Part shown: one piece after another, positions 1 to 64,000 of the stretch
Numbering within the stretch: position 1 is the first letter of the stretch
Layout: each line of letters starts with the position of its first letter
IMG/VR virus record: IMGVR_UViG_3300045988_119069
Reading direction: 5' to 3' (one strand)
Source of the DNA: a virus
DNA: 64,000 bases
Translations under genes and position numbers: made by a program
Notes under the pieces: generated by a model
Databases searched by the model: none
Told to the model about the DNA's origin: nothing
Seen by the model: the letters and a program-made list of their open reading frames with translations, nothing else

Positions 1-2
1 GC

Positions 3-479
3 CAGCTCACTCGTACACAGCGTAAGACTACAGCTTTTGGCAGACGGTTGGGCGATACAGCCAACAAATATACCGACTTGCCGCCGTCCGCTTCAGTGGA
101 ACGTGAATGGGCAAGATGCAAGAAGGCACATGATGACGGGAAGGTAGGCGAATATAAGCAGATGCAGATACGCGACCTGGCAAGGCTGACGGGAACATCT
201 CAAGAAACGGCAAGGGATGTTTACTATTTGTATGCCTTGTTGTATAATATCGTGCTGCGCCTGAAACCTTCTGTCTCGTGTAATCTCACGTCCGACCAGA
301 TACATGTTTTTCATGCGAAAAGCATGGAATTGCTCAAGGGTTGGAACGGAGAGGAAGTAAGCAATCTTGTCATCAAGACCACCATCACCAATGCCGTTCT
401 TGCCATCAGCAAGCAGTTAGGGTGGAGTCTTACCCGTAGCGGAGTTTTGCGCAGTGTTCACGAAATAATGAATATTTAG
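3..479 (+). CDS. hypothetical protein, 5'-partial (frame open to window edge)
   Basis: The frame of ORF 48-479 stays open back to nt 3, so the listed TTG start is probably internal. Ends in TAG at 477-479. Confidence 0.35.
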   Translation, partial: QLTRTQRKTTAFGRRLGDTANKYTDLPPSASVEREWARCKKAHDDGKVGEYKQMQIRDLARLTGTSQETARDVYYLYALLYNIVLRLKPSVSCNLTSDQIHVFHAKSMELLKGWNGEEVSNLVIKTTITNAVLAISKQLGWSLTRSGVLRSVHEIMNI

Positions 480-623
480 CATCTGACATTATACCGATAT
501 ATGGGCATCCGCTTCTATTTTGATAGTGATAGCGAATGGATGAAGAAGATTAAACAATAGAGGAAATTAAGGGAAAACAAAGGGAAATTTCCCCTAATTT
601 GTTTTCATTAAAAGAATATAGAT

Positions 624-983
624 ATGAAAGAACTAAATGCTTCTCAGTTAGGCACGGTTGAACTGTTCCGGAATGCGTGCAATCGTTTGGCAACCTTTGT
701 CAACATGCAGCTCTTTGACGGTTGTCGTAATTGGTATTGGATAGGTGATGAAGTAGGTGGAGCGTGTGACTTCGAGGAAGCCGACGTGCTGAATCCGGAA
801 GACATGGTGCGCATCATCGAGAACAATATGTCCTATGATGAATATGCCGAGTGGCGTGATGCAAATCTCGACCACGCGCAGTATATAAACTTAAAGTCGT
901 GGCTCATGGGCGCACGGCATGAAATGTTTAATAAAGAAAATGGCTATGAAAGCGAGATTGGCAAAGAAAACAGTGAAGGCTAA
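624..983 (+). CDS. hypothetical protein (119 aa)
   Basis: ORF track. ATG start preceded by an A-rich leader. No recognisable motif. Confidence 0.4.
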   Translation: MKELNASQLGTVELFRNACNRLATFVNMQLFDGCRNWYWIGDEVGGACDFEEADVLNPEDMVRIIENNMSYDEYAEWRDANLDHAQYINLKSWLMGARHEMFNKENGYESEIGKENSEG

Positions 984-1112
984 CGTCTGAAGCAAGAGAT
1001 TTGACATTCATACTTGTAATTATAGATTTGCAATATTCTTTTATTCAAATGTTTTGTCCTTAGCGAAGGACATAGTTGTTCTTTTGGCAGTCGTTGTGAA
1101 ACGGCTGCCTTT

Positions 1113-3110
1113 TTATCTTCCGCTCGGCAGCACGAACCAACCGCCACCGCCACGGAAGAACTTGCAACCTAAGTACAGCGTATCGAAGGCATCCGTGAAG
1201 TCGGTACGTTGCTGCAGGGGCAGCGTGTCTTCGCTCTCAGGCTTCTTCTCCTGACTCTTGTCTTTATGGAAACCCTTATACGAAATCTGCACCTCGCACA
1301 GCTGCATGGCAATGATAAGGTCCGGGTTGTTCGGCTGGTTGATGCGGATGGCAGGGTAGGAGAGGTGCGCCAAGCCGTCGTTGATAATCTTGTGCTTTAC
1401 CTCGTGCTTCTCGGGAGCACCCATATCTATGGCTGTCACGTTCCACCCTCGCTTCTCTAATTCTGCAATCACGGTCATATAGAATCGCTCGTCTGACGAA
1501 GCGTAGGATGCTCCCTGCTTAGCCGTAGCATCATAAAAATACGTCACGTCGCGGTTGATGGCCCGCTTCGGTGCGTAATAATCCGAAAAATCGGCTATCA
1601 GTTCACGCAGTTTGCGCTCGTTCTTCACATAAAAACTCTTGATGACGTTCAGACATTCCATGCCGTCACGCTCGTACATCTGCCCAACCACCAACGTATT
1701 TATGTTAGCATTGTAATCCAAGGCTATATATAAATTTAAAGAGTTGATGCAGTCGGCATCCATGCGGCAGTCGTTGCGCTCGGACAGTTCTTTCAGATCC
1801 GGCTGATAACTCTCCGAAGTGACCTTTTGTCCGTTGATGATACCTGTAGCCTTGACAGTAGAGAATTTCGCCTGACTGAGAGGGTCTATAGAGTCGCCTG
1901 GGTCGTAACCGTGAACATTGTCGATGTCGAGATTAGAGTAAAAGCCATCGTTCGACTTCTGCATCTTTATGTTCAGCACTGAGCAAGCGAAGGTGTACGC
2001 CGGAAGATCTCGCTTGAGCTGTCGGATGTAATCTTCCCCTAAAAGGTCCACGTTTTCGAGCGTAGAAGCTCTCTCCACAACAAAACCTACGCGGCGCAGC
2101 TCACGCAGATAGCCGTCCTGAAACTTCTTTGAGCGCAGGAACATCTGCATTTCAAAATCCTCTCCAGGCGTAATCAGATATTCATAGTCGTAAACCAGTT
2201 CGGCATCATCCACGGAGAGTAGCTTATAGTTTACCGCCATATCCACCATTGCCTTCGTGATGTGCTTGCCATGATTAGGCATGATACGAAACTCTCCCTC
2301 ATGCTTCATCATCTTCAGAGCCGTGTCGCGAATATCTTCTTTTACTTCTGCCGGCACCACATGCACCGAATGCCCCGACTTCTTTGCATTGTAAAGCATA
2401 TCGTTGTAGCGTATAACCTTGTCGGCATATTCCTCCAACTGTTCTTGCACCCACCGATAACTTTTGCCCTTGAACGGACCCGTCTCAACGGTCAGTTCCA
2501 GCTTCTCGTCCTCATGTTCGAGCCACGAACCTTTAGCGGTCAGCGAAGCATCCGACACAAAGAGTCGTCCGCGGTAAAACGGATTGTATTCCGAGAAATT
2601 GATTTCGCCCAACGGATGTGTCTGTCCGGAAAGCGAAGGCATAAACTCCTCGTCAATCTTCTTTTTCGGAGCAAAGCGTCCCTCGTCCAATATTGCGTGT
2701 GAAAAAGTGTGGGAGTTTGAACTTGCCACCTGCGCCAGTGATATTGCTGCCCACTGGGCACCGTTAGCCAGCCAGATGATGTTGTCATAGTTTTTCGGCT
2801 TGAAGATGCTCGGTCGGGCATGACGTGGCGGTCGTCCCCAGCCCATGTGGATGCCGAGCACGAAGCCGAACATACGTTCCATAGCCGCCATTGTGCCAGG
2901 AATGGTTTTCGAGAAAGCCTGCTGTCGGGAAATGGCGAGCCATGCGCCCAGCATACCCGGCATGCTGTTGCTGACAGCCCAGACGCGCGGTGCCACAAGA
3001 CCGTCGGTCTTACCCGTGCGTCGTCCTGCAATCACAGTTTCGTCTTTCGCTCCGATATGGAGCATCCGCTGCTGAAAGCGAGTCAGATAGATTTGGTGAG
3101 GTTGCTGCAT
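1113..3110 (-). CDS. terL: terminase large subunit
   Basis: 665 aa. Walker A-like AGRRTGKT and Walker B HAILDEGRF near the N-terminus, followed by a long nuclease-sized C-terminal half. Last gene of a minus-strand operon. Confidence 0.8.
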   Translation of the reverse strand: MQQPHQIYLTRFQQRMLHIGAKDETVIAGRRTGKTDGLVAPRVWAVSNSMPGMLGAWLAISRQQAFSKTIPGTMAAMERMFGFVLGIHMGWGRPPRHARPSIFKPKNYDNIIWLANGAQWAAISLAQVASSNSHTFSHAILDEGRFAPKKKIDEEFMPSLSGQTHPLGEINFSEYNPFYRGRLFVSDASLTAKGSWLEHEDEKLELTVETGPFKGKSYRWVQEQLEEYADKVIRYNDMLYNAKKSGHSVHVVPAEVKEDIRDTALKMMKHEGEFRIMPNHGKHITKAMVDMAVNYKLLSVDDAELVYDYEYLITPGEDFEMQMFLRSKKFQDGYLRELRRVGFVVERASTLENVDLLGEDYIRQLKRDLPAYTFACSVLNIKMQKSNDGFYSNLDIDNVHGYDPGDSIDPLSQAKFSTVKATGIINGQKVTSESYQPDLKELSERNDCRMDADCINSLNLYIALDYNANINTLVVGQMYERDGMECLNVIKSFYVKNERKLRELIADFSDYYAPKRAINRDVTYFYDATAKQGASYASSDERFYMTVIAELEKRGWNVTAIDMGAPEKHEVKHKIINDGLAHLSYPAIRINQPNNPDLIIAMQLCEVQISYKGFHKDKSQEKKPESEDTLPLQQRTDFTDAFDTLYLGCKFFRGGGGWFVLPSGR

Positions 3111-3140
3111 ATTGTTATCCTGATTTTGTGTTGTTCAAAC

Positions 3141-3273
3141 CACAGAGGACACGTTTTTTCTACTAACGGAACACACAGAAACAACAGAAAAACAAATGTG
3201 TCGTATCTTGAATATTTCTGTGAATTTCGTGCTTTCTGTTGGCTTTTACATCTGTGTTCTATGTGTCCTCTGT
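3141..3273. repeat. long imperfect intergenic hairpin (H1)
   Basis: acagaggacac (3142-3152) pairs perfectly with gtgtcctctgt (3263-3273). Inner arms are built from acagaaa/tttctgt words. A T-run follows on the + strand. Confidence 0.6.
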
Positions 3274-3510
3274 AGTTTTATTTTTTTCGTTGGCGATATG
3301 TCCCACGTGCCATTTACTGCAGGTCCTGCACCGATACACCGTATATCCCTGTGCTTTGAGCTTCGGATTCTCTTGCAAGAACTCCCAAGCATCATCCTCC
3401 GTCTCGTAGGCCTCCTTCGCCTTCCATGAGCGTTGCTTGCGAGTGTAGTGCTCAGGGTCCGGCTTGAACGGCGGAATCTTGTTGAAATATTTGTGTCGTT
3501 TGTTGCTCAT
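3259..3510 (-). CDS. small hypothetical protein (83 aa)
   Basis: ORF packed between the MTase and terL. CRTCSKWH motif. Stop is TAG, with a TAA 5 codons later. Confidence 0.4.
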   Translation of the reverse strand: MSNKRHKYFNKIPPFKPDPEHYTRKQRSWKAKEAYETEDDAWEFLQENPKLKAQGYTVYRCRTCSKWHVGHIANEKNKTTEDT

Positions 3511-3561
3511 GTATTGTTTTTGTGTTGTTTTGTTTTGTTTTCTCTGTTGTTCTGACTCCCC

Positions 3562-4161
3562 TCAGTTAAACCATTTCACAGTCGTCTCGCCCTTATATCC
3601 TTTCTCCCATACAAACCAGGCGTAAGCCGCAGCGCTGCTTCCGCACTTGTCGAAGTCTCCATTCATAGCGCATTTCAGTCGCGACGAACTTACCCAAACG
3701 CGAATGGGGGGGGAAGAACGGAAGAGAGCGCGTCGGGCCTTGCCTTCGAGGAAAGTCAGCTTCAGAAACATCGCCACCTTCTTTCCTTTGGGAATGATGT
3801 TCAGAGCCTTCTCCACAAACTGCTGCGCGAATTTGTAGGGAGGATTGGTAACGATGTCTCCGTCCCACGCCAAATTATCAATAGCGAGGAAGTCAGCCAC
3901 CTCGCCGTAGCCTCTATCCACAAGGTCGCGGCTCACCACCTCATACCCTGCTGCCTTCAGCACCTCGCTCATGTGACCCTCGCCACACGACGGCTCAAGA
4001 ATCCTTCTCTCAAATTGTTCCAGCTTGCACAGCCATTCCGTCGCCTTCGGTTCTGTGGCATAGTAATCCTCCCGCTGCCTATCCGCATCCGTATGGTTGC
4101 TTGCGCCCAATGTCTTGAACACAGCAGCCGAGCCACCTACCCAGTCCTTAGCCATTGTCAT
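3562..4161 (-). CDS. N6-adenine DNA methyltransferase (NPPY type)
   Basis: Motif I-like ILEPSCGEGH and motif IV IVTNPPYKF. A C8 homopolymer on the coding strand lies at 3706-3713. Confidence 0.75.
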   Translation of the reverse strand: MTMAKDWVGGSAAVFKTLGASNHTDADRQREDYYATEPKATEWLCKLEQFERRILEPSCGEGHMSEVLKAAGYEVVSRDLVDRGYGEVADFLAIDNLAWDGDIVTNPPYKFAQQFVEKALNIIPKGKKVAMFLKLTFLEGKARRALFRSSPPIRVWVSSSRLKCAMNGDFDKCGSSAAAYAWFVWEKGYKGETTVKWFN

Positions 4162-4197
4162 CCTCCTTTCCGCATTTAATTGAATAGTTCATGTCTT

Positions 4198-4527
4198 TTA
4201 CATTTTGAATTGTCGTTTCAAGAAAGAATTACTCTTTATGAGATCTATTATTTCCTTCTCTGAGTGTAAACCCTCCCAAAATACTTCAGTATGTGAATAA
4301 CTTCTTTCATCATCAACAGAGAACGGCACGGCATAGTTGGTATATACAACGCCGTGATGTTTTATCAAGTGGCGACCCGGATTTTTGTAGATGTTATCAA
4401 TCCACTTTTCGTTGTCACATTCAGTCCATATTTTGTATTCTTCATGGGTAAGGCCCTTGTCGATACCCATAGGATAGTGCCCAGCCTTGCCGTTGCCTTC
4501 AGTCCCGAAATAAATTATCTTTGCCAT
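4198..4527 (-). CDS. hypothetical protein (109 aa)
   Basis: ORF track. In the operon between the PAPS-reductase-like gene and the MTase. Confidence 0.4.
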   Translation of the reverse strand: MAKIIYFGTEGNGKAGHYPMGIDKGLTHEEYKIWTECDNEKWIDNIYKNPGRHLIKHHGVVYTNYAVPFSVDDERSYSHTEVFWEGLHSEKEIIDLIKSNSFLKRQFKM

Positions 4528-4548
4528 ATCGTGATTGTTTTGTGTTGT

Positions 4549-5400
4549 TTATAATGTCAAGTCAATACCAAATTCTCTTTCCAAGAACTCCTTCCAGTCC
4601 GGTTTCCCGAACAGCGAAACGTTAGCCTTCTGCCAATCCTTTTCGCGAGGGAAGAACACATCACGCGCAAACCATTCGTACACGTTGTCGTAGCGTTGAC
4701 GGACTTTTGCGTCGGGATGATTGTTCCAAAAGCGTTGCCCGGCACGTAGGTAGGCTCGTGCCATACGCGGATAATCCTTGAAGTAGAGGATGCGCTTGCG
4801 TTCTGTGGCGAGAGGGCAGCACATACAGCCGAGGCGTTTCGACACGTCGATTTGCCCCCGACTGGTATAATAGACTGGAGCGAGTGTCAGATGCCGATCT
4901 TCGACGAAAGCCAACACATCATTGTCCGTCCAATCGAGAATAGGATAAATGGCTTCCACATGATTGGCTTCCGTCTTACGACCGTAAAAACGGCATTCCG
5001 TAGGTTCGTTCTATCGCTCGTTGCGTTTCGAGCTCTCCGACTTCCTTACGCCCATGATGCACTTATCCATAACCTTATACTCCTTCAACTTCTCGCAACA
5101 GAATCTCGAGAAACGGTTAGGAAATCCCTTTTTCGCTACAATCTGAAAGAACGTTTCTTTTGGTCGGAGTATTTCGGCACCCATACGCTCCACATGGGCA
5201 ATCGTCCCTGGAGGGTCAATCGTAGTGTTGCGGTAGATGGCACGGAAGCGGATTCCTGCCTCCTTAGCCAGTTGCAGAATCACGTCCGAGTCTTTGCCAC
5301 CCGAATACGCCACCTCTATCTCACCGTCGTACCCATGCTGTATGCCTTGAAGCAGACGGATGGCACGGTCAATTTTCTTTTGTAAATCCTCTGTTACCAT
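4549..5400 (-). CDS. PAPS-reductase-like PP-loop ATPase, interrupted by one in-frame TAG
   Basis: The N-half (5011-5400) carries the PP-loop SGGKDS and RKSES motifs. The C-half (4549-4959) carries YPILDW and GCMCCP. Both halves share one frame, separated only by TAG at 5011-5013. The C-half has only an internal GTG start. Confidence 0.7.
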
Positions 5401-5473
5401 ATCGTTGCTATATTGTTTTTGTTTATGAAGTTTATGTTATGCCTATTACTTCGCTAAGGTTATTCCTGTCACC

Positions 5474-6493
5474 TTATATTCCGTACTCCTTCAGATACCC
5501 CTCACACTTGAATCCCTTTCTTGGCATGAAGTCCTTAAAGTCGGTGGTGCAGAATATCATTCGCTTGTTGCACCATCGGGCCATATCCTTTTGCCATTCG
5601 GGGATGACGTGATTTGGATTTGTAGGGTTGCGGTATGGTTGTGCGTAGGCATACACGGCTCTGCCTTCATGGTTTTTGCGGAAGCGTTGCAGTCGCTCCC
5701 ACCAGTAGTGTAGACGGTGGTAACATTCTCGGAAGTTGTTCTTTCCGCCTATCATGGTATAGAGAAAGTATTCGCCACGGAATCCTGCATCATTGATTAG
5801 CTTCATGGCTCGTTCACATTCCGCTATCTGTGCCGTGGTGTCGCAACCGAAGCGGATGCGAGAGTCTATCCATTTCACTTTGCCCAACAGTTCTGCATAT
5901 TCGGTAGTGACAAGCCGTGCGTCCATCGCCTGATTGAAGTCGATATGATACCCTCCCCGAATGATTTTTTCCAACTGTTCTTTTGCATAGTCGCCAGCTG
6001 CAAGGATGTTGTTATCCATTAACACAACGTGCGTTCTGCCCCCGATGGCTATCTCTTCTATATCCATGTACGGACGGATGAACCCTTCCTTCTTTGGCAC
6101 CACACACCAAAAACACTTGTTGGGACAGCCCTCGGTCAGTTTGCCGTAAGCATGGTTCTTTGGCACCCATGGGAACAACTCGTATAGCGGTTGCAGTCGG
6201 TCTATCTCGTCGGGAAGACGCTTATAGATGTCGTAGCCAGTGCCACCCTTCTCCAGTCGGTCGTAGGAGAACTGCCGAAAGTCGATGTCGGGCGAAAAGT
6301 TGAAAACCTTGCTGGCATACAGTATATCGTAATGATGCCTGTCGAAAAGGTCGGTAGGTTGTGCCCATTCCACTTCATCGCCCCTTGTCGTGTACCAACG
6401 GGCAATCTTGCCGAGAGCCACGTTAGGGTATATCGTAGCTCCCCGTTTCTTTTTGCCGTGTCGTCCGTCCACGTCTATGAGTCCTATTTTCAT
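5474..6493 (-). CDS. radical SAM domain protein
   Basis: CPNKCFWC matches the CX3CX2C iron-sulfur motif. N-terminal Rossmann-like MKIGLIDVDG segment. 339 aa. Confidence 0.75.
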   Translation of the reverse strand: MKIGLIDVDGRHGKKKRGATIYPNVALGKIARWYTTRGDEVEWAQPTDLFDRHHYDILYASKVFNFSPDIDFRQFSYDRLEKGGTGYDIYKRLPDEIDRLQPLYELFPWVPKNHAYGKLTEGCPNKCFWCVVPKKEGFIRPYMDIEEIAIGGRTHVVLMDNNILAAGDYAKEQLEKIIRGGYHIDFNQAMDARLVTTEYAELLGKVKWIDSRIRFGCDTTAQIAECERAMKLINDAGFRGEYFLYTMIGGKNNFRECYHRLHYWWERLQRFRKNHEGRAVYAYAQPYRNPTNPNHVIPEWQKDMARWCNKRMIFCTTDFKDFMPRKGFKCEGYLKEYGI

Positions 6494-6514
6494 CTCTATT
6501 CCTTATGTTTCCGT

Positions 6515-7321
6515 TTATTCCGCGTCATCCGTTGGCTCGGAATTATTTGTCAATTTGCTTTCTTTCATGTACCCGTGTCTAATCACATCCTCCTCGTCCT
6601 TCTCCTCCATATACTCGAAGTAGTCCGGCTCTTCCGGCTTCTCCCCACTCAGCAGTTCCTCGTCTTCTATCTCCTGCAGGTCCTTGGTAGTAAGACCATA
6701 CTTGCGAGCCATGCGTAGCTTCTCCTCCTCGGTGTAGTTGATGCGGTCGCGCTTCACGATGCTCACGTCCTGCGTGATGGCAATGTGGCTCATGTCCGGC
6801 ATCTCGTCCGTAGCATCGCGCTCCTCCTGGAAGTTGCCATACACATTAGCTAAGGCTTCCATGCCCTTCGCCACAGCACGGTCGTTGTTCTGTTGCTTGC
6901 CTGTGCGGATAAGCCATTCTGCCGAGCTGAGGAACATGGCTTTATGACGCGGACTGTCATCCGTCTGGAAGAAACTTATAAGATGGTTGCATACTGTCAC
7001 GTCGTTGTTAATTTCCGTGACAGTACGCGGACGGATATTCCCCTCGTCGTCGAGCGAAATCTTCAGAGCAAGCATTAATGCCTGAGCCTCTTCGTTGCCT
7101 TGGGCGGCTTGATTGAAGAATATCTCATAGTCACGCCGGGCAATATTGCGGCACACGGTGTGAGGGTCAATATCCTTGTTATGCTCCCACCGTTTGTAAA
7201 ATTCAAAGCACACCTGCATACGGTAGCGTTGCTCCAGCTTGGGAAACGCCTTCTCAATGGATGTGCCGTAGCTCAACCACTTGTCTATACGGGCGAGCGT
7301 GTTTTGCGTAAGTCCTGACAT
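6515..7321 (-). CDS. hypothetical protein (possible small terminase; positional guess only)
   Basis: 268 aa with a very acidic C-terminus. First gene of the minus-strand operon that ends in terL. Confidence 0.3.
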   Translation of the reverse strand: MSGLTQNTLARIDKWLSYGTSIEKAFPKLEQRYRMQVCFEFYKRWEHNKDIDPHTVCRNIARRDYEIFFNQAAQGNEEAQALMLALKISLDDEGNIRPRTVTEINNDVTVCNHLISFFQTDDSPRHKAMFLSSAEWLIRTGKQQNNDRAVAKGMEALANVYGNFQEERDATDEMPDMSHIAITQDVSIVKRDRINYTEEEKLRMARKYGLTTKDLQEIEDEELLSGEKPEEPDYFEYMEEKDEEDVIRHGYMKESKLTNNSEPTDDAE

Positions 7322-7361
7322 ATCATCATCGTTTTATGTTGTCTCAGACGAACTTCAGTTA

Positions 7362-7447
7362 TCATCGAATGAATCGAACTGTTGCTCGTGGTTTTTTTTG
7401 AACAACGAATTTCACGAATTGTTTGCTTCATTCGTTTCATTCGATGA
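7362..7447. repeat. word-periodic intergenic hairpin (H2)
   Basis: tcatcgaatgaa (7362-7373) pairs with ttcattcgatga (7436-7447). Inner cacgaa/ttcgtg-type words. Lies in a divergent intergenic region. Confidence 0.6.
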
Positions 7448-7580
7448 CTCTTCTTATCCGTCCCCAACGTTTCTATATTCGTGTAATTAGTTATTACCGC
7501 ATCTGAGCGTGTTTTATCTTTTGTTGTTATCTCGCTTGTAAAGTTACGATATTCCTCCTCCCCCATACGGACATCCTCAA

Positions 7581-7633
7581 CCTCCCCGTACCCCACCCTG
7601 TCCGCTGTGAGTAGCAGCTTATAGCTATCTTTG
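7581..7633 (+). promoter_or_regulatory. candidate promoter: C-rich upstream element plus TATCTTTG -7 box
   Basis: cctccccg (7581-7588), gtccgc (7600-7605) and TAnnTTTG-type tatctttg (7626-7633), 48 nt upstream of the holin-like start. The same composite recurs at 29655 and 44094. Confidence 0.5.
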
Positions 7634-7680
7634 TTGCATAAAATTCAGGACAACAACAACACAAAAACACAACACAAAAC

Positions 7681-8205
7681 ATGAACAATCCATTCTATGT
7701 CTCGCGAGCCATTGCCGCAGTGCTCGGCTTGCTGTGGGTTCACATAGAACCCTCTATTGATTTTATCACCGTGTGCTTCTTCGCCCTCATCATCGACTGC
7801 TATACGGCTTGGCGTTGCAACCGTCGTATCTACCAACGATACCGCGAGGAGATAAAGCGCAACCCGAAGTGTAAGATGGACGGTAAGCTGCGCTCCAAGA
7901 AGATGGCAAAGATGGTGTGGACCTTCTCCGTGCTTATCATGTGCATCTGCCTTGCCTCGTATCTTGACCGCAACATTCTCGGCTACATGAACACTCACCT
8001 CGCCAACCAGCTCACGGCCATGTACTGCCTGGTGCAGTTCGTCTCTATTCTCGAAAACGAGAGCACCTGCAACGGAGCGGCTTGGGCAAGAGTGCTGCAA
8101 AAGATTGTGGCAGACAAGACCGAGCGACACTTCAACGTGAAGCTGAAGGAGCTGATGAAGGACAAGGAGGAAGCGGAGGAAGCCGCTGACACCACGAAAG
8201 AATAA
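7681..8205 (+). CDS. holin-family membrane protein (Phage_holin_4-like)
   Basis: Several TM helices. IDCYTAW, SKKMAKM and SILENES motifs resemble the toxin-secretion/phage-lysis holin family. Charged C-terminus. Confidence 0.5.
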   Translation: MNNPFYVSRAIAAVLGLLWVHIEPSIDFITVCFFALIIDCYTAWRCNRRIYQRYREEIKRNPKCKMDGKLRSKKMAKMVWTFSVLIMCICLASYLDRNILGYMNTHLANQLTAMYCLVQFVSILENESTCNGAAWARVLQKIVADKTERHFNVKLKELMKDKEEAEEAADTTKE

Positions 8206-8227
8206 CTATCCGCGGATGATGTTTTAT

Positions 8228-8290
8228 GCCAACGGATAACACGAAGGACACGAATACGAAAAATCCGTGATATTCGTACTATCCGTTGGC
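8228..8290. repeat. word-periodic intergenic hairpin (H3)
   Basis: gccaacggata (8228-8238) pairs perfectly with tatccgttggc (8280-8290). The left arm gccaacggataacacgaag is identical to 44029-44047. Confidence 0.7.
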
Positions 8291-8310
8291 AACAAAAAAC
8301 AAGCAGTACT

Positions 8311-8901
8311 ATGACAATAAGCAATATTCTTGAGCATTGGGCTTCCATCTACAAGCCCCTATCTCACAAACCTGAAAGCGAACGCTTGGAAGACCAGAGC
8401 TTCTTCCGCATCCGCTGCATCGACCTTGAGAACATTTTTTCCAGAAACGCCAACATCGTTCACTCGCCGTGTATGCTATACAGCATCATTACCACTGGTG
8501 AACTCGTTGACGCAAAGAAGGCATCTGTCTCTCAGCAGGTGTGGTTTCTCGCTAAAGTAAAAGACACACCGCAGACCCTTGGCCGTTACGACGGTCGCAA
8601 GATGGAACAGACAGCCGAAAGTCTGAAGGACTATTGTAAAGACCTCGTGTCGTGGCTTCTTGAGGTGAAGCGCACAGGCCGCTGTCCCGTCACAAAGCGC
8701 AGCTTTGCCGATGATGCCGTAGTGATGGCAGAGCTGCAAAGCATCGACACCAGTTCTATCTCCTTCGGCATGGTGGGCGACATCTATGCCGGACAATGGC
8801 TCGTGGTGGGCATGGACTGGAAGAGCCTGCAGCCGCTCTACAACTTCGCGTGTGGCAGCAACGGAAAGTATATCGTGCCGAAAGAGGACTTAAAAGGATA
8901 G
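8311..8901 (+). CDS. hypothetical protein (196 aa)
   Basis: ORF track. Lies upstream of the tape measure. TAG stop. Confidence 0.4.
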   Translation: MTISNILEHWASIYKPLSHKPESERLEDQSFFRIRCIDLENIFSRNANIVHSPCMLYSIITTGELVDAKKASVSQQVWFLAKVKDTPQTLGRYDGRKMEQTAESLKDYCKDLVSWLLEVKRTGRCPVTKRSFADDAVVMAELQSIDTSSISFGMVGDIYAGQWLVVGMDWKSLQPLYNFACGSNGKYIVPKEDLKG

Positions 8902-8912
8902 GAGGGTAGGGC

Positions 8913-9473
8913 ATGGCACGTTTCATTTCTCCCGTACAAAAGCCTTTTGCACCTCTGTCGCGGGTAGCTCCGCTGTATCTCGACCAGACTCTTATGGACC
9001 TTGAGAAGAATATGCAAGCACAGCGTATTTATCCAACTGAGGTTTATAAGGGCTATGAGGAAATCAATCAATACCGCAAGAAGCATGGAATGTGGTGGTC
9101 TACCGGAGAGGGCGCAAAGTCGTTTGAAGGACACATCTATCAAGCCGACGACCAAAAAGGATTGCTCACGGTAGGTATTCGCTATAACGACTATTTGCGA
9201 TATGTTGACCTTGGTGTAGGCTTGACGGGCAAAATATATGTTCATGCGGAAGACGTAGACCGAGCACGTCCGGCAAAGAACGCCAAACGATACATTCGTG
9301 GCAAGTGGGACCGCAAACAAGGTAAATCACACCGTCCTGCCATCATGCGAACCATACGCAGATTGCGCGACCGCTATCGCAATTATCTTGCTGACTTCTA
9401 CGGTTATCAAGGTGGCATTGAAATTATCTATGCACTGGAAGGACTTGGCGAATACGCTAAATCTACATTCTAA
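8913..9473 (+). CDS. hypothetical protein (186 aa)
   Basis: ORF track. Immediately upstream of the tape measure. Confidence 0.4.
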   Translation: MARFISPVQKPFAPLSRVAPLYLDQTLMDLEKNMQAQRIYPTEVYKGYEEINQYRKKHGMWWSTGEGAKSFEGHIYQADDQKGLLTVGIRYNDYLRYVDLGVGLTGKIYVHAEDVDRARPAKNAKRYIRGKWDRKQGKSHRPAIMRTIRRLRDRYRNYLADFYGYQGGIEIIYALEGLGEYAKSTF

Positions 9474-9497
9474 CTTTAATTCAACACAAAAACTATT

Positions 9498-12400
9498 ATG
9501 GCAAATTTAAAGACCGAAATAATCCTCTCTATGAATGGCAAGGCGGCTATCCAGGTGCTTGAAGCTCTGCGTGATAAAGCCAAGGCCGTAAGAGAGGAAA
9601 TAGACAATCTTGATAAGAACGCTCCCGACTTTAAGGAGCAGAAAGCCGGACTGGAGAAAGTGTATGATGCCTTGCAGTCGGCACACGAGAATGTTATTAA
9701 GGACACGGAACGACTGGACCATGCCCTTCAAAATCTTACGTCCACCTCACTTCAGAATCTTCGCAAGGCTTTGGGCGACGGTCGCCGTCAGTTGCAGAAG
9801 CTATCGGAAGACGAACTGGAACAAGCCGATGAACTAAGAAAGAAGATGAAGCAGATAGGCGATGAGGTCCGTCTGCTTGAGGGTCAGTATGTCAAGATAG
9901 CCGATGGTTTAAAGAATGTCTCCAATCAGTCAGACCAATGGCTCGACAAGGCTATCAAGCAACAGCGCGACCTCGTAGGGTCTTTGGAAAAATCGGATGC
10001 GTCGTATCAGCAGAATCTTGCTACATTGAAGCAACTTGAAGCCGAGGAGGACAGACGCAAAGGCAAGATGAACGTGGCAGAGGCACGTCAAACGGTAAGT
10101 GATGACAATGCCTCTGCTTCGGATTTGCGTCGTGCAAAAGCAACACTTACGGAAGCTCGTGACAAGACAGCCATCGGCAAGACTGGAGAGATCGATTCTT
10201 ACAACCGTGACCTCCAAGAGATAGAGAAGCGACTGGAGGCTGTGTCGGGTAAGGCGCAGAAGGTGGCAATGAGTTGGAACGAGGCAAAACAGGTGTTAGC
10301 TGCGCCAAACAAGGCTACTGGCGAGGACATCAAGCGCACGATGGAAGTGATACAGCAGAAGATACAGCAACTCCCTGCTGGTAGCAAGTTTGTGGCCGAC
10401 CTCCGTCGCCAATACTCCATGCTCGAACAGACCCTCAAGGGCACCCGTATGTCGCAGAGTGCTCTCAACGACATTCTCGCCCGTAGCAAGAAGGGTAAAG
10501 CCTCCCTCGATGAACTGCGCCGTGCCTACAAACAGCTCGAAGATGAACTGAACCAAATCAACATCAAGAGCAAGGAGTTTGCCGACAAGCAGAAGTCGAT
10601 GAAGGAGCTGAAGAAGAACATCGACGAGGTGACGGGCGCAGCCAATAAGCAGGGTGGGGCATGGCATACAGCGATGAAGAACCTCACGGCATACGTCGGA
10701 TTGTTTGCGATATTCAATCATGTAAAAGACCTCGTTGCGGGTGCCATCAAGAAAAACTTTGAGTATTCGGGTTCGTTGACTGACATCCGTAAAGTCAGCG
10801 GTCTAACGATGGAGCAGGTAAAACAACTCTCCACCGAACTGGCTAAAATAGACACCAGAACAAGCGTAGATGGGCTTGCACAGCTCGCGTATGAGGCATC
10901 TAAGCTCGGCGTAGGAAAGTACGGAGTTGAAGGTATGGCCCAATTTGTAAGAGCCGCCGATAAAATTAACGTAGCAATCGGCGAGGAAATGGGTGAAAAG
11001 GCCCTCCCATCATTACTGAAGATGACGGAAGTGATGGGTCTTATCCCGAAGATGGGACTCGAGAAATCCATTGAAGCTGTAGGATCTTCCATGTTTAAGT
11101 TGGCTTCTACATCTACTGCCACGAGCAGTGACATTACTGAGTTTGCAAAGCGATGTACGGGTGTGGCACGAACCGCCGGTATAACAACCGACCAGTTGCT
11201 CGCCCTTGGTAGTGCGTTCAGTGCGCAGATGGCTTCGCCCGAAGTTGCAGCCACCGCTATGTCTAAGTTTATTGTGGCGTTGCAGAAGAACCATAACTTG
11301 ATAGAAAAAGACCTTGCTATCCCTGCCGGAACCATCAACAGTATGTATCAGGCAGGTAACGCTATGGATGCTATTGTCCTTATTCTTGAGAAGATGAAGG
11401 AGAAGGGCAACATGAACGCCCTTGGCGAAATCTTCAAGGATGTAGGTGGCGACGGTCAGCGTCTTATTTCTTCCATGGTTACTATGGCTAAGAACGTGGA
11501 TATGCTGAAAGACCATCTTTACGAGTCGCAGGAAGCCTTTGAGGAAGCCACTGCCGTAGGTAAGGAATACTCGATGCAGCAACAGTCGGCCATCGGCATA
11601 CTCGAAAGAGCCAATAACCTTTGGGAAAAGGCGTTTGTCAATCCCGACGGTGTGGATGCAGTAAAGAGTCTGGCAGAATTTTGGTATGAAATGTCGGCAA
11701 CGATGACAAACAGCCCGTTGTTGAAAGGTACGTTGCAGATTGCTTTACAGATGGTTCTTATTTCGCTAAAAGGTCTCGCTACATTTCTTCCAGTGATTAT
11801 TGGATATATGGCATCGCAAGGTGTATATTCTGGCCTGAGACTTCTGTGGCAATATGTAGTAGCACTCGGTATGGCTGGAAAGGCCATGTTCCAATATGTA
11901 AGAGCTCTTTTCACGGCTAACGCAGCACAAAGCACGTTAAACAAGACAATGAAGCTGAATCCGTGGATAGCTCTCGCGAGTGTCATTATCGGCGTAGCTG
12001 GAGCTATATATGGTTATACGCAGCGAGCAAAGGAAGCGGCTGAAGCAGCAAAAGAAGCGCAGCGTCAGGCAAACGCATGGCGTGAAACTCTCGGACAAGC
12101 CGCTGTAGAGACCAGCAATCTAAATAAAAAGCTCGCAAATTACAAGCGGATGATGAGTGAGGCAAACCTCTCACAAAAGGAACGCCAGGGACTCATATCG
12201 CGCTTTAATAGGGAATTTCGTTCTTATATCAACAAACTTGGTATTGAGATTAAGAGCGTAAAGGATTTGCGCGATCATTATTCAGAACTGGCACAGGAGG
12301 CTCAGAGATCTACTTATTATCGTATGCGTGAACAGGCAAAGCAACAAGCATTGCCTAAGTTGGATTCCAACCGAAATGCCGCTTCCAACGCATTGATGGC

Positions 12401-15400
12401 TCATGTAGAGAAGTTAGGACTGACAAAACTCGGTGTCACATTCCAGGACATAGACCGATGGGTAAGTGCAGGAATGGGTGGCGATGCGTTGTTTATGAAA
12501 TTGGTAAAAATGGCTCCGAAGGACAAGACTGGCTTGGTTGATGGGTTTAATTGGAAAATAGGCAAACAGGGATATATCTATCGCGATACTTACGACAAAA
12601 ACCGCAAGGCGGCTCCTGCTACAGACTTTAAGACACAGACGGATCTCGTTGATTTTCTTTCTGCTTCTCGTTGGTATGTTAATGCGACAAGAAGAAGATC
12701 GAATACGCTAATTCAGATTGATAAGTCTTATAAAAACTGGGTTCCCGTAGGATATACAGATTATACTGAAGACGATCCAGGAACTCTCGGAAAAGACGCT
12801 CCAGATAAGGACGCAATCGCGCAGGAAAAACGAGACAAACGCGACCGTGAGCGTGCTTGGCGTGAAGAACTGAAGCAGAAGCAAGACCAGGCGAAGGCTA
12901 TCATGGACGATGTGGATAACTACTATGACCGTCAGATTAACGCTAAGTTGGCTCAAGCCATATCTCTTAATATGGATGAAGCCGAACAGAAGCAGTTTGT
13001 CCTCCCTCTTAAGCAAAACAAGGAAATAGCTCGTTCGCAGGTGCGTCTTGCGGTTGCAGGTCAACCGAATAAGTGGGAGGACGCAAAGAAGATGATGGCT
13101 GCTGATATGGTGGAGCAAGCGGACGAGACGGGTGTAAACCTTTCAAAAGATTTGCTTGACGGTATATTGAAAAACGACATCGAAAATTTGCGCAAACTTA
13201 TGGAGCAGTTGGGCAAAGGCCTCGGTCTGTCTATGAACTCCATCACAGCGCAAATCTTCGCAAAAGCCACACGCAGCGAGCAGGAACTTCTGAAGATGCA
13301 GTTCAAACAGATGGAGGCACGCCGTAAGATTGCGATGGAGCACGACTATACGGGTATTGTTCAGCAAAACTCGTATGACAACTTCAATGAAATGGGTTAT
13401 TCTGCGCCTACAAAGGAGGAGACAACCGTTACAAAGAAGATGGTTGACGGTAAGGAGATTCTCGACAATTCGGCTTTCGAGAAGCGCAAGAAGATCATTA
13501 AAGAGATGTTCGAGGCGGCTCGCCGGAATATTGCCCAGCTCTATACGATTGATGTTACTACTACAAAGGGTAGGGGAATGTTGATGAAGATGCTCTTTGG
13601 CGATGATCCCGACGGCATGGCAGCTCGTATCAAGACATCGTTAGGTGAGAGCGAAGATAGCTGGAAGGCTTTTTATCAGAACCTTATCCAGTATTCGGAC
13701 AATTATGCGGAAGCTGAAAAAAAGAAGTACGACTCTGCAAAGAAAATAGTTGATTTTTGGTGGTCCTCCAATAAGCGCAATCTTGCCCAACAAACAAAAC
13801 TGCGCAAGATGGAGAACGAAAGCAAGATGTTCGGCAAACGCACAAACCTTCTCTCTAATCTCGGTCTCGCAAACCTTACAGCCGACCCTGAGATAGAATT
13901 AATGAAGGCGCGTATGCAAGCTGCTGAAGACTATTACGCCTTTGTAGAACGTAACACGAAGAACAAGCAGCTTATCGACGAAGCCGAACGTGCCCGTCAG
14001 GAGGCGGAACTTGCCTATGCAAATCAGATGGCAACAGCTATGAAGTCGCGCCTCTCGCAGATGAAGGAACTTGTGCAGCCCATTGAGGATTTTGGCGGAG
14101 CCGTAGGACAGGCTCTTGCCGAAATGCGCTATGATGCCGAGAGCGCAAACGACGCTATAAAGTCTGCCCTCAAGTCTATGCTTGAATCATGGGGAAAGAT
14201 GGCACTTAACGATGTGAACACACAAATGTGGAAAGCCATTAACGATGCCGCTGCCAAAAAAGGTAAGGCGAACGCACAGCCTGATATAGACGCGGCCCGT
14301 GCAAATGCCAATGCAAATGTTATTATGCCTGACTTCACCAATATTGGTACGGAGCAGAATCCGGTGTGGGTGCGCATCGTTGACAATCATTATGAGAACG
14401 CCAACGGCGACCGTGTGGGTGCTCCACGAGCATGGCGCAAGCGCAATGGTTATTCCACTGAAGACGACCGCGACGGATTTGCCCAATATGTAGGACAGGT
14501 AGGTGGCGAAGTCGCAGGTGTGGTTACAAGTGGTGGCTCTTTGTCTGATGTTGCAGCAAACGGATTAGGAGCAGCCCTTAACGTCCCTATTAGTGGCAAG
14601 GGAAAAAGCTCAAAAGACAAGGACAATCAGCTCAAGAAGGAAAAGAATCATCAAAAGGCTCTTACCAAGGAGGTAAAGAAGGGGCTTTCCGACCGAGAGA
14701 AGGCTACTGATAAAGGCGTAAAGAATATCACGAAGTCAACCGAACAAGGCAATGACGAACAAAGCAAGGGTACGGAATTAGCGCAAAAAGGCATGCTTGC
14801 AGGAACCGAGAAGTTCCTGAATACTTCCTTCCAACTCAAGCAGAAGAACAATGACGAGCAGGCAAACGCAGACGCGGATCTTGCAGAGAAACAAATGACG
14901 TTTTCTATTGCTGGTGCCATTGGTAAGTGTTTTCAGTTCTTAGGCCCGATTGCCGGACCTATCGCAGCAGCCGTAGTAATGTCAACTCTTACGGGATTGA
15001 TGCAGTGGGCGTTAAGCTCGGCTTTCAATAAGAAGAAAAGTTCTTCCAAAGGTCCGAATACTAAGGTTGTTTCCGGCATGCTCACCTACGACTCCGGTAA
15101 CGTGCAAGACCTCCGTCCGTTCGTCGGCAACGATGGCAGTCTTTATTGGGCAACCGAGGACAATAAGCCACACGACGGCGTAAACCTCCTTACACGTCCT
15201 ACCGCCACCACCATCAACGGTCATCCGTCCCTGGTAGCCGAGAATGGTCCAGAGTTGGTAATCGGCCGAGAGACCACGCAAGCCATGATGATGAACAACC
15301 CACAACTATTGAAGGCTCTCGTCAATTACGACCGCAACTATTCAGGTCGCCGCGCCTACGACAACGGCAATGTAGCCGAAACAAGCCCCACAGTAGCCGC

Positions 15401-15587
15401 AGGAGCTTCTGTAAGCGACGAAATGGTGTCTGTACAAGCCAACACAAATATTGCGCTCCAGCAAGCCGTAAACGCGCTCCTGCAACGTTTGGAGCAGCCT
15501 ATTGAGGCGAAGATTGACATGTACGGCCGTGGCAAGCTCTATGACAGCATGGCAAAGGCCGACCGCTTTATGAAGAATAAGTCATAG
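9498..15587 (+). CDS. tail tape measure protein
   Basis: 2029 aa. Long coiled-coil regions. Tape-measure core-like segment (AKIDTRTSVDGLAQLAYEASKLG ... TAGITTDQLLALGSAF), a hydrophobic block and a C-terminal GPELVIG segment. Confidence 0.85.
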   Translation: MANLKTEIILSMNGKAAIQVLEALRDKAKAVREEIDNLDKNAPDFKEQKAGLEKVYDALQSAHENVIKDTERLDHALQNLTSTSLQNLRKALGDGRRQLQKLSEDELEQADELRKKMKQIGDEVRLLEGQYVKIADGLKNVSNQSDQWLDKAIKQQRDLVGSLEKSDASYQQNLATLKQLEAEEDRRKGKMNVAEARQTVSDDNASASDLRRAKATLTEARDKTAIGKTGEIDSYNRDLQEIEKRLEAVSGKAQKVAMSWNEAKQVLAAPNKATGEDIKRTMEVIQQKIQQLPAGSKFVADLRRQYSMLEQTLKGTRMSQSALNDILARSKKGKASLDELRRAYKQLEDELNQINIKSKEFADKQKSMKELKKNIDEVTGAANKQGGAWHTAMKNLTAYVGLFAIFNHVKDLVAGAIKKNFEYSGSLTDIRKVSGLTMEQVKQLSTELAKIDTRTSVDGLAQLAYEASKLGVGKYGVEGMAQFVRAADKINVAIGEEMGEKALPSLLKMTEVMGLIPKMGLEKSIEAVGSSMFKLASTSTATSSDITEFAKRCTGVARTAGITTDQLLALGSAFSAQMASPEVAATAMSKFIVALQKNHNLIEKDLAIPAGTINSMYQAGNAMDAIVLILEKMKEKGNMNALGEIFKDVGGDGQRLISSMVTMAKNVDMLKDHLYESQEAFEEATAVGKEYSMQQQSAIGILERANNLWEKAFVNPDGVDAVKSLAEFWYEMSATMTNSPLLKGTLQIALQMVLISLKGLATFLPVIIGYMASQGVYSGLRLLWQYVVALGMAGKAMFQYVRALFTANAAQSTLNKTMKLNPWIALASVIIGVAGAIYGYTQRAKEAAEAAKEAQRQANAWRETLGQAAVETSNLNKKLANYKRMMSEANLSQKERQGLISRFNREFRSYINKLGIEIKSVKDLRDHYSELAQEAQRSTYYRMREQAKQQALPKLDSNRNAASNALMAHVEKLGLTKLGVTFQDIDRWVSAGMGGDALFMKLVKMAPKDKTGLVDGFNWKIGKQGYIYRDTYDKNRKAAPATDFKTQTDLVDFLSASRWYVNATRRRSNTLIQIDKSYKNWVPVGYTDYTEDDPGTLGKDAPDKDAIAQEKRDKRDRERAWREELKQKQDQAKAIMDDVDNYYDRQINAKLAQAISLNMDEAEQKQFVLPLKQNKEIARSQVRLAVAGQPNKWEDAKKMMAADMVEQADETGVNLSKDLLDGILKNDIENLRKLMEQLGKGLGLSMNSITAQIFAKATRSEQELLKMQFKQMEARRKIAMEHDYTGIVQQNSYDNFNEMGYSAPTKEETTVTKKMVDGKEILDNSAFEKRKKIIKEMFEAARRNIAQLYTIDVTTTKGRGMLMKMLFGDDPDGMAARIKTSLGESEDSWKAFYQNLIQYSDNYAEAEKKKYDSAKKIVDFWWSSNKRNLAQQTKLRKMENESKMFGKRTNLLSNLGLANLTADPEIELMKARMQAAEDYYAFVERNTKNKQLIDEAERARQEAELAYANQMATAMKSRLSQMKELVQPIEDFGGAVGQALAEMRYDAESANDAIKSALKSMLESWGKMALNDVNTQMWKAINDAAAKKGKANAQPDIDAARANANANVIMPDFTNIGTEQNPVWVRIVDNHYENANGDRVGAPRAWRKRNGYSTEDDRDGFAQYVGQVGGEVAGVVTSGGSLSDVAANGLGAALNVPISGKGKSSKDKDNQLKKEKNHQKALTKEVKKGLSDREKATDKGVKNITKSTEQGNDEQSKGTELAQKGMLAGTEKFLNTSFQLKQKNNDEQANADADLAEKQMTFSIAGAIGKCFQFLGPIAGPIAAAVVMSTLTGLMQWALSSAFNKKKSSSKGPNTKVVSGMLTYDSGNVQDLRPFVGNDGSLYWATEDNKPHDGVNLLTRPTATTINGHPSLVAENGPELVIGRETTQAMMMNNPQLLKALVNYDRNYSGRRAYDNGNVAETSPTVAAGASVSDEMVSVQANTNIALQQAVNALLQRLEQPIEAKIDMYGRGKLYDSMAKADRFMKNKS

Positions 15588-15617
15588 GTTAATGAATTAT
15601 CAAATGTTAAAATTGTT

Positions 15618-15654
15618 AAGACCGTTTCGTTGAGATAGCGAGACGGTCTTTTCG
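15618..15654 (+). terminator. rho-independent terminator after the tape measure gene
   Basis: aagaccgtttcg / cgagacggtctt stem followed by tt. Confidence 0.6.
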
Positions 15655-16007
15655 TATGTGCCTTTTTCCCGAATTAAAATGGCGAACCTTGCACCTCTGT
15701 AACTTATTGATACTTTGCATTTTCAACGTGTCATATACGTCAAGAGTGCATAAATACATAGGAATCCTCTACTATATACTTTATTTTCCGACCATTTCTT
15801 TTCTTCCCCATTTTCAAAATCCCCGAACCTCAAATCAAAGGTTAGTAGCATTAACGCCTATGGCGTAACTAATACACTCTCAGTAAGTTATGGATGTATG
15901 AGAAAGGGGCAGCTCGGCAGAAAATGATGGATTTATGTGGAAATATGATGTATTTTCTTATATATTTTTTTCCTTACGCACCCTTATATCTATAAAAAAT
16001 AATTAAA

Positions 16008-16195
16008 TTTTTGCACTCTTAGAATATAACTAATTGAAAATTTGGAAGATAAGTAGGATTTTGGTTAGCACAAAGCTTGCTCAAAGCATACATTTGCCTT
16101 GCACATTCAGAACGTGTTTTGCACTCTTGGAGTAAGGACGTTCGGCTTGTTTTCTTAAAGTATGCACATTTGATTTCGGTTTTGCACTCTTGGGG
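16008..16195. repeat. direct repeats TTTGCACTCTT(GG) in an AT-rich intergenic region
   Basis: gttttgcactcttgg occurs exactly at 16116 and 16179 (63 bp apart). tttttgcactctt lies at 16008. A fourth copy, atttgcactctt, lies at 29577. Confidence 0.6.
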
Positions 16196-16294
16196 AGTCT
16201 GAAGTGCAAGTTTACACAAAAGTCTTGAAAAGTTAAAAATGTATAAAAACATGGATAAACGAACGTAAGTTTTGGTTATGTTTGTTTTTATTCT

Positions 16295-16302
16295 TAAATT
16301 TG
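16295..16302 (+). promoter_or_regulatory. candidate Bacteroidota -7 box (TAAATTTG)
   Basis: Matches TAnnTTTG, 39 nt upstream of the primase-like start. Confidence 0.45.
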
Positions 16303-16340
16303 CAGTGATAACAATACTGACATTCGTTTAAGGCTATAAT

Positions 16341-17402
16341 ATGTTTGATGAAATTTGCTCAATATACGAGTCGTCCACCGACAACAAGGGTAGGTTTGTT
16401 GACCGTGAGACGGGCGAGTGCATACAGCAGATGACTATCCGTGAGTTTTGTCTGACGGACAGATGGAAGCCGTATGTGCAGCGGCTGCGTGCCATGCGTC
16501 AGGAATTAGGCAGCAAGGCGAAGAAGATGCCGGAATATATCGAGACGAAGAAGATGTTGCCGGGTGCTACCCTTAGTGGACTGTTCGAGCTCTGGGAGGA
16601 TGACTGCATTGACAAGAACGGACGCACATATCGCGATGTAGTCAGCCGACGCGAAACGCATCTGAAGCAGCACACAGGCTGGTTAGCCATCGACATAGAC
16701 TTGGACGACAATCAGCAGATTACCTGCTTTGACAATATCCGAAAGGTTTGCCGTTTTCGTCCGGAGGTGGCATTGCTCATGCGTTCCTGTTCAGGTACTG
16801 GCTATTTCGGCTTGGTGCGTTTGGCTTACCCTGAACAGCATAAGGCGCAGTTTAAGGCTCTGAGGCAGGAATATGCAGTGTTAGGCATCACGCTTGACAA
16901 GGCATGCAGCAACATCGGGCGTGTGCGCTTCGCCTCATGGGACGACCCTGAGCATATATATATAAACGAAAAAGCCATTCCATATAAAGGTCTGGATGCG
17001 GGAGAGACACAAATCTTGCTGACAGACACATCACACCGGCATCAGCCGGGCAGGTACAGCAAGGGTCCTGACAGTTGTGACATTATCTATCTGAAGGCTT
17101 CACGACTGGTCAGCAAGATAGAGGCGTGTGGCGTTGACATTATGGGATGTTATGACGAATGGGTAAGATGCGGAATGGCATTGCACGATGTGTCGGCTTT
17201 GTATGGATATGATATGTGGAAGAGGGTTTCACGTTTTCGTCCCTCCGAAGCGTCACACGGACATAAAGACAGCGACTTCAGTAGTCGTTGGGCAGGTTTT
17301 GCCAACAGCCGTGTGAGAGCAGAGACGTTTTTCTGGATGTGTAAGAATAGCAATATAGAGCTGACGGATGATGATCTCAGAGAGATTTATCAGACACAGT
17401 AA
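16341..17402 (+). CDS. primase-like protein (VirE/BT4734-type N-terminal domain plus PriCT-2-like C-terminus)
   Basis: The WLAIDIDLD, RSCSGTGYFGLV and IGRVRFASWD block resembles BT4734/VirE_N. The C-terminal YDEWVRCGMAL...WKRVS block resembles PriCT-2. Confidence 0.55.
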   Translation: MFDEICSIYESSTDNKGRFVDRETGECIQQMTIREFCLTDRWKPYVQRLRAMRQELGSKAKKMPEYIETKKMLPGATLSGLFELWEDDCIDKNGRTYRDVVSRRETHLKQHTGWLAIDIDLDDNQQITCFDNIRKVCRFRPEVALLMRSCSGTGYFGLVRLAYPEQHKAQFKALRQEYAVLGITLDKACSNIGRVRFASWDDPEHIYINEKAIPYKGLDAGETQILLTDTSHRHQPGRYSKGPDSCDIIYLKASRLVSKIEACGVDIMGCYDEWVRCGMALHDVSALYGYDMWKRVSRFRPSEASHGHKDSDFSSRWAGFANSRVRAETFFWMCKNSNIELTDDDLREIYQTQ

Positions 17403-17431
17403 ACAGGAAGGAATTTTGCCTTAAAATACCT

Positions 17432-17486
17432 TCTATGCGAGTCCTATGCGAGTTCTATTCGTGTCCTATTCGTGTTCTATGATTCT
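17432..17486. repeat. tandem 11-bp repeat x5
   Basis: tctatgcgagt cctatgcgagt tctattcgtgt cctattcgtgt tctatgattct. Confidence 0.7.
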
Positions 17487-17549
17487 TCATTTTATATTTA
17501 CTTCTTTTTCATTGATTATTTTAAATGAAAAATTTCAATAAAACGATAT

Positions 17550-18047
17550 ATGAAACTAATAACAATTACCGGTCCGAGTGGTGCAGGAAAGGACACTGTG
17601 GCTCGGATGCTGTCTGATCTGGGCGGCTATAAGGTGTTGTGTTCTTATACTACACGTCCGAAGCGTGAAGGCGAGATTGACGGTTTGGAACACCATTTTG
17701 TAGAGAAATGCGACGTGCCACACGACAAGATGCTTGCATACACACAGTATGGTGGCTATGAATACTGGACCACCATCGACCAGGTGACGGACAAGGCTAT
17801 TTACGTCATTGACGAAGACGGACTGAGAGCTTTGCGTAAGAAGCTTCACAACGTAGATCTGTTTTCTATTTATGTGTCGGCAAATGAAGCAACCCGACTG
17901 CGCCGAGGAGTGTCACAGGAACGCATAGCCCGCGACATGGAACGCAAGCATCTGCCGTTTTCGTTCTTCAACGCATTCATCTTCAACAATGATTTGCTAA
18001 GCGACTTGCTTGACGAGGTGCAGCGAGTGAAATATATGATTGTGTGA
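17550..18047 (+). CDS. guanylate kinase-like nucleoside monophosphate kinase
   Basis: P-loop GPSGAGKDT and the TTRPKREGEIDGLEHHFV block typical of Gmk. Confidence 0.7.
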   Translation: MKLITITGPSGAGKDTVARMLSDLGGYKVLCSYTTRPKREGEIDGLEHHFVEKCDVPHDKMLAYTQYGGYEYWTTIDQVTDKAIYVIDEDGLRALRKKLHNVDLFSIYVSANEATRLRRGVSQERIARDMERKHLPFSFFNAFIFNNDLLSDLLDEVQRVKYMIV

Positions 18048-18104
18048 GCATCGAGAATATGAAAATGCACTATCTATTAAATAACAAACTAAAATTCATA
18101 AGTA

Positions 18105-19001
18105 ATGAAATTCACCGAGCCACAAGTGGAATGGTGGCAGCAGACCTCTCTTGCACAACATATAGCAAGGGTGGGCAGAATATGCTACAAGGCTAAGGGC
18201 AAGCAGCCCGAAGAAGGAATGACCGAAGAGGAGGTGGAAGCCTTTATTCAGAAGCGCGACGAGGAACGCTGCAAGGGATTTTGGGAAAGCGGACACTGTT
18301 CGATGTATCGCCACGGCACTGTCTACTTCTTCATGCCCAACGAAAAGGGTCTACCTAACTACATCTGGGCATATCTGAATGCTTCGCCTTACATCGACTA
18401 TGCCACAAAGAACCACAAAGCATGGATTAGCACTAATATGCAGTTTATGCTTGAGAACAAGAACCTGATGGACGCGCTTAGCCCGTATGGTGTCAGCGAA
18501 GACGAGTTTATTGAGAAGGCTCGGAAGTACGAGTGCGAGGAGGCTTTCTCCATTATCCGCATGACGCTGGTAGTAACCACGCAGATAAGCACATCGCGCG
18601 AGCTCAACCGCACATCGCCCAATAGCATAGCCGAGCAGAGCACACGCTATTGCAATCTGGAGAAGAAGGGAGGCGTACAGATAGCACGTCCGCATTGGTA
18701 TGATGAAGGCACTCGTTGGCAGCGTATGGTGTATGGCTTTGTATGCCGAGTGTGCGAGTGGGGCTACAACCGACTTCTGAAGGCGGGATTGAAGCCGCAG
18801 GATGCACGAGGTGTTCTGCCTCTTGACACCTATACTGTTGTGGCATATACATACACTATTGCCGACTGGAAGCATATTCTTGACTTGCGCTATCATCGTA
18901 AGACGGGCACACCGCATCCCAATGCAAAGATTGTTGGCGAGAAGATACGTAACATCATCCTTGAGCGCATGCGCCAATACTTTGCGGTGTTTGACATTTA
19001 A
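18105..19001 (+). CDS. thyX: ThyX-like FAD-dependent thymidylate synthase (divergent)
   Basis: ThyX-motif-like LNRTSPNSIAEQSTRY, with LNR where the canonical motif has RHR. C-terminal WKHILDLRYHR block. Confidence 0.5.
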   Translation: MKFTEPQVEWWQQTSLAQHIARVGRICYKAKGKQPEEGMTEEEVEAFIQKRDEERCKGFWESGHCSMYRHGTVYFFMPNEKGLPNYIWAYLNASPYIDYATKNHKAWISTNMQFMLENKNLMDALSPYGVSEDEFIEKARKYECEEAFSIIRMTLVVTTQISTSRELNRTSPNSIAEQSTRYCNLEKKGGVQIARPHWYDEGTRWQRMVYGFVCRVCEWGYNRLLKAGLKPQDARGVLPLDTYTVVAYTYTIADWKHILDLRYHRKTGTPHPNAKIVGEKIRNIILERMRQYFAVFDI

Positions 19002-19027
19002 TCATTAATATAAACTATATATATATC

Positions 19028-19417
19028 ATGGCGAATTTAACATTAAACGAATATCAGAACAAGGCAATGAGTACTTGTATGCCTGAGAGTGACAATCTCT
19101 TCTATATGCTTGCCAATCTCGTAGGTGAGGTTGGCGAGTTTGCAAGCAAAGCCGGCAAGCACATGCGTAAGGGCAAGCTGCATATAACCACAACACAACG
19201 CGACGAGGAAGGCAAGATCCTGCATACGCAGGTATGGAACGTCAGCGACGAGGAACGTCATCTTATGCTCTCTGAAATCGGCGACATTCTCTGGCAGACT
19301 GCAGGACTGGCAAAAGTAATGGGCGTTACGCTCGAAGATGTGGCAGAAGAAAACCTCGCAAAATTTGCCTCTCGCAAGCAGCGAAATGTCATTGCCGGCG
19401 ATGGTGACGAGCGTTAG
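19028..19417 (+). CDS. mazG: MazG-like nucleotide pyrophosphohydrolase
   Basis: LVGEVGEF and SEIGDILW acidic helices typical of MazG. 129 aa. Confidence 0.75.
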   Translation: MANLTLNEYQNKAMSTCMPESDNLFYMLANLVGEVGEFASKAGKHMRKGKLHITTTQRDEEGKILHTQVWNVSDEERHLMLSEIGDILWQTAGLAKVMGVTLEDVAEENLAKFASRKQRNVIAGDGDER

Positions 19418-19460
19418 TATTTTATCCCGATAATCGACCTTATGATAAATAGCATAAATT

Positions 19461-20417
19461 ATGGCTAAATCAAATCCTATCAAAGCGCGAGAAGAACTGG
19501 TGCGCAGTCAGCCCACCATCTACTCTTTCAACTTTCGTGATGTGCCTTCGGGTAAGTATGCCGAGACGCTGGACGTGCTCTTCCATAATCCGGATTATAG
19601 CGAAGCCGTTGAGAAGCGTAATCGTCTTGTGAAGTCGGCTGAGCGTTTGCGTCCGGGTTCGAGCGAAATGGTGAACCTTATGCGTACCATCCAGCAACAT
19701 GACCGCAAATTGGCGGACACTATGTATGCCTCCATCGTGCAGACAAATCTACATTCAGAGGTTAGCTATGATTTTCTTTCGTTCGGCACCCTGTTGAAGT
19801 ATTATGTTAATTACAAGAAGGACGGTATGCGTGAGCGTGTTGACCGCATGGCAGCCAATCTTGATAAGGTTACGTTCCTCGCCGATATGCTTGAGAGTAT
19901 TGTTACCGACGTGAAAGCTGATATGCGGGAGGTGTTTGATGGCAGCATTGAGTTCAATCAGTTTGATGCGGTACTGCATGTTCTTACTCAACTACGCGGA
20001 TTCTTTAAGTCTGCCCGACGTGGCGATGCTGATTCGCCCGAGGCTCAGCTCTACTTCGACTACTCCGACTCCATCAATGATTATCTTGAGAAAAGACTGA
20101 AGACATATATCGACAAGTATCGCAAACTGCATCCGGCTGCGCAAGTCTACACTGAAGCCGACCTCATAGAAGGTCTGAATCAGTTCTTTGGTCGTAGCGA
20201 GAAGTTCGACATGAGCGTTATCGCTCATACCGAGTCGGGAGGTTGCTATATCGACCTTGCGCAGCTCTGCCTTCGTCTTAGTAGAAACGACATTGAGAGG
20301 ATAGAAAAAGTGACTGGCAAAATGCAGTCTAACAGCATGACCGATGCTGCATTGCGCTACAGCTTCAATGCCACTGATTTAATTATGAGCCAATACCAAC
20401 GGCCCAAACCAAAATAA
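19461..20417 (+). CDS. hypothetical protein (318 aa)
   Basis: ORF track. Tightly packed on the same strand. Confidence 0.4.
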   Translation: MAKSNPIKAREELVRSQPTIYSFNFRDVPSGKYAETLDVLFHNPDYSEAVEKRNRLVKSAERLRPGSSEMVNLMRTIQQHDRKLADTMYASIVQTNLHSEVSYDFLSFGTLLKYYVNYKKDGMRERVDRMAANLDKVTFLADMLESIVTDVKADMREVFDGSIEFNQFDAVLHVLTQLRGFFKSARRGDADSPEAQLYFDYSDSINDYLEKRLKTYIDKYRKLHPAAQVYTEADLIEGLNQFFGRSEKFDMSVIAHTESGGCYIDLAQLCLRLSRNDIERIEKVTGKMQSNSMTDAALRYSFNATDLIMSQYQRPKPK

Positions 20418-20425
20418 TAACCGTT

Positions 20426-21160
20426 ATGCCTAATATTTACCTTCGCCTACCTACGAGTCGCTGCCAGTTTTTCCGCAATCGCGACCCCAAGCACGTGCTT
20501 GCCAAGGACGAGCCGTTGGTGTTTAGTCCGTATATGCCTCACCACTTCGTATTGCGCAAGTATATAACCAACATTCCTGCCGTTGCACAAAAGGTGAACC
20601 CGCAATGCTTCTCACATCAACAATGGCGTAACATGATGCAAGGCAAACACCCCAACGGTGGAGAGATTGTCACAAAGCGTGATTCGCATGAATACCTGTC
20701 TTTTGACGAGGTGCAACGGTTTAATGGAATACAGGAATACTCTAAAAGTGACAAAGAAGACTATTTGTGTATAAAGCTACCTTCGGAGGTAGAGGTGATT
20801 GACGTGGTTCGTCAGGTCACGCCGGCATGGAATCTGAGTACGCGCGGCATCCGTCAGTTGCTTATCATGCTGAACGACGATTTTAAGCGTAGTGTCGTAG
20901 AATGGGCTTTAGCCACATTCGACTATTGCATATCCAATAAGCGCATCATTTGCCGTCGTCAAACAGCTATGCTTGAGCGATTCTTGATGCGCTATGGCAT
21001 AGACCAGAATGAGAATGAAAAAGACACCCTACGTCGCATCATCAATCGTTGGCTGACTTCGGATCATAGCAATTTCAAAGCTTATTCATTTGCTGATATG
21101 CAGTATATAGATGACAGCGAGAAGGTTTATTTCGTAGATGATATATTGTTTGGCGATTAG
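20426..21160 (+). CDS. hypothetical protein (244 aa)
   Basis: ORF track. Tightly packed on the same strand. Confidence 0.4.
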   Translation: MPNIYLRLPTSRCQFFRNRDPKHVLAKDEPLVFSPYMPHHFVLRKYITNIPAVAQKVNPQCFSHQQWRNMMQGKHPNGGEIVTKRDSHEYLSFDEVQRFNGIQEYSKSDKEDYLCIKLPSEVEVIDVVRQVTPAWNLSTRGIRQLLIMLNDDFKRSVVEWALATFDYCISNKRIICRRQTAMLERFLMRYGIDQNENEKDTLRRIINRWLTSDHSNFKAYSFADMQYIDDSEKVYFVDDILFGD

Positions 21161-21229
21161 AATAACGTAAACAAGAGTTAAATTAAAATTTAAAACAAGT
21201 TAAAAAACAGCCGTTTTAGGTGTACAAAA

Positions 21230-21721
21230 ATGCAACTACCCGATAAATGCAAAGAATTGTTCCTCGAAGGCATTACTGATGTGATGTTTTATCCAAGGGA
21301 AGAGTGTGTTATCCCTGTGCCGTTCAATATGGCACAAGTGTTATATATTAATAATTGTAGTCTGCCTGCCGAGCCAACTTTGCGCTTGGCTACGAGTGGC
21401 GAAAACTACGTTATTGTAGAGAATCTTAAAGTGAAGATGACGTTCGCCAAACAGGGCAATGGCACTATATATACATATAATATTAGTGCTAATGTGGCAA
21501 ATGGAGGCGAAAATGTGGCTGAAGCGTACCGAAATATGCGTGATAAGGAGTATCTTGTGGTATTGCGCAAGATGGACGTTTCGTTGCTGTTGTGCTATAC
21601 CTTACCCCATACATTCGGTATTGGTGGTACCACGGATCACAGCCAGACTGATTTGTCGCGAACCGTCACAGCCACCACTCAAGCCCTGTCGGAGCCTATA
21701 CCCATCACGCTTCGAGAGTAA
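21230..21721 (+). CDS. hypothetical protein (163 aa)
   Basis: ORF track. Followed by a terminator. Confidence 0.4.
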   Translation: MQLPDKCKELFLEGITDVMFYPREECVIPVPFNMAQVLYINNCSLPAEPTLRLATSGENYVIVENLKVKMTFAKQGNGTIYTYNISANVANGGENVAEAYRNMRDKEYLVVLRKMDVSLLLCYTLPHTFGIGGTTDHSQTDLSRTVTATTQALSEPIPITLRE

Positions 21722-21765
21722 AGCTATGCAACCATTTTTCTGATACATTATATTATACTGTTTAG

Positions 21766-21798
21766 AGCCGCTATTCGTGAGAATGGCGGCTTTTTTTG
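21766..21798 (+). terminator. rho-independent terminator
   Basis: agccgctattc / gaatggcggct stem with a gtga loop, followed by T7. Confidence 0.75.
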
Positions 21799-21823
21799 TC
21801 CTAATGTTAAAAACCACGGTCTT

Positions 21824-21831
21824 TAATTTTG
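21824..21831 (+). promoter_or_regulatory. candidate -7 box (TAATTTTG) upstream of the tRNA and head genes
   Basis: Matches TAnnTTTG, 15 nt before the tRNA 5' end. Confidence 0.45.
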
Positions 21832-21845
21832 CACATGGATAACAC

Positions 21846-21918
21846 AGCGGAGTGGAGCAGCTGGCAGCTCACTTGGCTCATAACCAAGAGGTCGAGGGTT
21901 CGAGTCCCTTCTCCGCAA
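21846..21918 (+). tRNA. tRNA-Met (anticodon CAT), initiator-like
   Basis: Hand-folded cloverleaf. D stem GAGC/GCTC. Anticodon stem CTTGG/CCAAG with loop CTCATAA. T arm GAGGG-TTCGAGT-CCCTT. 1:72 A-A mismatch and A11:T24. No encoded CCA. Confidence 0.85.
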
Positions 21919-21980
21919 CATAGTCAGTCGGCAAAAAGATTGATTTTTCAGGATAACAACACAAAACACAGATTTTACTA

Positions 21981-23582
21981 ATGATAACAACACTTCTTGA
22001 AGTTTTCGCTACAAGAGAATGGATGATGCACCCGCCTATCCTCAATGCCATCCGCATGGCCATGCAGGAGAACATCGCAGGACGTGTCGTCCTCTCAGCA
22101 GAGCAGGTAGCAAAGCACCAGGCTTATGCTATCGGCATGACCGCCGACGGCGAGAGGTCTCGTTTTTCCATGTCGGCAAGTGATGATGATCCAGACGCAG
22201 GATGTGGTCCAAGCGAAAAGGAGGTTTCTGACTTCGTAGCTGTAATTCCGGTATGCGGACCTATCACACGCAATGGCGACGCTTGCTCTTACGGATCTAT
22301 CGACTTCCGCAACATGATGATGCAAACTTCCGACTATGAGGAGTGTAAGGGCATCATCGTTTACATCAACTCCGGTGGTGGTTCGGCAGCAGCAATTCCC
22401 GACTATAAGTACGCCATCGACTATGCCCACTCAAAGGGCAAGAAGGTAATTGCCTTTGTGGATGGCACTTGCTATTCGGCTGCTATGTATCTGGCTGTGC
22501 TTTGCGACGAGATTTACTACATGAACGTGAAGGACGGTTTCGGTTCTATCGGCGTGATGGGAGGCTTCTACACTATGTTGTCTGGCGAGAAGAACGCCTA
22601 CACAAACGAAACTTGGAATGAGATTTACGCCACACAGAGCTACGAGAAGAACAAATGGTATCGTGATGCCGCCAAGGGAGATTACGAGGAATTGCAGAAA
22701 GACCTTGACGAGACTTGCGAGGAGTTTATGACCGACGTAAAGGCCCACCGTCCGAATGTCACCGACGAGCATCTGCATGGAGCCACCTTCGAGGCAAAGG
22801 ATGTTGAAGGCATACTCAACGACGGACAGTCAACTCTTGACGAGCTTGTAAACCGTTTTCTTGCGGACGATGATTCAAAGCCAAAAAACGACACTACAGC
22901 AACCAACACAAACACAAATATAAACATGGAGAATTACCCATTGATTTGCTCTGCTTGCGGACTGCAGGCTGGCGAGATTGCCGTTACGGAAGAGGGCGCG
23001 TATATGAACGCCTCGCTTCTTGACAACCTCGAAGCCCACATGAAGGAAGCCGAGCAGAAGGTGACTGATGCCGAGCAGAAAGCCACCACAGCGGAGAACG
23101 CTCTCGCGGATTTGCAGGGCAAGTTCGATGAACTCTCCGCTCAAGTAAACGCAGCCAACGAAGCAAAAGCAGTCGCGGAGACCGCACTTGCCGAAGCTAA
23201 GGAGGCTCACAGTAAAGAACTAAGCGACCTTAACGCACAGCACACCGAGGCTCTTGCCAAAAAGGACGACGAGTTGAAAGCTCTCACCGAGGCAAAGAAC
23301 AAGGAGATTGCCGACCTCACAGCCGCTAAGACTGAGACCGAGTCAAACCTTCAGACCGCAAAGGACGCACTCGCCACAGCCGAGCAGTCGCTTGCCGACA
23401 AACAGGCTCAGATTGACGAGCTGACCCACGATGCTGGCGCAGAGCAGAACGCTGGCGAGGCTCCGGAGAATAATGGCGAGGGAGTGAAGACTCGGCAGTT
23501 GCGCACATTCGACCCCAGTCAGTACAAGACTAACGTCGAACGCAGAGAAGCCTTTGAACGCTTCAAGCGTGGTGAGGAATAG
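21981..23582 (+). CDS. S49 (SppA/ClpP-like) prohead protease fused to a coiled-coil scaffold-like domain
   Basis: VYINSGGGSAAA and DGTCYSAAMYLA motifs of S49 peptidases. The C-terminal ~200 aa are an Ala/Glu/Lys-rich coiled coil. TAG stop. Confidence 0.7.
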   Translation: MITTLLEVFATREWMMHPPILNAIRMAMQENIAGRVVLSAEQVAKHQAYAIGMTADGERSRFSMSASDDDPDAGCGPSEKEVSDFVAVIPVCGPITRNGDACSYGSIDFRNMMMQTSDYEECKGIIVYINSGGGSAAAIPDYKYAIDYAHSKGKKVIAFVDGTCYSAAMYLAVLCDEIYYMNVKDGFGSIGVMGGFYTMLSGEKNAYTNETWNEIYATQSYEKNKWYRDAAKGDYEELQKDLDETCEEFMTDVKAHRPNVTDEHLHGATFEAKDVEGILNDGQSTLDELVNRFLADDDSKPKNDTTATNTNTNINMENYPLICSACGLQAGEIAVTEEGAYMNASLLDNLEAHMKEAEQKVTDAEQKATTAENALADLQGKFDELSAQVNAANEAKAVAETALAEAKEAHSKELSDLNAQHTEALAKKDDELKALTEAKNKEIADLTAAKTETESNLQTAKDALATAEQSLADKQAQIDELTHDAGAEQNAGEAPENNGEGVKTRQLRTFDPSQYKTNVERREAFERFKRGEE

Positions 23583-23654
23583 TATTTCCCTACCTCAGCT
23601 CTCAACCAACACAAAAACAGACAACACAACAACAACACAAAAACACAAACAATT

Positions 23655-24956
23655 ATGGCAACACTTCCAGACAACTTTATCGGAAAGGATGCGCTTCAGC
23701 ATGTAGCCGAGCAGGTTTCTAAGGAAATCCTCATGGGCATTGGTTATACCGATCCCGCTGAGACCGACCGTCTTGGTATCGACATTATCAGCGATCAGCA
23801 GTTTAAGCGTACCTTCCACATTCTTCTCCGCAAGGGTGGTACAACCCGTCGTAAAGACGTTCACTCAGTAGTAAACAGTCAGGCGGGATTTTTGACTGAG
23901 CGTACTCTTGTCGCCCGTCTTGCTTGGGATCACTTTACCGATTCTATTGACGCATATTGTGAAACAGTATTCGGTACGGACGCTCAGGGTCAGTACCCGA
24001 TGTCAACAGCAGCGGTAGAAGCGATCCTTCGTAATTACGCCGACAACCTTGCTGCTAACTTCTGGTTTGGCGACATCTCGCTCGACGATGGCAAGGAAAA
24101 CGTTCCTGCCCACGATCAGGCATTGGCTCTCTATGACGGTATTCACACCTGCATCAAGCATGACATCGAGGCTGGCATTATCTCTGAGGCTAACGGCAAC
24201 CTCATTCCTTGCGAGCTTATCGACGCTCCAGCTGACAACAATGACTCTACACCTTACGACAACTTCTACAACTGGTACCTGAAGTGGGACGCTCGTCTGC
24301 GCAAGCAGAAGACTCTTGTCTATATGAACGAAATCACTGCTCATAACATCGCAGCCGGCTATGCTAACAAGTATCACGGTAACTACAAGGTTGATTATGA
24401 CGCAGGTGGCAACTTCGTTTTGCCTGGCATGTCAAAGGTTACAATCTGTCCTGTTTCTGACTTTGGTGTAGGTGACCGTATGTACGCCACTGTACCGAAG
24501 AACCTTGTTTACGGTGTAGATACACTTAGCAACGAGACTTATGTGGGCGTTAAGGTCGGCACGGACACAGATTTACGCCAAATCCAACTCCAAATTCAGT
24601 CAATACAGGGAGCCGGACTGAAGGTGCCCTACGCACACTCGTTTGCAATGTCGGACGGTAATCTCGCTAACCCTGACTTTGTAGCTGGTGATTACACCAA
24701 CTCTAACCTCGTTGTTACTCTCGCAAAGGCTAACGCTCAGGACGAGGGCAACATCGACGGAACAGTGAAGGTGAATGGTGCTCCCTACAAGAATCCTATT
24801 GAGACTTCTGTAAATCAGGTTATCTCGCTTGAGGCAGCTGACGGCACCAACTACAAGTTTGTAAACTGGAGCAATGGTTCGACCGAGAAGAAGATCCAGC
24901 TCACTGCCACTGGCATGAGCATGGGCTTGATAGCCTTCTTCAAGAAGAACGGCTAA
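23655..24956 (+). CDS. putative major capsid protein with a C-terminal repeat-like domain
   Basis: 433 aa, directly after the protease/scaffold gene. The C-terminal YKFVNWSNG segment resembles a Listeria-Bacteroides repeat. The call is largely positional. Confidence 0.55.
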   Translation: MATLPDNFIGKDALQHVAEQVSKEILMGIGYTDPAETDRLGIDIISDQQFKRTFHILLRKGGTTRRKDVHSVVNSQAGFLTERTLVARLAWDHFTDSIDAYCETVFGTDAQGQYPMSTAAVEAILRNYADNLAANFWFGDISLDDGKENVPAHDQALALYDGIHTCIKHDIEAGIISEANGNLIPCELIDAPADNNDSTPYDNFYNWYLKWDARLRKQKTLVYMNEITAHNIAAGYANKYHGNYKVDYDAGGNFVLPGMSKVTICPVSDFGVGDRMYATVPKNLVYGVDTLSNETYVGVKVGTDTDLRQIQLQIQSIQGAGLKVPYAHSFAMSDGNLANPDFVAGDYTNSNLVVTLAKANAQDEGNIDGTVKVNGAPYKNPIETSVNQVISLEAADGTNYKFVNWSNGSTEKKIQLTATGMSMGLIAFFKKNG

Positions 24957-24993
24957 TCCCGCGAGGCGGTTTCTTTTATCTCTATAAATCCCC

Positions 24994-25047
24994 GGCGGCG
25001 GTCGCTTGACCTGACGGAAAACAGTGACCGTCGCCATTTCTTTTTTC
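24994..25047 (+). terminator. weak hairpin plus T-run after the capsid gene (possible attenuator)
   Basis: ggcggcggtc / gaccgtcgcc stem (1 mismatch, 22-nt loop), followed by tttcttttttc. Confidence 0.4.
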
Positions 25048-25077
25048 GGATAACACAACACAAAAACTTATAAGAAT

Positions 25078-25641
25078 ATGGCAGTAACAGCAACATGTCC
25101 TGAGATTAAGGACGTTCTCGCAGCTAATGAATGTCTTGAGAACTTTGGTGGTCTTGGTGTCAATGTCTACGTCTTCAATAAGGCAGACCTTAAAGCTCCC
25201 TTGAAGGCCGAAAAGAACATCTACCCTGCATTGACCTCTGAGTCGTTCAACACTGGTAAGGGTCTTTACAAATTCGAGTGTAAGGAGAGTAGCCAGGGTC
25301 ACTCTTTTGAGTCACTTGGCCGAAGAGGCGGTTATAAACAGACGATTGACTATGTACTCGAAAGCGTAAACGCAGAGTCGGCAGAAGTGGCGCGAGCTCT
25401 GAACAACCTCGACCTTGGCTACATCTTCCAGGATGGTGAGAAGAACATCATCGTGTACGATTCTCAGCATAAGGTAGAGTACGCTTCCGGTGGCATTAAG
25501 GGCGACACGGGCAAGAAATCAGACGATGAACGTAGCGTTGTTTGTAGCGGAACTCTCCAGCCTACAGCATACGGACGTTATGAGATTGCAGAGCCTGAGA
25601 CCGGCGGTTGGGACTCGCTCCTTGCGACAAAAAAAGAGTAA
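25078..25641 (+). CDS. hypothetical structural protein (187 aa)
   Basis: Follows the capsid gene and is bracketed by terminators, which suggests an abundant virion component. No motif recognised. Confidence 0.35.
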   Translation: MAVTATCPEIKDVLAANECLENFGGLGVNVYVFNKADLKAPLKAEKNIYPALTSESFNTGKGLYKFECKESSQGHSFESLGRRGGYKQTIDYVLESVNAESAEVARALNNLDLGYIFQDGEKNIIVYDSQHKVEYASGGIKGDTGKKSDDERSVVCSGTLQPTAYGRYEIAEPETGGWDSLLATKKE

Positions 25642-25801
25642 GCGATATTGACGCACAGAGCGAGGACAATATCGCAAAAGAAGTGCTCGACAATGCCGAT
25701 TCTTCTTTCTTCAGTACAAGTGACGAAGAGGAAGGAACAACGGCAAAGAAGAGCAAAAAGTAATCGCTCATACGAGGAAGGTTTTTCATCATACGACAAT
25801 T

Positions 25802-25850
25802 CCCTGCATCAATTCTTTATATAAAAGGTATTGATGCAGGGATTTTTTAT
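25802..25850 (+). terminator. strong rho-independent terminator
   Basis: ccctgcatcaat / attgatgcaggg 12-bp stem followed by attttttatt. Confidence 0.8.
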
Positions 25851-25934
25851 TATACACATATTAGTATTTTGACAAAATAATACTAAAATTAGCATTTCTA
25901 ATATCAAAGCGAAACCAAATACGATAAATACCTG

Positions 25935-25942
25935 TAACTTTG
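25935..25942 (+). promoter_or_regulatory. candidate -7 box (TAACTTTG) for the LysR gene
   Basis: Matches TAnnTTTG, 67 nt upstream of ATG 26009. Confidence 0.4.
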
Positions 25943-26008
25943 CAATTAGAAAAGATTTTTTGATTACGTTTTGTTGTAAACGTAGAATAACTAAAACTTA
26001 TAGGATTT

Positions 26009-26935
26009 ATGGAACTAAGACATTTGCGTTCGTTTGTAAACGTAGCTGAAACCAAGTTATTTAGTATGGCAGCCACACGTTGTTGCGTCACCCAGTCGGC
26101 GGTAAGCCAGCACATTCGTGCCCTGGAGGACGAGTTGGGCTGCAAATTGCTTATCCGCACATCACACGGCATTATGCTCACCGAAAGCGGCGAAGCCCTG
26201 TTGCCTCGTGCCAAAGAAATACTGAAGCAGACCGAGGACTGCAAAGAGCAAATCTATGCCCTCAACAACTGCATGACGGGCGAACTGCGTATAGGCGTAG
26301 GTTCGTTTATTGCTCCGTACGTCCGTATGGCAGCATTGATATTCATGGAGAGATACCCTAACGTGCGTATCAATGCCGACTTTACTAAAGCCTACATCCT
26401 CAACCAATCGCTAAGAGCGCACATGTTAGACCTTGCTTTCACCATGAATATGGCATACCGCCACGAAGGAATAGAGTCGAGACCCTGCATACCCTTTAAC
26501 GTGTATGCTATCATGCGCGATACCCATCCGCTTGCCTCGCTCTCAAAGGTGTCGTATGAGGACATTCTGAAGCACCCCATCATCATGCCCGACATAGGCG
26601 AACGTGCCATTGAGACCTTTCAGCAATACATACAGCGCGACCTATATAAGCTCAATATCAAGTGCATCATCAGCGACCCTGACGAAGCTCTTGCCTCGGT
26701 GGAAGAAACCAAGTATATAACCTTCATGCCTAAGCTCTACCTGCGCAACCACCCTACCCTTGTGGCACGTCCAATCGTAGGATTCGAACAGCAGTTGATG
26801 AGCAACGCCCACTGTATGCAGGACGTACCAAAGAAGCGAGCTGCACAACTCTTCCTCGACATCATCCGCGACGAGGTAGTGCCATACATTTCCGTAGCCG
26901 AAGAGTCGCAAGGAAAGTTCACACCGCCACCTTGA
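26009..26935 (+). CDS. LysR-family transcriptional regulator
   Basis: N-terminal HTH LRHLRSFVNVAETKLFSMAATRCCVTQSAVSQHIRALEDELG followed by a ~200-aa substrate-binding-type domain. Confidence 0.85.
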   Translation: MELRHLRSFVNVAETKLFSMAATRCCVTQSAVSQHIRALEDELGCKLLIRTSHGIMLTESGEALLPRAKEILKQTEDCKEQIYALNNCMTGELRIGVGSFIAPYVRMAALIFMERYPNVRINADFTKAYILNQSLRAHMLDLAFTMNMAYRHEGIESRPCIPFNVYAIMRDTHPLASLSKVSYEDILKHPIIMPDIGERAIETFQQYIQRDLYKLNIKCIISDPDEALASVEETKYITFMPKLYLRNHPTLVARPIVGFEQQLMSNAHCMQDVPKKRAAQLFLDIIRDEVVPYISVAEESQGKFTPPP

Positions 26936-26964
26936 TAGTCATTAGATTTTCTTATAATGAACTG

Positions 26965-26994
26965 AGCCTCACGTTAGCAGCGTGAGGCTTTTTA
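26965..26994 (+). terminator. rho-independent terminator after the LysR gene
   Basis: agcctcacg / cgtgaggct stem followed by ttttt. Confidence 0.8.
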
Positions 26995-27077
26995 ATTTTA
27001 GTATTAGCCGAAATTATATGTTATCCCATAGCAAGAACACTTAATAAGAAACTCTTCGCCCACACCACTTTCTCCCA

Positions 27078-27085
27078 TACCTTTG
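27078..27085 (+). promoter_or_regulatory. candidate -7 box (TACCTTTG)
   Basis: Matches TAnnTTTG, 15 nt before ATG 27100 and 45 nt before the alternative ATG 27130. Confidence 0.45.
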
Positions 27086-27099
27086 CAATAAGTTCAATA

Positions 27100-27645
27100 A
27101 TGAACGAAACCAACCAAACACAAACAACTATGCAGATTAAAACTAATGACGGCAACTATGATGTTGCCAGCAAGGGACTCGGCAACACAGCCTTGGGTCT
27201 CGGCATCGCAGGCTTGGCAACGAGCCTATTGGGAGGCAGCGCCTCGCTTCTGGGCATGGGTAGAAACAACGGCATGACCGCCAATCCTACCGACCCTGAC
27301 GCGCGTTTCGTAACTAAGAGTGAGACTAACCTTATCCAGGAGAACAGCACTCTGAAGACCGAACTCGCCATTCAGAAGAGCGAGAACTACACCGACAAGA
27401 AGCTCGTGGAAGTGACACAGTATCTCGACACGAAGTTGCGCCGTGTGGAAGACAAGGTGGATGCAAACAAGGATGCGCAGCAAGCCGTCAACGCACAGCA
27501 GATGGCTTACAATGCGGCTGCTAACGCCAGCATCGACGTGCTCAAGTCGCAGGTGGCATCGTTGTCGAGCGTAACCAAGCTGTTCATCCCTTCAACCAAC
27601 GTATGCCAGACCGGTTGCGGTTGCGGTTGCGGATGCAATCAGTAG
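27100..27645 (+). CDS. membrane-anchored coiled-coil protein with a C-terminal (Gly-Cys)4 tail
   Basis: Gly-zipper TM LGLGIAGLATSLLGGSASLLG, then a long coiled coil, ending CQTGCGCGCGCNQ. The real start may be ATG 27130, which follows a CA-rich leader. Confidence 0.5.
   Translation: MNETNQTQTTMQIKTNDGNYDVASKGLGNTALGLGIAGLATSLLGGSASLLGMGRNNGMTANPTDPDARFVTKSETNLIQENSTLKTELAIQKSENYTDKKLVEVTQYLDTKLRRVEDKVDANKDAQQAVNAQQMAYNAAANASIDVLKSQVASLSSVTKLFIPSTNVCQTGCGCGCGCNQ
27613..27636 (+). repeat. hexanucleotide tandem repeat (GGTTGC x3 + GGATGC)
   Basis: Read directly from the sequence. It encodes GCGCGCGC. Confidence 0.8.
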
Positions 27646-27671
27646 GAGAATGATGTAATCCTGTTGTATAT

Positions 27672-28094
27672 ATGGAATACAAAAACTCACAAATTTTGGC
27701 GGCAGTCGTGTCCGAATGGGCACGACCCGCCATTTCGCAGATAGCCGCAGGCAACCTCATGCGCCTACCCATGCTTCAGTCTCTGCAAGCCACCATCAGC
27801 TCGTTAGGCATTGTTAGCGGCAACTATGCCCTACAGAAGGACATCGAACCACTCATTCAGCCCATCGTCAACTCGCTCGTCGCACCTATGCTTGCCCGAT
27901 ATTTCGGTCAGATACCCGAAGAGAGCATACCGCAGATGGCACACGACATAGTGGAGAAGATGCGAGGTAACGGACCGCTGTCGGTGCTCGAAGGCATGGT
28001 GACGTTTGAGGAGGAAGACCTCAACGAGCTTGCCGATCTTCTTGACAAGAACCTTCCCGTAGAACAGACGCAAGGCTATCATGTAAAACATTAA
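27672..28094 (+). CDS. hypothetical protein (140 aa)
   Basis: ORF track. Same operon as the neighbouring genes. Confidence 0.4.
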   Translation: MEYKNSQILAAVVSEWARPAISQIAAGNLMRLPMLQSLQATISSLGIVSGNYALQKDIEPLIQPIVNSLVAPMLARYFGQIPEESIPQMAHDIVEKMRGNGPLSVLEGMVTFEEEDLNELADLLDKNLPVEQTQGYHVKH

Positions 28095-28152
28095 ACAGAG
28101 TAACAACACCAGCGGCGGCAAGCATCGTCGCTATAATAAAACAGAAACGATT

Positions 28153-28581
28153 ATGAACAAACGTACCATTCCGGCTATCATCATAGCCACACTTGCGGCA
28201 GGTGCAACCGCCGCCGCACCCTATTATGATGTCAACATCACACAGCAGCTCTGCACACCGGCTTGTGTAGACGAGACTCCCGTGTTCGCTCCGAAGTTCT
28301 CCGTCAAGAGCATTGCCAACGTAGGCACCTCACAGTATATCATCGTCATTCACGTTGAGGGCGTAATAAACTACATCCCTTGCAACTGCGGCTCGTGCTG
28401 CACACGCTCACAAGTGGTGTCGCAAGACTTCACCATTCCTGTGTTCAGCGCCACCGCCATCAATTCGGCAACAATAGCAGTGGGAACCGTCCAGAACGGC
28501 ATAGCACGCATGTCGTGCTGCAGCTGTTCCAAGACTTTCGTTTCCGACTGCCCCGTAACGCTCACCCTTGTAACTACATAA
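28153..28581 (+). CDS. secreted Cys-rich protein (142 aa, 10 Cys)
   Basis: Signal-peptide-like MNKRTIPAIIIATLAAGATAAA. Cys clusters PCNCGSCC and SCCSC. No lipobox Cys. Confidence 0.5.
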   Translation: MNKRTIPAIIIATLAAGATAAAPYYDVNITQQLCTPACVDETPVFAPKFSVKSIANVGTSQYIIVIHVEGVINYIPCNCGSCCTRSQVVSQDFTIPVFSATAINSATIAVGTVQNGIARMSCCSCSKTFVSDCPVTLTLVTT

Positions 28582-28585
28582 AGCC

Positions 28586-28885
28586 ATGATAGTTCTGATA
28601 GCTATAGCCACCATGATAGCCGCCACGCTCGCCCAACACCTCGGACTGGCCGAAGCCATTGCCCATGTTGTTGACAAGGTGGCATCATGCCCTCAGTGTT
28701 TCACTTTTTGGGTTACAATGTCGGCGTTGCTCTACCTCGGCTACGATGTCTACACATCGACGCTGGCGGCTATTGTGGTGGCATATCTGTCAAACTGGTT
28801 TGTGTTGTTGCTGCTTATTCTTCAACGTAAATTCACAAAGCTATATGAAAAAGAAAGACACACCACCGACCGCCTCGAACACTGA
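28586..28885 (+). CDS. small 3-TM membrane protein with a CPQC motif (holin-like architecture)
   Basis: 99 aa, three hydrophobic segments and a charged C-terminus. CxxC (SCPQCF) sits at the edge of TM2. Confidence 0.45.
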   Translation: MIVLIAIATMIAATLAQHLGLAEAIAHVVDKVASCPQCFTFWVTMSALLYLGYDVYTSTLAAIVVAYLSNWFVLLLLILQRKFTKLYEKERHTTDRLEH

Positions 28886-29017
28886 GGCAAAGGCAGAAAG
28901 CAAGCCCGAAGCGCAGACCTTCTATCCTATATTGCATGTCTCTGTGCAAAAAAGCCTGATTGTCCCACATTTTCGGGGCATTTGCCCTACATGTTAAACA
29001 TATAAAACTCAAACAAA

Positions 29018-29521
29018 ATGAATTACAAACAGATGATTGAACAGGCTCGTGCCAATGGTATGGCTACCGAGAAGAAGATGTGGGCAGCGGTAGAAACTCT
29101 TTCTACCGACCTCCTTGCGCTTGAGCAGACAGACCCTAAGCTCTACTGGCACATATTGCGCCGTCAGCACGCCGTTCTCTACGGACGGCACTATTCTGAG
29201 AAGATGGCTAACCACGATGTGAACGCTCTTGTCTATAGCGGCATGTACGATGAAGAGGGTATGCCAACCGGCGGCGGCGCACATTGGACCCGTATCAAGG
29301 TAGACGAGCTGACTAAGGGCATGAAGTTTCACGCCAATGTCAACGCATGGGACAAATACGTCGCCTTCAACTCTATGTATGCCGACCTTTGTGCTTGCAT
29401 GAGCGAGGAAGAGATAATCAAAGCCGCCTACGCTTTCTACTTTTGCGATGACGACTGGCAGCCATGCGAAGATGATTGCACTAAGGTATGGGACTATAAC
29501 GCCCTACACGCCACCCTCTAA
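29018..29521 (+). CDS. hypothetical protein (167 aa)
   Basis: ORF track. Confidence 0.4.
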   Translation: MNYKQMIEQARANGMATEKKMWAAVETLSTDLLALEQTDPKLYWHILRRQHAVLYGRHYSEKMANHDVNALVYSGMYDEEGMPTGGGAHWTRIKVDELTKGMKFHANVNAWDKYVAFNSMYADLCACMSEEEIIKAAYAFYFCDDDWQPCEDDCTKVWDYNALHATL

Positions 29522-29654
29522 CACTTGGCTTTTACATTTGTTTTTAAGCCAATGGAAAACTCGAAATTAACAGAAAATTTGCACTCTTTTCTGTTTCTTT
29601 TGTGTATTCTGTTGGCTTATATTTTTTTCGTGCAAATAGCAAAATTCGTTGTCC

Positions 29655-29714
29655 CCTCCCCGTCGTTGTCCGCTTTTGATGTCCGCCCCACCAAAATAAC
29701 TTTCCCTATCTTTG
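29655..29714 (+). promoter_or_regulatory. candidate promoter: C-rich upstream element plus TATCTTTG -7 box
   Basis: cctccccg (29655-29662), gtccgc (29668 and 29681) and tatctttg (29707-29714), 32 nt before ATG 29746. Confidence 0.5.
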
Positions 29715-29745
29715 TCCTCGGAAAGTTTAATTAATTTATTGTTTT

Positions 29746-30831
29746 ATGTTCAACACACCCGATACCCGCAGCATCGACCTGCGTATGCCCCGTTCGTGGA
29801 ACGAGTGCACCACCGAGCAGCTTGAGCTAATCTCCCGCGTCATGCTTGAGCAGATACAGCGCGTGGACCGCTATCATCCCTTTGACATGCGCAACGTGAA
29901 GATAGCTTGTTTCTTCCTGCTTGCCGAAGTAGATATAGTGAAAGGTCCTGACGAGTCGCTGCCAATCGAAGACCAGTACTATCTGTGCCGGATGGCATCC
30001 GACCGTCCGCGCCGCATCCGTCTGCCCCGCAAGAGCGATGACGAGAAGGTTTTCCCTATTTATCTCTGGCAGCTCAACTATTGGCTTACGGCCAAGTCCA
30101 AGACCGACGACCGCAACTCGCCCGAATACATTGCTGCAGGAGCCGGCACACTCGACTGGATGGATAGCGAGAAGGACAGTCCGCTCACACGTTTCCCCTA
30201 CCCCACGCTTCGCCTACGCAATCCGCAGCACTGGTTACGCAAGCGCACCGAGTTCTCTGGTCCGGCGCAGGATATGGACGGCTTCTCTTGGCAGCAATAC
30301 CGCTTTGCCTCCGACCTCATGGGGCAATACACCTCGCTCGACAACAATCTTATCAAGATGAAGAAGATGGGTAAGTTCACGGCCGAACAGATGCAGTTGC
30401 AAGCTGACAGCGTAGACCAGGCACGCTCCATGTTCCTCGCCACCATCTTCAACCAACGCATCCCCTACCTCGACCCGAACACCTCGCTGCGCACCGTAGA
30501 CTTCCATTACGACACCCGTCAGTTCAACGACAACGCAGCCTACTTTCGTCGCTTCCCCGACCACCAATGGCAACCCATCCTCTTCTGGTGGACCGGTATG
30601 ATGCACACCCTCTCACGGCGTTATCCTCATGTATTCAAGGTGCAGAAAATCGACCGCACACAGCGACCCTCCACCCCACTTGAGATATATACCGCCACCA
30701 TCGCCACCATGCAGAAATACGCCTCGCTCACCGAAGACCAGGTAAACAACCAGTCGTATTCGCTTGTATTGGAGCATCTGGAGCGACTCTCGAAGGAGAA
30801 TGAAGATATGGAGAAACTGCGGAAGAATTGA
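29746..30831 (+). CDS. hypothetical protein (361 aa)
   Basis: ORF track. Has its own promoter-like element. Confidence 0.45.
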   Translation: MFNTPDTRSIDLRMPRSWNECTTEQLELISRVMLEQIQRVDRYHPFDMRNVKIACFFLLAEVDIVKGPDESLPIEDQYYLCRMASDRPRRIRLPRKSDDEKVFPIYLWQLNYWLTAKSKTDDRNSPEYIAAGAGTLDWMDSEKDSPLTRFPYPTLRLRNPQHWLRKRTEFSGPAQDMDGFSWQQYRFASDLMGQYTSLDNNLIKMKKMGKFTAEQMQLQADSVDQARSMFLATIFNQRIPYLDPNTSLRTVDFHYDTRQFNDNAAYFRRFPDHQWQPILFWWTGMMHTLSRRYPHVFKVQKIDRTQRPSTPLEIYTATIATMQKYASLTEDQVNNQSYSLVLEHLERLSKENEDMEKLRKN

Positions 30832-30871
30832 TGACAATAACATTAACAAACATAACGGATTTATAGACATT

Positions 30872-31258
30872 ATGACAAAAGAAGACACAAGAAAACTCAT
30901 CGCTGTAATGCAGGCGTATGTGGACGGCAAGCAGATATAGTGCACGGATGACGAATCAGAAATTTGGATAGATGTAGAATCACCCGAATGGCATCCCAAC
31001 TACGACTACCGCGTAAAGCCTAATCTTACTTACAGACCTTTCCTTAACGCCCAGGAGTGTTGGCAGGAGATGCAGAGACATAAGCCGTTCGGATTGGTAA
31101 AATTCATCGGAACTTACTCTGCCGTCGTTGCTGTTAGCAATGTGGATGTGAGCGTGGCAACTGTGGATGGAGAGGTTGTCGTTTATCCATTCGTTGATGT
31201 AAAGGAAGACCACACCTTCGTTGACGGCACGCCTTTCGGCATCAAGGAGGAACGCTAA
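30872..31258 (+). CDS. hypothetical protein (128 codons) with one in-frame TAG
   Basis: ATG 30872 follows a TATAGACA box. MTKEDTRKLIAVMQAYVDGKQI, then TAG at 30938-30940, then CTDDESEIWIDVESPEWHPNYDYRVKP... in the same frame. There is no other plausible start before codon 67. Confidence 0.5.
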
Positions 31259-31267
31259 AGGTTTTCA

Positions 31268-31360
31268 CATCGGATTGACGGATTCAACGGATCTTTGTTT
31301 ATTATCGAATGACGCGAATGAGACAAACTGAAAAATTCGTAAAATCCGCGAAATCCGATG
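31268..31360. repeat. word-periodic intergenic hairpin (H4)
   Basis: catcggattgacggattcaacggat pairs with attcgtaaaatccgcgaaatccgatg. The left arm is almost identical to 47999-48025. Confidence 0.65.
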
Positions 31361-31398
31361 GCTATAATATTAACAATATAAATGGTTTATAGAGAACA

Positions 31399-31662
31399 AT
31401 GAAGATACATAAAGGAAGACAATACATCGTAACCGTCAATTGGGAATATGTTCATCAAATGTATATGCGTCAGGCTGGAGAGAAGAAGCCGCAGAGTGAG
31501 GTTGTTCGTGCAGTAATGAAAGATATAGACGATTTTCTTGAAGGCAAGACAAAGAGGATAGTCCGTTTAATCTTGCCCGACGGGTCTCCATCGTTCACCA
31601 TTACACCACTTGTGCGGCATAACCTGCAAGAACGACGAAAGGCGAAGCGAAGAAAGAGATAA
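31399..31662 (+). CDS. hypothetical protein (87 aa)
   Basis: ORF track. TATAGAGAAC box 2 nt before the ATG. Confidence 0.4.
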   Translation: MKIHKGRQYIVTVNWEYVHQMYMRQAGEKKPQSEVVRAVMKDIDDFLEGKTKRIVRLILPDGSPSFTITPLVRHNLQERRKAKRRKR

Positions 31663-31695
31663 ACGATGTGAGTATTAACGAAAATATAGAGAATC

Positions 31696-32079
31696 ATGGG
31701 AAGATATGCAACAAGGGCGATATTAAGGTATTATTGCGCCCAAGCCGGCATCACGCTCTACTCCCATCGGCTCGATGGTGTCTCCTATCAGTATTGTGCC
31801 GGAGGATATGTCGTGAATGGCTATTTGGGACGTAGCAAGTCATGGTCTGATTTGAAATATTGTATGCAGCAAAAACTTATCTTTTTGCTAAAGTATGGCT
31901 CTGATGACAATCCTACGATATACAGCGATGGAATAGTTATAGAGTGGCACAAAGAGCCGCACGCAATTCTGCCGTTAGCCCAACCTCTTATCGACAACAA
32001 CGGCATGAAGGTACGCACACTTTGGCCACCCGAATGTGACGAGGAATTACAGGATTACTACAATCTTCTTAAATCATAG
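31696..32079 (+). CDS. hypothetical protein (127 aa)
   Basis: ORF track. The 23-nt box agtattaacgaaaatatagagaa lies just upstream. Confidence 0.4.
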   Translation: MGRYATRAILRYYCAQAGITLYSHRLDGVSYQYCAGGYVVNGYLGRSKSWSDLKYCMQQKLIFLLKYGSDDNPTIYSDGIVIEWHKEPHAILPLAQPLIDNNGMKVRTLWPPECDEELQDYYNLLKS

Positions 32080-32116
32080 CAAGCGATAAAGTATTAACGA
32101 AAATATAGAGAACATT

Positions 32117-32608
32117 ATGAGAACATTCAAATTCAGAGGCAAGTGTACAGATCCTAAGTACGATGGCAAAACGGCATGTGGCTCGCTGCTTTCTTTCCCC
32201 AATGGAGAGACAAAGATTTTTGAGCACGACCACGACAAGACGTTCAACTATTTCGGTGTTGACCCCGCGACCGTCTGCCAGTTCACCGGTTTCCTTGATA
32301 AGAACGGCAAGGAGATTTATGAAGGCGACGTGTTGCGGTCAGACGAATATCCTTATAGCTGCATCGGAGATAAAAAGCGCGACAACTATTATGCCGTAGT
32401 TTATTACTGTGAGGAAGGAGCTTGCTTTGGCACTGTGACGGCCAAGAACCCCAGTTCTGACGTAGGAGGCATTTCAGACGGCATACTTGATGATGTAGAG
32501 CGAGAGAAAATGAAGACCTTCGAGGTTGTCGGCAATATCTATGACCCCGAATGGCGACAATATAGTGAGTATTTTCAAGAGGAAGATAAGGAGGAAAGCG
32601 ATGATTAA
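32117..32608 (+). CDS. YopX-family protein
   Basis: FRGK..., QFTGFLDKNGKEIYEGDVL and VVGNIYDPEW blocks typical of YopX. Confidence 0.55.
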   Translation: MRTFKFRGKCTDPKYDGKTACGSLLSFPNGETKIFEHDHDKTFNYFGVDPATVCQFTGFLDKNGKEIYEGDVLRSDEYPYSCIGDKKRDNYYAVVYYCEEGACFGTVTAKNPSSDVGGISDGILDDVEREKMKTFEVVGNIYDPEWRQYSEYFQEEDKEESDD

Positions 32609-33062
32609 ATCGGAAGATTTAAGAATAGGCGACATTGTAAGGGTAAGCCGTGATTGCATGTTTCCGAAAGACACGTTGTGCATCGTTACCGAAATCCATC
32701 CCGATCGACAGCATAAAGACAATAAGGGAGTTGTCAGTCTGAAGGCTGTCAACGACGACGATGACGGTCCCTGGGGTACATGGTGCTGCAACATCGATGG
32801 CGTGCCTGTCACGCCCGAAATACTTTGCAATAATGACTTTAAGGAAGAGGTCGAGGGCAAGTACTTCACAAGGCCAATCAAAGCCAGAGCAGGCAGCTCC
32901 CTTGCCAGATATTTGGTTGTAGAACGGAAAAAATACGCTTGGGCAATATTCATAAAGTATTACAACGTGACAGGCTATGCACTCTTATGTCATATAAAGT
33001 ACGTTCACGAACTACAGCTCGCCCTCAAGATAATGAAATTTAGTCCGGAAATTAAAGTATAG
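32601..33062 (+). CDS. hypothetical protein (153 aa)
   Basis: Same frame as ORF 32526-33062. ATG 32601 overlaps the upstream stop (ATGATTAA), which favours this start. Confidence 0.4.
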   Translation: MIKSEDLRIGDIVRVSRDCMFPKDTLCIVTEIHPDRQHKDNKGVVSLKAVNDDDDGPWGTWCCNIDGVPVTPEILCNNDFKEEVEGKYFTRPIKARAGSSLARYLVVERKKYAWAIFIKYYNVTGYALLCHIKYVHELQLALKIMKFSPEIKV

Positions 33063-33066
33063 CTCT

Positions 33067-33630
33067 ATGAAAGCAAAAAACAAGGTACTGCTTGACAGAT
33101 ACGACCTTTACTTTAGAGGTGTTTGGAAGAAACCCTACAACTATCCATCGCTGTTAGATATAGTACAGCGTCGCATAGGATGGAGGGCTGACGTACTTCG
33201 TTGTTGTGACAACTGGGAAGAGATTGTTTCTATTGACCGCAAAGCGCTTTCCAACTTTTGCGACCCGAAGGTGTTCCATTTCCCGAAAAAGCGGCGTGTG
33301 CCTCCTGAAGTTTTTGACCCGAGGTATTCGATGCAAAATGAATATCACATCGTAAGGAAGAAAAACAATCGGTATAAGATTGTTCTGAATAAGCCCAAAA
33401 GACGTTCCGTTGGAAGAACCTTGGTGGTAGATACAAAGAGAGGTTATATCCGTGAGATTGGCGACAAGGTGTGGTATCATCCAGATTGGATGGATTTCGG
33501 TTGTGAGACCTGTGCTGACTTCGGAACTTGTCGGTCTGGTTATCACGACAAGAGTTTTTGTATGGTGGCTGCAAAGTGTGGAATCGGTCGCTGTAACACA
33601 TGGCTGGAAGTAAGAGAAAACAATGACTGA
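33067..33630 (+). CDS. hypothetical Cys-rich protein (187 aa)
   Basis: ORF track. C-terminal CETCADFGTCRSGYHDKSFC cluster. Confidence 0.4.
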   Translation: MKAKNKVLLDRYDLYFRGVWKKPYNYPSLLDIVQRRIGWRADVLRCCDNWEEIVSIDRKALSNFCDPKVFHFPKKRRVPPEVFDPRYSMQNEYHIVRKKNNRYKIVLNKPKRRSVGRTLVVDTKRGYIREIGDKVWYHPDWMDFGCETCADFGTCRSGYHDKSFCMVAAKCGIGRCNTWLEVRENND

Positions 33631-33935
33631 CCCTCACTACAAGCGCGGCACCATCCGCAAGGATGGCAAGCTGTATGGCCGCTATCCCGACGGCTCGCTC
33701 TACCGCATCTACTCCACCGACCGACCGTTTCTTCAGTTGGTGGACCGAGAGGGCGAGACGTTCCTTCGCATACGCCAAGCCACCGAGCAGGGCTACACCG
33801 ACTGTCCCTGCCCTGGAGCCGCCGACCTAAGTTATCCGTCCTCGGCTCTAAGGCGCAGTCGCACAGTCGGGGGGTAAGCTCGTAAACGCGCTGACCGCTG
33901 CAAGTAGCGGAATCTGCGTTTTTGTTGAATTATAA
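33623..33935 (+). CDS. C5-MTase TRD-like cassette m0, frame broken at a G6 tract
   Basis: The ATGACTGA start overlaps the upstream stop. LRIRQATEQGY...SYPSSALRRSRTVGG stops at TAA 33875-33877. The +1 frame continues GKLVNALTAASSGICVFVEL to the stop at 33933-33935. The G6 tract is at 33869-33874. Confidence 0.45.
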
Positions 33936-33950
33936 AAGGAGAAATAAATT

Positions 33951-34322
33951 ATGATTATAACGAATGATTGGCGGCTCTGGCTCGCATCAATGTTGTTTAC
34001 GTTTGTCGTAACAATTTTGTTCATGGCTTACATTTGGTGGACAGAGCGAAAACCAAAGAAAGAGATAAAAAATGATAGAGAAATAGACTATCAGAATTGT
34101 GATGCGTATTTCTTGTGTGTGTTTACCAAAAGTGGTGGATGCGATTTGCACAGAGCCTCGGAGATCAAGCAGGTTGTTTCATCTGTGAATAAAGATTATA
34201 TCAACGTAATAACGGTCGATGGTGATGTAACGCATTATGAAAATGTCATATCGTATGAGTTCAAACACGTTTTAGATTTGTCCTTGTATAATTTGAATAC
34301 AGTAAAAAGAGTAGCTAAATAG
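33951..34322 (+). CDS. hypothetical membrane protein (123 aa)
   Basis: N-terminal TM WRLWLASMLFTFVVTILFMAYIWW. Confidence 0.4.
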   Translation: MIITNDWRLWLASMLFTFVVTILFMAYIWWTERKPKKEIKNDREIDYQNCDAYFLCVFTKSGGCDLHRASEIKQVVSSVNKDYINVITVDGDVTHYENVISYEFKHVLDLSLYNLNTVKRVAK

Positions 34323-34378
34323 GCTTGTAGAACATTTAATTAATAAAATTTATAAAAAGAGAAAAACGACTGCCCGAC

Positions 34379-34723
34379 GTGCTGTTAATGTCGGATAAAG
34401 CATCTACCTTAATGTCAAACTCAACCAAGGACGCTTGCATCTGCGTCGAATCTGACGAACAAAGTGTAAGTTTTAAGGACGAACCGTCGGAAGGTGTAAC
34501 GATGGATATTACAGCCGAGTATCGCAACATCGTTCAGTTGTGGCACCCTGCCACAGAAAAGCCTTATTGCATAGGTCAACTTCTCTGTTGGTGTCACGAC
34601 GGAAAATTCTTCGTACACAACCATTACAGCCATGACGATGAAAATTGGCATTTATTCATCAGCACTAACAACATAAAGCGTTATTGCTATATTTCCAATT
34701 TGGAACCCGAATGGTTCATTTGA
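34379..34723 (+). CDS. hypothetical protein (114 aa)
   Basis: ORF track. Confidence 0.35.
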   Translation: MLLMSDKASTLMSNSTKDACICVESDEQSVSFKDEPSEGVTMDITAEYRNIVQLWHPATEKPYCIGQLLCWCHDGKFFVHNHYSHDDENWHLFISTNNIKRYCYISNLEPEWFI

Positions 34724-34724
34724 T

Positions 34725-34856
34725 ATGACTGACATTAAGATTTCCGTGCATCCCGTTAGCCATCGGCTCGAATGGCGAGGATGGGGTGATTTCTCGCCCT
34801 CCCTTCGAGCCACCGACTACAAATGCCCACACTGTATAATGATTGAATATGACTAA
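34725..34856 (+). CDS. TRD-like mini-ORF m1 (43 aa)
   Basis: MTDIKISVHPVSHRLEWRGWGDFSPSLRATDYKCPHCIMIEYD. The next ATG lies 8 nt before its stop. Confidence 0.5.
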   Translation: MTDIKISVHPVSHRLEWRGWGDFSPSLRATDYKCPHCIMIEYD

Positions 34857-34980
34857 TCTTGACTTCTACCAATATCCTCGTGGCAATAACGATGGAGGTA
34901 AATTAGACACTGACGTTTGCCCGACCGTGACAATCAACTCGTGGCAGCAAAATGTATTTCTGATTGAAGAATATGAATAA
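34849..34980 (+). CDS. TRD-like mini-ORF m2 (43 aa)
   Basis: MTNLDFYQYPRGNNDGGKLDTDVCPTVTINSWQQNVFLIEEYE. Junction attgaagaatATGAATAA. Confidence 0.5.
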   Translation: MTNLDFYQYPRGNNDGGKLDTDVCPTVTINSWQQNVFLIEEYE

Positions 34981-35125
34981 CATCACAATAGACTACCACG
35001 CTCATGCTATATCGAGCATTTATTGGAATGTTTCGCCTGACTATAAAAGACCTCCGTTAGTAGGTATTAATAGATGTGTCAAGACCGATACTCATGCTCC
35101 TGGAATTTTGATAGAATACAAATAA
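34973..35125 (+). CDS. TRD-like mini-ORF m3 (50 aa)
   Basis: MNNITIDYHAHAISSIYWNVSPDYKRPPLVGINRCVKTDTHAPGILIEYK. Ends 10 nt before the MTase core ATG. Confidence 0.45.
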   Translation: MNNITIDYHAHAISSIYWNVSPDYKRPPLVGINRCVKTDTHAPGILIEYK

Positions 35126-35135
35126 CAGCAACAAT

Positions 35136-36461
35136 ATGATCACAAAACTAAATTTCACCGACCGCACCATCAAGAGCTATGCCATCCGCAAGCTCACACC
35201 CAAGGAGTGTTTTCGCTTGATGGGCGTTCGCGACAACGTAATCGGCACGATGCAGAGCAGCAATGCTCAAGCAGCCGAACGTCTGCCCGACTGGAAGGGC
35301 AAGGGTAAACCCGAAGACATGGCTATATCTGCCTCACAGCAGTACAAGCAAGCTGGAAACAGTATTTGTATAGATGTGTTAGCATATCTATATCAAAATC
35401 TTTTCTACCCCGCTCCACCCAAGCCTCGCCCCGGCAAGCAGCTCACTCTCTTCGACGCCCCCGAAGATACCCTGCCCGCCCTGCCGCCCACCGCCGACAA
35501 GAACGAAGAGAAGATATTCCTCACCACGTTCTCCGGCTACGACTCGCAGCTCATGGCAGCCGACGTGCTACGCGAGTGGCATCCCGACTTTCGATGGACA
35601 TGCGTAGGATGGAGCGACATCGACAAATACGCCTGTCAGATGCACAACCTCGTCTTCCCTCAGTTTGCCGACTGCGCCCTGGGCGACATCACCAAGATTG
35701 ACTGGCACGAGGTGGAAAGCTCGCTCGAAGGCCGCGAAGTGGACCTCTTCACCTATTCCTCGCCTTGCCAGGACATCAGTCAGGCGGGCAAGCAAATGGG
35801 CTTGCAGGAGGGCAGCGACACCCGAAGCGCACTGCTTTGGCGTGTGGCGGATGCCGTGGAGGTGCTTCGCCCGAAGTATCTCTTGCAGGAGAACGTGGCG
35901 GCACTGGTAAGCCAGAAGTTCTTGCCAGACTTTCAGAAGTGGCTCGACAAACTCTCGTCGCTCGGCTATGTGAGCCGTTGGACGCGACTCAACGCCAAGA
36001 ACTACGGTGTGCCCCAAAACCGCGACCGTGTGTTCTGCCTCTCCATGCGCCGAGACGTAGCCTTCGACTATCAGTTTCCCGAACCCTTCGAGCTGCTTAC
36101 CCGATTGGAAGACGTGCTCGAAGAGGAAGTGTCCGACCGCTATTTCCTCAAGGACGATGCCGTGAGCAAGTTCCTCAAGGCAAACGACTCTGACAATGCC
36201 TTATTCCTTCAATTCGACCTGCCACCGACACATGAGGCGGCAATGTTCCTCAAGACCGTGCTTCAGATATTCATGGAGCGTCACGACGGATGGGACAAGG
36301 GCATTGAGTGGAACGAGAAAGAACTGAGCTATCATCGCCCAGCCATCGCCCATCTCTACGAAAAGTTCAAGGAGAACCCAAAGAAACTGGACGTGGAATA
36401 TTGGCGCGGTTTTTATGGAATGTTTAAGGAGAATATGGAGAGGAAGAAGGATGAAAAATAA
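35136..36461 (+). CDS. C5-cytosine DNA methyltransferase core, circularly permuted (IX-X then I-VIII), no internal TRD
   Basis: Motif order along the ORF: IX RKLTPKECFRLMGV, X YKQAGNSICIDVL, Pro-rich linker, I FLTTFSGYDSQ, IV SSPCQDISQAGK, VI LLQENVAAL, VIII NAKNYGVPQNRDRVFCLS. Confidence 0.8.
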   Translation: MITKLNFTDRTIKSYAIRKLTPKECFRLMGVRDNVIGTMQSSNAQAAERLPDWKGKGKPEDMAISASQQYKQAGNSICIDVLAYLYQNLFYPAPPKPRPGKQLTLFDAPEDTLPALPPTADKNEEKIFLTTFSGYDSQLMAADVLREWHPDFRWTCVGWSDIDKYACQMHNLVFPQFADCALGDITKIDWHEVESSLEGREVDLFTYSSPCQDISQAGKQMGLQEGSDTRSALLWRVADAVEVLRPKYLLQENVAALVSQKFLPDFQKWLDKLSSLGYVSRWTRLNAKNYGVPQNRDRVFCLSMRRDVAFDYQFPEPFELLTRLEDVLEEEVSDRYFLKDDAVSKFLKANDSDNALFLQFDLPPTHEAAMFLKTVLQIFMERHDGWDKGIEWNEKELSYHRPAIAHLYEKFKENPKKLDVEYWRGFYGMFKENMERKKDEK

Positions 36462-36597
36462 ACCGTTTCATGCTATTCAAAATGGGGGGGGTACGATTGC
36501 ACCTGCAATCACCTCCCACTATTTCAAAGCCGGTGTGCGAGATTTCTTGTTTGCGCTCGCCATACCGCATTGCTGTTTAATAGTAGAATATGATTGA
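36451..36597 (+). CDS. TRD-like mini-ORF m4 (48 aa)
   Basis: MKNKPFHAIQNGGGTIAPAITSHYFKAGVRDFLFALAIPHCCLIVEYD. The ATG overlaps the core stop (ATGAAAAATAA). A G8 tract lies at 36484-36491. Confidence 0.5.
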   Translation: MKNKPFHAIQNGGGTIAPAITSHYFKAGVRDFLFALAIPHCCLIVEYD

Positions 36598-36727
36598 AAA
36601 GATTGGCAACATTTATTACGACAAGTGGAAGTCCGGTTTTGATGGCAACATCTGCGGCACTAAAGGAATATACCCCACCCTAACCTTGTCAACACAAACG
36701 GGGGAAGTACTGATTGAATATGCTTAG
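36590..36727 (+). CDS. TRD-like mini-ORF m5 (45 aa)
   Basis: MIEKIGNIYYDKWKSGFDGNICGTKGIYPTLTLSTQTGEVLIEYA. Confidence 0.5.
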   Translation: MIEKIGNIYYDKWKSGFDGNICGTKGIYPTLTLSTQTGEVLIEYA

Positions 36728-36872
36728 CAACCCTCGTCCCCTCGTCCTCGGCTCCTACAGCCCCTCGCAGAACGGCATCATCGTGTCACCACACGGCATA
36801 GCCCTGTGCATAGTCGGGGGAGGTAAGGGTCACGACGTGGATAAACCGAAAATATTGATAGAGTATGATTAA
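36720..36872 (+). CDS. TRD-like mini-ORF m6 (50 aa)
   Basis: MLSNPRPLVLGSYSPSQNGIIVSPHGIALCIVGGGKGHDVDKPKILIEYD. Confidence 0.5.
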   Translation: MLSNPRPLVLGSYSPSQNGIIVSPHGIALCIVGGGKGHDVDKPKILIEYD

Positions 36873-36884
36873 AGACAATCTCCT

Positions 36885-37058
36885 ATGCTACACTTTCGCA
36901 TAGCAGCCTTCCGAGGCCGTGACCCCGACAATCCGTCCGACCGCAAGCATCCCTCCAACGGACGCTTCTGTCAGCGAATGGAGATAAACTGGGGGAGTAC
37001 AACCAACACTCTCACCTCAGTAGGCAAAGACAACATGGTATATCTGGAATATGAATAG
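36885..37058 (+). CDS. TRD-like mini-ORF m7 (57 aa)
   Basis: MLHFRIAAFRGRDPDNPSDRKHPSNGRFCQRMEINWGSTTNTLTSVGKDNMVYLEYE. Same frame as m6. The junction ATG at 36865 opens only a 12-codon ORF. Confidence 0.5.
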   Translation: MLHFRIAAFRGRDPDNPSDRKHPSNGRFCQRMEINWGSTTNTLTSVGKDNMVYLEYE

Positions 37059-37200
37059 ACAAATCTCTTTCGTGCAACGCACATCAAAGCTCTGCCCACG
37101 TCGGGGGTACTCCACGGCATTGTCCGCACGCTACGACGGATGGGCAGGACTCTACGACGAGCACGGACAGCACACCATTGTATTGATAGAATATGAATAG
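37051..37200 (+). CDS. TRD-like mini-ORF m8 (49 aa)
   Basis: MNRQISFVQRTSKLCPRRGYSTALSARYDGWAGLYDEHGQHTIVLIEYE. Confidence 0.5.
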   Translation: MNRQISFVQRTSKLCPRRGYSTALSARYDGWAGLYDEHGQHTIVLIEYE

Positions 37201-37333
37201 GCATACACTAAATTGTCCGTCCGGCATCTGCTGCGTCCTGACATCCCATTACGCAAGAGAAGGATGGGCGAATATGGCAAGCAATACAACATCACAATGC
37301 AAAGCACCTGCAGTATTGATAGAATATGAATAA
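37193..37333 (+). CDS. TRD-like mini-ORF m9 (46 aa)
   Basis: MNRHTLNCPSGICCVLTSHYAREGWANMASNTTSQCKAPAVLIEYE. The terminal junction ttgatagaatATGAATAA is retained although no cassette follows. Confidence 0.5.
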   Translation: MNRHTLNCPSGICCVLTSHYAREGWANMASNTTSQCKAPAVLIEYE

Positions 37334-37353
37334 CAATTTAAAATAGAGACATT

Positions 37354-38163
37354 ATGAGTCAAAAAGAAACAAGAAGCATCCCTAAAACGGGAGCAAAAAC
37401 TTTCGAGAATGAGAAACTATCAGCCTTTCTCCACAGTCTGCCTAAAGGAGCTATGCTTTATTCGCCTTTGTTAGGCTACATGACGGTGTATGACATCAAC
37501 GAATCGGGCGTTGTGATGGCCCTTCCTAATCCTGTCGAGAATGAACCATACGATTGGCCTTTCCTTTACAACGGACGTATAGCGCGCTACGACAAAGGAG
37601 AGTGTATGCTGTTTCTCTCGCATCTTTACCGGAGTTGGAATGTGCTCAAATTCCAGCTGGGTGACATCGTGGCAATGGACATCAAGTATAAAGATGGCAA
37701 CATTCTGACCTACATTGTGATTTTCAGCGAAGTGGAATCTACTGATTATCCCAAGATAAGGACATACGCCTGCTTATGCAAAAACAGCGACGTGCTTACT
37801 TCTTACGCTCTGCTTGATCTTCGCGGTACACGCGAAGAAGAAGAAAGCATCGAACTGAGATACGCTACGCCTACGGAAGAAAAACTTCTCAATAATGCCG
37901 TGGAGAAAATCGGGAAAAGATGGGACAAGGTAAAGCAGCGTCTTGTGTCATTAGATTCTGAAGCTCACACTCCCGAGCAGCTGCGCGAGGATTTCAACGC
38001 CTTACAGGAAGAATACTATCGCTTGTGTGAACATTGCAAGAAGTTAGAGAATGAGCGTAACGATTTCCAAAAGAAAGCAGAGTTAGAGTCAGGTAGAATA
38101 CAGGAAATATTATACAAGGCTATCGAACAAGTAGGGCAGAGTAAACTACAGACCGATGACTGA
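37354..38163 (+). CDS. hypothetical protein with a C-terminal coiled coil (269 aa)
   Basis: ORF track. ATAGAGAC box 3 nt before the ATG. Confidence 0.45.
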   Translation: MSQKETRSIPKTGAKTFENEKLSAFLHSLPKGAMLYSPLLGYMTVYDINESGVVMALPNPVENEPYDWPFLYNGRIARYDKGECMLFLSHLYRSWNVLKFQLGDIVAMDIKYKDGNILTYIVIFSEVESTDYPKIRTYACLCKNSDVLTSYALLDLRGTREEEESIELRYATPTEEKLLNNAVEKIGKRWDKVKQRLVSLDSEAHTPEQLREDFNALQEEYYRLCEHCKKLENERNDFQKKAELESGRIQEILYKAIEQVGQSKLQTDD

Positions 38164-38335
38164 CAAGTATTACATCGGATGGGTACGCAGCGGCAAGGAC
38201 GGCAAGGACCTCGTAAAGAGCCGACCGCGCAAGCAGATAGCCAATACCGTGACAACCTCACCGCCAGGCTGCTTTGCCGACCCTTGCGACGGGCTTGGCA
38301 ACACCACACCGCATATAGTATATAAATTTGAATAA
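38156..38335 (+). CDS. TRD-like mini-ORF m10 (59 aa)
   Basis: MTDKYYIGWVRSGKDGKDLVKSRPRKQIANTVTTSPPGCFADPCDGLGNTTPHIVYKFE. The ATGACTGA start overlaps the upstream stop. Confidence 0.45.
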   Translation: MTDKYYIGWVRSGKDGKDLVKSRPRKQIANTVTTSPPGCFADPCDGLGNTTPHIVYKFE

Positions 38336-38338
38336 GAT

Positions 38339-38509
38339 ATGAAGCTAAGAATTGTTCCAATGGAAGCCTACAACGGTTGCATACCCGTGACCGTTTGGAT
38401 GGTTCAGAAATTTGTCGATCACTTCCCATTCGGCAAATGGGTAAACATCAAAGGATTTTCCGACAAAGAAAAGGCAGTGGCGCTAATTTCTCTGTTGTAT
38501 AATATGTAA
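38339..38509 (+). CDS. small hypothetical protein (56 aa)
   Basis: Translated by hand: MKLRIVPMEAYNGCIPVTVWMVQKFVDHFPFGKWVNIKGFSDKEKAVALISLLYNM. Confidence 0.3.
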   Translation: MKLRIVPMEAYNGCIPVTVWMVQKFVDHFPFGKWVNIKGFSDKEKAVALISLLYNM

Positions 38510-38526
38510 TAAAAATTATAGAGACA

Positions 38527-39096
38527 ATGAAACATCAGGAATTTAGGAATCGTATTGCCTATGCAAGGCGTTATGGAGAATTGGTAGCCGAAAATGTGGC
38601 GATGGGACAAAGAATACATCGTCTTGTCAGAGACTATAACAGGGTAGTAAAAAAACTTCGCAAGCTGGAAGACAAGCATGAGGATGTAGTAATGGAGCTG
38701 GCAAAGGAGAAGGCTGCTCACGATGAATTGGCTAAGGGTTACACCAACGTCTGCAACGCTAACATAGCGCAAGGGCGTGAGACTGACAATCTCAGAAACG
38801 TGCTTGCCAATTTGCGAAGTGAGAACGCAGACCTAAAGCAAGAGCGCAGCGACCTTATCGACTTGCTTGAGGAAAAAGGGTTCACTCTCGTCAAGAACAC
38901 CGAATGCCCTCACGATATGATAGAGACGGGGGGCCCGTTCTGCAAAGAAAATCCCGAAACAGTAAGAGTGGATAGCTGCGCATGTTGGAATTGTGAATAT
39001 TTCTGCCTCCGACTGAAGGACAGAGGCAAGATAGTTTGCAAGGAAGGACAAAAACGGAAGCAGCAAGACAATAATGCCGATGTCGCTATTGAATAA
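38527..39096 (+). CDS. coiled-coil protein with a C-terminal Cys cluster (189 aa)
   Basis: Paralogous in layout to 39129-39578. TATAGAGACA abuts the ATG. CPHD...C...CACWNCEYFC. Confidence 0.45.
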   Translation: MKHQEFRNRIAYARRYGELVAENVAMGQRIHRLVRDYNRVVKKLRKLEDKHEDVVMELAKEKAAHDELAKGYTNVCNANIAQGRETDNLRNVLANLRSENADLKQERSDLIDLLEEKGFTLVKNTECPHDMIETGGPFCKENPETVRVDSCACWNCEYFCLRLKDRGKIVCKEGQKRKQQDNNADVAIE

Positions 39097-39128
39097 TATG
39101 TAATAAAAACTATAAAGACAATAAAACA

Positions 39129-39578
39129 ATGAAAACAGAAGAAAACAAACGCATGTTGGCTCTTTCCTATATAGTAGCCGACCTGAAGGCAGAGAACATT
39201 GAGCTTGAGCAGCGTGTACATCAGTTCATGGACGAATACAACAACGTGGAACATCAGTTGCGAGGAATGGAAAAACGCAAGGACGAAGACCCGTCAAGGC
39301 AGACGCTCGGCGAGATGCTGAAGATGCGCGACCATTGCGACGAGCTGGAAAAGGAAAACAGGGCGCTGAAGGGCTTTGCAAAAGTAATTCATTCCTTTAT
39401 GAAGGACAAGAAAATCTATATGGAAAAAGGAACGTCCTGCGGCTACATACAAGGCTCCCCTGCTGTGTGTTCTACAGCCTGTCTGGAATGCGACTCTTGC
39501 CTGGGTGTAATTGAAGAATGTGGCATAATCTGCCGACAGGTGCTTTACGGTGTGAAGGTTAGTTCCGTAAAACGATGA
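39129..39578 (+). CDS. coiled-coil protein with a C-terminal Cys cluster (149 aa), paralog of 38527-39096
   Basis: Similar N-terminal helix (NIELEQRVHQFMDEYNNV versus NVAMGQRIHRLVRDYNRV). A shared 30-nt upstream junction repeat. Confidence 0.45.
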   Translation: MKTEENKRMLALSYIVADLKAENIELEQRVHQFMDEYNNVEHQLRGMEKRKDEDPSRQTLGEMLKMRDHCDELEKENRALKGFAKVIHSFMKDKKIYMEKGTSCGYIQGSPAVCSTACLECDSCLGVIEECGIICRQVLYGVKVSSVKR

Positions 39579-39739
39579 CCGACACCACACGCCCCCTCGT
39601 AGTCGGCATGATGCAGACCCCACCCTTTACGCACATGTTTGATGTGCTGCGTCGTGTGTATTCTGCCCGAGACCTATGCCCTGCTTGTCTTGTACCTACA
39701 GGAGGCAATCAAGAGATAAAAGTTTTAGTGGAACTATAA
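39575..39739 (+). CDS. TRD-like mini-ORF m11 (54 aa)
   Basis: MTDTTRPLVVGMMQTPPFTHMFDVLRRVYSARDLCPACLVPTGGNQEIKVLVEL. ATGA overlap with the upstream stop. Confidence 0.45.
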   Translation: MTDTTRPLVVGMMQTPPFTHMFDVLRRVYSARDLCPACLVPTGGNQEIKVLVEL

Positions 39740-39745
39740 AAAAGA

Positions 39746-40120
39746 TTGAACATGAGAGAATTTGTGATAAAGGCATTGCGAAACTACGGTTACCGCTTTC
39801 TTGAGAACCAGAGCGGTTGCTACATTTTTGGCAAACCGCTTGGCTACGGCATACTTCGTGCGGATGTGTGCGAGGGTGAAAACTCCGTAAGTGTCATGCT
39901 GATTGTTAAAGGAAACGTGAAGGACGGCAAACGCCCTGATCTGAAATGGCAGCGGACGAGCCAGGGCTTTCCCGAAGAACATGACGAACAGAAGATGTAC
40001 GAGGCGTTCGTGCAAGCCTTAGCCGATTGTGAGGCAGACATCTTCTCCAAAACGCCTGTGGCTCACCTGCAGAACCGAGACGTGAGATACGACTTCGAGG
40101 AGAATGTCCGTATCGAGTAA
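39746..40120 (+). CDS. hypothetical protein (124 aa)
   Basis: ORF track. Confidence 0.4.
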   Translation: MNMREFVIKALRNYGYRFLENQSGCYIFGKPLGYGILRADVCEGENSVSVMLIVKGNVKDGKRPDLKWQRTSQGFPEEHDEQKMYEAFVQALADCEADIFSKTPVAHLQNRDVRYDFEENVRIE

Positions 40121-40131
40121 AAGGAATAATC

Positions 40132-40139
40132 TAAATTTG
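40132..40139 (+). promoter_or_regulatory. candidate -7 box (TAAATTTG)
   Basis: Matches TAnnTTTG, 54 nt before the GNAT start. Confidence 0.4.
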
Positions 40140-40192
40140 CACAAGCATACAGACAGTCGTCTGACTAAACAAAACTGCGTAACAATTCAACT

Positions 40193-40546
40193 ATGATACA
40201 GCATCAACACTGGGAAGACTCCACTCGCATACTCATTACCGACGAGCAGCATCAAGGCAGCATACAGGCGTTCATTCCTAATCGTGCCGAAGACAGACCT
40301 TTGGATGGCGAAGCGGATGCTCTCATCTACTCGCTGTGGGTGGACGAAGTTCACCGCGGTCGTGAGGTGGCAAAGCACCTGATGGAGACAGTAGAAAAAG
40401 AGCTGAAGTATTACGGCGTAGAGACCGTCGCAATTTCGTGGGACGGACGCGACTCTCCTCAGTGGGTGTTGCATTGGTACGAAAAGCTGGGTTACGAGGG
40501 GAAGGCGTTAGGCAATCAATGCTGCACGCTTCTCAAACGGCTGTGA
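40193..40546 (+). CDS. GNAT-family N-acetyltransferase (small, 117 aa)
   Basis: Motif-A-like WVDEVHRGREVAKHLME and C-terminal WYEKLGY, as in GNAT folds. Confidence 0.5.
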   Translation: MIQHQHWEDSTRILITDEQHQGSIQAFIPNRAEDRPLDGEADALIYSLWVDEVHRGREVAKHLMETVEKELKYYGVETVAISWDGRDSPQWVLHWYEKLGYEGKALGNQCCTLLKRL

Positions 40547-40552
40547 TATTCG

Positions 40553-40626
40553 TCATCGGATGAACCAGAAAGTTTGGCGTAAGAGAGTTATCATAGAATA
40601 ATACTAACATCGGGTTCATCTGGTGA
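40553..40626. repeat. intergenic hairpin (H5) upstream of rtcB
   Basis: tcatcggatgaacc pairs with ggttcatctggtga (14 bp including G-U pairs) around a 46-nt loop. Confidence 0.5.
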
Positions 40627-40789
40627 CAACCAAGAAACTTATCCCGAAGGCCAAGGGACCGTACTCAGTGTGCCGCATGTCGCCACTCCGTCCAACGTAT
40701 CTAACGGGCTCTGGTGCAGACGAGCGAGGAGAAGGAAAACTCAACCACTGCACATTTCTTTTACGAATTTATAGACAAAGAAACGAACA

Positions 40790-41965
40790 ATGAGTGACTT
40801 AAAGATTTTTGCAAAGACCATCGAACCTGAAGTCCAGGAGCAAGTAAGAAAGATGGCAGAGAGCGAGGCTTACCGCGACTGTAAGATTCGTATTATGCCC
40901 GATTGTCATGCCGGAAAGGGATGCACCGTAGGCACCGTGATTGAAACCCGTGGCAAGGTGGTGCCCAACACAGTAGGTGTGGATATAGGCTGTGGTATGT
41001 TGGTATTCAAGTTCGCTGAGAAGGATATTAACCTTTCGCTTCTCGACCGAATCATCAATGAGTCGGTGCCGAGCGGATTTGACGTTCACGAAAAGTCCAA
41101 GCTAAAAGTTATGAGTCCGCTTACGTCACATCTTTTGCTCGATTTGCACGAAAGGACACAAGGTTGCTTCGACCCCGACTATATCGGACGCTCGCTTGGC
41201 ACCCTCGGTGGCGGCAATCACTTCATCGAGCTTGACGAGGACGAGCAGGGCTGTAAGTATCTTGTGATACATTCGGGCAGTCGCAATCTCGGAGTTAAGG
41301 TGTGCAATTTTTTCCAACACTTAGCCAAGAAGAATGTGAATCGTAGTGAGGAGCGCAAGCGCATCATCGAAGACTTGAAGAAGTACGGCTTAGAGAGGGA
41401 GATTAACAATGCGTTGCGTCGTTTGGGCACCGTGCCTCCCGATCTCGCCTATCTTGAGGGAGAAGACCTCGATGCCTATAATTTCGCAGCGAACGTCTGT
41501 CAGTGTTTTGCCGACGACAACAGATGGGATATAGCAATGACTATAATCCATGGGCTTCAATTATCGTTCGTGGATTTCTTTACCACCAGGCATAACTATT
41601 TCGACATACACTCAGGCATCATCCGAAAAGGAGCCGTGTGTGCCGAAAATGGCGAACAGCTTATCATCCCACTTAATATGCGCGACGGTTCGTTGATCTG
41701 TCGCGGCAAGGGCAACGACGACTGGCTTCAGTCAGCTCCGCATGGTGCTGGCAGACTGATGTCGCGCTCGGCGGCAAAGAAGCAGCTCAGCATGGAGGAA
41801 TACCGCCAGCAAATGCACGACATCTACTCCACATCGGTATGCGAGTCCACCATAGACGAAGCACCAATGGCGTATAAGTCGGCAGAGGAGATAGAAGAAC
41901 TGATAGGCGACACTGTGGATGTGGTGAAGCGCATCAAGCCGATATATAACTTTAAGGCAAAGTAA
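40790..41965 (+). CDS. rtcB: RtcB RNA ligase (3'-phosphate/5'-OH)
   Basis: MPDCHAGKG, GVDIGCGM, GGGNHFIELD, HSGSRNLG and SAPHGAGR motifs, in the canonical RtcB order. Confidence 0.85.
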   Translation: MSDLKIFAKTIEPEVQEQVRKMAESEAYRDCKIRIMPDCHAGKGCTVGTVIETRGKVVPNTVGVDIGCGMLVFKFAEKDINLSLLDRIINESVPSGFDVHEKSKLKVMSPLTSHLLLDLHERTQGCFDPDYIGRSLGTLGGGNHFIELDEDEQGCKYLVIHSGSRNLGVKVCNFFQHLAKKNVNRSEERKRIIEDLKKYGLEREINNALRRLGTVPPDLAYLEGEDLDAYNFAANVCQCFADDNRWDIAMTIIHGLQLSFVDFFTTRHNYFDIHSGIIRKGAVCAENGEQLIIPLNMRDGSLICRGKGNDDWLQSAPHGAGRLMSRSAAKKQLSMEEYRQQMHDIYSTSVCESTIDEAPMAYKSAEEIEELIGDTVDVVKRIKPIYNFKAK

Positions 41966-41993
41966 TAACAATTTAACGAATTTATAGAGAACT

Positions 41994-42617
41994 ATGAACA
42001 CATTTATATCTACTTTTTTAGGCTGGGCATTCTTTCTTGGTGCCATCTTCGGCTGGACATTCTTCCTCGCCTTTGTCGTTTGGCGTGTGCGGATAATGCA
42101 CAAGGAACGTCTTGCAAAGAAAAGTCAGCGAGAGAGAGAGGAGAAGCGGAAGACATGGCTGCCGGAGCCTCCTGTGCTCCTCACTCCGAAAGAGCGTCGC
42201 GAATACATGCTCAACCATATCGAGGACGGACGTTTTTACGAAATCTCGTCGCTCCGTGGCTCTGACACCACCATTGTGTGCGCAAAATGGTATGATGCCG
42301 AAGAACAAAGGCTATATTGCTATGCCTACCTTTACATAAGCGGACGTGGTGTGTATAATCTGCACGTTCGTGACCCTCGCGGTATATTTAAATTGCGTGA
42401 TTTTATTGGCAACAAGCCCCTGCGCATCGACTTCGACTGTAATCCTCACCTCGTTGTCTTTGAAGAAGAGAACATTTCTTCGTATATCGTAGATAGAGAC
42501 TACAACGTCTTCGTGCAAAGCTTGCAAGCGGCTGGGTTCGACTGGAAGATTGAGAAGGGCGAAGATAACGGACTGGGCTCTTACAAATATCTCTTGAAAG
42601 AAACAAGAACAAAATAA
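41994..42617 (+). CDS. hypothetical membrane-anchored protein (207 aa)
   Basis: N-terminal hydrophobic FLGWAFFLGAIFGWTFFLAFVVW. TATAGAGAAC box 1 nt before the ATG. Confidence 0.4.
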   Translation: MNTFISTFLGWAFFLGAIFGWTFFLAFVVWRVRIMHKERLAKKSQREREEKRKTWLPEPPVLLTPKERREYMLNHIEDGRFYEISSLRGSDTTIVCAKWYDAEEQRLYCYAYLYISGRGVYNLHVRDPRGIFKLRDFIGNKPLRIDFDCNPHLVVFEEENISSYIVDRDYNVFVQSLQAAGFDWKIEKGEDNGLGSYKYLLKETRTK

Positions 42618-42655
42618 CAAGCAACAATTCAATAAACAACTAAATTTCATTTCTT

Positions 42656-43474
42656 ATGAGAAAATTATTTTCAATTCTTTTTGCGCTTGTCGCAGTAGTG
42701 ATGTTATCCTCGTGTCGTTTTGTGTCGCCCGATGCCGACGAGGAAACCGTGTTGGTGAAGAAGCCTTGGTTCTTCGGACACGGAGGAGTTGACAACGACC
42801 CGGTGCAGAGTGGCCTGACATGGTGTGCCATGAGTACACGTGCCGAAACTTTCAAGATTGTTCCGGTACGCCATGAGGTTGTTCTCGACGACATCTTCTC
42901 CGACGACAACACTCCGCTCGACTTCCATTCTGTCATAGTTACTCAGGTGGAGCAAGGCAAGTCGCCCGTGCTGTTGCAGAACTATGGACGCGACTGGTTT
43001 AACACCAACCTCTACAACTACTTCTGCAATCTTGTCAGGGACCATATCTCACAGTATAGTCCGTTCGACTTGATGTCTAACCGTCAGGTATTGAGCACCA
43101 TCGACAAGAAGATTCTGAAGCAGATGCAGGATTACGTTGCTGCCCTCTCAAAGCACAAGCCGATGCCAGTCATCATCAAGGACGTTATCATCGGTAAGGC
43201 AACACCCAACAAGGAACAGCTTGCCGAAATGAACCGCACGGCAAAGATGGTACAGGCCAAGCAGACGCAGGAACGTGAATATGAGGTTCAGGTGGCTCGC
43301 GAGAAGGCCGAGCGTCAGAAGGCTGTGGCAGACAAGGCGTATATGAGCGAGATGAATCTTAGCCCACAGCAGTTTATTCAGCTTAAATGGGTGGAGACGG
43401 TGGCTCAGAAGCAGGGCGCAAACATAGACGTGCTCGTTGGTCCGGCTGAGCAAATGTGGAATATCAAACGATAA
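42656..43474 (+). CDS. SPFH/Band-7 domain lipoprotein
   Basis: Lipobox MLSSC. SPFH-like core followed by a Glu/Lys/Ala-rich helix (QAKQTQEREYEVQVAREKAERQKAVADKA). Confidence 0.65.
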   Translation: MRKLFSILFALVAVVMLSSCRFVSPDADEETVLVKKPWFFGHGGVDNDPVQSGLTWCAMSTRAETFKIVPVRHEVVLDDIFSDDNTPLDFHSVIVTQVEQGKSPVLLQNYGRDWFNTNLYNYFCNLVRDHISQYSPFDLMSNRQVLSTIDKKILKQMQDYVAALSKHKPMPVIIKDVIIGKATPNKEQLAEMNRTAKMVQAKQTQEREYEVQVAREKAERQKAVADKAYMSEMNLSPQQFIQLKWVETVAQKQGANIDVLVGPAEQMWNIKR

Positions 43475-43495
43475 ACAATTAAAACAATAACGATT

Positions 43496-43861
43496 ATGGT
43501 ATCAATTATTTCAGCGTTAATAATCCTCCTGATTATCTTCGTGCTTTCCATCTTCTCTTCTTGGATCGACAAGTTCGGACGGAAGCACTAGGAGAAGTTC
43601 ATAGAGAAGGTTGTCGAGACTGCTTCGGATAAGCTGGCTATGGCGTGGAACAAGGTAGGTCCGTGGTATCTTGTGGTATATACCAAAGAAAACAGCCACC
43701 CGATATGGATCTCTAACAACAATATCCGCAGCGTTCATCCCGACGTTTTAAACTGCCGACTGACAGTAAAACTTTTCAACGGCGAGGACATGGTGATAGA
43801 TGACGTGGAGAGCTACGACCTTCAGGCTGGCAACGAAATGTTTGGTTACGACTTTCAGTAA
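43496..43861 (+). CDS. small TM-anchored protein (121 codons) with one in-frame TAG
   Basis: MVSIISALIILLIIFVLSIFSSWIDKFGRKH, then TAG at 43589-43591, then EKFIEKVVETASDKLAMAWNKVGPW... in the same frame. ORF 43640-43861 is the downstream part. Confidence 0.45.
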
Positions 43862-44028
43862 CGGCATGCTCGCTGTGGCATAATGCAGCAAAAGATTAAG
43901 TGTTAAAAAGTATGTTTAGACTGCGTGGCTCGCATGGTCTTCCCCGAACAGCCCGACACCCCGAACTTTCCAATTACTTGGGTGTGGGCAAGGGGAAGAC
44001 AGCGACCCCGCAGTCTTTTTTGTTTTAG

Positions 44029-44088
44029 GCCAACGGATAACACGAAGCACACGGATTTTTATCTTCGTGAAATTTGTAATTCGTTGGC
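44029..44088. repeat. word-periodic intergenic hairpin (H6)
   Basis: gccaacggataacacgaag pairs with cttcgtgaaatttgtaattcgttggc. The left arm is identical to H3. Confidence 0.65.
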
Positions 44089-44093
44089 TCTCC

Positions 44094-44140
44094 CCTCCCC
44101 GAGCATGTCCGCCCCTTCTCCCCGTCTTTCCCTATCTTTG
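44094..44140 (+). promoter_or_regulatory. candidate promoter: C-rich upstream element plus TATCTTTG -7 box
   Basis: cctccccg (44094-44101), gtccgc (44107-44112) and tatctttg (44133-44140), 37 nt before ATG 44177. Confidence 0.5.
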
Positions 44141-44176
44141 TGCTATAAACATTCAACAAAACACATATACAACACA

Positions 44177-45889
44177 ATGACAACAGTTAGCAACATCAGT
44201 GAGCTCCAACAGCGTAGTGAGGAGCTTCAGTCGCAAGGCTACGAGGCCGTTCTGCCTGGCGCGTTCTGTGCGCCCAAGCAGGGAGGCAGCAGTGTGTTCT
44301 CATGGGGCGATTACGTTCACCAGAAGCTCACGGCTTCGGCTACCATGACCGGAGCGGAAGGCAATGCGGCAAGACGGGAGATTTCCGCTGTGTTCGGATC
44401 ATCGGGCGGCGAGAACAAAGCCGTGCCCGAAGGTGTAGGCACTAAGGGATTGGGATTCATGGAGTGGGGCGTGGGCAACCGACTGCCTAACCTCGTGTAT
44501 CTGCTCTCCAAGCTGTCGCCATTTCCGGCAGCGGGAGTTGACTTCGTGAAGAAAATACTCGTAGGCCGTGGGCCGTGCGCCAAGTATCACTATACACAGT
44601 ATGTCGGTGGCAATATCACCGAGAAGTACATCGCCTTTCCCTCTGCCGGCACGCTGCTCCGAGGACAGATAGCCGACCTCAAGGCTAAGGAAAAGCAAAT
44701 GTCTGAAACAGAAAACCAAACGTCAGAGTCTAAATCCAAAGATGCCGACTCCGAGGAGATGAAGTCGCTCAAGGCAGCACTGAAAGAATGGGAGGACACC
44801 AATGAGGAGTTGCAAGCATTCATCAAGAACAACGACCTCCACAAGACCTACCTTGAGATGGCAGGCGATATGTCGCTCATGTCGCAATGTTTTTGCGAGT
44901 TGCAGCTCAACCAACGTCAGTTGGACGAGAACAAACGCTCCGTGCCCACATCACGGTGGGACCCGAAGATTGTCGGCATAAAGCCACGCTCGGTGTTCAC
45001 CACCCGACTGGAGCGCATGGATAGTCAGTATCGCATCAACTATGCTTACCTCTCAAATCAGTGGCTCGACTCCACCCAGACGCTCACCGAAACCGACCGT
45101 CGCATTGCTGCCGTGCCTTATCTTGCAGCCGACACAGCCGTGAGCGACCTCAACCGCCGCTTGCGTGAGGCTCGTGAGAAACAAGTGAGCCGCAAGAACC
45201 GACCCACACGCTTCATCATGTCGCCACGCGACTTCGGTGGTCCTTACTATGCCGATGCCCTTTGGCACAGCATCTTTGCCGGAAGCATCTTTGAGTATGC
45301 CTTCACCATCGTTGACGACCGTCTCACTCGCAAGCGCAACAGCAACATCATCGGTCGCGTCATATACATTCATCAGGAATACCTCAAGCAGCTCTACACC
45401 CAGCAGGGCGAGAACAAGAGCAAGACGATGGCTCAGATACAGCAGGAGGTGTTCACCGATGTCAACCGCTGGCTGTCTAATCCCGACAACGCAGGTCAGG
45501 CTCTTATCTCTGCCGTGTTCACCGGACTGGACGGCAAGGAGCACAAGGCATGGGAGATTGTGGAGATTGAGAGCAAGGCCAACTCGCAAGCGCAAGCCGA
45601 GAAGACCGAGCTCCAGGAAATATCTTCCATTATCTTCTTCGCCATGGGCTTGGACTCGAAGCTCATAGGCAACACCCCAGGCGACGCTACATCATCGGGC
45701 GGCACCGACCTCCGCGAGCGTTTCCTTGTAAAGCAGATACAGTTTGCCCCATTGCAGCAGCTCATGCTCCGACCGTTGGAGGTGATAAGCAAGTTCAATA
45801 AGTGGGACTCGCACCTTGTGTGGCAGATAGACCGCGAAGTGCTCACCACGCTGGATAACTCGAAAACGGGGGTGACGATGCAGGAATAG
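44177..45889 (+). CDS. putative portal protein (570 aa)
   Basis: Start moved to ATG 44177 because the track N-terminus runs through hairpin H6 and the promoter. The call rests on size and its position heading the late module. Ends TAG-TAA. Confidence 0.4.
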   Translation: MTTVSNISELQQRSEELQSQGYEAVLPGAFCAPKQGGSSVFSWGDYVHQKLTASATMTGAEGNAARREISAVFGSSGGENKAVPEGVGTKGLGFMEWGVGNRLPNLVYLLSKLSPFPAAGVDFVKKILVGRGPCAKYHYTQYVGGNITEKYIAFPSAGTLLRGQIADLKAKEKQMSETENQTSESKSKDADSEEMKSLKAALKEWEDTNEELQAFIKNNDLHKTYLEMAGDMSLMSQCFCELQLNQRQLDENKRSVPTSRWDPKIVGIKPRSVFTTRLERMDSQYRINYAYLSNQWLDSTQTLTETDRRIAAVPYLAADTAVSDLNRRLREAREKQVSRKNRPTRFIMSPRDFGGPYYADALWHSIFAGSIFEYAFTIVDDRLTRKRNSNIIGRVIYIHQEYLKQLYTQQGENKSKTMAQIQQEVFTDVNRWLSNPDNAGQALISAVFTGLDGKEHKAWEIVEIESKANSQAQAEKTELQEISSIIFFAMGLDSKLIGNTPGDATSSGGTDLRERFLVKQIQFAPLQQLMLRPLEVISKFNKWDSHLVWQIDREVLTTLDNSKTGVTMQE

Positions 45890-45911
45890 TAACGAATAAA
45901 TGATATAGAGA

Positions 45912-46685
45912 ATGATTGAACTGAATAAGATATATAATGAAGACTGCCTCGAAGGAATGAAACGGATTCCGGACGGGAGCGTGGATTGCATCGTGTGCGA
46001 TTTGCCGTATGGTGTTCTCAACAAACAGAGTGAAGGAGGGGGATGGGATAGCATTATTCCGCTTGAGTCATTATGGAAAGAATATCTACGCATAGCCAAA
46101 CCCAATGCAGCGATTGTTCTTTTCTGTCAAGGTATGTTCACTGCACAGCTTATGATGTCGCAGCCGAGACTTTGGAAATATAATCTTATTTGGAGCAAAA
46201 ACAGAGCAACGGGCTTTTTGAATGTCAACAAGATGCCTCTGCGCTCGCATGAGGATATTGCAGTATTCTATCGAAAGCAGCCTATCTACAACCCTCAGAT
46301 GTTAAAATGTGCGCCACATCAACGAAACCATCGAAGGGGCGATGGTTCTCATAGTTTGAAGCGAGGTTGTTACGGCGACCATAAAGAAGTGCCTACTATC
46401 GTATCAGATGAAAAATTTCCAAATAGTATTATCTGCTTCGATAAGGAACATTCAGCCGACACCTTCCACCCCACTCAAAAGCCCGTAGCTCTTATTCAGT
46501 ACCTCATTCGCACCTACTCCAACGAGGGTGACTCCATTTTAGACAACTGTATGGGCAGCGGCACCACCGCCATTGCAGCTATCCGCGAGAAGCGCAACTT
46601 CATCGGCTTTGAACTCAACAAGGAGTATTACGACAAGGCTTGCAAGCGCATTAAGCAGGAGCAAGCGCAGCTCACGCTGTTCTGA
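45912..46685 (+). CDS. DNA methyltransferase, N4/N6 (beta-class, DPPY-like)
   Basis: Motif IV IVCDLPYGV, then FHPTQKPVALIQYLI and DNCMGSGTTAIAA. Confidence 0.8.
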   Translation: MIELNKIYNEDCLEGMKRIPDGSVDCIVCDLPYGVLNKQSEGGGWDSIIPLESLWKEYLRIAKPNAAIVLFCQGMFTAQLMMSQPRLWKYNLIWSKNRATGFLNVNKMPLRSHEDIAVFYRKQPIYNPQMLKCAPHQRNHRRGDGSHSLKRGCYGDHKEVPTIVSDEKFPNSIICFDKEHSADTFHPTQKPVALIQYLIRTYSNEGDSILDNCMGSGTTAIAAIREKRNFIGFELNKEYYDKACKRIKQEQAQLTLF

Positions 46686-46692
46686 CAAGAGA

Positions 46693-46798
46693 ATCATCAA
46701 ATGACACGAATGAAACTAATTGTTCGTGAATTTCGTGAAATTCGTAGTATTTCACAGACCGCAAGCAGCAGTTAGGTCCATTCTATTCATTCGATGAT
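46693..46798. repeat. word-periodic intergenic hairpin (H7)
   Basis: atcatcaaatga pairs with tcattcgatgat. Inner cacgaatgaaac / ttcgtgaatttcgtgaaattcgt words. Confidence 0.6.
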
Positions 46799-46828
46799 AA
46801 AATATAAACAATAAAATTCGCATAGCGT

Positions 46829-47863
46829 ATGATTTTATCAACCACCAAGGAGCTTCGGCTCCACATTCCCAGCAACGCCATTGACGAGATAAGTTCTCTT
46901 CAAGGTACACTCGACAACAGCGAGAAGGATTTTCTTCGCGACAAGTTAGGCGACTCGCTCTACGACCAACTGTGCGAGTATTATCAGAGCATTTCTCCCG
47001 ACGAGTTCTACCTTTCCGTCACCAACGGCGAGCATACTCACCTGCCTTGGCAGCAACTCCTGCTTATGGCACAGCGCATGGTGGTTTATGATGCCATGTC
47101 TCGTTTCGCCTACACGCAAGCCCTCTCTATCAATGGCACGGGCATCAACGTAGCGTCGAGCGAAGACTACGGCGCTGCATCCAAAGACCTGCTCGACAAG
47201 GGTGTGCAGGGCTATAAGCGCGAGGCAATGGTATCGCTCAACCAAATGCTTGTGATGCTCGAAGGTTGGGCGCGTAAGATGACTACACCCGCACCCATCG
47301 CCGATGCCGACTCCACCGATCCACCGACCACCGAGCCAAAGGACGAGGAGCACAAGACCATTGAGGAGATAAGCCTATTGTGGCAGGAGAGCCAGTACTA
47401 CTATCTCCACCACGACCTCCTCATTGCTACATGTGCCGACCTTCAGCACTATCTCGACATCTACGAAAGCCGTGAGAAGTTCATCCGTCTTCTGCCCGAC
47501 CTTCACTTCATCCAGGACGAATACATCAGCGAGGCTATTGGCGAGGACACGGTGCAGCGTCTGCTCCACACCGACGACCCTGCCGACAAGCCACTCCTTC
47601 GCAAGGTACGTCGCCTGATGGTTGCTCACCTCGAAGAGCGCACAACAATTCTCACTATTGACAAGGCACGCCGAGCCGCTGCCCACAACGAAGCCATCGC
47701 CCTACGATCTTCGGTGCTCCGGCTCATGGAAATGCGCAAGGCAGTGGATGCCGCCAACAACACCCCAGACAAGTCCTCAACCAACACCACCGACTCAACA
47801 AGCAAAGGCTACGAGAACAACCAACCAGACAGCAAGATATTCGTGTCGCCACTGCTGTATTGA
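46829..47863 (+). CDS. hypothetical protein (344 aa)
   Basis: ORF track. In the late module. Confidence 0.35.
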   Translation: MILSTTKELRLHIPSNAIDEISSLQGTLDNSEKDFLRDKLGDSLYDQLCEYYQSISPDEFYLSVTNGEHTHLPWQQLLLMAQRMVVYDAMSRFAYTQALSINGTGINVASSEDYGAASKDLLDKGVQGYKREAMVSLNQMLVMLEGWARKMTTPAPIADADSTDPPTTEPKDEEHKTIEEISLLWQESQYYYLHHDLLIATCADLQHYLDIYESREKFIRLLPDLHFIQDEYISEAIGEDTVQRLLHTDDPADKPLLRKVRRLMVAHLEERTTILTIDKARRAAAHNEAIALRSSVLRLMEMRKAVDAANNTPDKSSTNTTDSTSKGYENNQPDSKIFVSPLLY

Positions 47864-47867
47864 TATT

Positions 47868-47964
47868 AACATCGGATTAAACGGACAAAACGGACTTTCT
47901 TTTGTCATCGAATGAAACAAATGAAACAAACTTCAAATCCGTTGAATCCGTAAAATCCGATGTT
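47868..47964. repeat. word-periodic intergenic hairpin (H8)
   Basis: aacatcggatt (47868-47878) pairs perfectly with aatccgatgtt (47954-47964). The arms are built from acgga/tccgt words at 8-9-nt periodicity. Confidence 0.7.
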
Positions 47965-47996
47965 GATAAATAAACAATTAGCTGTGTGATAAGTTT

Positions 47997-48084
47997 CACA
48001 TCGGATTTGACGGATTCAACGGATGTAGAATGCTTCAAGCAGCGAGAGTAATCAAAATCCGTAAAATCCGTAAAATCTGATGTT
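47997..48084. repeat. word-periodic intergenic hairpin (H9)
   Basis: cacatcggatttgacggattcaacggat pairs with aaatccgtaaaatccgtaaaatctgatgtt. In tandem with H8. Confidence 0.7.
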
Positions 48085-48114
48085 AAAAATAAAAATCCAA
48101 TTCGATGTAACACT

Positions 48115-49176
48115 ATGGAAGAAATAATCCGCATTCTAACCCCTGCCCTCTCCGCCCGTATGCTCACCTCCGACCAGCGTGAAGCCTTCGAGCGTGGTCT
48201 TACTCTTCTTGAGCAGAATCCACGGGCAATGTCGTTCATAAAGGAGAGCCGCCGTTTTCGCGACTATCATCGTCGTGTGCGTCAGCTCCTCACCTATCTG
48301 CAAACCATGCAGACCTCTTGCACGGAGATAAAGCGTCACGTCGGTCGCCCCACTAAGGAGGAACAGGCCCTCTATGCCGAGCAGCAGAAAGAGAAGGCTC
48401 TTGAGGAAGCGCGTCGCTCGCTCTTTCCCGACCTAAAGCCCGACCTCACCTTGCAGCCCCTTACCTACGGCGGCATCGTAGCCAACCCCAACGGCGAGAC
48501 CATTGCGTCCACCATGCCCAACCTCATGCAGCTCCGACCGTTCCTCTCCGAACGTCTGCAAGAGAAAGTAAACACCGTGCGCTCTCTACGCAACGAGATG
48601 GCAGCAAAGTCTGAGCAAGCCAAGACCATGGCCGAAGCCAATGAGAAGGCTGGCAGACCTATCTACACCGAAGAAGAGATTGCCCTTCTCGCCACCCGTG
48701 CCGTAAAGATAGAAAGCGACATCCTCCCTCGCATCTACATCAACGTTGACCGCGAAATTGGCGAGGCATACCTTCGCCTATCACCGCGCACCGGCGACCC
48801 CGAATACATCGCCCGAATAGAGAAGGCGTGCAACGTTCCACCGCAGAACCTACGCGCCCAGTTTCGTCCTTTTTATGACAAGGCGCTCGCCCGTGACCCT
48901 CTCTTCGCCCAGTCGGTAGCCGACAAGATAGCCAACGACCGGCCCAAGGTGAAAGCCGCCCGCGACGCAGCAGCCAAGCACAAAGCCGAAGCCGACGCTC
49001 TCATTAAATATATCATGCGCAAGGACAAGCCATCCACCAAAGCCCGCGTAAAAGGCCTTACCGACCGCATCGCCCAACTCCGCAAAGACTATGCCGACAT
49101 AGTGAGCGAGGACGAACTGAAGGGCTACGAGGCAATATTGGAGAAAACCAAAAGTGAAGTTTCACCAAAGGCTTAG
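48115..49176 (+). CDS. hypothetical protein (353 aa)
   Basis: ORF track. Ends TAG-TAA. Confidence 0.35.
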   Translation: MEEIIRILTPALSARMLTSDQREAFERGLTLLEQNPRAMSFIKESRRFRDYHRRVRQLLTYLQTMQTSCTEIKRHVGRPTKEEQALYAEQQKEKALEEARRSLFPDLKPDLTLQPLTYGGIVANPNGETIASTMPNLMQLRPFLSERLQEKVNTVRSLRNEMAAKSEQAKTMAEANEKAGRPIYTEEEIALLATRAVKIESDILPRIYINVDREIGEAYLRLSPRTGDPEYIARIEKACNVPPQNLRAQFRPFYDKALARDPLFAQSVADKIANDRPKVKAARDAAAKHKAEADALIKYIMRKDKPSTKARVKGLTDRIAQLRKDYADIVSEDELKGYEAILEKTKSEVSPKA

Positions 49177-49197
49177 TAAGGCTTAAAAACAAGACCC

Positions 49198-49845
49198 ATG
49201 ACCTCATTCGATCAACTCAAACAAATCTGCACCCATGCCTGCCACGACCGCCACGCTTGTGCCGAAGGCTATCGTGCCATGCTCGCCACCGAAAATATCA
49301 GTCAGCTCATGGCTGTGTGGCGAGCCAACTGGGAAGACATCGTTGAGAGCAAATACGCCGATATCATCAACGAACAGCTTCATGCTCTCTACCTCGACTC
49401 CACCCTAAGAGCGAAAATGAACGCCGCCGGCATCTACGTTAACGAATGTCCGAAGACAGCACCCGAGTTTGTACTTGTCATTGTTACCGACCATGACCGC
49501 ATCGTTGATATATACGATTATGCCAAGTGCTATGTCCTCGGCAGGGCATACGTTCGTGCATGGGACCACGCCCAGGTATATAGCGAGAAAAACGATGAAT
49601 GTCTTGTTCAGCTCTACGACCATTCTTACGGTCATGTCAGCAAGGGAGGAGTAGAAGCCACTGGCTACTCCCGTTTATGGACTTCTACTAACGCCCGTCT
49701 TTTCGGTCGTGTGACATGCGAAGCCCACGGTGGCGAGATCCGTGTTTGCGGCTATCTGAAGATTGAAGCCTACGGCGACACCAAGGTATTCAGCAAAACC
49801 GACCGCAACATCACACTGTACGGCAACGCCCACATAATAGTATAA
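49198..49845 (+). CDS. hypothetical protein (215 aa)
   Basis: ORF track. Confidence 0.35.
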   Translation: MTSFDQLKQICTHACHDRHACAEGYRAMLATENISQLMAVWRANWEDIVESKYADIINEQLHALYLDSTLRAKMNAAGIYVNECPKTAPEFVLVIVTDHDRIVDIYDYAKCYVLGRAYVRAWDHAQVYSEKNDECLVQLYDHSYGHVSKGGVEATGYSRLWTSTNARLFGRVTCEAHGGEIRVCGYLKIEAYGDTKVFSKTDRNITLYGNAHIIV

Positions 49846-49902
49846 CAAAAAAGCCCAGCAAACCCCAGAAAGGCCCAGTAAGGTCCATTAAAAAGAAAAA
49901 AC

Positions 49903-52737
49903 ATGAACAGCAAACTCACCATTCTTGCCGACGGCAAGCCTCTCGCCCTAAAGGAAGACACATCCATCAGCATCGAGTTGAGCAACCCTTTGTTCAACGA
50001 CACCGAGATGTTCTCTTATCCCGTGGAGTTGCCCATCGAAGGCAACCGACATTTTCTCAAGAACGTGGATGATGTCAGCAGCGACATCCGCCCCGTGAGC
50101 TACGAGCATACGCCGATGCAGATCATCGCCGACGGCGTACCCTTTGCCTCCGGCACAGCCATCATCCAGGAAGACGAGCGTCTGGAAGACTCCCTCTCGC
50201 TCAACATCGACGCATCCACACAGTCGTTCTCCGATCTCATTAGCGACCTCAAGTGCAACGAAGTGCCTATACCTTCTAAATATAAGGATCAACTCTTGAT
50301 AGGCGAGAAGATAGACGATGTGAGCGTTAGCGTGACGTATAACACTGAGGTTGTCATTAAATATCAGGGTAAGAAAGGCGACAAGAAGTATGGTTCGGTG
50401 GGCGAATCCACTACTAACGCTACCTTTTCGCCCCAAGCTCTCGGTTTCTCCTATCCTGCCCAATGCAAGGAGAAAGGCGACAAGCACGAGGCTGTATTGA
50501 AGAAGACATATACATATCCTAACAGTAACGAGGTGAAGGTGCCCGACGTTCTTACTTCTTACATTAACGTTAGCGACCCTTATCCTCTGAAGCCATACTG
50601 CAACGCCCGTGTCTGCTATAAGCATTACGACCTTGCCGAAGACGGCTCAACGTCAGACAAGGTGGTGGAGTCTATTGACACCCGTAAGGGCGAGGACAGC
50701 GACAATACGAACGAGAAGGAAATGTATGAAGACCGCGGACCGATATGGGTGTTGGATGCTGACCGTCCTCAATCGGGCATCTGCTTCTACGTGTTGTTCT
50801 TCCTTGACTGCCTCTTTGAGCATCTTGGCGTACAGTTCGACAATTCGGCTCTTACAGCCATCGGCGACTTGAACCGTCTCTGCTTCTTCACCACAAAATG
50901 CACCTACGACATCGAACCGCTGTATTATGGAGAGAAATACAAGGAGGAAGACGAAGCCGTGAAAGCTGGACTGAAAACCACGGAAGACATTAAGGTTGGC
51001 TTTTTCCAGAAGCAAGCCAACAGCGAAAATGAGACAAAAAATCTTTTTGACGATGTAAACGCATGGCTCAGTTCGCGCGGTTGTGGCGGTCAGCTCAAAC
51101 TCGAAAATCCAAAAGACAAGAGCGTGCAGGAGGTCAGGTATCGTGAGGTTACATATAAGGTAGTGGAGAAGAAGTATGAAGGCGGTTTCTACAACCAAGG
51201 AGTTTTCAAGGACACCGAAGTGGTGGCAGTTGAAGGCGACTGGATAACTGAACGTGTAGGCGAGAACAAGATTGCAAGCATTACCTGCAAGAGTGCCATC
51301 AAGTCGGCGCAGATGAGCGCAAGCATCTTCCGCATGTATGCCAATGGAGAGAATTTCCCCGACGAGTCGGTTTCGGACGTTATCGACTCGCTTGAACAGC
51401 AGTTCGGCATAAAGTTTCATTACGACTACGAGCAGAAGAAAGTAACAGCCTATCTCATTCGCGACGTGTTCCGTAAGCAGAACCCTACACCTCGCGATTT
51501 CCATGCCCAGGTACTCTCTATGGTGCCCATGACTGAGAAGATAACCGGTGTGCGTGCCGGATATGCAGCCGAGAGTGAAGCCAAGGAGCAGCGCGACAAC
51601 GTAAAGAACCAGGTGAAGGATTTCAATACGGATTACGACTATATAGAATATCCCAAGAACCGCACCGTGACGAGCCTTACATATAAGGAAATTATTCATC
51701 GTGTGCATAATGGCGAAATGAGCGTGTTCGTTGACCTTCAGACGGGCAACAAATATCGTGTGAAGATAGACAAAGACTTCACCAACGCTGGCGACATGAA
51801 GCCGCGACTGTTTGAGGTGGCTGCAATGAAGGGCGTGGAAGTAGGTGATTGTTCTACAATAAACGAAGACTTCATTCAGGAATTTAAGTCATCGTTCGTT
51901 CCCGTAGGAATGGTGGATGCCAACTATCGTAAGGCATTGTCAGCCACTTCGGGCAGTAAATGCGTAACTGACGATCCGAATCAGCCAACTGAAGTAGGCA
52001 AGGAAAGCAAGGGCAGGGAAGTTGCAGGAGTAAATGAGTCTTACGCCAAGACTCAGATGGCAGCTCTCGTTGACGAGGACATGGAGCATGAGTTTGTGAA
52101 GCAATACATCAAGAATACCATGTCGTCAATGGTAGCCGACTTCTATGTCACCGAAGAACTCTCGCTGCGTGAGAGCTATGACCCCTCGAAGACTGACGAT
52201 GGCAATTCTCCTCTTCAGTCATACGACTGGGGCTTGTCGGTGGCTATTATGCGAGGCGGTGGCATTGACTCGACGCATGAAGCCTATGATTACAACTACG
52301 ACGGGTTCGGTAACTCCAAATGGCGCACCAAGGCGGGCGAGTATGCTCTGACTACCGACTCTATTGACCCCTACGGTGTAGAATACGACTATAACGGTGT
52401 AGAGGAAGGCATCGGCAATGAGGAACGTTTCTCTCTGAAGCCACGTGCGTGGGTGCAGCCCGAATGGGCAGATGCTCCGCTTGTGGTGAACACTCCGTCG
52501 GTAAAGAACCGCGGCTATGTAGACGTGTTCCTCGTCGATTACATCTACTTCCTCCTACATCGCAAGAAGTATTACGTCAAGTGCCTCGCCTCCGTAGCTC
52601 AGATAGCCGACATTCAAAACCATTGGAAAGAATGGTGGAATATCGACGGCAAGAAATGCCTAATCAACAAAGTAAATGCTGACGTATCGGCAAAGGAAGG
52701 AATGGGCGAAGTGGAATTGGAAATATACAGCATTTAA
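49903..52737 (+). CDS. large virion (tail/baseplate?) protein (944 aa)
   Basis: Size and position upstream of the fibre genes. No motif recognised. Confidence 0.4.
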   Translation: MNSKLTILADGKPLALKEDTSISIELSNPLFNDTEMFSYPVELPIEGNRHFLKNVDDVSSDIRPVSYEHTPMQIIADGVPFASGTAIIQEDERLEDSLSLNIDASTQSFSDLISDLKCNEVPIPSKYKDQLLIGEKIDDVSVSVTYNTEVVIKYQGKKGDKKYGSVGESTTNATFSPQALGFSYPAQCKEKGDKHEAVLKKTYTYPNSNEVKVPDVLTSYINVSDPYPLKPYCNARVCYKHYDLAEDGSTSDKVVESIDTRKGEDSDNTNEKEMYEDRGPIWVLDADRPQSGICFYVLFFLDCLFEHLGVQFDNSALTAIGDLNRLCFFTTKCTYDIEPLYYGEKYKEEDEAVKAGLKTTEDIKVGFFQKQANSENETKNLFDDVNAWLSSRGCGGQLKLENPKDKSVQEVRYREVTYKVVEKKYEGGFYNQGVFKDTEVVAVEGDWITERVGENKIASITCKSAIKSAQMSASIFRMYANGENFPDESVSDVIDSLEQQFGIKFHYDYEQKKVTAYLIRDVFRKQNPTPRDFHAQVLSMVPMTEKITGVRAGYAAESEAKEQRDNVKNQVKDFNTDYDYIEYPKNRTVTSLTYKEIIHRVHNGEMSVFVDLQTGNKYRVKIDKDFTNAGDMKPRLFEVAAMKGVEVGDCSTINEDFIQEFKSSFVPVGMVDANYRKALSATSGSKCVTDDPNQPTEVGKESKGREVAGVNESYAKTQMAALVDEDMEHEFVKQYIKNTMSSMVADFYVTEELSLRESYDPSKTDDGNSPLQSYDWGLSVAIMRGGGIDSTHEAYDYNYDGFGNSKWRTKAGEYALTTDSIDPYGVEYDYNGVEEGIGNEERFSLKPRAWVQPEWADAPLVVNTPSVKNRGYVDVFLVDYIYFLLHRKKYYVKCLASVAQIADIQNHWKEWWNIDGKKCLINKVNADVSAKEGMGEVELEIYSI

Positions 52738-52773
52738 ATAATAAATAATAAATACCAAATAACAACTGAAGCA

Positions 52774-53811
52774 ATGGCAAGTTTACTTAAATTACATTCA
52801 GGTTCGGTATTCAATGGCAATCCTATTGTCTTCATCGTCTGGCCTATTGCACTTAAAGAGACACCTTCGTTTCATCGTATGATATTCGAGGTGAAGTGTG
52901 GCATGAGTGGCGGCAATTACGAGACAATAAAGATGTCAGAACCTATAAACAACGAGAAAGGCAATCCGATAACTGTAGATATTTCGTCTGCCCTGCGCTC
53001 ATTCCGCGACTCGTATGAGTATTCTCCCAATCCGGGCGTAATGCCCTTGGTGAAGTTTAATGTGTCGGCATACGACGAGTATATTACTGACGGCGAAGTG
53101 AAGAAGTCGGAGCCTGTGTCTTATCTCGCCGGCGAGGACGTGAAGCAAACTATCTTCGGTGGTTTTTCCGACTACGACCGCTTTATGGCTACAAACGACA
53201 CGATGCCTGTTAGCCGAATGACTCGCAAGCCCACCACCATACCGCAGTTGGCGTGTGTAGGCGAAACCATCATCTACGCAGATCCTTACACTCCTGCCAT
53301 CGACTTCTCCACAGTCGCATGGGAGGCACCCGAAGCCAAGGCTTTCACTATAACCGATGAAGGGCAGCAGACCATAGGTGACATCAGCGTTTACGCCATG
53401 CCGCAGTCGGAAGCCAGCCATCGCACGGAGTTCCGCTTCATCAATTCGTTCGGCGTATTGGAGAGCATCAGCGTGCCGAGAGTGTACAGCAAGAAGCTCG
53501 GCATTACCACCACCAACTACACCGTAACACGAAAAGAGACCCTACGCACGTTCTCACGTTCCGTCACGCGCAAGCAGGATGATAGGGAAGGATGGAACTT
53601 CCAGACCGACCCGCTCGATGAAGCATGGCTCGCATGGTATCTGCATGAGTTCCTGATGTCGAAACGCACATGGATAAACATCAACGGCAAGTTCCTGCCT
53701 TGCACCATCACAGCCGAAGAGGAAATCACTTTCTACGACGATACCAAACAGGAAATGCACAGCATGTCGTTCACGGCGAAACTCGACTTCTGCGGAAGCA
53801 CAATCATCTGA
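52774..53811 (+). CDS. hypothetical tail-module protein (345 aa)
   Basis: ORF track. Call is positional. Confidence 0.35.
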   Translation: MASLLKLHSGSVFNGNPIVFIVWPIALKETPSFHRMIFEVKCGMSGGNYETIKMSEPINNEKGNPITVDISSALRSFRDSYEYSPNPGVMPLVKFNVSAYDEYITDGEVKKSEPVSYLAGEDVKQTIFGGFSDYDRFMATNDTMPVSRMTRKPTTIPQLACVGETIIYADPYTPAIDFSTVAWEAPEAKAFTITDEGQQTIGDISVYAMPQSEASHRTEFRFINSFGVLESISVPRVYSKKLGITTTNYTVTRKETLRTFSRSVTRKQDDREGWNFQTDPLDEAWLAWYLHEFLMSKRTWININGKFLPCTITAEEEITFYDDTKQEMHSMSFTAKLDFCGSTII

Positions 53812-53965
53812 AATAACAACACCAGATTTTCTTTATTATTTTATTCTCTCTATTTCTTACGACCTCAAGAGACGCATGAGCGAGCTCTTGGGGTCGTTTG
53901 CGTATGTCCGCTTTGTGTCAATGTTTAAGGCTATCTTTGACGTATAATCACAAGAAGACAACAGC

Positions 53966-54469
53966 ATGATAAACAAGAAAACATTTATTTTCAACACTCT
54001 TGCTGACGCACTGGTTTTCAAGATAGGAGCCGATCCTAAGAACACTACGTATCGCTTGGGGTCGTTTGCCGAGGATGCGGAGATAAAGACCGGCGAACCC
54101 GACATTCCCTATTATTCCGAAATCCTTATTCGCGAAACGAACCAAATGTGGCGCTGCAACCAGTTTTGGCTGAACGACGTAAACCGTAGTCCCGACAACG
54201 ACCTTGCGACGGAGCGTGCCGAGCGTATGGCAGCGGATCAACTATTGCGCAGCGAGATCGACCGGCTGACAACCGAAACACATACTCTCAGCGAACAACT
54301 GCAAGCGGAAGCCAAGACACGTAAGGAAGCAGACGCGGACATCCAGACGGTACTGGAGAATCAGCAGAAAGCCATCGCCGCACTCGTTTTGCGTGTGGAC
54401 GGCTTGGCAGGAGTGCTTATCACGAAGGACGAGTATCGCGCCATTTCGCCCAAGAAGGACAATGAATAA
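53966..54469 (+). CDS. hypothetical coiled-coil protein (167 aa)
   Basis: ORF track. Central coiled coil (RAERMAADQLLRSEIDRLTTETHTLSEQLQAEAK). Confidence 0.35.
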   Translation: MINKKTFIFNTLADALVFKIGADPKNTTYRLGSFAEDAEIKTGEPDIPYYSEILIRETNQMWRCNQFWLNDVNRSPDNDLATERAERMAADQLLRSEIDRLTTETHTLSEQLQAEAKTRKEADADIQTVLENQQKAIAALVLRVDGLAGVLITKDEYRAISPKKDNE

Positions 54470-54496
54470 GCACGTGAGGATATTGAGTCTTCCGGT

Positions 54497-54832
54497 GTGC
54501 CGCAGAACGAGTTTCTTTCTGCTGACGGCGGATTCCCCTTCTCGTTCTCCGTGATGGGAGCTGTTGACAAGAAGCTGCATGTCACGATGACGGGTGCTAC
54601 AGGCACATGGGCGATGGAACCGAAGACGTTTCTTGCCGACGAACAGCGACCCGAAGCTAACCCTTATTCGTGGACACAGCAGGAAATTTCGGCTTATGGA
54701 TTGTTGTCGCACGGTGTGCATACCGTAACGGCATGGGTAACGTGTGATGACGGCATGGGTGGCGAGTTGTCGTCGGAAGTGCAGGTAAACCGCTTTATGG
54801 TGGTGAACGAAACGACCTCTTCTCCGTCATAA
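54497..54832 (+). CDS. hypothetical protein (111 aa; GTG start doubtful)
   Basis: Same frame as the ORFs on either side, separated from them only by TAA codons. Confidence 0.3.
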   Translation: MPQNEFLSADGGFPFSFSVMGAVDKKLHVTMTGATGTWAMEPKTFLADEQRPEANPYSWTQQEISAYGLLSHGVHTVTAWVTCDDGMGGELSSEVQVNRFMVVNETTSSPS

Positions 54833-54850
54833 CTGGTACAACCATATCTG

Positions 54851-55081
54851 ATGCTTCAGGGCGTGCAGAGCGTGGTGGAGAACTATGTGCGCACGGTTAT
54901 CTCAAACTTTGCGGTATGGGTGCCGAAGAGTGCAGACACGCCTACGCTGCCCGCCACCGAACCGCTGCCCGTGAGCATCCGCATCACGAATGCCGGCGAC
55001 GACGACTTGGACTACACGGCTTCTTGTTTCGTGTCAGATGTCCGGTCCGTAAAAACGGAAATCACTAACTTTGTAACATGA
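54851..55081 (+). CDS. hypothetical protein (76 aa)
   Basis: ORF track. ATGA overlap with the next gene. Confidence 0.3.
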   Translation: MLQGVQSVVENYVRTVISNFAVWVPKSADTPTLPATEPLPVSIRITNAGDDDLDYTASCFVSDVRSVKTEITNFVT

Positions 55082-55428
55082 ATTTTAATAATAAAAATAT
55101 AAAGATTGAAAATCAAACCCAAAGCAAAACCTCAATACTTAGCAGCATGAACATCAGAGAAACGAAAAACGAGGCCATAGCGAAAAAAGGAATGTTCGCT
55201 CATATTGACGCTACCTTCCTCAAGCGTCTTGTCGCCCTTTTCTCCATACCCGACTATGACACGTTTGCCGCAATCCTTGTCAGCGGCAAATACACCTACC
55301 CCGAAGAACTCTCCTGCCACCGCAAGGCGCTATTGGGCAACATGCAACCGCTGAAGGAGCTTAACGCCTACGTAGAGCAATGCAAGAGTCTTGCAGCACA
55401 ATGCTTCGACAACTTAATCATTAAATAA
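55078..55428 (+). CDS. hypothetical protein (116 aa)
   Basis: ORF track. Confidence 0.35.
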   Translation: MNFNNKNIKIENQTQSKTSILSSMNIRETKNEAIAKKGMFAHIDATFLKRLVALFSIPDYDTFAAILVSGKYTYPEELSCHRKALLGNMQPLKELNAYVEQCKSLAAQCFDNLIIK

Positions 55429-55436
55429 CACGCAAT

Positions 55437-58400
55437 ATGGCTAACCCTAATCCCAACATGACAGTGGCGACACCCAAAGACTACTGGCTTTCGCCTAACG
55501 CGCTCCACATAGAGCGAAACGCATTGGGCTATCCTGATTACATTCAGGCATCGTGCATAAGCGGAGCGCAGATCCTCGTCTACATCAAGGGTATCATCAG
55601 CTATGACGCGGGACACAACTACCGCCGTTGGCCGCTGCAAGCCTCGCCTACAGTGTTCAACACCCATACCGAGAAATACGTATATGTGGCTGTGCCGCGT
55701 GACTCCACGCTGTCCTCAGCCATTGTTGTTTATCCCTCCGAGCTTCTTGACATCTACGGCAAGAACGATCAACAGCAGCAGGTGGGTTCGGAGAAGTATT
55801 ACTACATCTTCCTGCAAGGCATACTCTCTTCTTCGGGCGACAACGGCACGGTGCAGCGCGACTGGCTTGAGGGCCATACCGTCCTTACGGGTTATCTTTC
55901 TTCCAACGAAGCCATCAACGCCGGACCGGACGAAGCCGAATGGTTCCAGTACAGCACGGTGGACGAGATAGTGACGTTCCTCAAGGACCTCACGATGAAA
56001 GCCGGAACGAAGTTTCGTGAACTGTTTGCTAAGGCGGTCACTATCGTGTCGGGAGGATATATCACGTTTGAGGGCAAGACGGGTTCGGTGTCGGGCATCG
56101 CCAACGCCGATACGTCGGTTGAGTCGGAAGCGGATATCGTCACGCCGAAGTATATGGACGGCAAGGCTCTCTCGAAGAGTCATAACGACAAGACCGACTT
56201 CGACATCGAACTGAAAAACCTTCGCGCCAATGGCACTGTTGACGTGTTCGGCGGTCTGACAATCGGCAGGACGGAGGACGGATATGGCGTGACGGGCGAA
56301 GGTGCTGCCACGCTGAGTACGGTTGTTGTGGACGAGGTGCGTGACCCTAAGAGCACCGAGCAAGACCGTGTGATTGTCGGTGCGCAGGGCTTTAACCTCT
56401 ATATGGGCAAGGACGGCAAGAGCCACCTCTACATTGACTACCTGATGACAAGGACGAAATTCTTTGCTGCGAGTGCGGAGGTGAGAAAGGTGAGCTATTC
56501 GGGCGGTACTACGCTCTTCTCAAACGCTGGCAGCACGATAATGAAGGTGGCTCACGTACTGGATGATGCAGGAGTGACTGTCGGCTACAAGTGCTACGCT
56601 GCTGCTGATGACGGCACAACACGGACGGCTAACTGGTGGCATGTGGGCATGATGGCACTGTGCCAGACCTTTAATGTGAAGGCTGGTGAGACGGAGAACC
56701 TTCAGAACCGCTACTACTGGCGCCTTGTGGTAGGTGTCGGACAGGAGACATTAGAGGACGGCAAGCTGTATGACTACGTGATACTGAGCAACAGGAAGAC
56801 GTTTGCGGGTTCTGACAGCATCACGGAAGACGGCCGGAGTCTGGCGGCGGTGTTCGAGGAGCAGGAGGGCAAGACTACTGACGACGGCAACAACGTCATA
56901 GCAAACCGCATGTTCTTCGGCTACGAGCCAGCCGCGGACGGCGGAGAACCTGACGTGCCGCAGCCTTACGACGTGATAGTGCAGGCAGGAGACCAGATTC
57001 AGTGGAACCGCTTCGGCAACCTCATCAAGCTGACGACATCTACGGAGGACGGAAGCGACAACGGAAACGCTCCTGCCATTGCGATATATCATGCGATGGG
57101 TGCGCCTTACAAAACGGGAGACACGGTGAATCCGTATCAATGGAAAACGCTGACTTCATTAGATTCCCCTCTCCTTGTGCTCAAGAACGCAAAGAACTTC
57201 AAGTTCTTTACCGATGACAACCCTGACAATATCATCGACCCTGTGACGGTGACGTACGACCTTGTACCATCCTCGGAATATATCATCCGCAAGCCGAACT
57301 CTCAGACGGCGACACCGAACGACATTACCTTCACGCTTCGCAAGCGCACGGGCAACGTGACTGAGGACATGAAGGACGGATATTTGCTGACGGCAGACTA
57401 TACGACCACTGCGGGCGAAAGCAAGAGCGGCGTGGCGATAAACCGCCTGTCCGACATTGGCGTGAGCTTTTACCTCCTCGCTTCGGTGACGGTACGGGCA
57501 ACTGTCAAGGCGGACAACACCCCCGTAACGCTGACACTTCCGATTCTTTCCGACGGCGCGAAAGGCGATACGGGCACAAGCTTTAAGGTGCTCGGCTACG
57601 CTCTTGCCCATGCCAAGACATACGCGGAGCTACAGCAGATAACGCCTACGGACGGCGGTCTGTACCTTGTGGACGACACAACGGGCATGGAAGGCGGCGG
57701 AAAGAAGCCCTGCGTGGTGCAATGGAAGAACGGCAAATACATCGTGTGTGACTCAAACGACGGCGACTCGTATAAGATAGGCGAAATACTCTGGACAAAT
57801 ACTGGAACCTACTGGCTTGACATCGGCAGCGTGAAGGGAGAGGGTGTGGTGATATCGGACATGAGCGTGACGTACGCCATATCTGACAGCGCTACGGTGA
57901 CACCTACGGAATGGCAGTCAGCCATCATCGCCGCCACCGACGCGAAGCCCTATCTCTGGACGAGGACAACGGTGACCTACAAGGATTCGGAAGGCGAGCA
58001 TACAACGGTGTCGTACGCCATCGCCTATAAGGGCAAGGACGGCGACAAGGGAACCCCCGGAGCAAACGGCACGGACGCTGTGGAGTTTATTGTCAGTAAT
58101 GCTCCTCTTGTGTTCGACACAGACGAGAACGGCGTGGTATCTGCAAGTGTCAGCAAGACTGCCACAATACAAGTGATGCGTTCCGGTAAGAACATCACAT
58201 CGGAGGTGAGCAATCTCTTCCCGAGCAACAGCAACATGGGCTGCGGAAAACCGACGCTGACAAAGCGGACTGACGGCATAGACGTGACGATATCGGGAGC
58301 TTCGATAAACAAAGACAGCAAGCTCGGTGTGAGTGTGACGAGCGGATATGTCATCGTGTATATGGCAATCGGAAGTACGCTATACTCTCAGCAGATACCC

Positions 58401-59699
58401 TTTTTGGTGAACGTGGCGAAGTTTACGGGGACGATATCGGCTGACAACAAGAAGCTGCGGACGGACTATACGGAGCTGACGAACCGTGTAGGAGCAGTGG
58501 AAACGGACGTAAACGGCATCCCCATCAAGACGCAGGGCGAGCTGAAGAAGTATACCTCGACCATTGAGCAGACGGCCCGTGAGATATCGCTGAAGGTGAC
58601 GGAGGAGACCGTGAACATGGCACGTAACTGCATCGTTGGTTCGGCGCTTAGGGAATATGACGAAATAACGCCAATCAACGGTACGGAGAAAGTGACGATA
58701 ATGACGCAGGGCGTGGGTGGCACTAACTATGCCCAATGCTACTGTATCGGAGCCACTGCAAACTCTTGGACGGGCCTGTATTTCAAGGACGTGCGCGTGA
58801 AGCCGCAGACAAAATACATATTCAGCGTATGGATGAGAATGACGGCAAAGCCCGACAATGGCAGCTACGTGGCTATCAAGACATACAACACCTCCGTGAC
58901 GGGCACGGAGGTGGCACGCATCAAGTTCCCTGACAGTCAGACACTGAACGTGTGGGCATTGTACAAGGTGGCGGTGAGCGTTCCGGCAGCATGTAACCGC
59001 CTTCTGATAGAGACAGGCGTGAGAAAGAACGGAGCGATAGACCTGTGTCGTCCGATGCTGGAAGAAGGCGATACGTACCAAGGCTGGAGCCTCTCGCCTT
59101 ACGACGTAACCATAGACGATGCAGTGGTGGCGACAGGCTTAGACATCAAGAACGGCATCATCAAGGCAACGGCTGATAAATTCGAGATAAGAAACAACAA
59201 CGGCGAACAGACGGCTGCCGTGAACGAGAAGGGACGCTTGGAGGTAAAGAGCGGTTTGTTTTCGGGTTTTATAGTGAAGAAGATGACGACACTCACTCCT
59301 GATAACATTTCCGAATATCTTAAAAGCTCACAGAGCAATGGCTATTTAAGCATGGACTTCTCGGCAGCTGGCTCATACGTGTGCTTTACGGGCGCGATGA
59401 AGGCGAAATATGGAGACGATTATCCTTCACCTGTACTACCTTTTTACAATATAGGCAGTATAAGTGCATCACTCGGCGTAACGGCGGAAGAAGCAATATC
59501 CTACATAGGACAAATCGTGATAATAGCGAACAAGAGCGACACGACGGTAAACGTTATTGGCGGAGGGACTATCAAGGGTGGCGGCACACAGTCGCAGTGG
59601 ATAGAAACGGGCTACATGGCTGTGTTGGCTTGCGAGTTCGAGTACACATCGGTAAAGAACTATAAAATAGTATGGAATGGATATTGTGTAAAAATATAA
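55437..59699 (+). CDS. large tail fibre / receptor-binding protein (1420 aa)
   Basis: Size. Short collagen-like stretch KGKDGDKGTPGANGTD. Jelly-roll/CBM-like segment (YFKDVRVKPQTKYIFSVWMR...). Position in the tail module. Confidence 0.5.
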   Translation: MANPNPNMTVATPKDYWLSPNALHIERNALGYPDYIQASCISGAQILVYIKGIISYDAGHNYRRWPLQASPTVFNTHTEKYVYVAVPRDSTLSSAIVVYPSELLDIYGKNDQQQQVGSEKYYYIFLQGILSSSGDNGTVQRDWLEGHTVLTGYLSSNEAINAGPDEAEWFQYSTVDEIVTFLKDLTMKAGTKFRELFAKAVTIVSGGYITFEGKTGSVSGIANADTSVESEADIVTPKYMDGKALSKSHNDKTDFDIELKNLRANGTVDVFGGLTIGRTEDGYGVTGEGAATLSTVVVDEVRDPKSTEQDRVIVGAQGFNLYMGKDGKSHLYIDYLMTRTKFFAASAEVRKVSYSGGTTLFSNAGSTIMKVAHVLDDAGVTVGYKCYAAADDGTTRTANWWHVGMMALCQTFNVKAGETENLQNRYYWRLVVGVGQETLEDGKLYDYVILSNRKTFAGSDSITEDGRSLAAVFEEQEGKTTDDGNNVIANRMFFGYEPAADGGEPDVPQPYDVIVQAGDQIQWNRFGNLIKLTTSTEDGSDNGNAPAIAIYHAMGAPYKTGDTVNPYQWKTLTSLDSPLLVLKNAKNFKFFTDDNPDNIIDPVTVTYDLVPSSEYIIRKPNSQTATPNDITFTLRKRTGNVTEDMKDGYLLTADYTTTAGESKSGVAINRLSDIGVSFYLLASVTVRATVKADNTPVTLTLPILSDGAKGDTGTSFKVLGYALAHAKTYAELQQITPTDGGLYLVDDTTGMEGGGKKPCVVQWKNGKYIVCDSNDGDSYKIGEILWTNTGTYWLDIGSVKGEGVVISDMSVTYAISDSATVTPTEWQSAIIAATDAKPYLWTRTTVTYKDSEGEHTTVSYAIAYKGKDGDKGTPGANGTDAVEFIVSNAPLVFDTDENGVVSASVSKTATIQVMRSGKNITSEVSNLFPSNSNMGCGKPTLTKRTDGIDVTISGASINKDSKLGVSVTSGYVIVYMAIGSTLYSQQIPFLVNVAKFTGTISADNKKLRTDYTELTNRVGAVETDVNGIPIKTQGELKKYTSTIEQTAREISLKVTEETVNMARNCIVGSALREYDEITPINGTEKVTIMTQGVGGTNYAQCYCIGATANSWTGLYFKDVRVKPQTKYIFSVWMRMTAKPDNGSYVAIKTYNTSVTGTEVARIKFPDSQTLNVWALYKVAVSVPAACNRLLIETGVRKNGAIDLCRPMLEEGDTYQGWSLSPYDVTIDDAVVATGLDIKNGIIKATADKFEIRNNNGEQTAAVNEKGRLEVKSGLFSGFIVKKMTTLTPDNISEYLKSSQSNGYLSMDFSAAGSYVCFTGAMKAKYGDDYPSPVLPFYNIGSISASLGVTAEEAISYIGQIVIIANKSDTTVNVIGGGTIKGGGTQSQWIETGYMAVLACEFEYTSVKNYKIVWNGYCVKI

Positions 59700-59710
59700 A
59701 ATATTAAGAT

Positions 59711-60313
59711 ATGAAAAAGATACGTATAGGCAATGACATTAACTTCCGATGGACTGTCAGACGTGGCGGAGAGGCAGAAAGCTTTGAGGGGAAAACTGTC
59801 AAGGTTCTGCTGCGTAATACGTATGGTCATCGTTGTGATATTGACTGGCATACAGAACCAGGCGGTATCATCGCTGGCACGTGCTACGGCTCTACGCAGC
59901 ATTACCTTGGAGCGTACACCCTCACATTAGTTGAGAACGACGGCGAACGAGGCATGAACACTGTAGATAAAATTGACGTATGGCAGCTTGTGGCACAGCA
60001 GGATAGTTCTGTTATGGAGACTAAAAATGATTGTGTCGGTTCACAAGTAGAAACCGTCACGGCTCTCATAGAGTCGGAAATAGGTCTTGCTGGAGCAGCG
60101 CAAGTGACAATAGATGTGGAATTAAACGAGGAGTCATACAACGCCATCGCCAATGCGTCTGTAACAAAGGCTTTCAAGGAAGTGCGTAAAGATGTTGACT
60201 CTTTGGATTCGGAAATGAAGGAACTGAAACCACGTGTTGAGACGTTGGAAGAAGTTAAAACAGAAGCAATAGACCTAAAGGGCATTGATGATGCCTTTAA
60301 CGAGAGCATATAG
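59711..60313 (+). CDS. hypothetical tail-module protein (200 aa)
   Basis: ORF track. Confidence 0.35.
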   Translation: MKKIRIGNDINFRWTVRRGGEAESFEGKTVKVLLRNTYGHRCDIDWHTEPGGIIAGTCYGSTQHYLGAYTLTLVENDGERGMNTVDKIDVWQLVAQQDSSVMETKNDCVGSQVETVTALIESEIGLAGAAQVTIDVELNEESYNAIANASVTKAFKEVRKDVDSLDSEMKELKPRVETLEEVKTEAIDLKGIDDAFNESI

Positions 60314-60377
60314 CATTACAATGAGATTTTTTACAATCTATATATCAATGTTTTATTAATTAATTTTTTTAAGAATT

Positions 60378-61571
60378 ATGGCAAAGTATTTAGACGAGAA
60401 AGGTCTGTCAAAACTCGTTTTTAAGACCAAAGAGTATGCGGATCATTCTTCCGCAGCAGTGAAGACAGCTGTAGATGGCTATACCATCAACGGCAAAAAG
60501 ATTTCTACTAACCCAGTGATTGCAAAGGCTGATGTGGGCCTGACTAACGTGGACAACGTTAAGCAGATACCCGCATCGGAGAAGGGTAAGGCAAATGGCG
60601 TGGCAACTCTCGGCACTGACGGCAAACTTACAGCGGCACAGATGCCGGCAATGAAGACAATTAACGGTGAGAGCGTCGTGGGTTCTGGTAACATCAAAAT
60701 AGACCTGTCACTCTACAAGGTTATCACTGACTTTCCTACATCAAACATTGATGCCACGAAGATTTACTTGAAGCTTGCTTCAAGCACAGCTGAAAAGAAT
60801 GTCTATGCGGAGTATATTTATACTGGTGACACAACGGCAGCATACGACGCATCAAAGTGGGAAAAATTGGGTGAGGCGCAGACATCAATTATCGTGGATG
60901 CAGCACTCTCTACATCATCGACCAATCCGGTGCAGAACAAGGTTGTCAACAAAGCGATAAATGATGTTCAGACCAATCTTAACACCCACATCAACAACAA
61001 GGAGAATCCGCACAAAGTAAACAAAGCACAGGTAGGTCTTGGCAATGTAACTAACGAGGCGCAGATACCCTTAAGCCAGAAGGGTGCCAACAACGGTGTA
61101 GCTGCTCTTGACGGTGACGGACACGTCAAGGACAGCCACCTGTGGGATGCCTCGGAAGGTTTCCACGGTCTCATTTCAGCAGACGACTGGAAGAGACTTG
61201 ATGATGTGTACGGTGTCTACGACAGCAAAACCATGCTTGTCAAGGAGGGTGCTATCCCCACATCCGCATACGGCGTGGTTGAGTTCGGCGGAATGACATC
61301 TGGAGAAACCACCATGGGAGGTTCTGCGACACGAGGAAAGATAATGTTCAACACAACCAAGAACTGTTTTGTTGAGGTTGTCGGCTCGACACAGTATAGT
61401 GCGCTTAGTGGCGGAAACATGTATGGCACTCTTTCCGGCGGACTGACCAAGCCTACAGCAGGAAAGATTTACTCAATTGGCACAAGCCTGTATATGCTTG
61501 ACGCTACGTCAGGCGGTCTTGTCCTTATCAACGGCAGGATAGACGAGACCTACATCGAATCATTGTTCTAA
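60378..61571 (+). CDS. tail fibre-like protein (397 aa)
   Basis: N-terminus MAKYLDEKGLSKLV and motif ALSTSSTNPVQNKVVNKAIN, both shared with the next gene. Confidence 0.5.
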   Translation: MAKYLDEKGLSKLVFKTKEYADHSSAAVKTAVDGYTINGKKISTNPVIAKADVGLTNVDNVKQIPASEKGKANGVATLGTDGKLTAAQMPAMKTINGESVVGSGNIKIDLSLYKVITDFPTSNIDATKIYLKLASSTAEKNVYAEYIYTGDTTAAYDASKWEKLGEAQTSIIVDAALSTSSTNPVQNKVVNKAINDVQTNLNTHINNKENPHKVNKAQVGLGNVTNEAQIPLSQKGANNGVAALDGDGHVKDSHLWDASEGFHGLISADDWKRLDDVYGVYDSKTMLVKEGAIPTSAYGVVEFGGMTSGETTMGGSATRGKIMFNTTKNCFVEVVGSTQYSALSGGNMYGTLSGGLTKPTAGKIYSIGTSLYMLDATSGGLVLINGRIDETYIESLF

Positions 61572-61627
61572 TTTTTTAATTCATCGCTACGCTCACCTTA
61601 TTGGTGGGCGTAGCTCAATTTTCTACT

Positions 61628-62344
61628 ATGGCATATCTTGACGATAAAGGACTCTCCCACCTTGTGACGAAGCTTAAGACAATGCTTTCGTCCTATTTCA
61701 ACAAGGTAGAGACAATAGGTAGCGGAAACGCCATCACTGATGTCACGATAGATGGCAACAAGCTAACCTTTAAGCGCAATACGACATTTGCAACAACCAA
61801 CAATAACATAACGGTTGACTCGGCTCTCAGCAGTACATCCACCAACCCGGTGCAGAACAAGGTTGTCTATACGGCTCTCAACGGCAAGGCTTCGACAACA
61901 CACAGCCACAACATCACATCCCTTAACAACGTAAGCGTCACATTGAAGGATGCCACCACAGGTGGCTGGAGCGCTATAAGCAACGACTACGCAAAAGGCA
62001 CATGGCTCAAGGTGGTCAAAGGTGCCAATAACGCCCCCGCATGGTACGCGCAGAAATACGCAAGCGGCCTTGCTTTCGGCGTAGGCGACATCAAGGGCGT
62101 GCTGTCATTGTCGAACTCCTTGGCAAAGGTCTGTTTCGCTTCCGGCGGAACAGACCAAGGGACTCCAAGCTGGTATTTCACATTGACAGGAACAAAAGAA
62201 GAGGAGTATAATCTTGACAATATACCGACAGGTAAAATGCCGGCGCAGGCAGAATTGTCTTCCTCAGCATCCTTAACAACCGTAATAAACAAAGTAAACG
62301 CTATTATAAAAGCATTGAAGACGGCAGGAATAATGAACTCTTAA
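61628..62344 (+). CDS. tail fibre-like protein, paralog (238 aa)
   Basis: Start moved to ATG 61628 (MAYLDDKGLSHLV). Shares ALSSTSTNPVQNKVVYTALN with 60378-61571. Confidence 0.5.
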   Translation: MAYLDDKGLSHLVTKLKTMLSSYFNKVETIGSGNAITDVTIDGNKLTFKRNTTFATTNNNITVDSALSSTSTNPVQNKVVYTALNGKASTTHSHNITSLNNVSVTLKDATTGGWSAISNDYAKGTWLKVVKGANNAPAWYAQKYASGLAFGVGDIKGVLSLSNSLAKVCFASGGTDQGTPSWYFTLTGTKEEEYNLDNIPTGKMPAQAELSSSASLTTVINKVNAIIKALKTAGIMNS

Positions 62345-62470
62345 AAAGGGATTTGGCAATGAACGATGAGCCTCACTGAGCCTTTCTAAGCCTCACTGAG
62401 CATATCTAAGCCTCTTTGCGTGGCTGCTTAATGGGCGCAAATAATAAATAATAATTAATAAATAATAATT

Positions 62471-62905
62471 ATGAGAAGTATTCAGCGTATTTTCGTGCAT
62501 TGCACGGCAAGCAACCAGTCTTGGGGAGTGAAAGAGCTTTGGGCGGAGTTCCGTCATAAAGGATGGAAAAATCCCGGCTATCATTACGTAGTAACAGCCG
62601 ACGGCGGCATCCATCAGATGCTCGCCCTTGAGGAAGTGAGCAACGGTGTGAGAGGCTACAACTCCACCGCCATCAACATCGCCTACGTCGGCGGCATCAG
62701 CCGTCAAGGCAAGAAAATTGTCGCCACGGACAACCGCACACCCGAGCAGAAAGCCTCCCTGCGCAAGCTCCTCGGCATCCTCCGTCAGAAATACCCTGAC
62801 GCAAGGATAATGGGACACCGCAGCATCTGGGGCGAGGACACACCCTCAAAATGGCAGAAGAGCTGCCCCTGCTTCAACGCCGTGGAGGAATACAAGGACA
62901 TTTAA
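62471..62905 (+). CDS. N-acetylmuramoyl-L-alanine amidase (Amidase_2/PGRP-type endolysin)
   Basis: IFVHCTAS, PGYHYVV, GHR and SCPCF zinc-ligand-type motifs. 144 aa. Confidence 0.8.
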   Translation: MRSIQRIFVHCTASNQSWGVKELWAEFRHKGWKNPGYHYVVTADGGIHQMLALEEVSNGVRGYNSTAINIAYVGGISRQGKKIVATDNRTPEQKASLRKLLGILRQKYPDARIMGHRSIWGEDTPSKWQKSCPCFNAVEEYKDI

Positions 62906-62926
62906 CGTCAGCAATGTCCGGACACT

Positions 62927-62972
62927 AAAAAAGCCGCTTCCATCCTCACAGACAGAAGCGGCCCAACTTTTA
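62927..62972. terminator. bidirectional hairpin between convergent genes
   Basis: A-run, then a gccgcttc / gaagcggc stem, then ccaactttt. Lies between the endolysin (+) and the lipoprotein (-). Confidence 0.5.
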
Positions 62973-63110
62973 ATACTTTACAGATTATGACTAAGAGCCA
63001 TATTCTTGTCTGCAAAGGTATATATATTTTGCTTTTATTCCTAACAAATCACCTAAAACTTTGTTTCCCCGTCAAGAGTCTTCTTCATCGAATGAATCGA
63101 ATGAGGCGAA

Positions 63111-63599
63111 CTACTTCATTACGTCGTGCCATCCCGATGGAATGTTATCAATCTTTACCCACACCTCACGATTGCCTTTGCCTTTCCCGTCGTCCGGCAG
63201 GTAATAAGCCTCCATGCGACGGTAATCATTGCTGATAAATTTCAGTTCATATTCGATGCCGCTGCTCCAGACATCTCTACAGAAATACACTTTATTGACA
63301 CAGCCTCCAGCAAACGATATGATGCCATTCCATGCGCTGTCTTCGCCGAAGAAGCAACAGGAGTATATATTTTCCTTTGCAATGAGCAGCCAGGGCGCGT
63401 TAGGATTTTCCTCGTCGCCTTCTCTGACCCATACGCCCTGCATGCGTGAGTGTCGTTCTCCCCAATAGGCATCACGTATCTTCTGCCATTTCTCCGACCA
63501 AGCCCAAAGGTCTTCGTCTTCCTTACTACAGCTCGTTACATTCGCGCCCATAGCCAGCAACATGGCTGACATGAGCAAAAAACTAAAGATTTTCTTCAT
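63111..63599 (-). CDS. lipoprotein (162 aa), reverse-strand moron
   Basis: Signal peptide plus lipobox MKKIFSFLLMSAMLLAMGANVTSC. Trp-rich mature part. Confidence 0.6.
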   Translation of the reverse strand: MKKIFSFLLMSAMLLAMGANVTSCSKEDEDLWAWSEKWQKIRDAYWGERHSRMQGVWVREGDEENPNAPWLLIAKENIYSCCFFGEDSAWNGIISFAGGCVNKVYFCRDVWSSGIEYELKFISNDYRRMEAYYLPDDGKGKGNREVWVKIDNIPSGWHDVMK

Positions 63600-63645
63600 A
63601 CTTTGATATTTTTATACGTTAATACTTTCGTAGGTTTGTATTTTT

Positions 63646-63999
63646 TTGTTTGGCTGCGGAGGGAGTTTGTGCCTTCTTGGGCCTACCTGGGAGAACTGCG
63701 CCTTTGTTGTGCTTTTTTATGTCTTCAAGAAGAAGGCGCAGTTTGCGTCTTCTTTGTGGAAGCAGAACCGTCCGTCCGACAAGTCCGCCAAGGGCACGGA
63801 GGCTTACCTCGCCGTGATGAAGGCGTACAAGGCGCAGCACAAGATTGGCAACCCCTACAGCTTCATGCGCTCTCTCGTCACCGACGACCTCAAGGTCCTC
63901 CTTGCCGGCAACGACATCACGGGTGGCGTGAAGCCCGGCGGCTCCACCACTGAAGGTGGCGGCGGCGGTCAGAAGCCCGGAGGCGAGGTGGACGCATAG
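63646..63999 (+). CDS. hypothetical protein, start uncertain
   Basis: From about 63730 there is a strong G/C third-position bias in this frame (KKAQFASSLWKQNRPSDKSAKGTEAYLAVMKAYKAQHKIGNPYSF...). No convincing start. Ends TAG at the window edge. Confidence 0.25.
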   Translation: MFGCGGSLCLLGPTWENCAFVVLFYVFKKKAQFASSLWKQNRPSDKSAKGTEAYLAVMKAYKAQHKIGNPYSFMRSLVTDDLKVLLAGNDITGGVKPGGSTTEGGGGGQKPGGEVDA

Positions 64000-64000
64000 T

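Follow-up and report, generated by a model that had tools for sequence, protein, structure and literature searches.

Described multispecific and divided C5-methyltransferases

The Bacillus-phage enzymes M.SPRI, M.Phi3TI, M.Rho11sI and M.H2I are multispecific C5-methyltransferases. Each has two to four target-recognition domains (TRDs) in a single polypeptide, located between motifs VIII and IX. One multispecific prophage enzyme is also said to be a single polypeptide, with TRDs that are not all in one block. The Bacillus-phage enzymes were reportedly studied by Wilke (1988), Walter (1992) and Trautner (1996), and the reference lists of PMC8936443 and PMC7544214 cite this work. In all naturally permuted C5-methyltransferases, the new termini are located in the variable region (PMC5944983). 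The two-subunit enzymes M.AquI and M.EcoHK31I, together with fragment complementation, establish that C5-methyltransferases can assemble from pieces; complementation of M.SssI fragments required an intact small domain (PMC3404938).

We analyzed a viral DNA of 64,000 nucleotides (the whole stretch is called the window below), in which a C5-methyltransferase gene without a TRD is flanked by an array of mini-genes that we call cassettes. Judging from sequence comparisons, we think it likely (roughly 70%) that this locus encodes a multispecific phage C5-methyltransferase that is split into a catalytic subunit and coupled TRD mini-subunits that dock non-covalently. A first-pass annotation of the same DNA knew of no described system with this layout, and we likewise found no published description in the literature searched.

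A catalytic core without a TRD

The core protein matches the Pfam profile PF00145 in two stretches (3e-48). Motifs I (FxGxG-like), IV (PC), VI (ENV), VIII (QxRxR), IX (RxLTxxE) and X (GNS) are present, and the translation shows FSGYDS, SSPCQD, QENV, QNRDR, RKLTPKE and AGNSI. Motifs IX-X (residues ~15-90) precede motifs I-VIII (~125-310), from which they are separated by a linker; a tail (~353-441) follows, and the termini lie in the variable region. Among proteins in the PDB, the core resembles M.MpeI (1e-26) and M.HhaI (1e-22). Residues 117-277 of the M.MpeI chain (4dkj) correspond to core residues 193-350, and chain residues 333-367 to core residues 15-49.

We found no TRD in the same chain: positions ~218-269 of the PF00145 profile are unmatched, and the C-terminal tail matches solely members of the split family, with no match to a TRD. 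The first-pass description of the core as lacking a TRD is borne out by this profile gap, the M.MpeI alignment and the tail, but it missed the circular permutation. The 90-aa tail could itself bind DNA as an unrecognized part of the core. In some relatives the core is truncated (L031, L033, L043, L053/54 and L073), so the system can be dispensed with or is in some cases dead.

Cassettes flanking the core

All nine mini-ORFs previously proposed (m1-m9, 43-57 aa) were recovered on the + strand at the same positions, with every peptide that had been quoted from them. Two more, m0 and m10, had been overlooked, and the total is at least 11 (Table 1).

Table 1 Features of the locus. E-values are from blastp against TRD (motif VIII-IX) regions; dN/dS values and ranges of tract length were determined among relatives; terminal residues are those before the stop codon
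Feature (family)	Position	Strand	Length (aa)	Terminal residues	E-value	dN/dS	Poly-G tract	Remarks
m0	33623-33935	+	105		2.8e-13 (TRD modules of multi-TRD enzymes; tract-corrected, alignment spans tract)	0.11 (intact copies)	G6, 33869-33874	Longer, 105-aa-type TRD cassette; frameshifted in the window by the tract
m1 (F)	34725-34856	+	43	IMIEYD	1.6e-10 (conventional methyltransferases)	0.14-0.16	G4 (G4-G8)	
m2 (D)	34849-34980	+	43	LIEEYE	9e-9	0.24		
m3 (E)	34973-35125	+	50	LIEYK	4.5e-8	0.24		
Core	35136-36461	+	441					Circularly permuted C5-methyltransferase without TRD
m4 (M)	36451-36597	+	48	LIVEYD	0.018 (weak)	0.12	G8, 36484-36491 (G5-G9)	
m5 (S)	36590-36727	+	45	LIEYA	1.8e-4		G5 at 36700	Identical protein on record (cluster of 105 members)
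m6 (A)	36720-36872	+	50	LIEYD	2.3e-4	0.08	G5 at 36816	In 60 of 81 loci
m7 (I)	36885-37058	+	57	YLEYE	3e-11	0.18	G5 at 36991	Also similar to annotated methyltransferases of Streptococcus phages
m8 (B)	37051-37200	+	49	LIEYE	None significant	0.15	G5 at 37103 (G4-G9)	TRD-like; in 59 loci
m9 (G)	37193-37333	+	46	LIEYE	1.4e-4	0.15		
Junction TTGATAGAATATGAATAA	37316-37333	+						Perfect copy of conserved junction
269-aa ORF	37354-38163	+	269					No assigned function; inserted within array; only in some relatives
m10 (H)	38156-38335	+	59	IVYKFE	4e-3	0.18		

Since Pfam does not recognize the cassettes, either singly or joined to the N terminus of the core (shuffled fusions score the same as real ones), we assigned them as TRDs using blastp against 150-270 relatives. 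The cassettes have the dimensions of tandem TRD modules (43-59 aa, and 105 aa for m0), and 10 of the 11 match the VIII-IX region of multi-TRD C5-methyltransferases, the exception being m8. A comparison with C5-methyltransferase variable regions, suggested in the first-pass annotation as a check on its view that the mini-ORFs are TRD-like, is thus negative with Pfam and positive with blastp, weakly so for m4, for all cassettes save m8.

The conventional relatives that contain cassette matches are 42-57% identical to the core. Their VIII-IX spacing has a median of 208 aa and reaches 549 aa (for an example of such a relative, see P0205), which implies several fused TRDs. In other single-chain forms (P0132, P0159, P0220 and P0362), TRD modules are fused directly ahead of a permuted core.

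The 269-aa ORF has no PHROG hit, and all of its Pfam hits are below threshold. The start of m10 overlaps its stop by 8 nt. Across relatives, the spacing between cassettes of families G and H is about 172, 356 or 1002 nt.

Junctions and reading frames

Reading frames across the array run 0, 1, 2, (core 0), 1, 2, 0, 0, 1, 2 with m1 as frame 0, exactly as first described. The reported 8-nt overlap of stop and start is present at six internal junctions (m1/m2, m2/m3, m4/m5, m5/m6, m7/m8 and m8/m9). At the other boundaries, the overlap of the m4 ATG with the core stop is 11 nt, and spacers of 10 and 12 nt occur instead of an overlap between m3 and the core and between m6 and m7, respectively. m3 lacks an overlapping ATG because its Tyr codon is TAC.

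The junction pattern TTGATWGAATATGAHTAR, when up to 3 mismatches are allowed, has 8 matches in the 64 kb, of which six (0-2 mismatches) lie within the array. Shuffled sequences are expected to contain 0.5 matches, and none of 100 shuffles attained 8. In addition to the perfect copy in Table 1, junction copies end at 34856, 34980, 35125, 36597, 36727, 36872, 37058 and 37200. The junction codons TTG, ATA, GAA and GAT are rare ones here, whereas the genome prefers CTC/CTT, ATC, GAG and GAC. ATG is present in 390 of 492 cassette tails, and in 333 of these 390 it begins an ORF of 35 aa or longer; that of m9 opens an ORF of merely 6 codons.

Poly-G tracts

A Gly-rich stretch in the cassettes had been noted, but the poly-G tracts within it had not. 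The tracts consist of the rare GGG codon (2% of the Gly codons in long ORFs of the window) and are placed in Gly-rich loops. Six of the ten runs of at least five G residues in the window fall inside cassettes. Tract lengths in relatives vary from 4 to 10, and two related contigs (L029 and L030) differ over 9.3 kb solely in four homopolymer tracts. In the window, the first ORF of m0 (33623-33877) ends just past its tract, and the remainder, KLVNALTAASSGICVFVEL followed by a stop, is in another frame (33876-33935). The 105-aa protein is intact in relatives with an interrupted, G5 or G8 tract, and truncated in G6, G7 and G9 copies. After tract correction, out-of-frame copies of family F contain no stops and have a dN/dS of 0.14, equal to that of in-frame copies. 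On the basis of these patterns, the tracts may switch single cassettes, and hence specificities, on and off. The differences in tract length could also be assembly errors.

Conservation and exchange among relatives

The same layout is found in 80 independent, related viral contigs and also in contigs from several sources, and therefore does not stem from misassembly. The 80 loci keep the stops and the separate starts, such that the frame breaks, which the first-pass annotation had treated as possible errors, are conserved features. Three further phage lineages (L081, L082 and L083) have split TRD arrays with different tails. Within the cassette families, dN/dS is 0.08-0.24 in the annotated frame versus about 1-3 in other frames. 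Purifying selection thus occurs solely in the annotated frame, and the cassettes evolve in the manner of translated proteins.

The 80 loci exhibit 70 distinct cassette orders, and cassettes of families C, L and R are found on either side of the core, which argues that their function is independent of position. In 76% of 2849 same-family cassette pairs with differing downstream neighbors, similarity ends between -5 and +4 nt from the stop. The anticipated modular exchange at the junction is consistent with both the diversity of orders and the location of these breakpoints. From the comparisons it follows that the constant junction, where breakpoints cluster, makes cassettes frame-independent and easy to swap.

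The mosaic orders, the breakpoints and the junction repeat conserved at every cassette would also fit a silent archive, in which the only cassette used is one that has recombined into an expression site beside the core or fused with it, as in pilin or VSG switching. Closer relatives, which nearly always have a cassette directly upstream of the core, would fit this explanation too, but more distant relatives have none upstream. Moreover, a cassette fused to the core was found in 0 of 75 scored loci, and at these loci the TRDs and core do not form one chain. Each type of cassette retains a start codon of its own and shows purifying selection over its full length, and recombination between direct repeats deletes cassettes instead of switching them. 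We consider a silent archive quite unlikely.

Proposed mechanism and further alternatives

In the split-enzyme reading that we prefer, one gene would encode the permuted catalytic subunit, consisting of motifs IX-X, the linker, motifs I-VIII and the split-family tail. Because the TRD is cut out at both ends, this core alone would be unable to recognize a DNA sequence. Each of at least 11 neighboring mini-genes would contribute one TRD module, in which the recognition loops vary and the C-terminal strand after them, (V/I)LIEY(E/D), is constant. It seems that the mini-genes are translated one after another: the AU-rich tail of the previous gene contains a start codon (ATG N5 stop), which suggests coupling by termination and reinitiation. 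The mini-protein probably docks non-covalently, as homology and a structural model suggest. Its constant strand would extend the N-terminal beta-hairpin of the core, which immediately precedes motif IX, and thereby make the small DNA-binding domain complete. One pool of core could then methylate as many motifs as there are expressed cassettes and protect phage DNA against many host restriction systems, and poly-G variation would probably toggle individual specificities.

The structural model is a predicted chimera in conventional order (core 118-441, m7, core 1-100), with a pLDDT of 76 and a pTM of 0.74. In it, the m7 tail and the core N terminus join into a single strand that is paired with the one preceding motif IX. 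The model has a TM-score of 0.68-0.70 to the whole of M.HhaI; the pLDDT of the cassette part is just 52-74, and that of the core tail is below 50. Given that it was built from an alignment of covalently fused relatives, the model restates homology and says nothing on binding in trans.

Purifying selection demonstrates that the mini-proteins have a function, but not which one. They might be translated and have another role, such as binding DNA or acting as decoys or inhibitors of host restriction or modification enzymes. However, the cassettes are homologous to functional TRD modules and are strictly linked to a core that is missing exactly this part. In addition, relatives carry fused forms, and the constant tail corresponds to the strand leading into motif IX in the chimera. 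We therefore regard a different role as quite improbable.

Alternatively, programmed recoding, with +1 frameshifting or hopping at each junction, might join the cassettes into a conventional, single-chain multispecific enzyme. The frame steps by +1 at most junctions, relatives with single-chain multi-TRD enzymes exist, and L081 has a C7 tract exactly where a one-base change would join a TRD to the core. Recoding is nonetheless highly unlikely. The ATG of the overlap is conserved, and TAC takes its place in tails without an overlapping start. Each of the three stop codons is in use, the array is broken by gaps of 2-13 nt and by unrelated ORFs, and the core gene lies mid-array with its own start. 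To our knowledge, GAA-UAU-GAA-UAA is not among the known shifty sites.

Finally, although individual contigs contain frameshifted or truncated cassettes and cores, it is extremely unlikely that the locus is an assembly artefact or the decaying remnant, without present function, of a fused multispecific methyltransferase, an idea largely refuted by the selection analysis (dN/dS of 0.08-0.24, with selection persisting in corrected out-of-frame copies) and opposed by a stop-start layout kept in 80 contigs, three more lineages and assemblies from several sources.

Implications

Returning to the split enzyme, a more far-reaching version is a plug-in system, in which a specificity-free core is programmed in trans by 45-aa mini-subunits that are swappable at junctions and switchable by poly-G tracts, and which emerged in, or spread to, several phage lineages. 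We hold this version only tentatively, at slightly less than even odds. It would include that the architecture has escaped notice owing to the annotation of the mini-genes as hypothetical proteins; those of the window appear under this name in public records, on many contigs. They could now be annotated, and their specificities could be read from metagenomic methylomes.

Provided that the mini-proteins work in trans, no C5-methyltransferase with independent specificity subunits was known before this one, as far as the literature searched shows. As an equivalent of HsdS among cytosine methylases, it would also be more modular than any other natural DNA-recognition system of this size. It would help to account for the ability of abundant gut phages, whose hosts are probably Prevotella, to withstand very diverse host restriction systems, and phage phenotypes would vary at one more level, as cassettes are gained and lost and possibly as poly-G tracts switch. 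A constant core with recognition peptides of about 45 aa, in more than 30 natural families, is a potential toolkit for programmable writing of 5mC.

Comparison with known systems

Like M.BssHII, M.Alw26I, M2.Eco31I, M.Esp3I and M2.BsaI (PMC5944983), the core has motifs IX-X before I-VIII and termini in the variable region. The known permuted enzymes have their TRD in the same chain and are mostly of "Type H", with the N terminus before the TRD (PMC5944983). By contrast, the chain in the window starts after the TRD and stops before it, and so the TRD is left out.

M.AquI and M.EcoHK31I are assembled from pieces that are translated separately, the split being in or close to the variable region (PMC3404938), and we propose the same for the window. 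Purifying selection on the cassettes and the chimera model support such an assembly indirectly. However, they have two subunits, both with catalytic motifs, and one specificity, whereas the small subunits proposed here have no catalytic motif and would form an interchangeable library. Unlike in the M.SssI fragments, the small domain itself is divided, which counts against assembly in trans.

A looser analogy is to Type I HsdS and phase-variable methyltransferases (shufflons and "phasevarions"; PMC7641763), with their separate specificity component, a catalytic component that has no specificity itself, and their switching by repeats or recombination. These proteins and their chemistry (N6-adenine) are unrelated to the window system.

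The Bacillus-phage enzymes are likened here by description, given that the homology of the cassettes is to modules of uncharacterized multi-TRD relatives. Both systems are phage-encoded and combine one catalytic framework with independent, tandem TRD modules of about 40-50 aa. The Bacillus-phage enzymes are said to protect the phage's own DNA, and by analogy the window system may have the same role. In contrast to them, the window has a permuted core, TRD genes on both sides of it and at least 11 modules, each of which is a gene of its own.

Layout of the array

The first-pass annotation described nine + strand mini-ORFs beside a C5-methyltransferase gene (the core), and their coordinates, lengths (43-57 aa), peptides and series of frames are all borne out. 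We call them cassettes m1-m9; m1-m3 are 5′ of the core and m4-m9 are 3′ of it. Six internal junctions have an 8-nt stop-start overlap (ATG N5 stop). Between the core and m4 the overlap is 11 nt, and there are short gaps instead of an overlap between m3 and the core and between m6 and m7. The 18-nt junction pattern has eight copies in the window with at most three mismatches allowed, against 0.5 expected; 0 of 100 shuffles attain this number. Six of the eight are inside the array, each with 0-2 mismatches.

Junction codons are TTG/ATG, ATA/ATT, GAA and GAT, whereas the long ORFs of the genome favour CTC/CTT, ATC, GAG and GAC. This choice suggests that the nucleotide sequence itself is constrained, the likely reason being that it serves for AU-rich reinitiation, for recombination or for both. 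A promoter and terminator scan gave nothing above shuffles, and found no terminator inside the array. Stop-codon reassignment was rejected, because the standard code leaves ORFs of 2029 and 1420 aa uninterrupted and each of the three stop codons is used by cassettes.

We add two cassettes that resemble target-recognition domains (TRDs), m0 upstream of the array as first described and m10 downstream of it. In relatives, m10-type cassettes occur directly after the m9 type or after other inserts. The 269-aa ORF between m9 and m10 is present only in some relatives, and overlaps the m10 start in the manner of a cassette. Two small ORFs separate m0 from m1.

Coordinates of features in the window and blastp matches of cassettes to the motif VIII-IX region of core relatives
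Feature	Coordinates	Strand	E-value	Remarks
199-aa ORF	3562-4161	-		Probable small DNA methyltransferase
tRNA-Met (CAT)	21846-21919			Just upstream of head protease gene
m0	33623-33935	+		Eleventh, longer TRD cassette
G6 tract	33869			In m0
123-aa ORF	33951-34322			N-terminal hydrophobic helix
114-aa ORF	34379-34723			Ends 1 nt before m1 start
m1		+	1.6e-10	
m2		+	9e-9	
m3		+	4.5e-8	
Core	35136-36461	+		441 aa
m4		+	0.018	
G8 tract	36484			In m4
m5		+	1.8e-4	
m6		+	2.3e-4	
m7		+	3e-11	
m8		+		No match among the 150 relatives
m9		+	1.4e-4	
G5 tracts	36700, 36816, 36991, 37103			In m5-m8
269-aa ORF	37354-38163			Coiled-coil C-terminus; sub-threshold Myb-like match
m10	38156-38335	+	4e-3	Ends IVYKFE; overlaps stop of 269-aa ORF by 8 nt

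The catalytic core

PF00145 detects the core product at 3e-48, with the match broken into two stretches. In comparison with solved structures, M.MpeI 117-277 corresponds to core residues 193-350 and M.MpeI 333-367 to core residues 15-49. Because the N-terminal residues match the later part of M.MpeI, the core is circularly permuted, with the order motifs IX-X, Pro-rich linker, motifs I-VIII. Given this layout, the chain starts just past the point where a TRD would end, and stops at about the point where one would start. PF00145 profile positions ~218-269 are unmatched by any part of the core. A 90-residue tail follows motif VIII and the usual 'FPxPF...RYFL' segment; it is modelled as helices of low confidence, and its matches are confined to members of the split family. 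The suggestion that the core has no TRD therefore stands.

One core relative, P0126 (329 aa), begins with motif I and has the family-specific tail but no motifs IX-X. The core may be split further in some phages, or this gene call may be wrong. In six related viral contigs (L031, L033, L043, L053, L054 and L073) the core gene has a nonsense codon or frameshift, and the cassettes persist. In a tblastn search of the core against GenBank phages, every match was below 60% identity.

Similarity of the cassettes to TRDs

Pfam hmmscan of the cassettes gave no match. Artificial fusions of a cassette to the core N-terminus score the same 27-29 bits whether the cassette is real or shuffled, which makes the Pfam profile uninformative in the TRD region. 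We therefore sought TRD identity via relatives of the core, of which an exhaustive HMMER search found 27,861. The best conventional relatives are 42-57% identical to the core, and the spacing between their motifs VIII and IX (median 208 aa, up to 549 aa) implies several tandem TRDs. One of them, P0205 (777 aa), has approximately nine modules that end in G(V/I)MEV or similar.

We compared the window's cassettes with 150 of these relatives by blastp. All matches fall within the motif VIII-IX interval, as expected from the earlier proposal that the mini-ORFs are similar to methyltransferase TRDs, and every cassette so tested has one except m8. Where the matched module directly precedes motif IX, the alignment places the cassette tail a few residues short of that motif (e.g., ...DNYIVEYK in P0195 and ...NNFVVEPY in P0146). 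Among GenBank phages, the concatenated cassettes had tblastn matches in Streptococcus phages and lemur-associated viruses, all to m7-type TRDs, and blastn with the locus found no match. Two long proteins that share 90% clusters with m4 and m7 (P0305 and P0339) are unrelated, and were rejected as clustering artefacts.

A direct fusion of m7 to the core, modelled by AlphaFold2 without an alignment, was unusable (pLDDT 33). We then restored the conventional order in a chimera (core 118-441, m7, core 1-100). Modelled with an alignment to 102 natural conventional relatives, it has pLDDT 76 and pTM 0.74. The pLDDT is above 90 in the catalytic domain, 52-74 in m7 and below 50 in the core tail. One strand (model residues 374-386) combines the m7 tail (NMVYLEYE) with the core N-terminus (MITKL); it pairs with residues 389-399 (DRTIKSYAIRK), which lead into motif IX. 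Target-normalised TM is 0.68-0.70 against whole M.HhaI and 0.63 against M.MpeI. Since the aligned enzymes are covalently linked, what the model gives is the place of m7, as opposed to its binding in trans.

Selection and exchange of cassettes

Arrays are found in all 80 related viral contigs, whose cores are 69-95% identical. Defined by a strict tail pattern, 23 cassette families have at least three members, and at least ten further families have variant tails (...VFVEL, ...ICYE, ...ITYD, ...YTFA). Pooled Nei-Gojobori estimates of dN/dS within families are 0.08-0.24 in the annotated frame (0.16 for m1-type and 0.11 for m0-type copies), and mostly ~1 or higher in the other two frames (0.6-3.4 for the window's families). 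An ATG occurs at the overlap position in 390 of 492 cassette tails, and in 333 of these 390 it begins an ORF of 35 aa or more. In tails without an overlapping start, for example directly upstream of the core, the Tyr codon is mostly TAC. Public records already call cassette ORFs as genes, under the name 'hypothetical protein', and 159 contigs carry the exact m7 protein. The cassettes are thus predicted to be translated genes.

The number of strict-pattern cassettes per locus, an undercount, is 1-12. There are 70 different cassette orders among the 80 loci, and families C, L and R are found both upstream and downstream of the core. Among 2849 same-family pairs whose downstream neighbours differ, which are phylogenetically non-independent, similarity ends -5 to +4 nt from the stop in 76%. 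Together with the many orders, these breakpoints agree with the idea that related genomes swap cassettes at the junction. Some rearrangements are not junction-mediated, since a 1.3-kb indel between L001 and L002 has ends that are not at junctions.

Poly-G tracts

Six of the ten runs of at least five Gs in the window are within TRD cassettes. The tracts are built from GGG, which makes up only 2% of Gly codons in long ORFs. At the same positions, relatives have anything from G4 to G10; a tract of n or n+3 keeps the frame, and other lengths break it. The m0-type protein of relatives has 105 aa, ends in ...RRSRTVGGGKLVNALTAASSGICVFVEL and is intact with a G5, G8 or interrupted tract. The window's own m0, with G6, is frameshifted and stops after ...RTVGG. 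With the tract set to G8, it matches TRD modules at 2.8e-13, and the alignment crosses the tract.

Among m1-type copies, 16 of 36 are out of frame. After tract correction, 13 distinct out-of-frame copies have no stop codons and, among themselves, a dN/dS of 0.14 at dS 0.39, equal to that of in-frame copies, so the off state is not long-lived. Over 9.3 kb, the only differences between L029 and L030 are the trimmed ends of the locus and the lengths of four internal homopolymers, and L053 and L054 give the same picture. Either the tracts switch reversibly, through slippage in replication or possibly in transcription, or assemblies miscount long G runs. The variation could accordingly be phase variation of single specificities, or assembly error.

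Fused relatives and other lineages

Four permuted relatives of the core (P0132, P0159, P0220 and P0362) have TRD modules joined straight onto the N-terminus. The sequence of P0132 runs ...LSNAITTVTKDNLLMQESQPTYRIRKFTPRE, and P0362 has an N-terminal extension of 175 aa. P0159 and P0220 contain 'MIAQIN' internally, at the point where their TRD-less sisters P0147 and P0156 have their start codon. The existence of such proteins makes the split and single-chain forms close evolutionary neighbours.

Split arrays also occur in other phage lineages. The L081 core is only 44% identical. Its upstream mini-ORFs end in ...LMIEYE, ...VWIEVK and ...ILIEYEQNETTD, again with the 8-nt overlap, and a frameshift at a C7 tract (region 2640-2710) cuts a further TRD off from the core. 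A one-base change at this tract would fuse that TRD to the core. An insertion in the L081 core gene contains a complete TRD cassette (...GVLIEYK; 3538-3726) in another frame. In L082 the gene order is conventional: motifs I-VIII plus a single TRD come first, and then separate TRD ORFs. In L083, seven or more mini-ORFs stand in a row and share a constant tail of another type, V(I/Y)ET.

The phage and the rest of the window

The virus is a tailed phage of ~100 kb with a tape-measure protein, a head protease and one tRNA-Met, the only Rfam match. A scan of genome collections found only metagenome bins, of which the closest are labelled Prevotella, weakly suggesting a Prevotella host. The motifs EPSCGEG and TNPPY make the 199-aa ORF a probable small amino-(N6A/N4C) DNA methyltransferase; its Pfam match is below threshold. 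This ORF holds the window's other 8-base G/C homopolymer, at 3706.

Interpretation and comparison with known enzymes

The best-supported reading of these sequence data is that the array is a multispecific phage C5-methyltransferase taken apart into subunits. One subunit would be permuted, TRD-less and catalytic, and the others would be a set of translationally coupled TRD mini-subunits. Comparative evidence supports the interpretation proposed in the first-pass annotation. Four alternatives are disfavoured: that the cassettes are recoded into one chain, that they are a silent archive, that the mini-proteins have another function, and that the array reflects decay or artefact. Against them stand, taken together, the start-codon pattern, the selection data and the absence of any fused expression site. 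As for the concern that the frame breaks interrupt one conventional ORF, none of the related loci has a cassette fused to the core.

The layout, a TRD-less core with separate TRD mini-genes, had been supposed to be undescribed, and we found no description of it in the literature searched. Going by general background and by titles cited in PMC8936443 and PMC7544214, the SPR and phi3T enzymes are multispecific C5-methyltransferases, the same kind of enzyme as the one proposed here. Each ingredient has a precedent that shows it to be feasible: natural permuted enzymes for the permutation (PMC5944983), and two-chain enzymes found in nature, together with fragment complementation, for assembly from pieces (PMC3404938). 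In none of these known permuted, two-chain or complemented enzymes is the TRD alone a separate, interchangeable chain.
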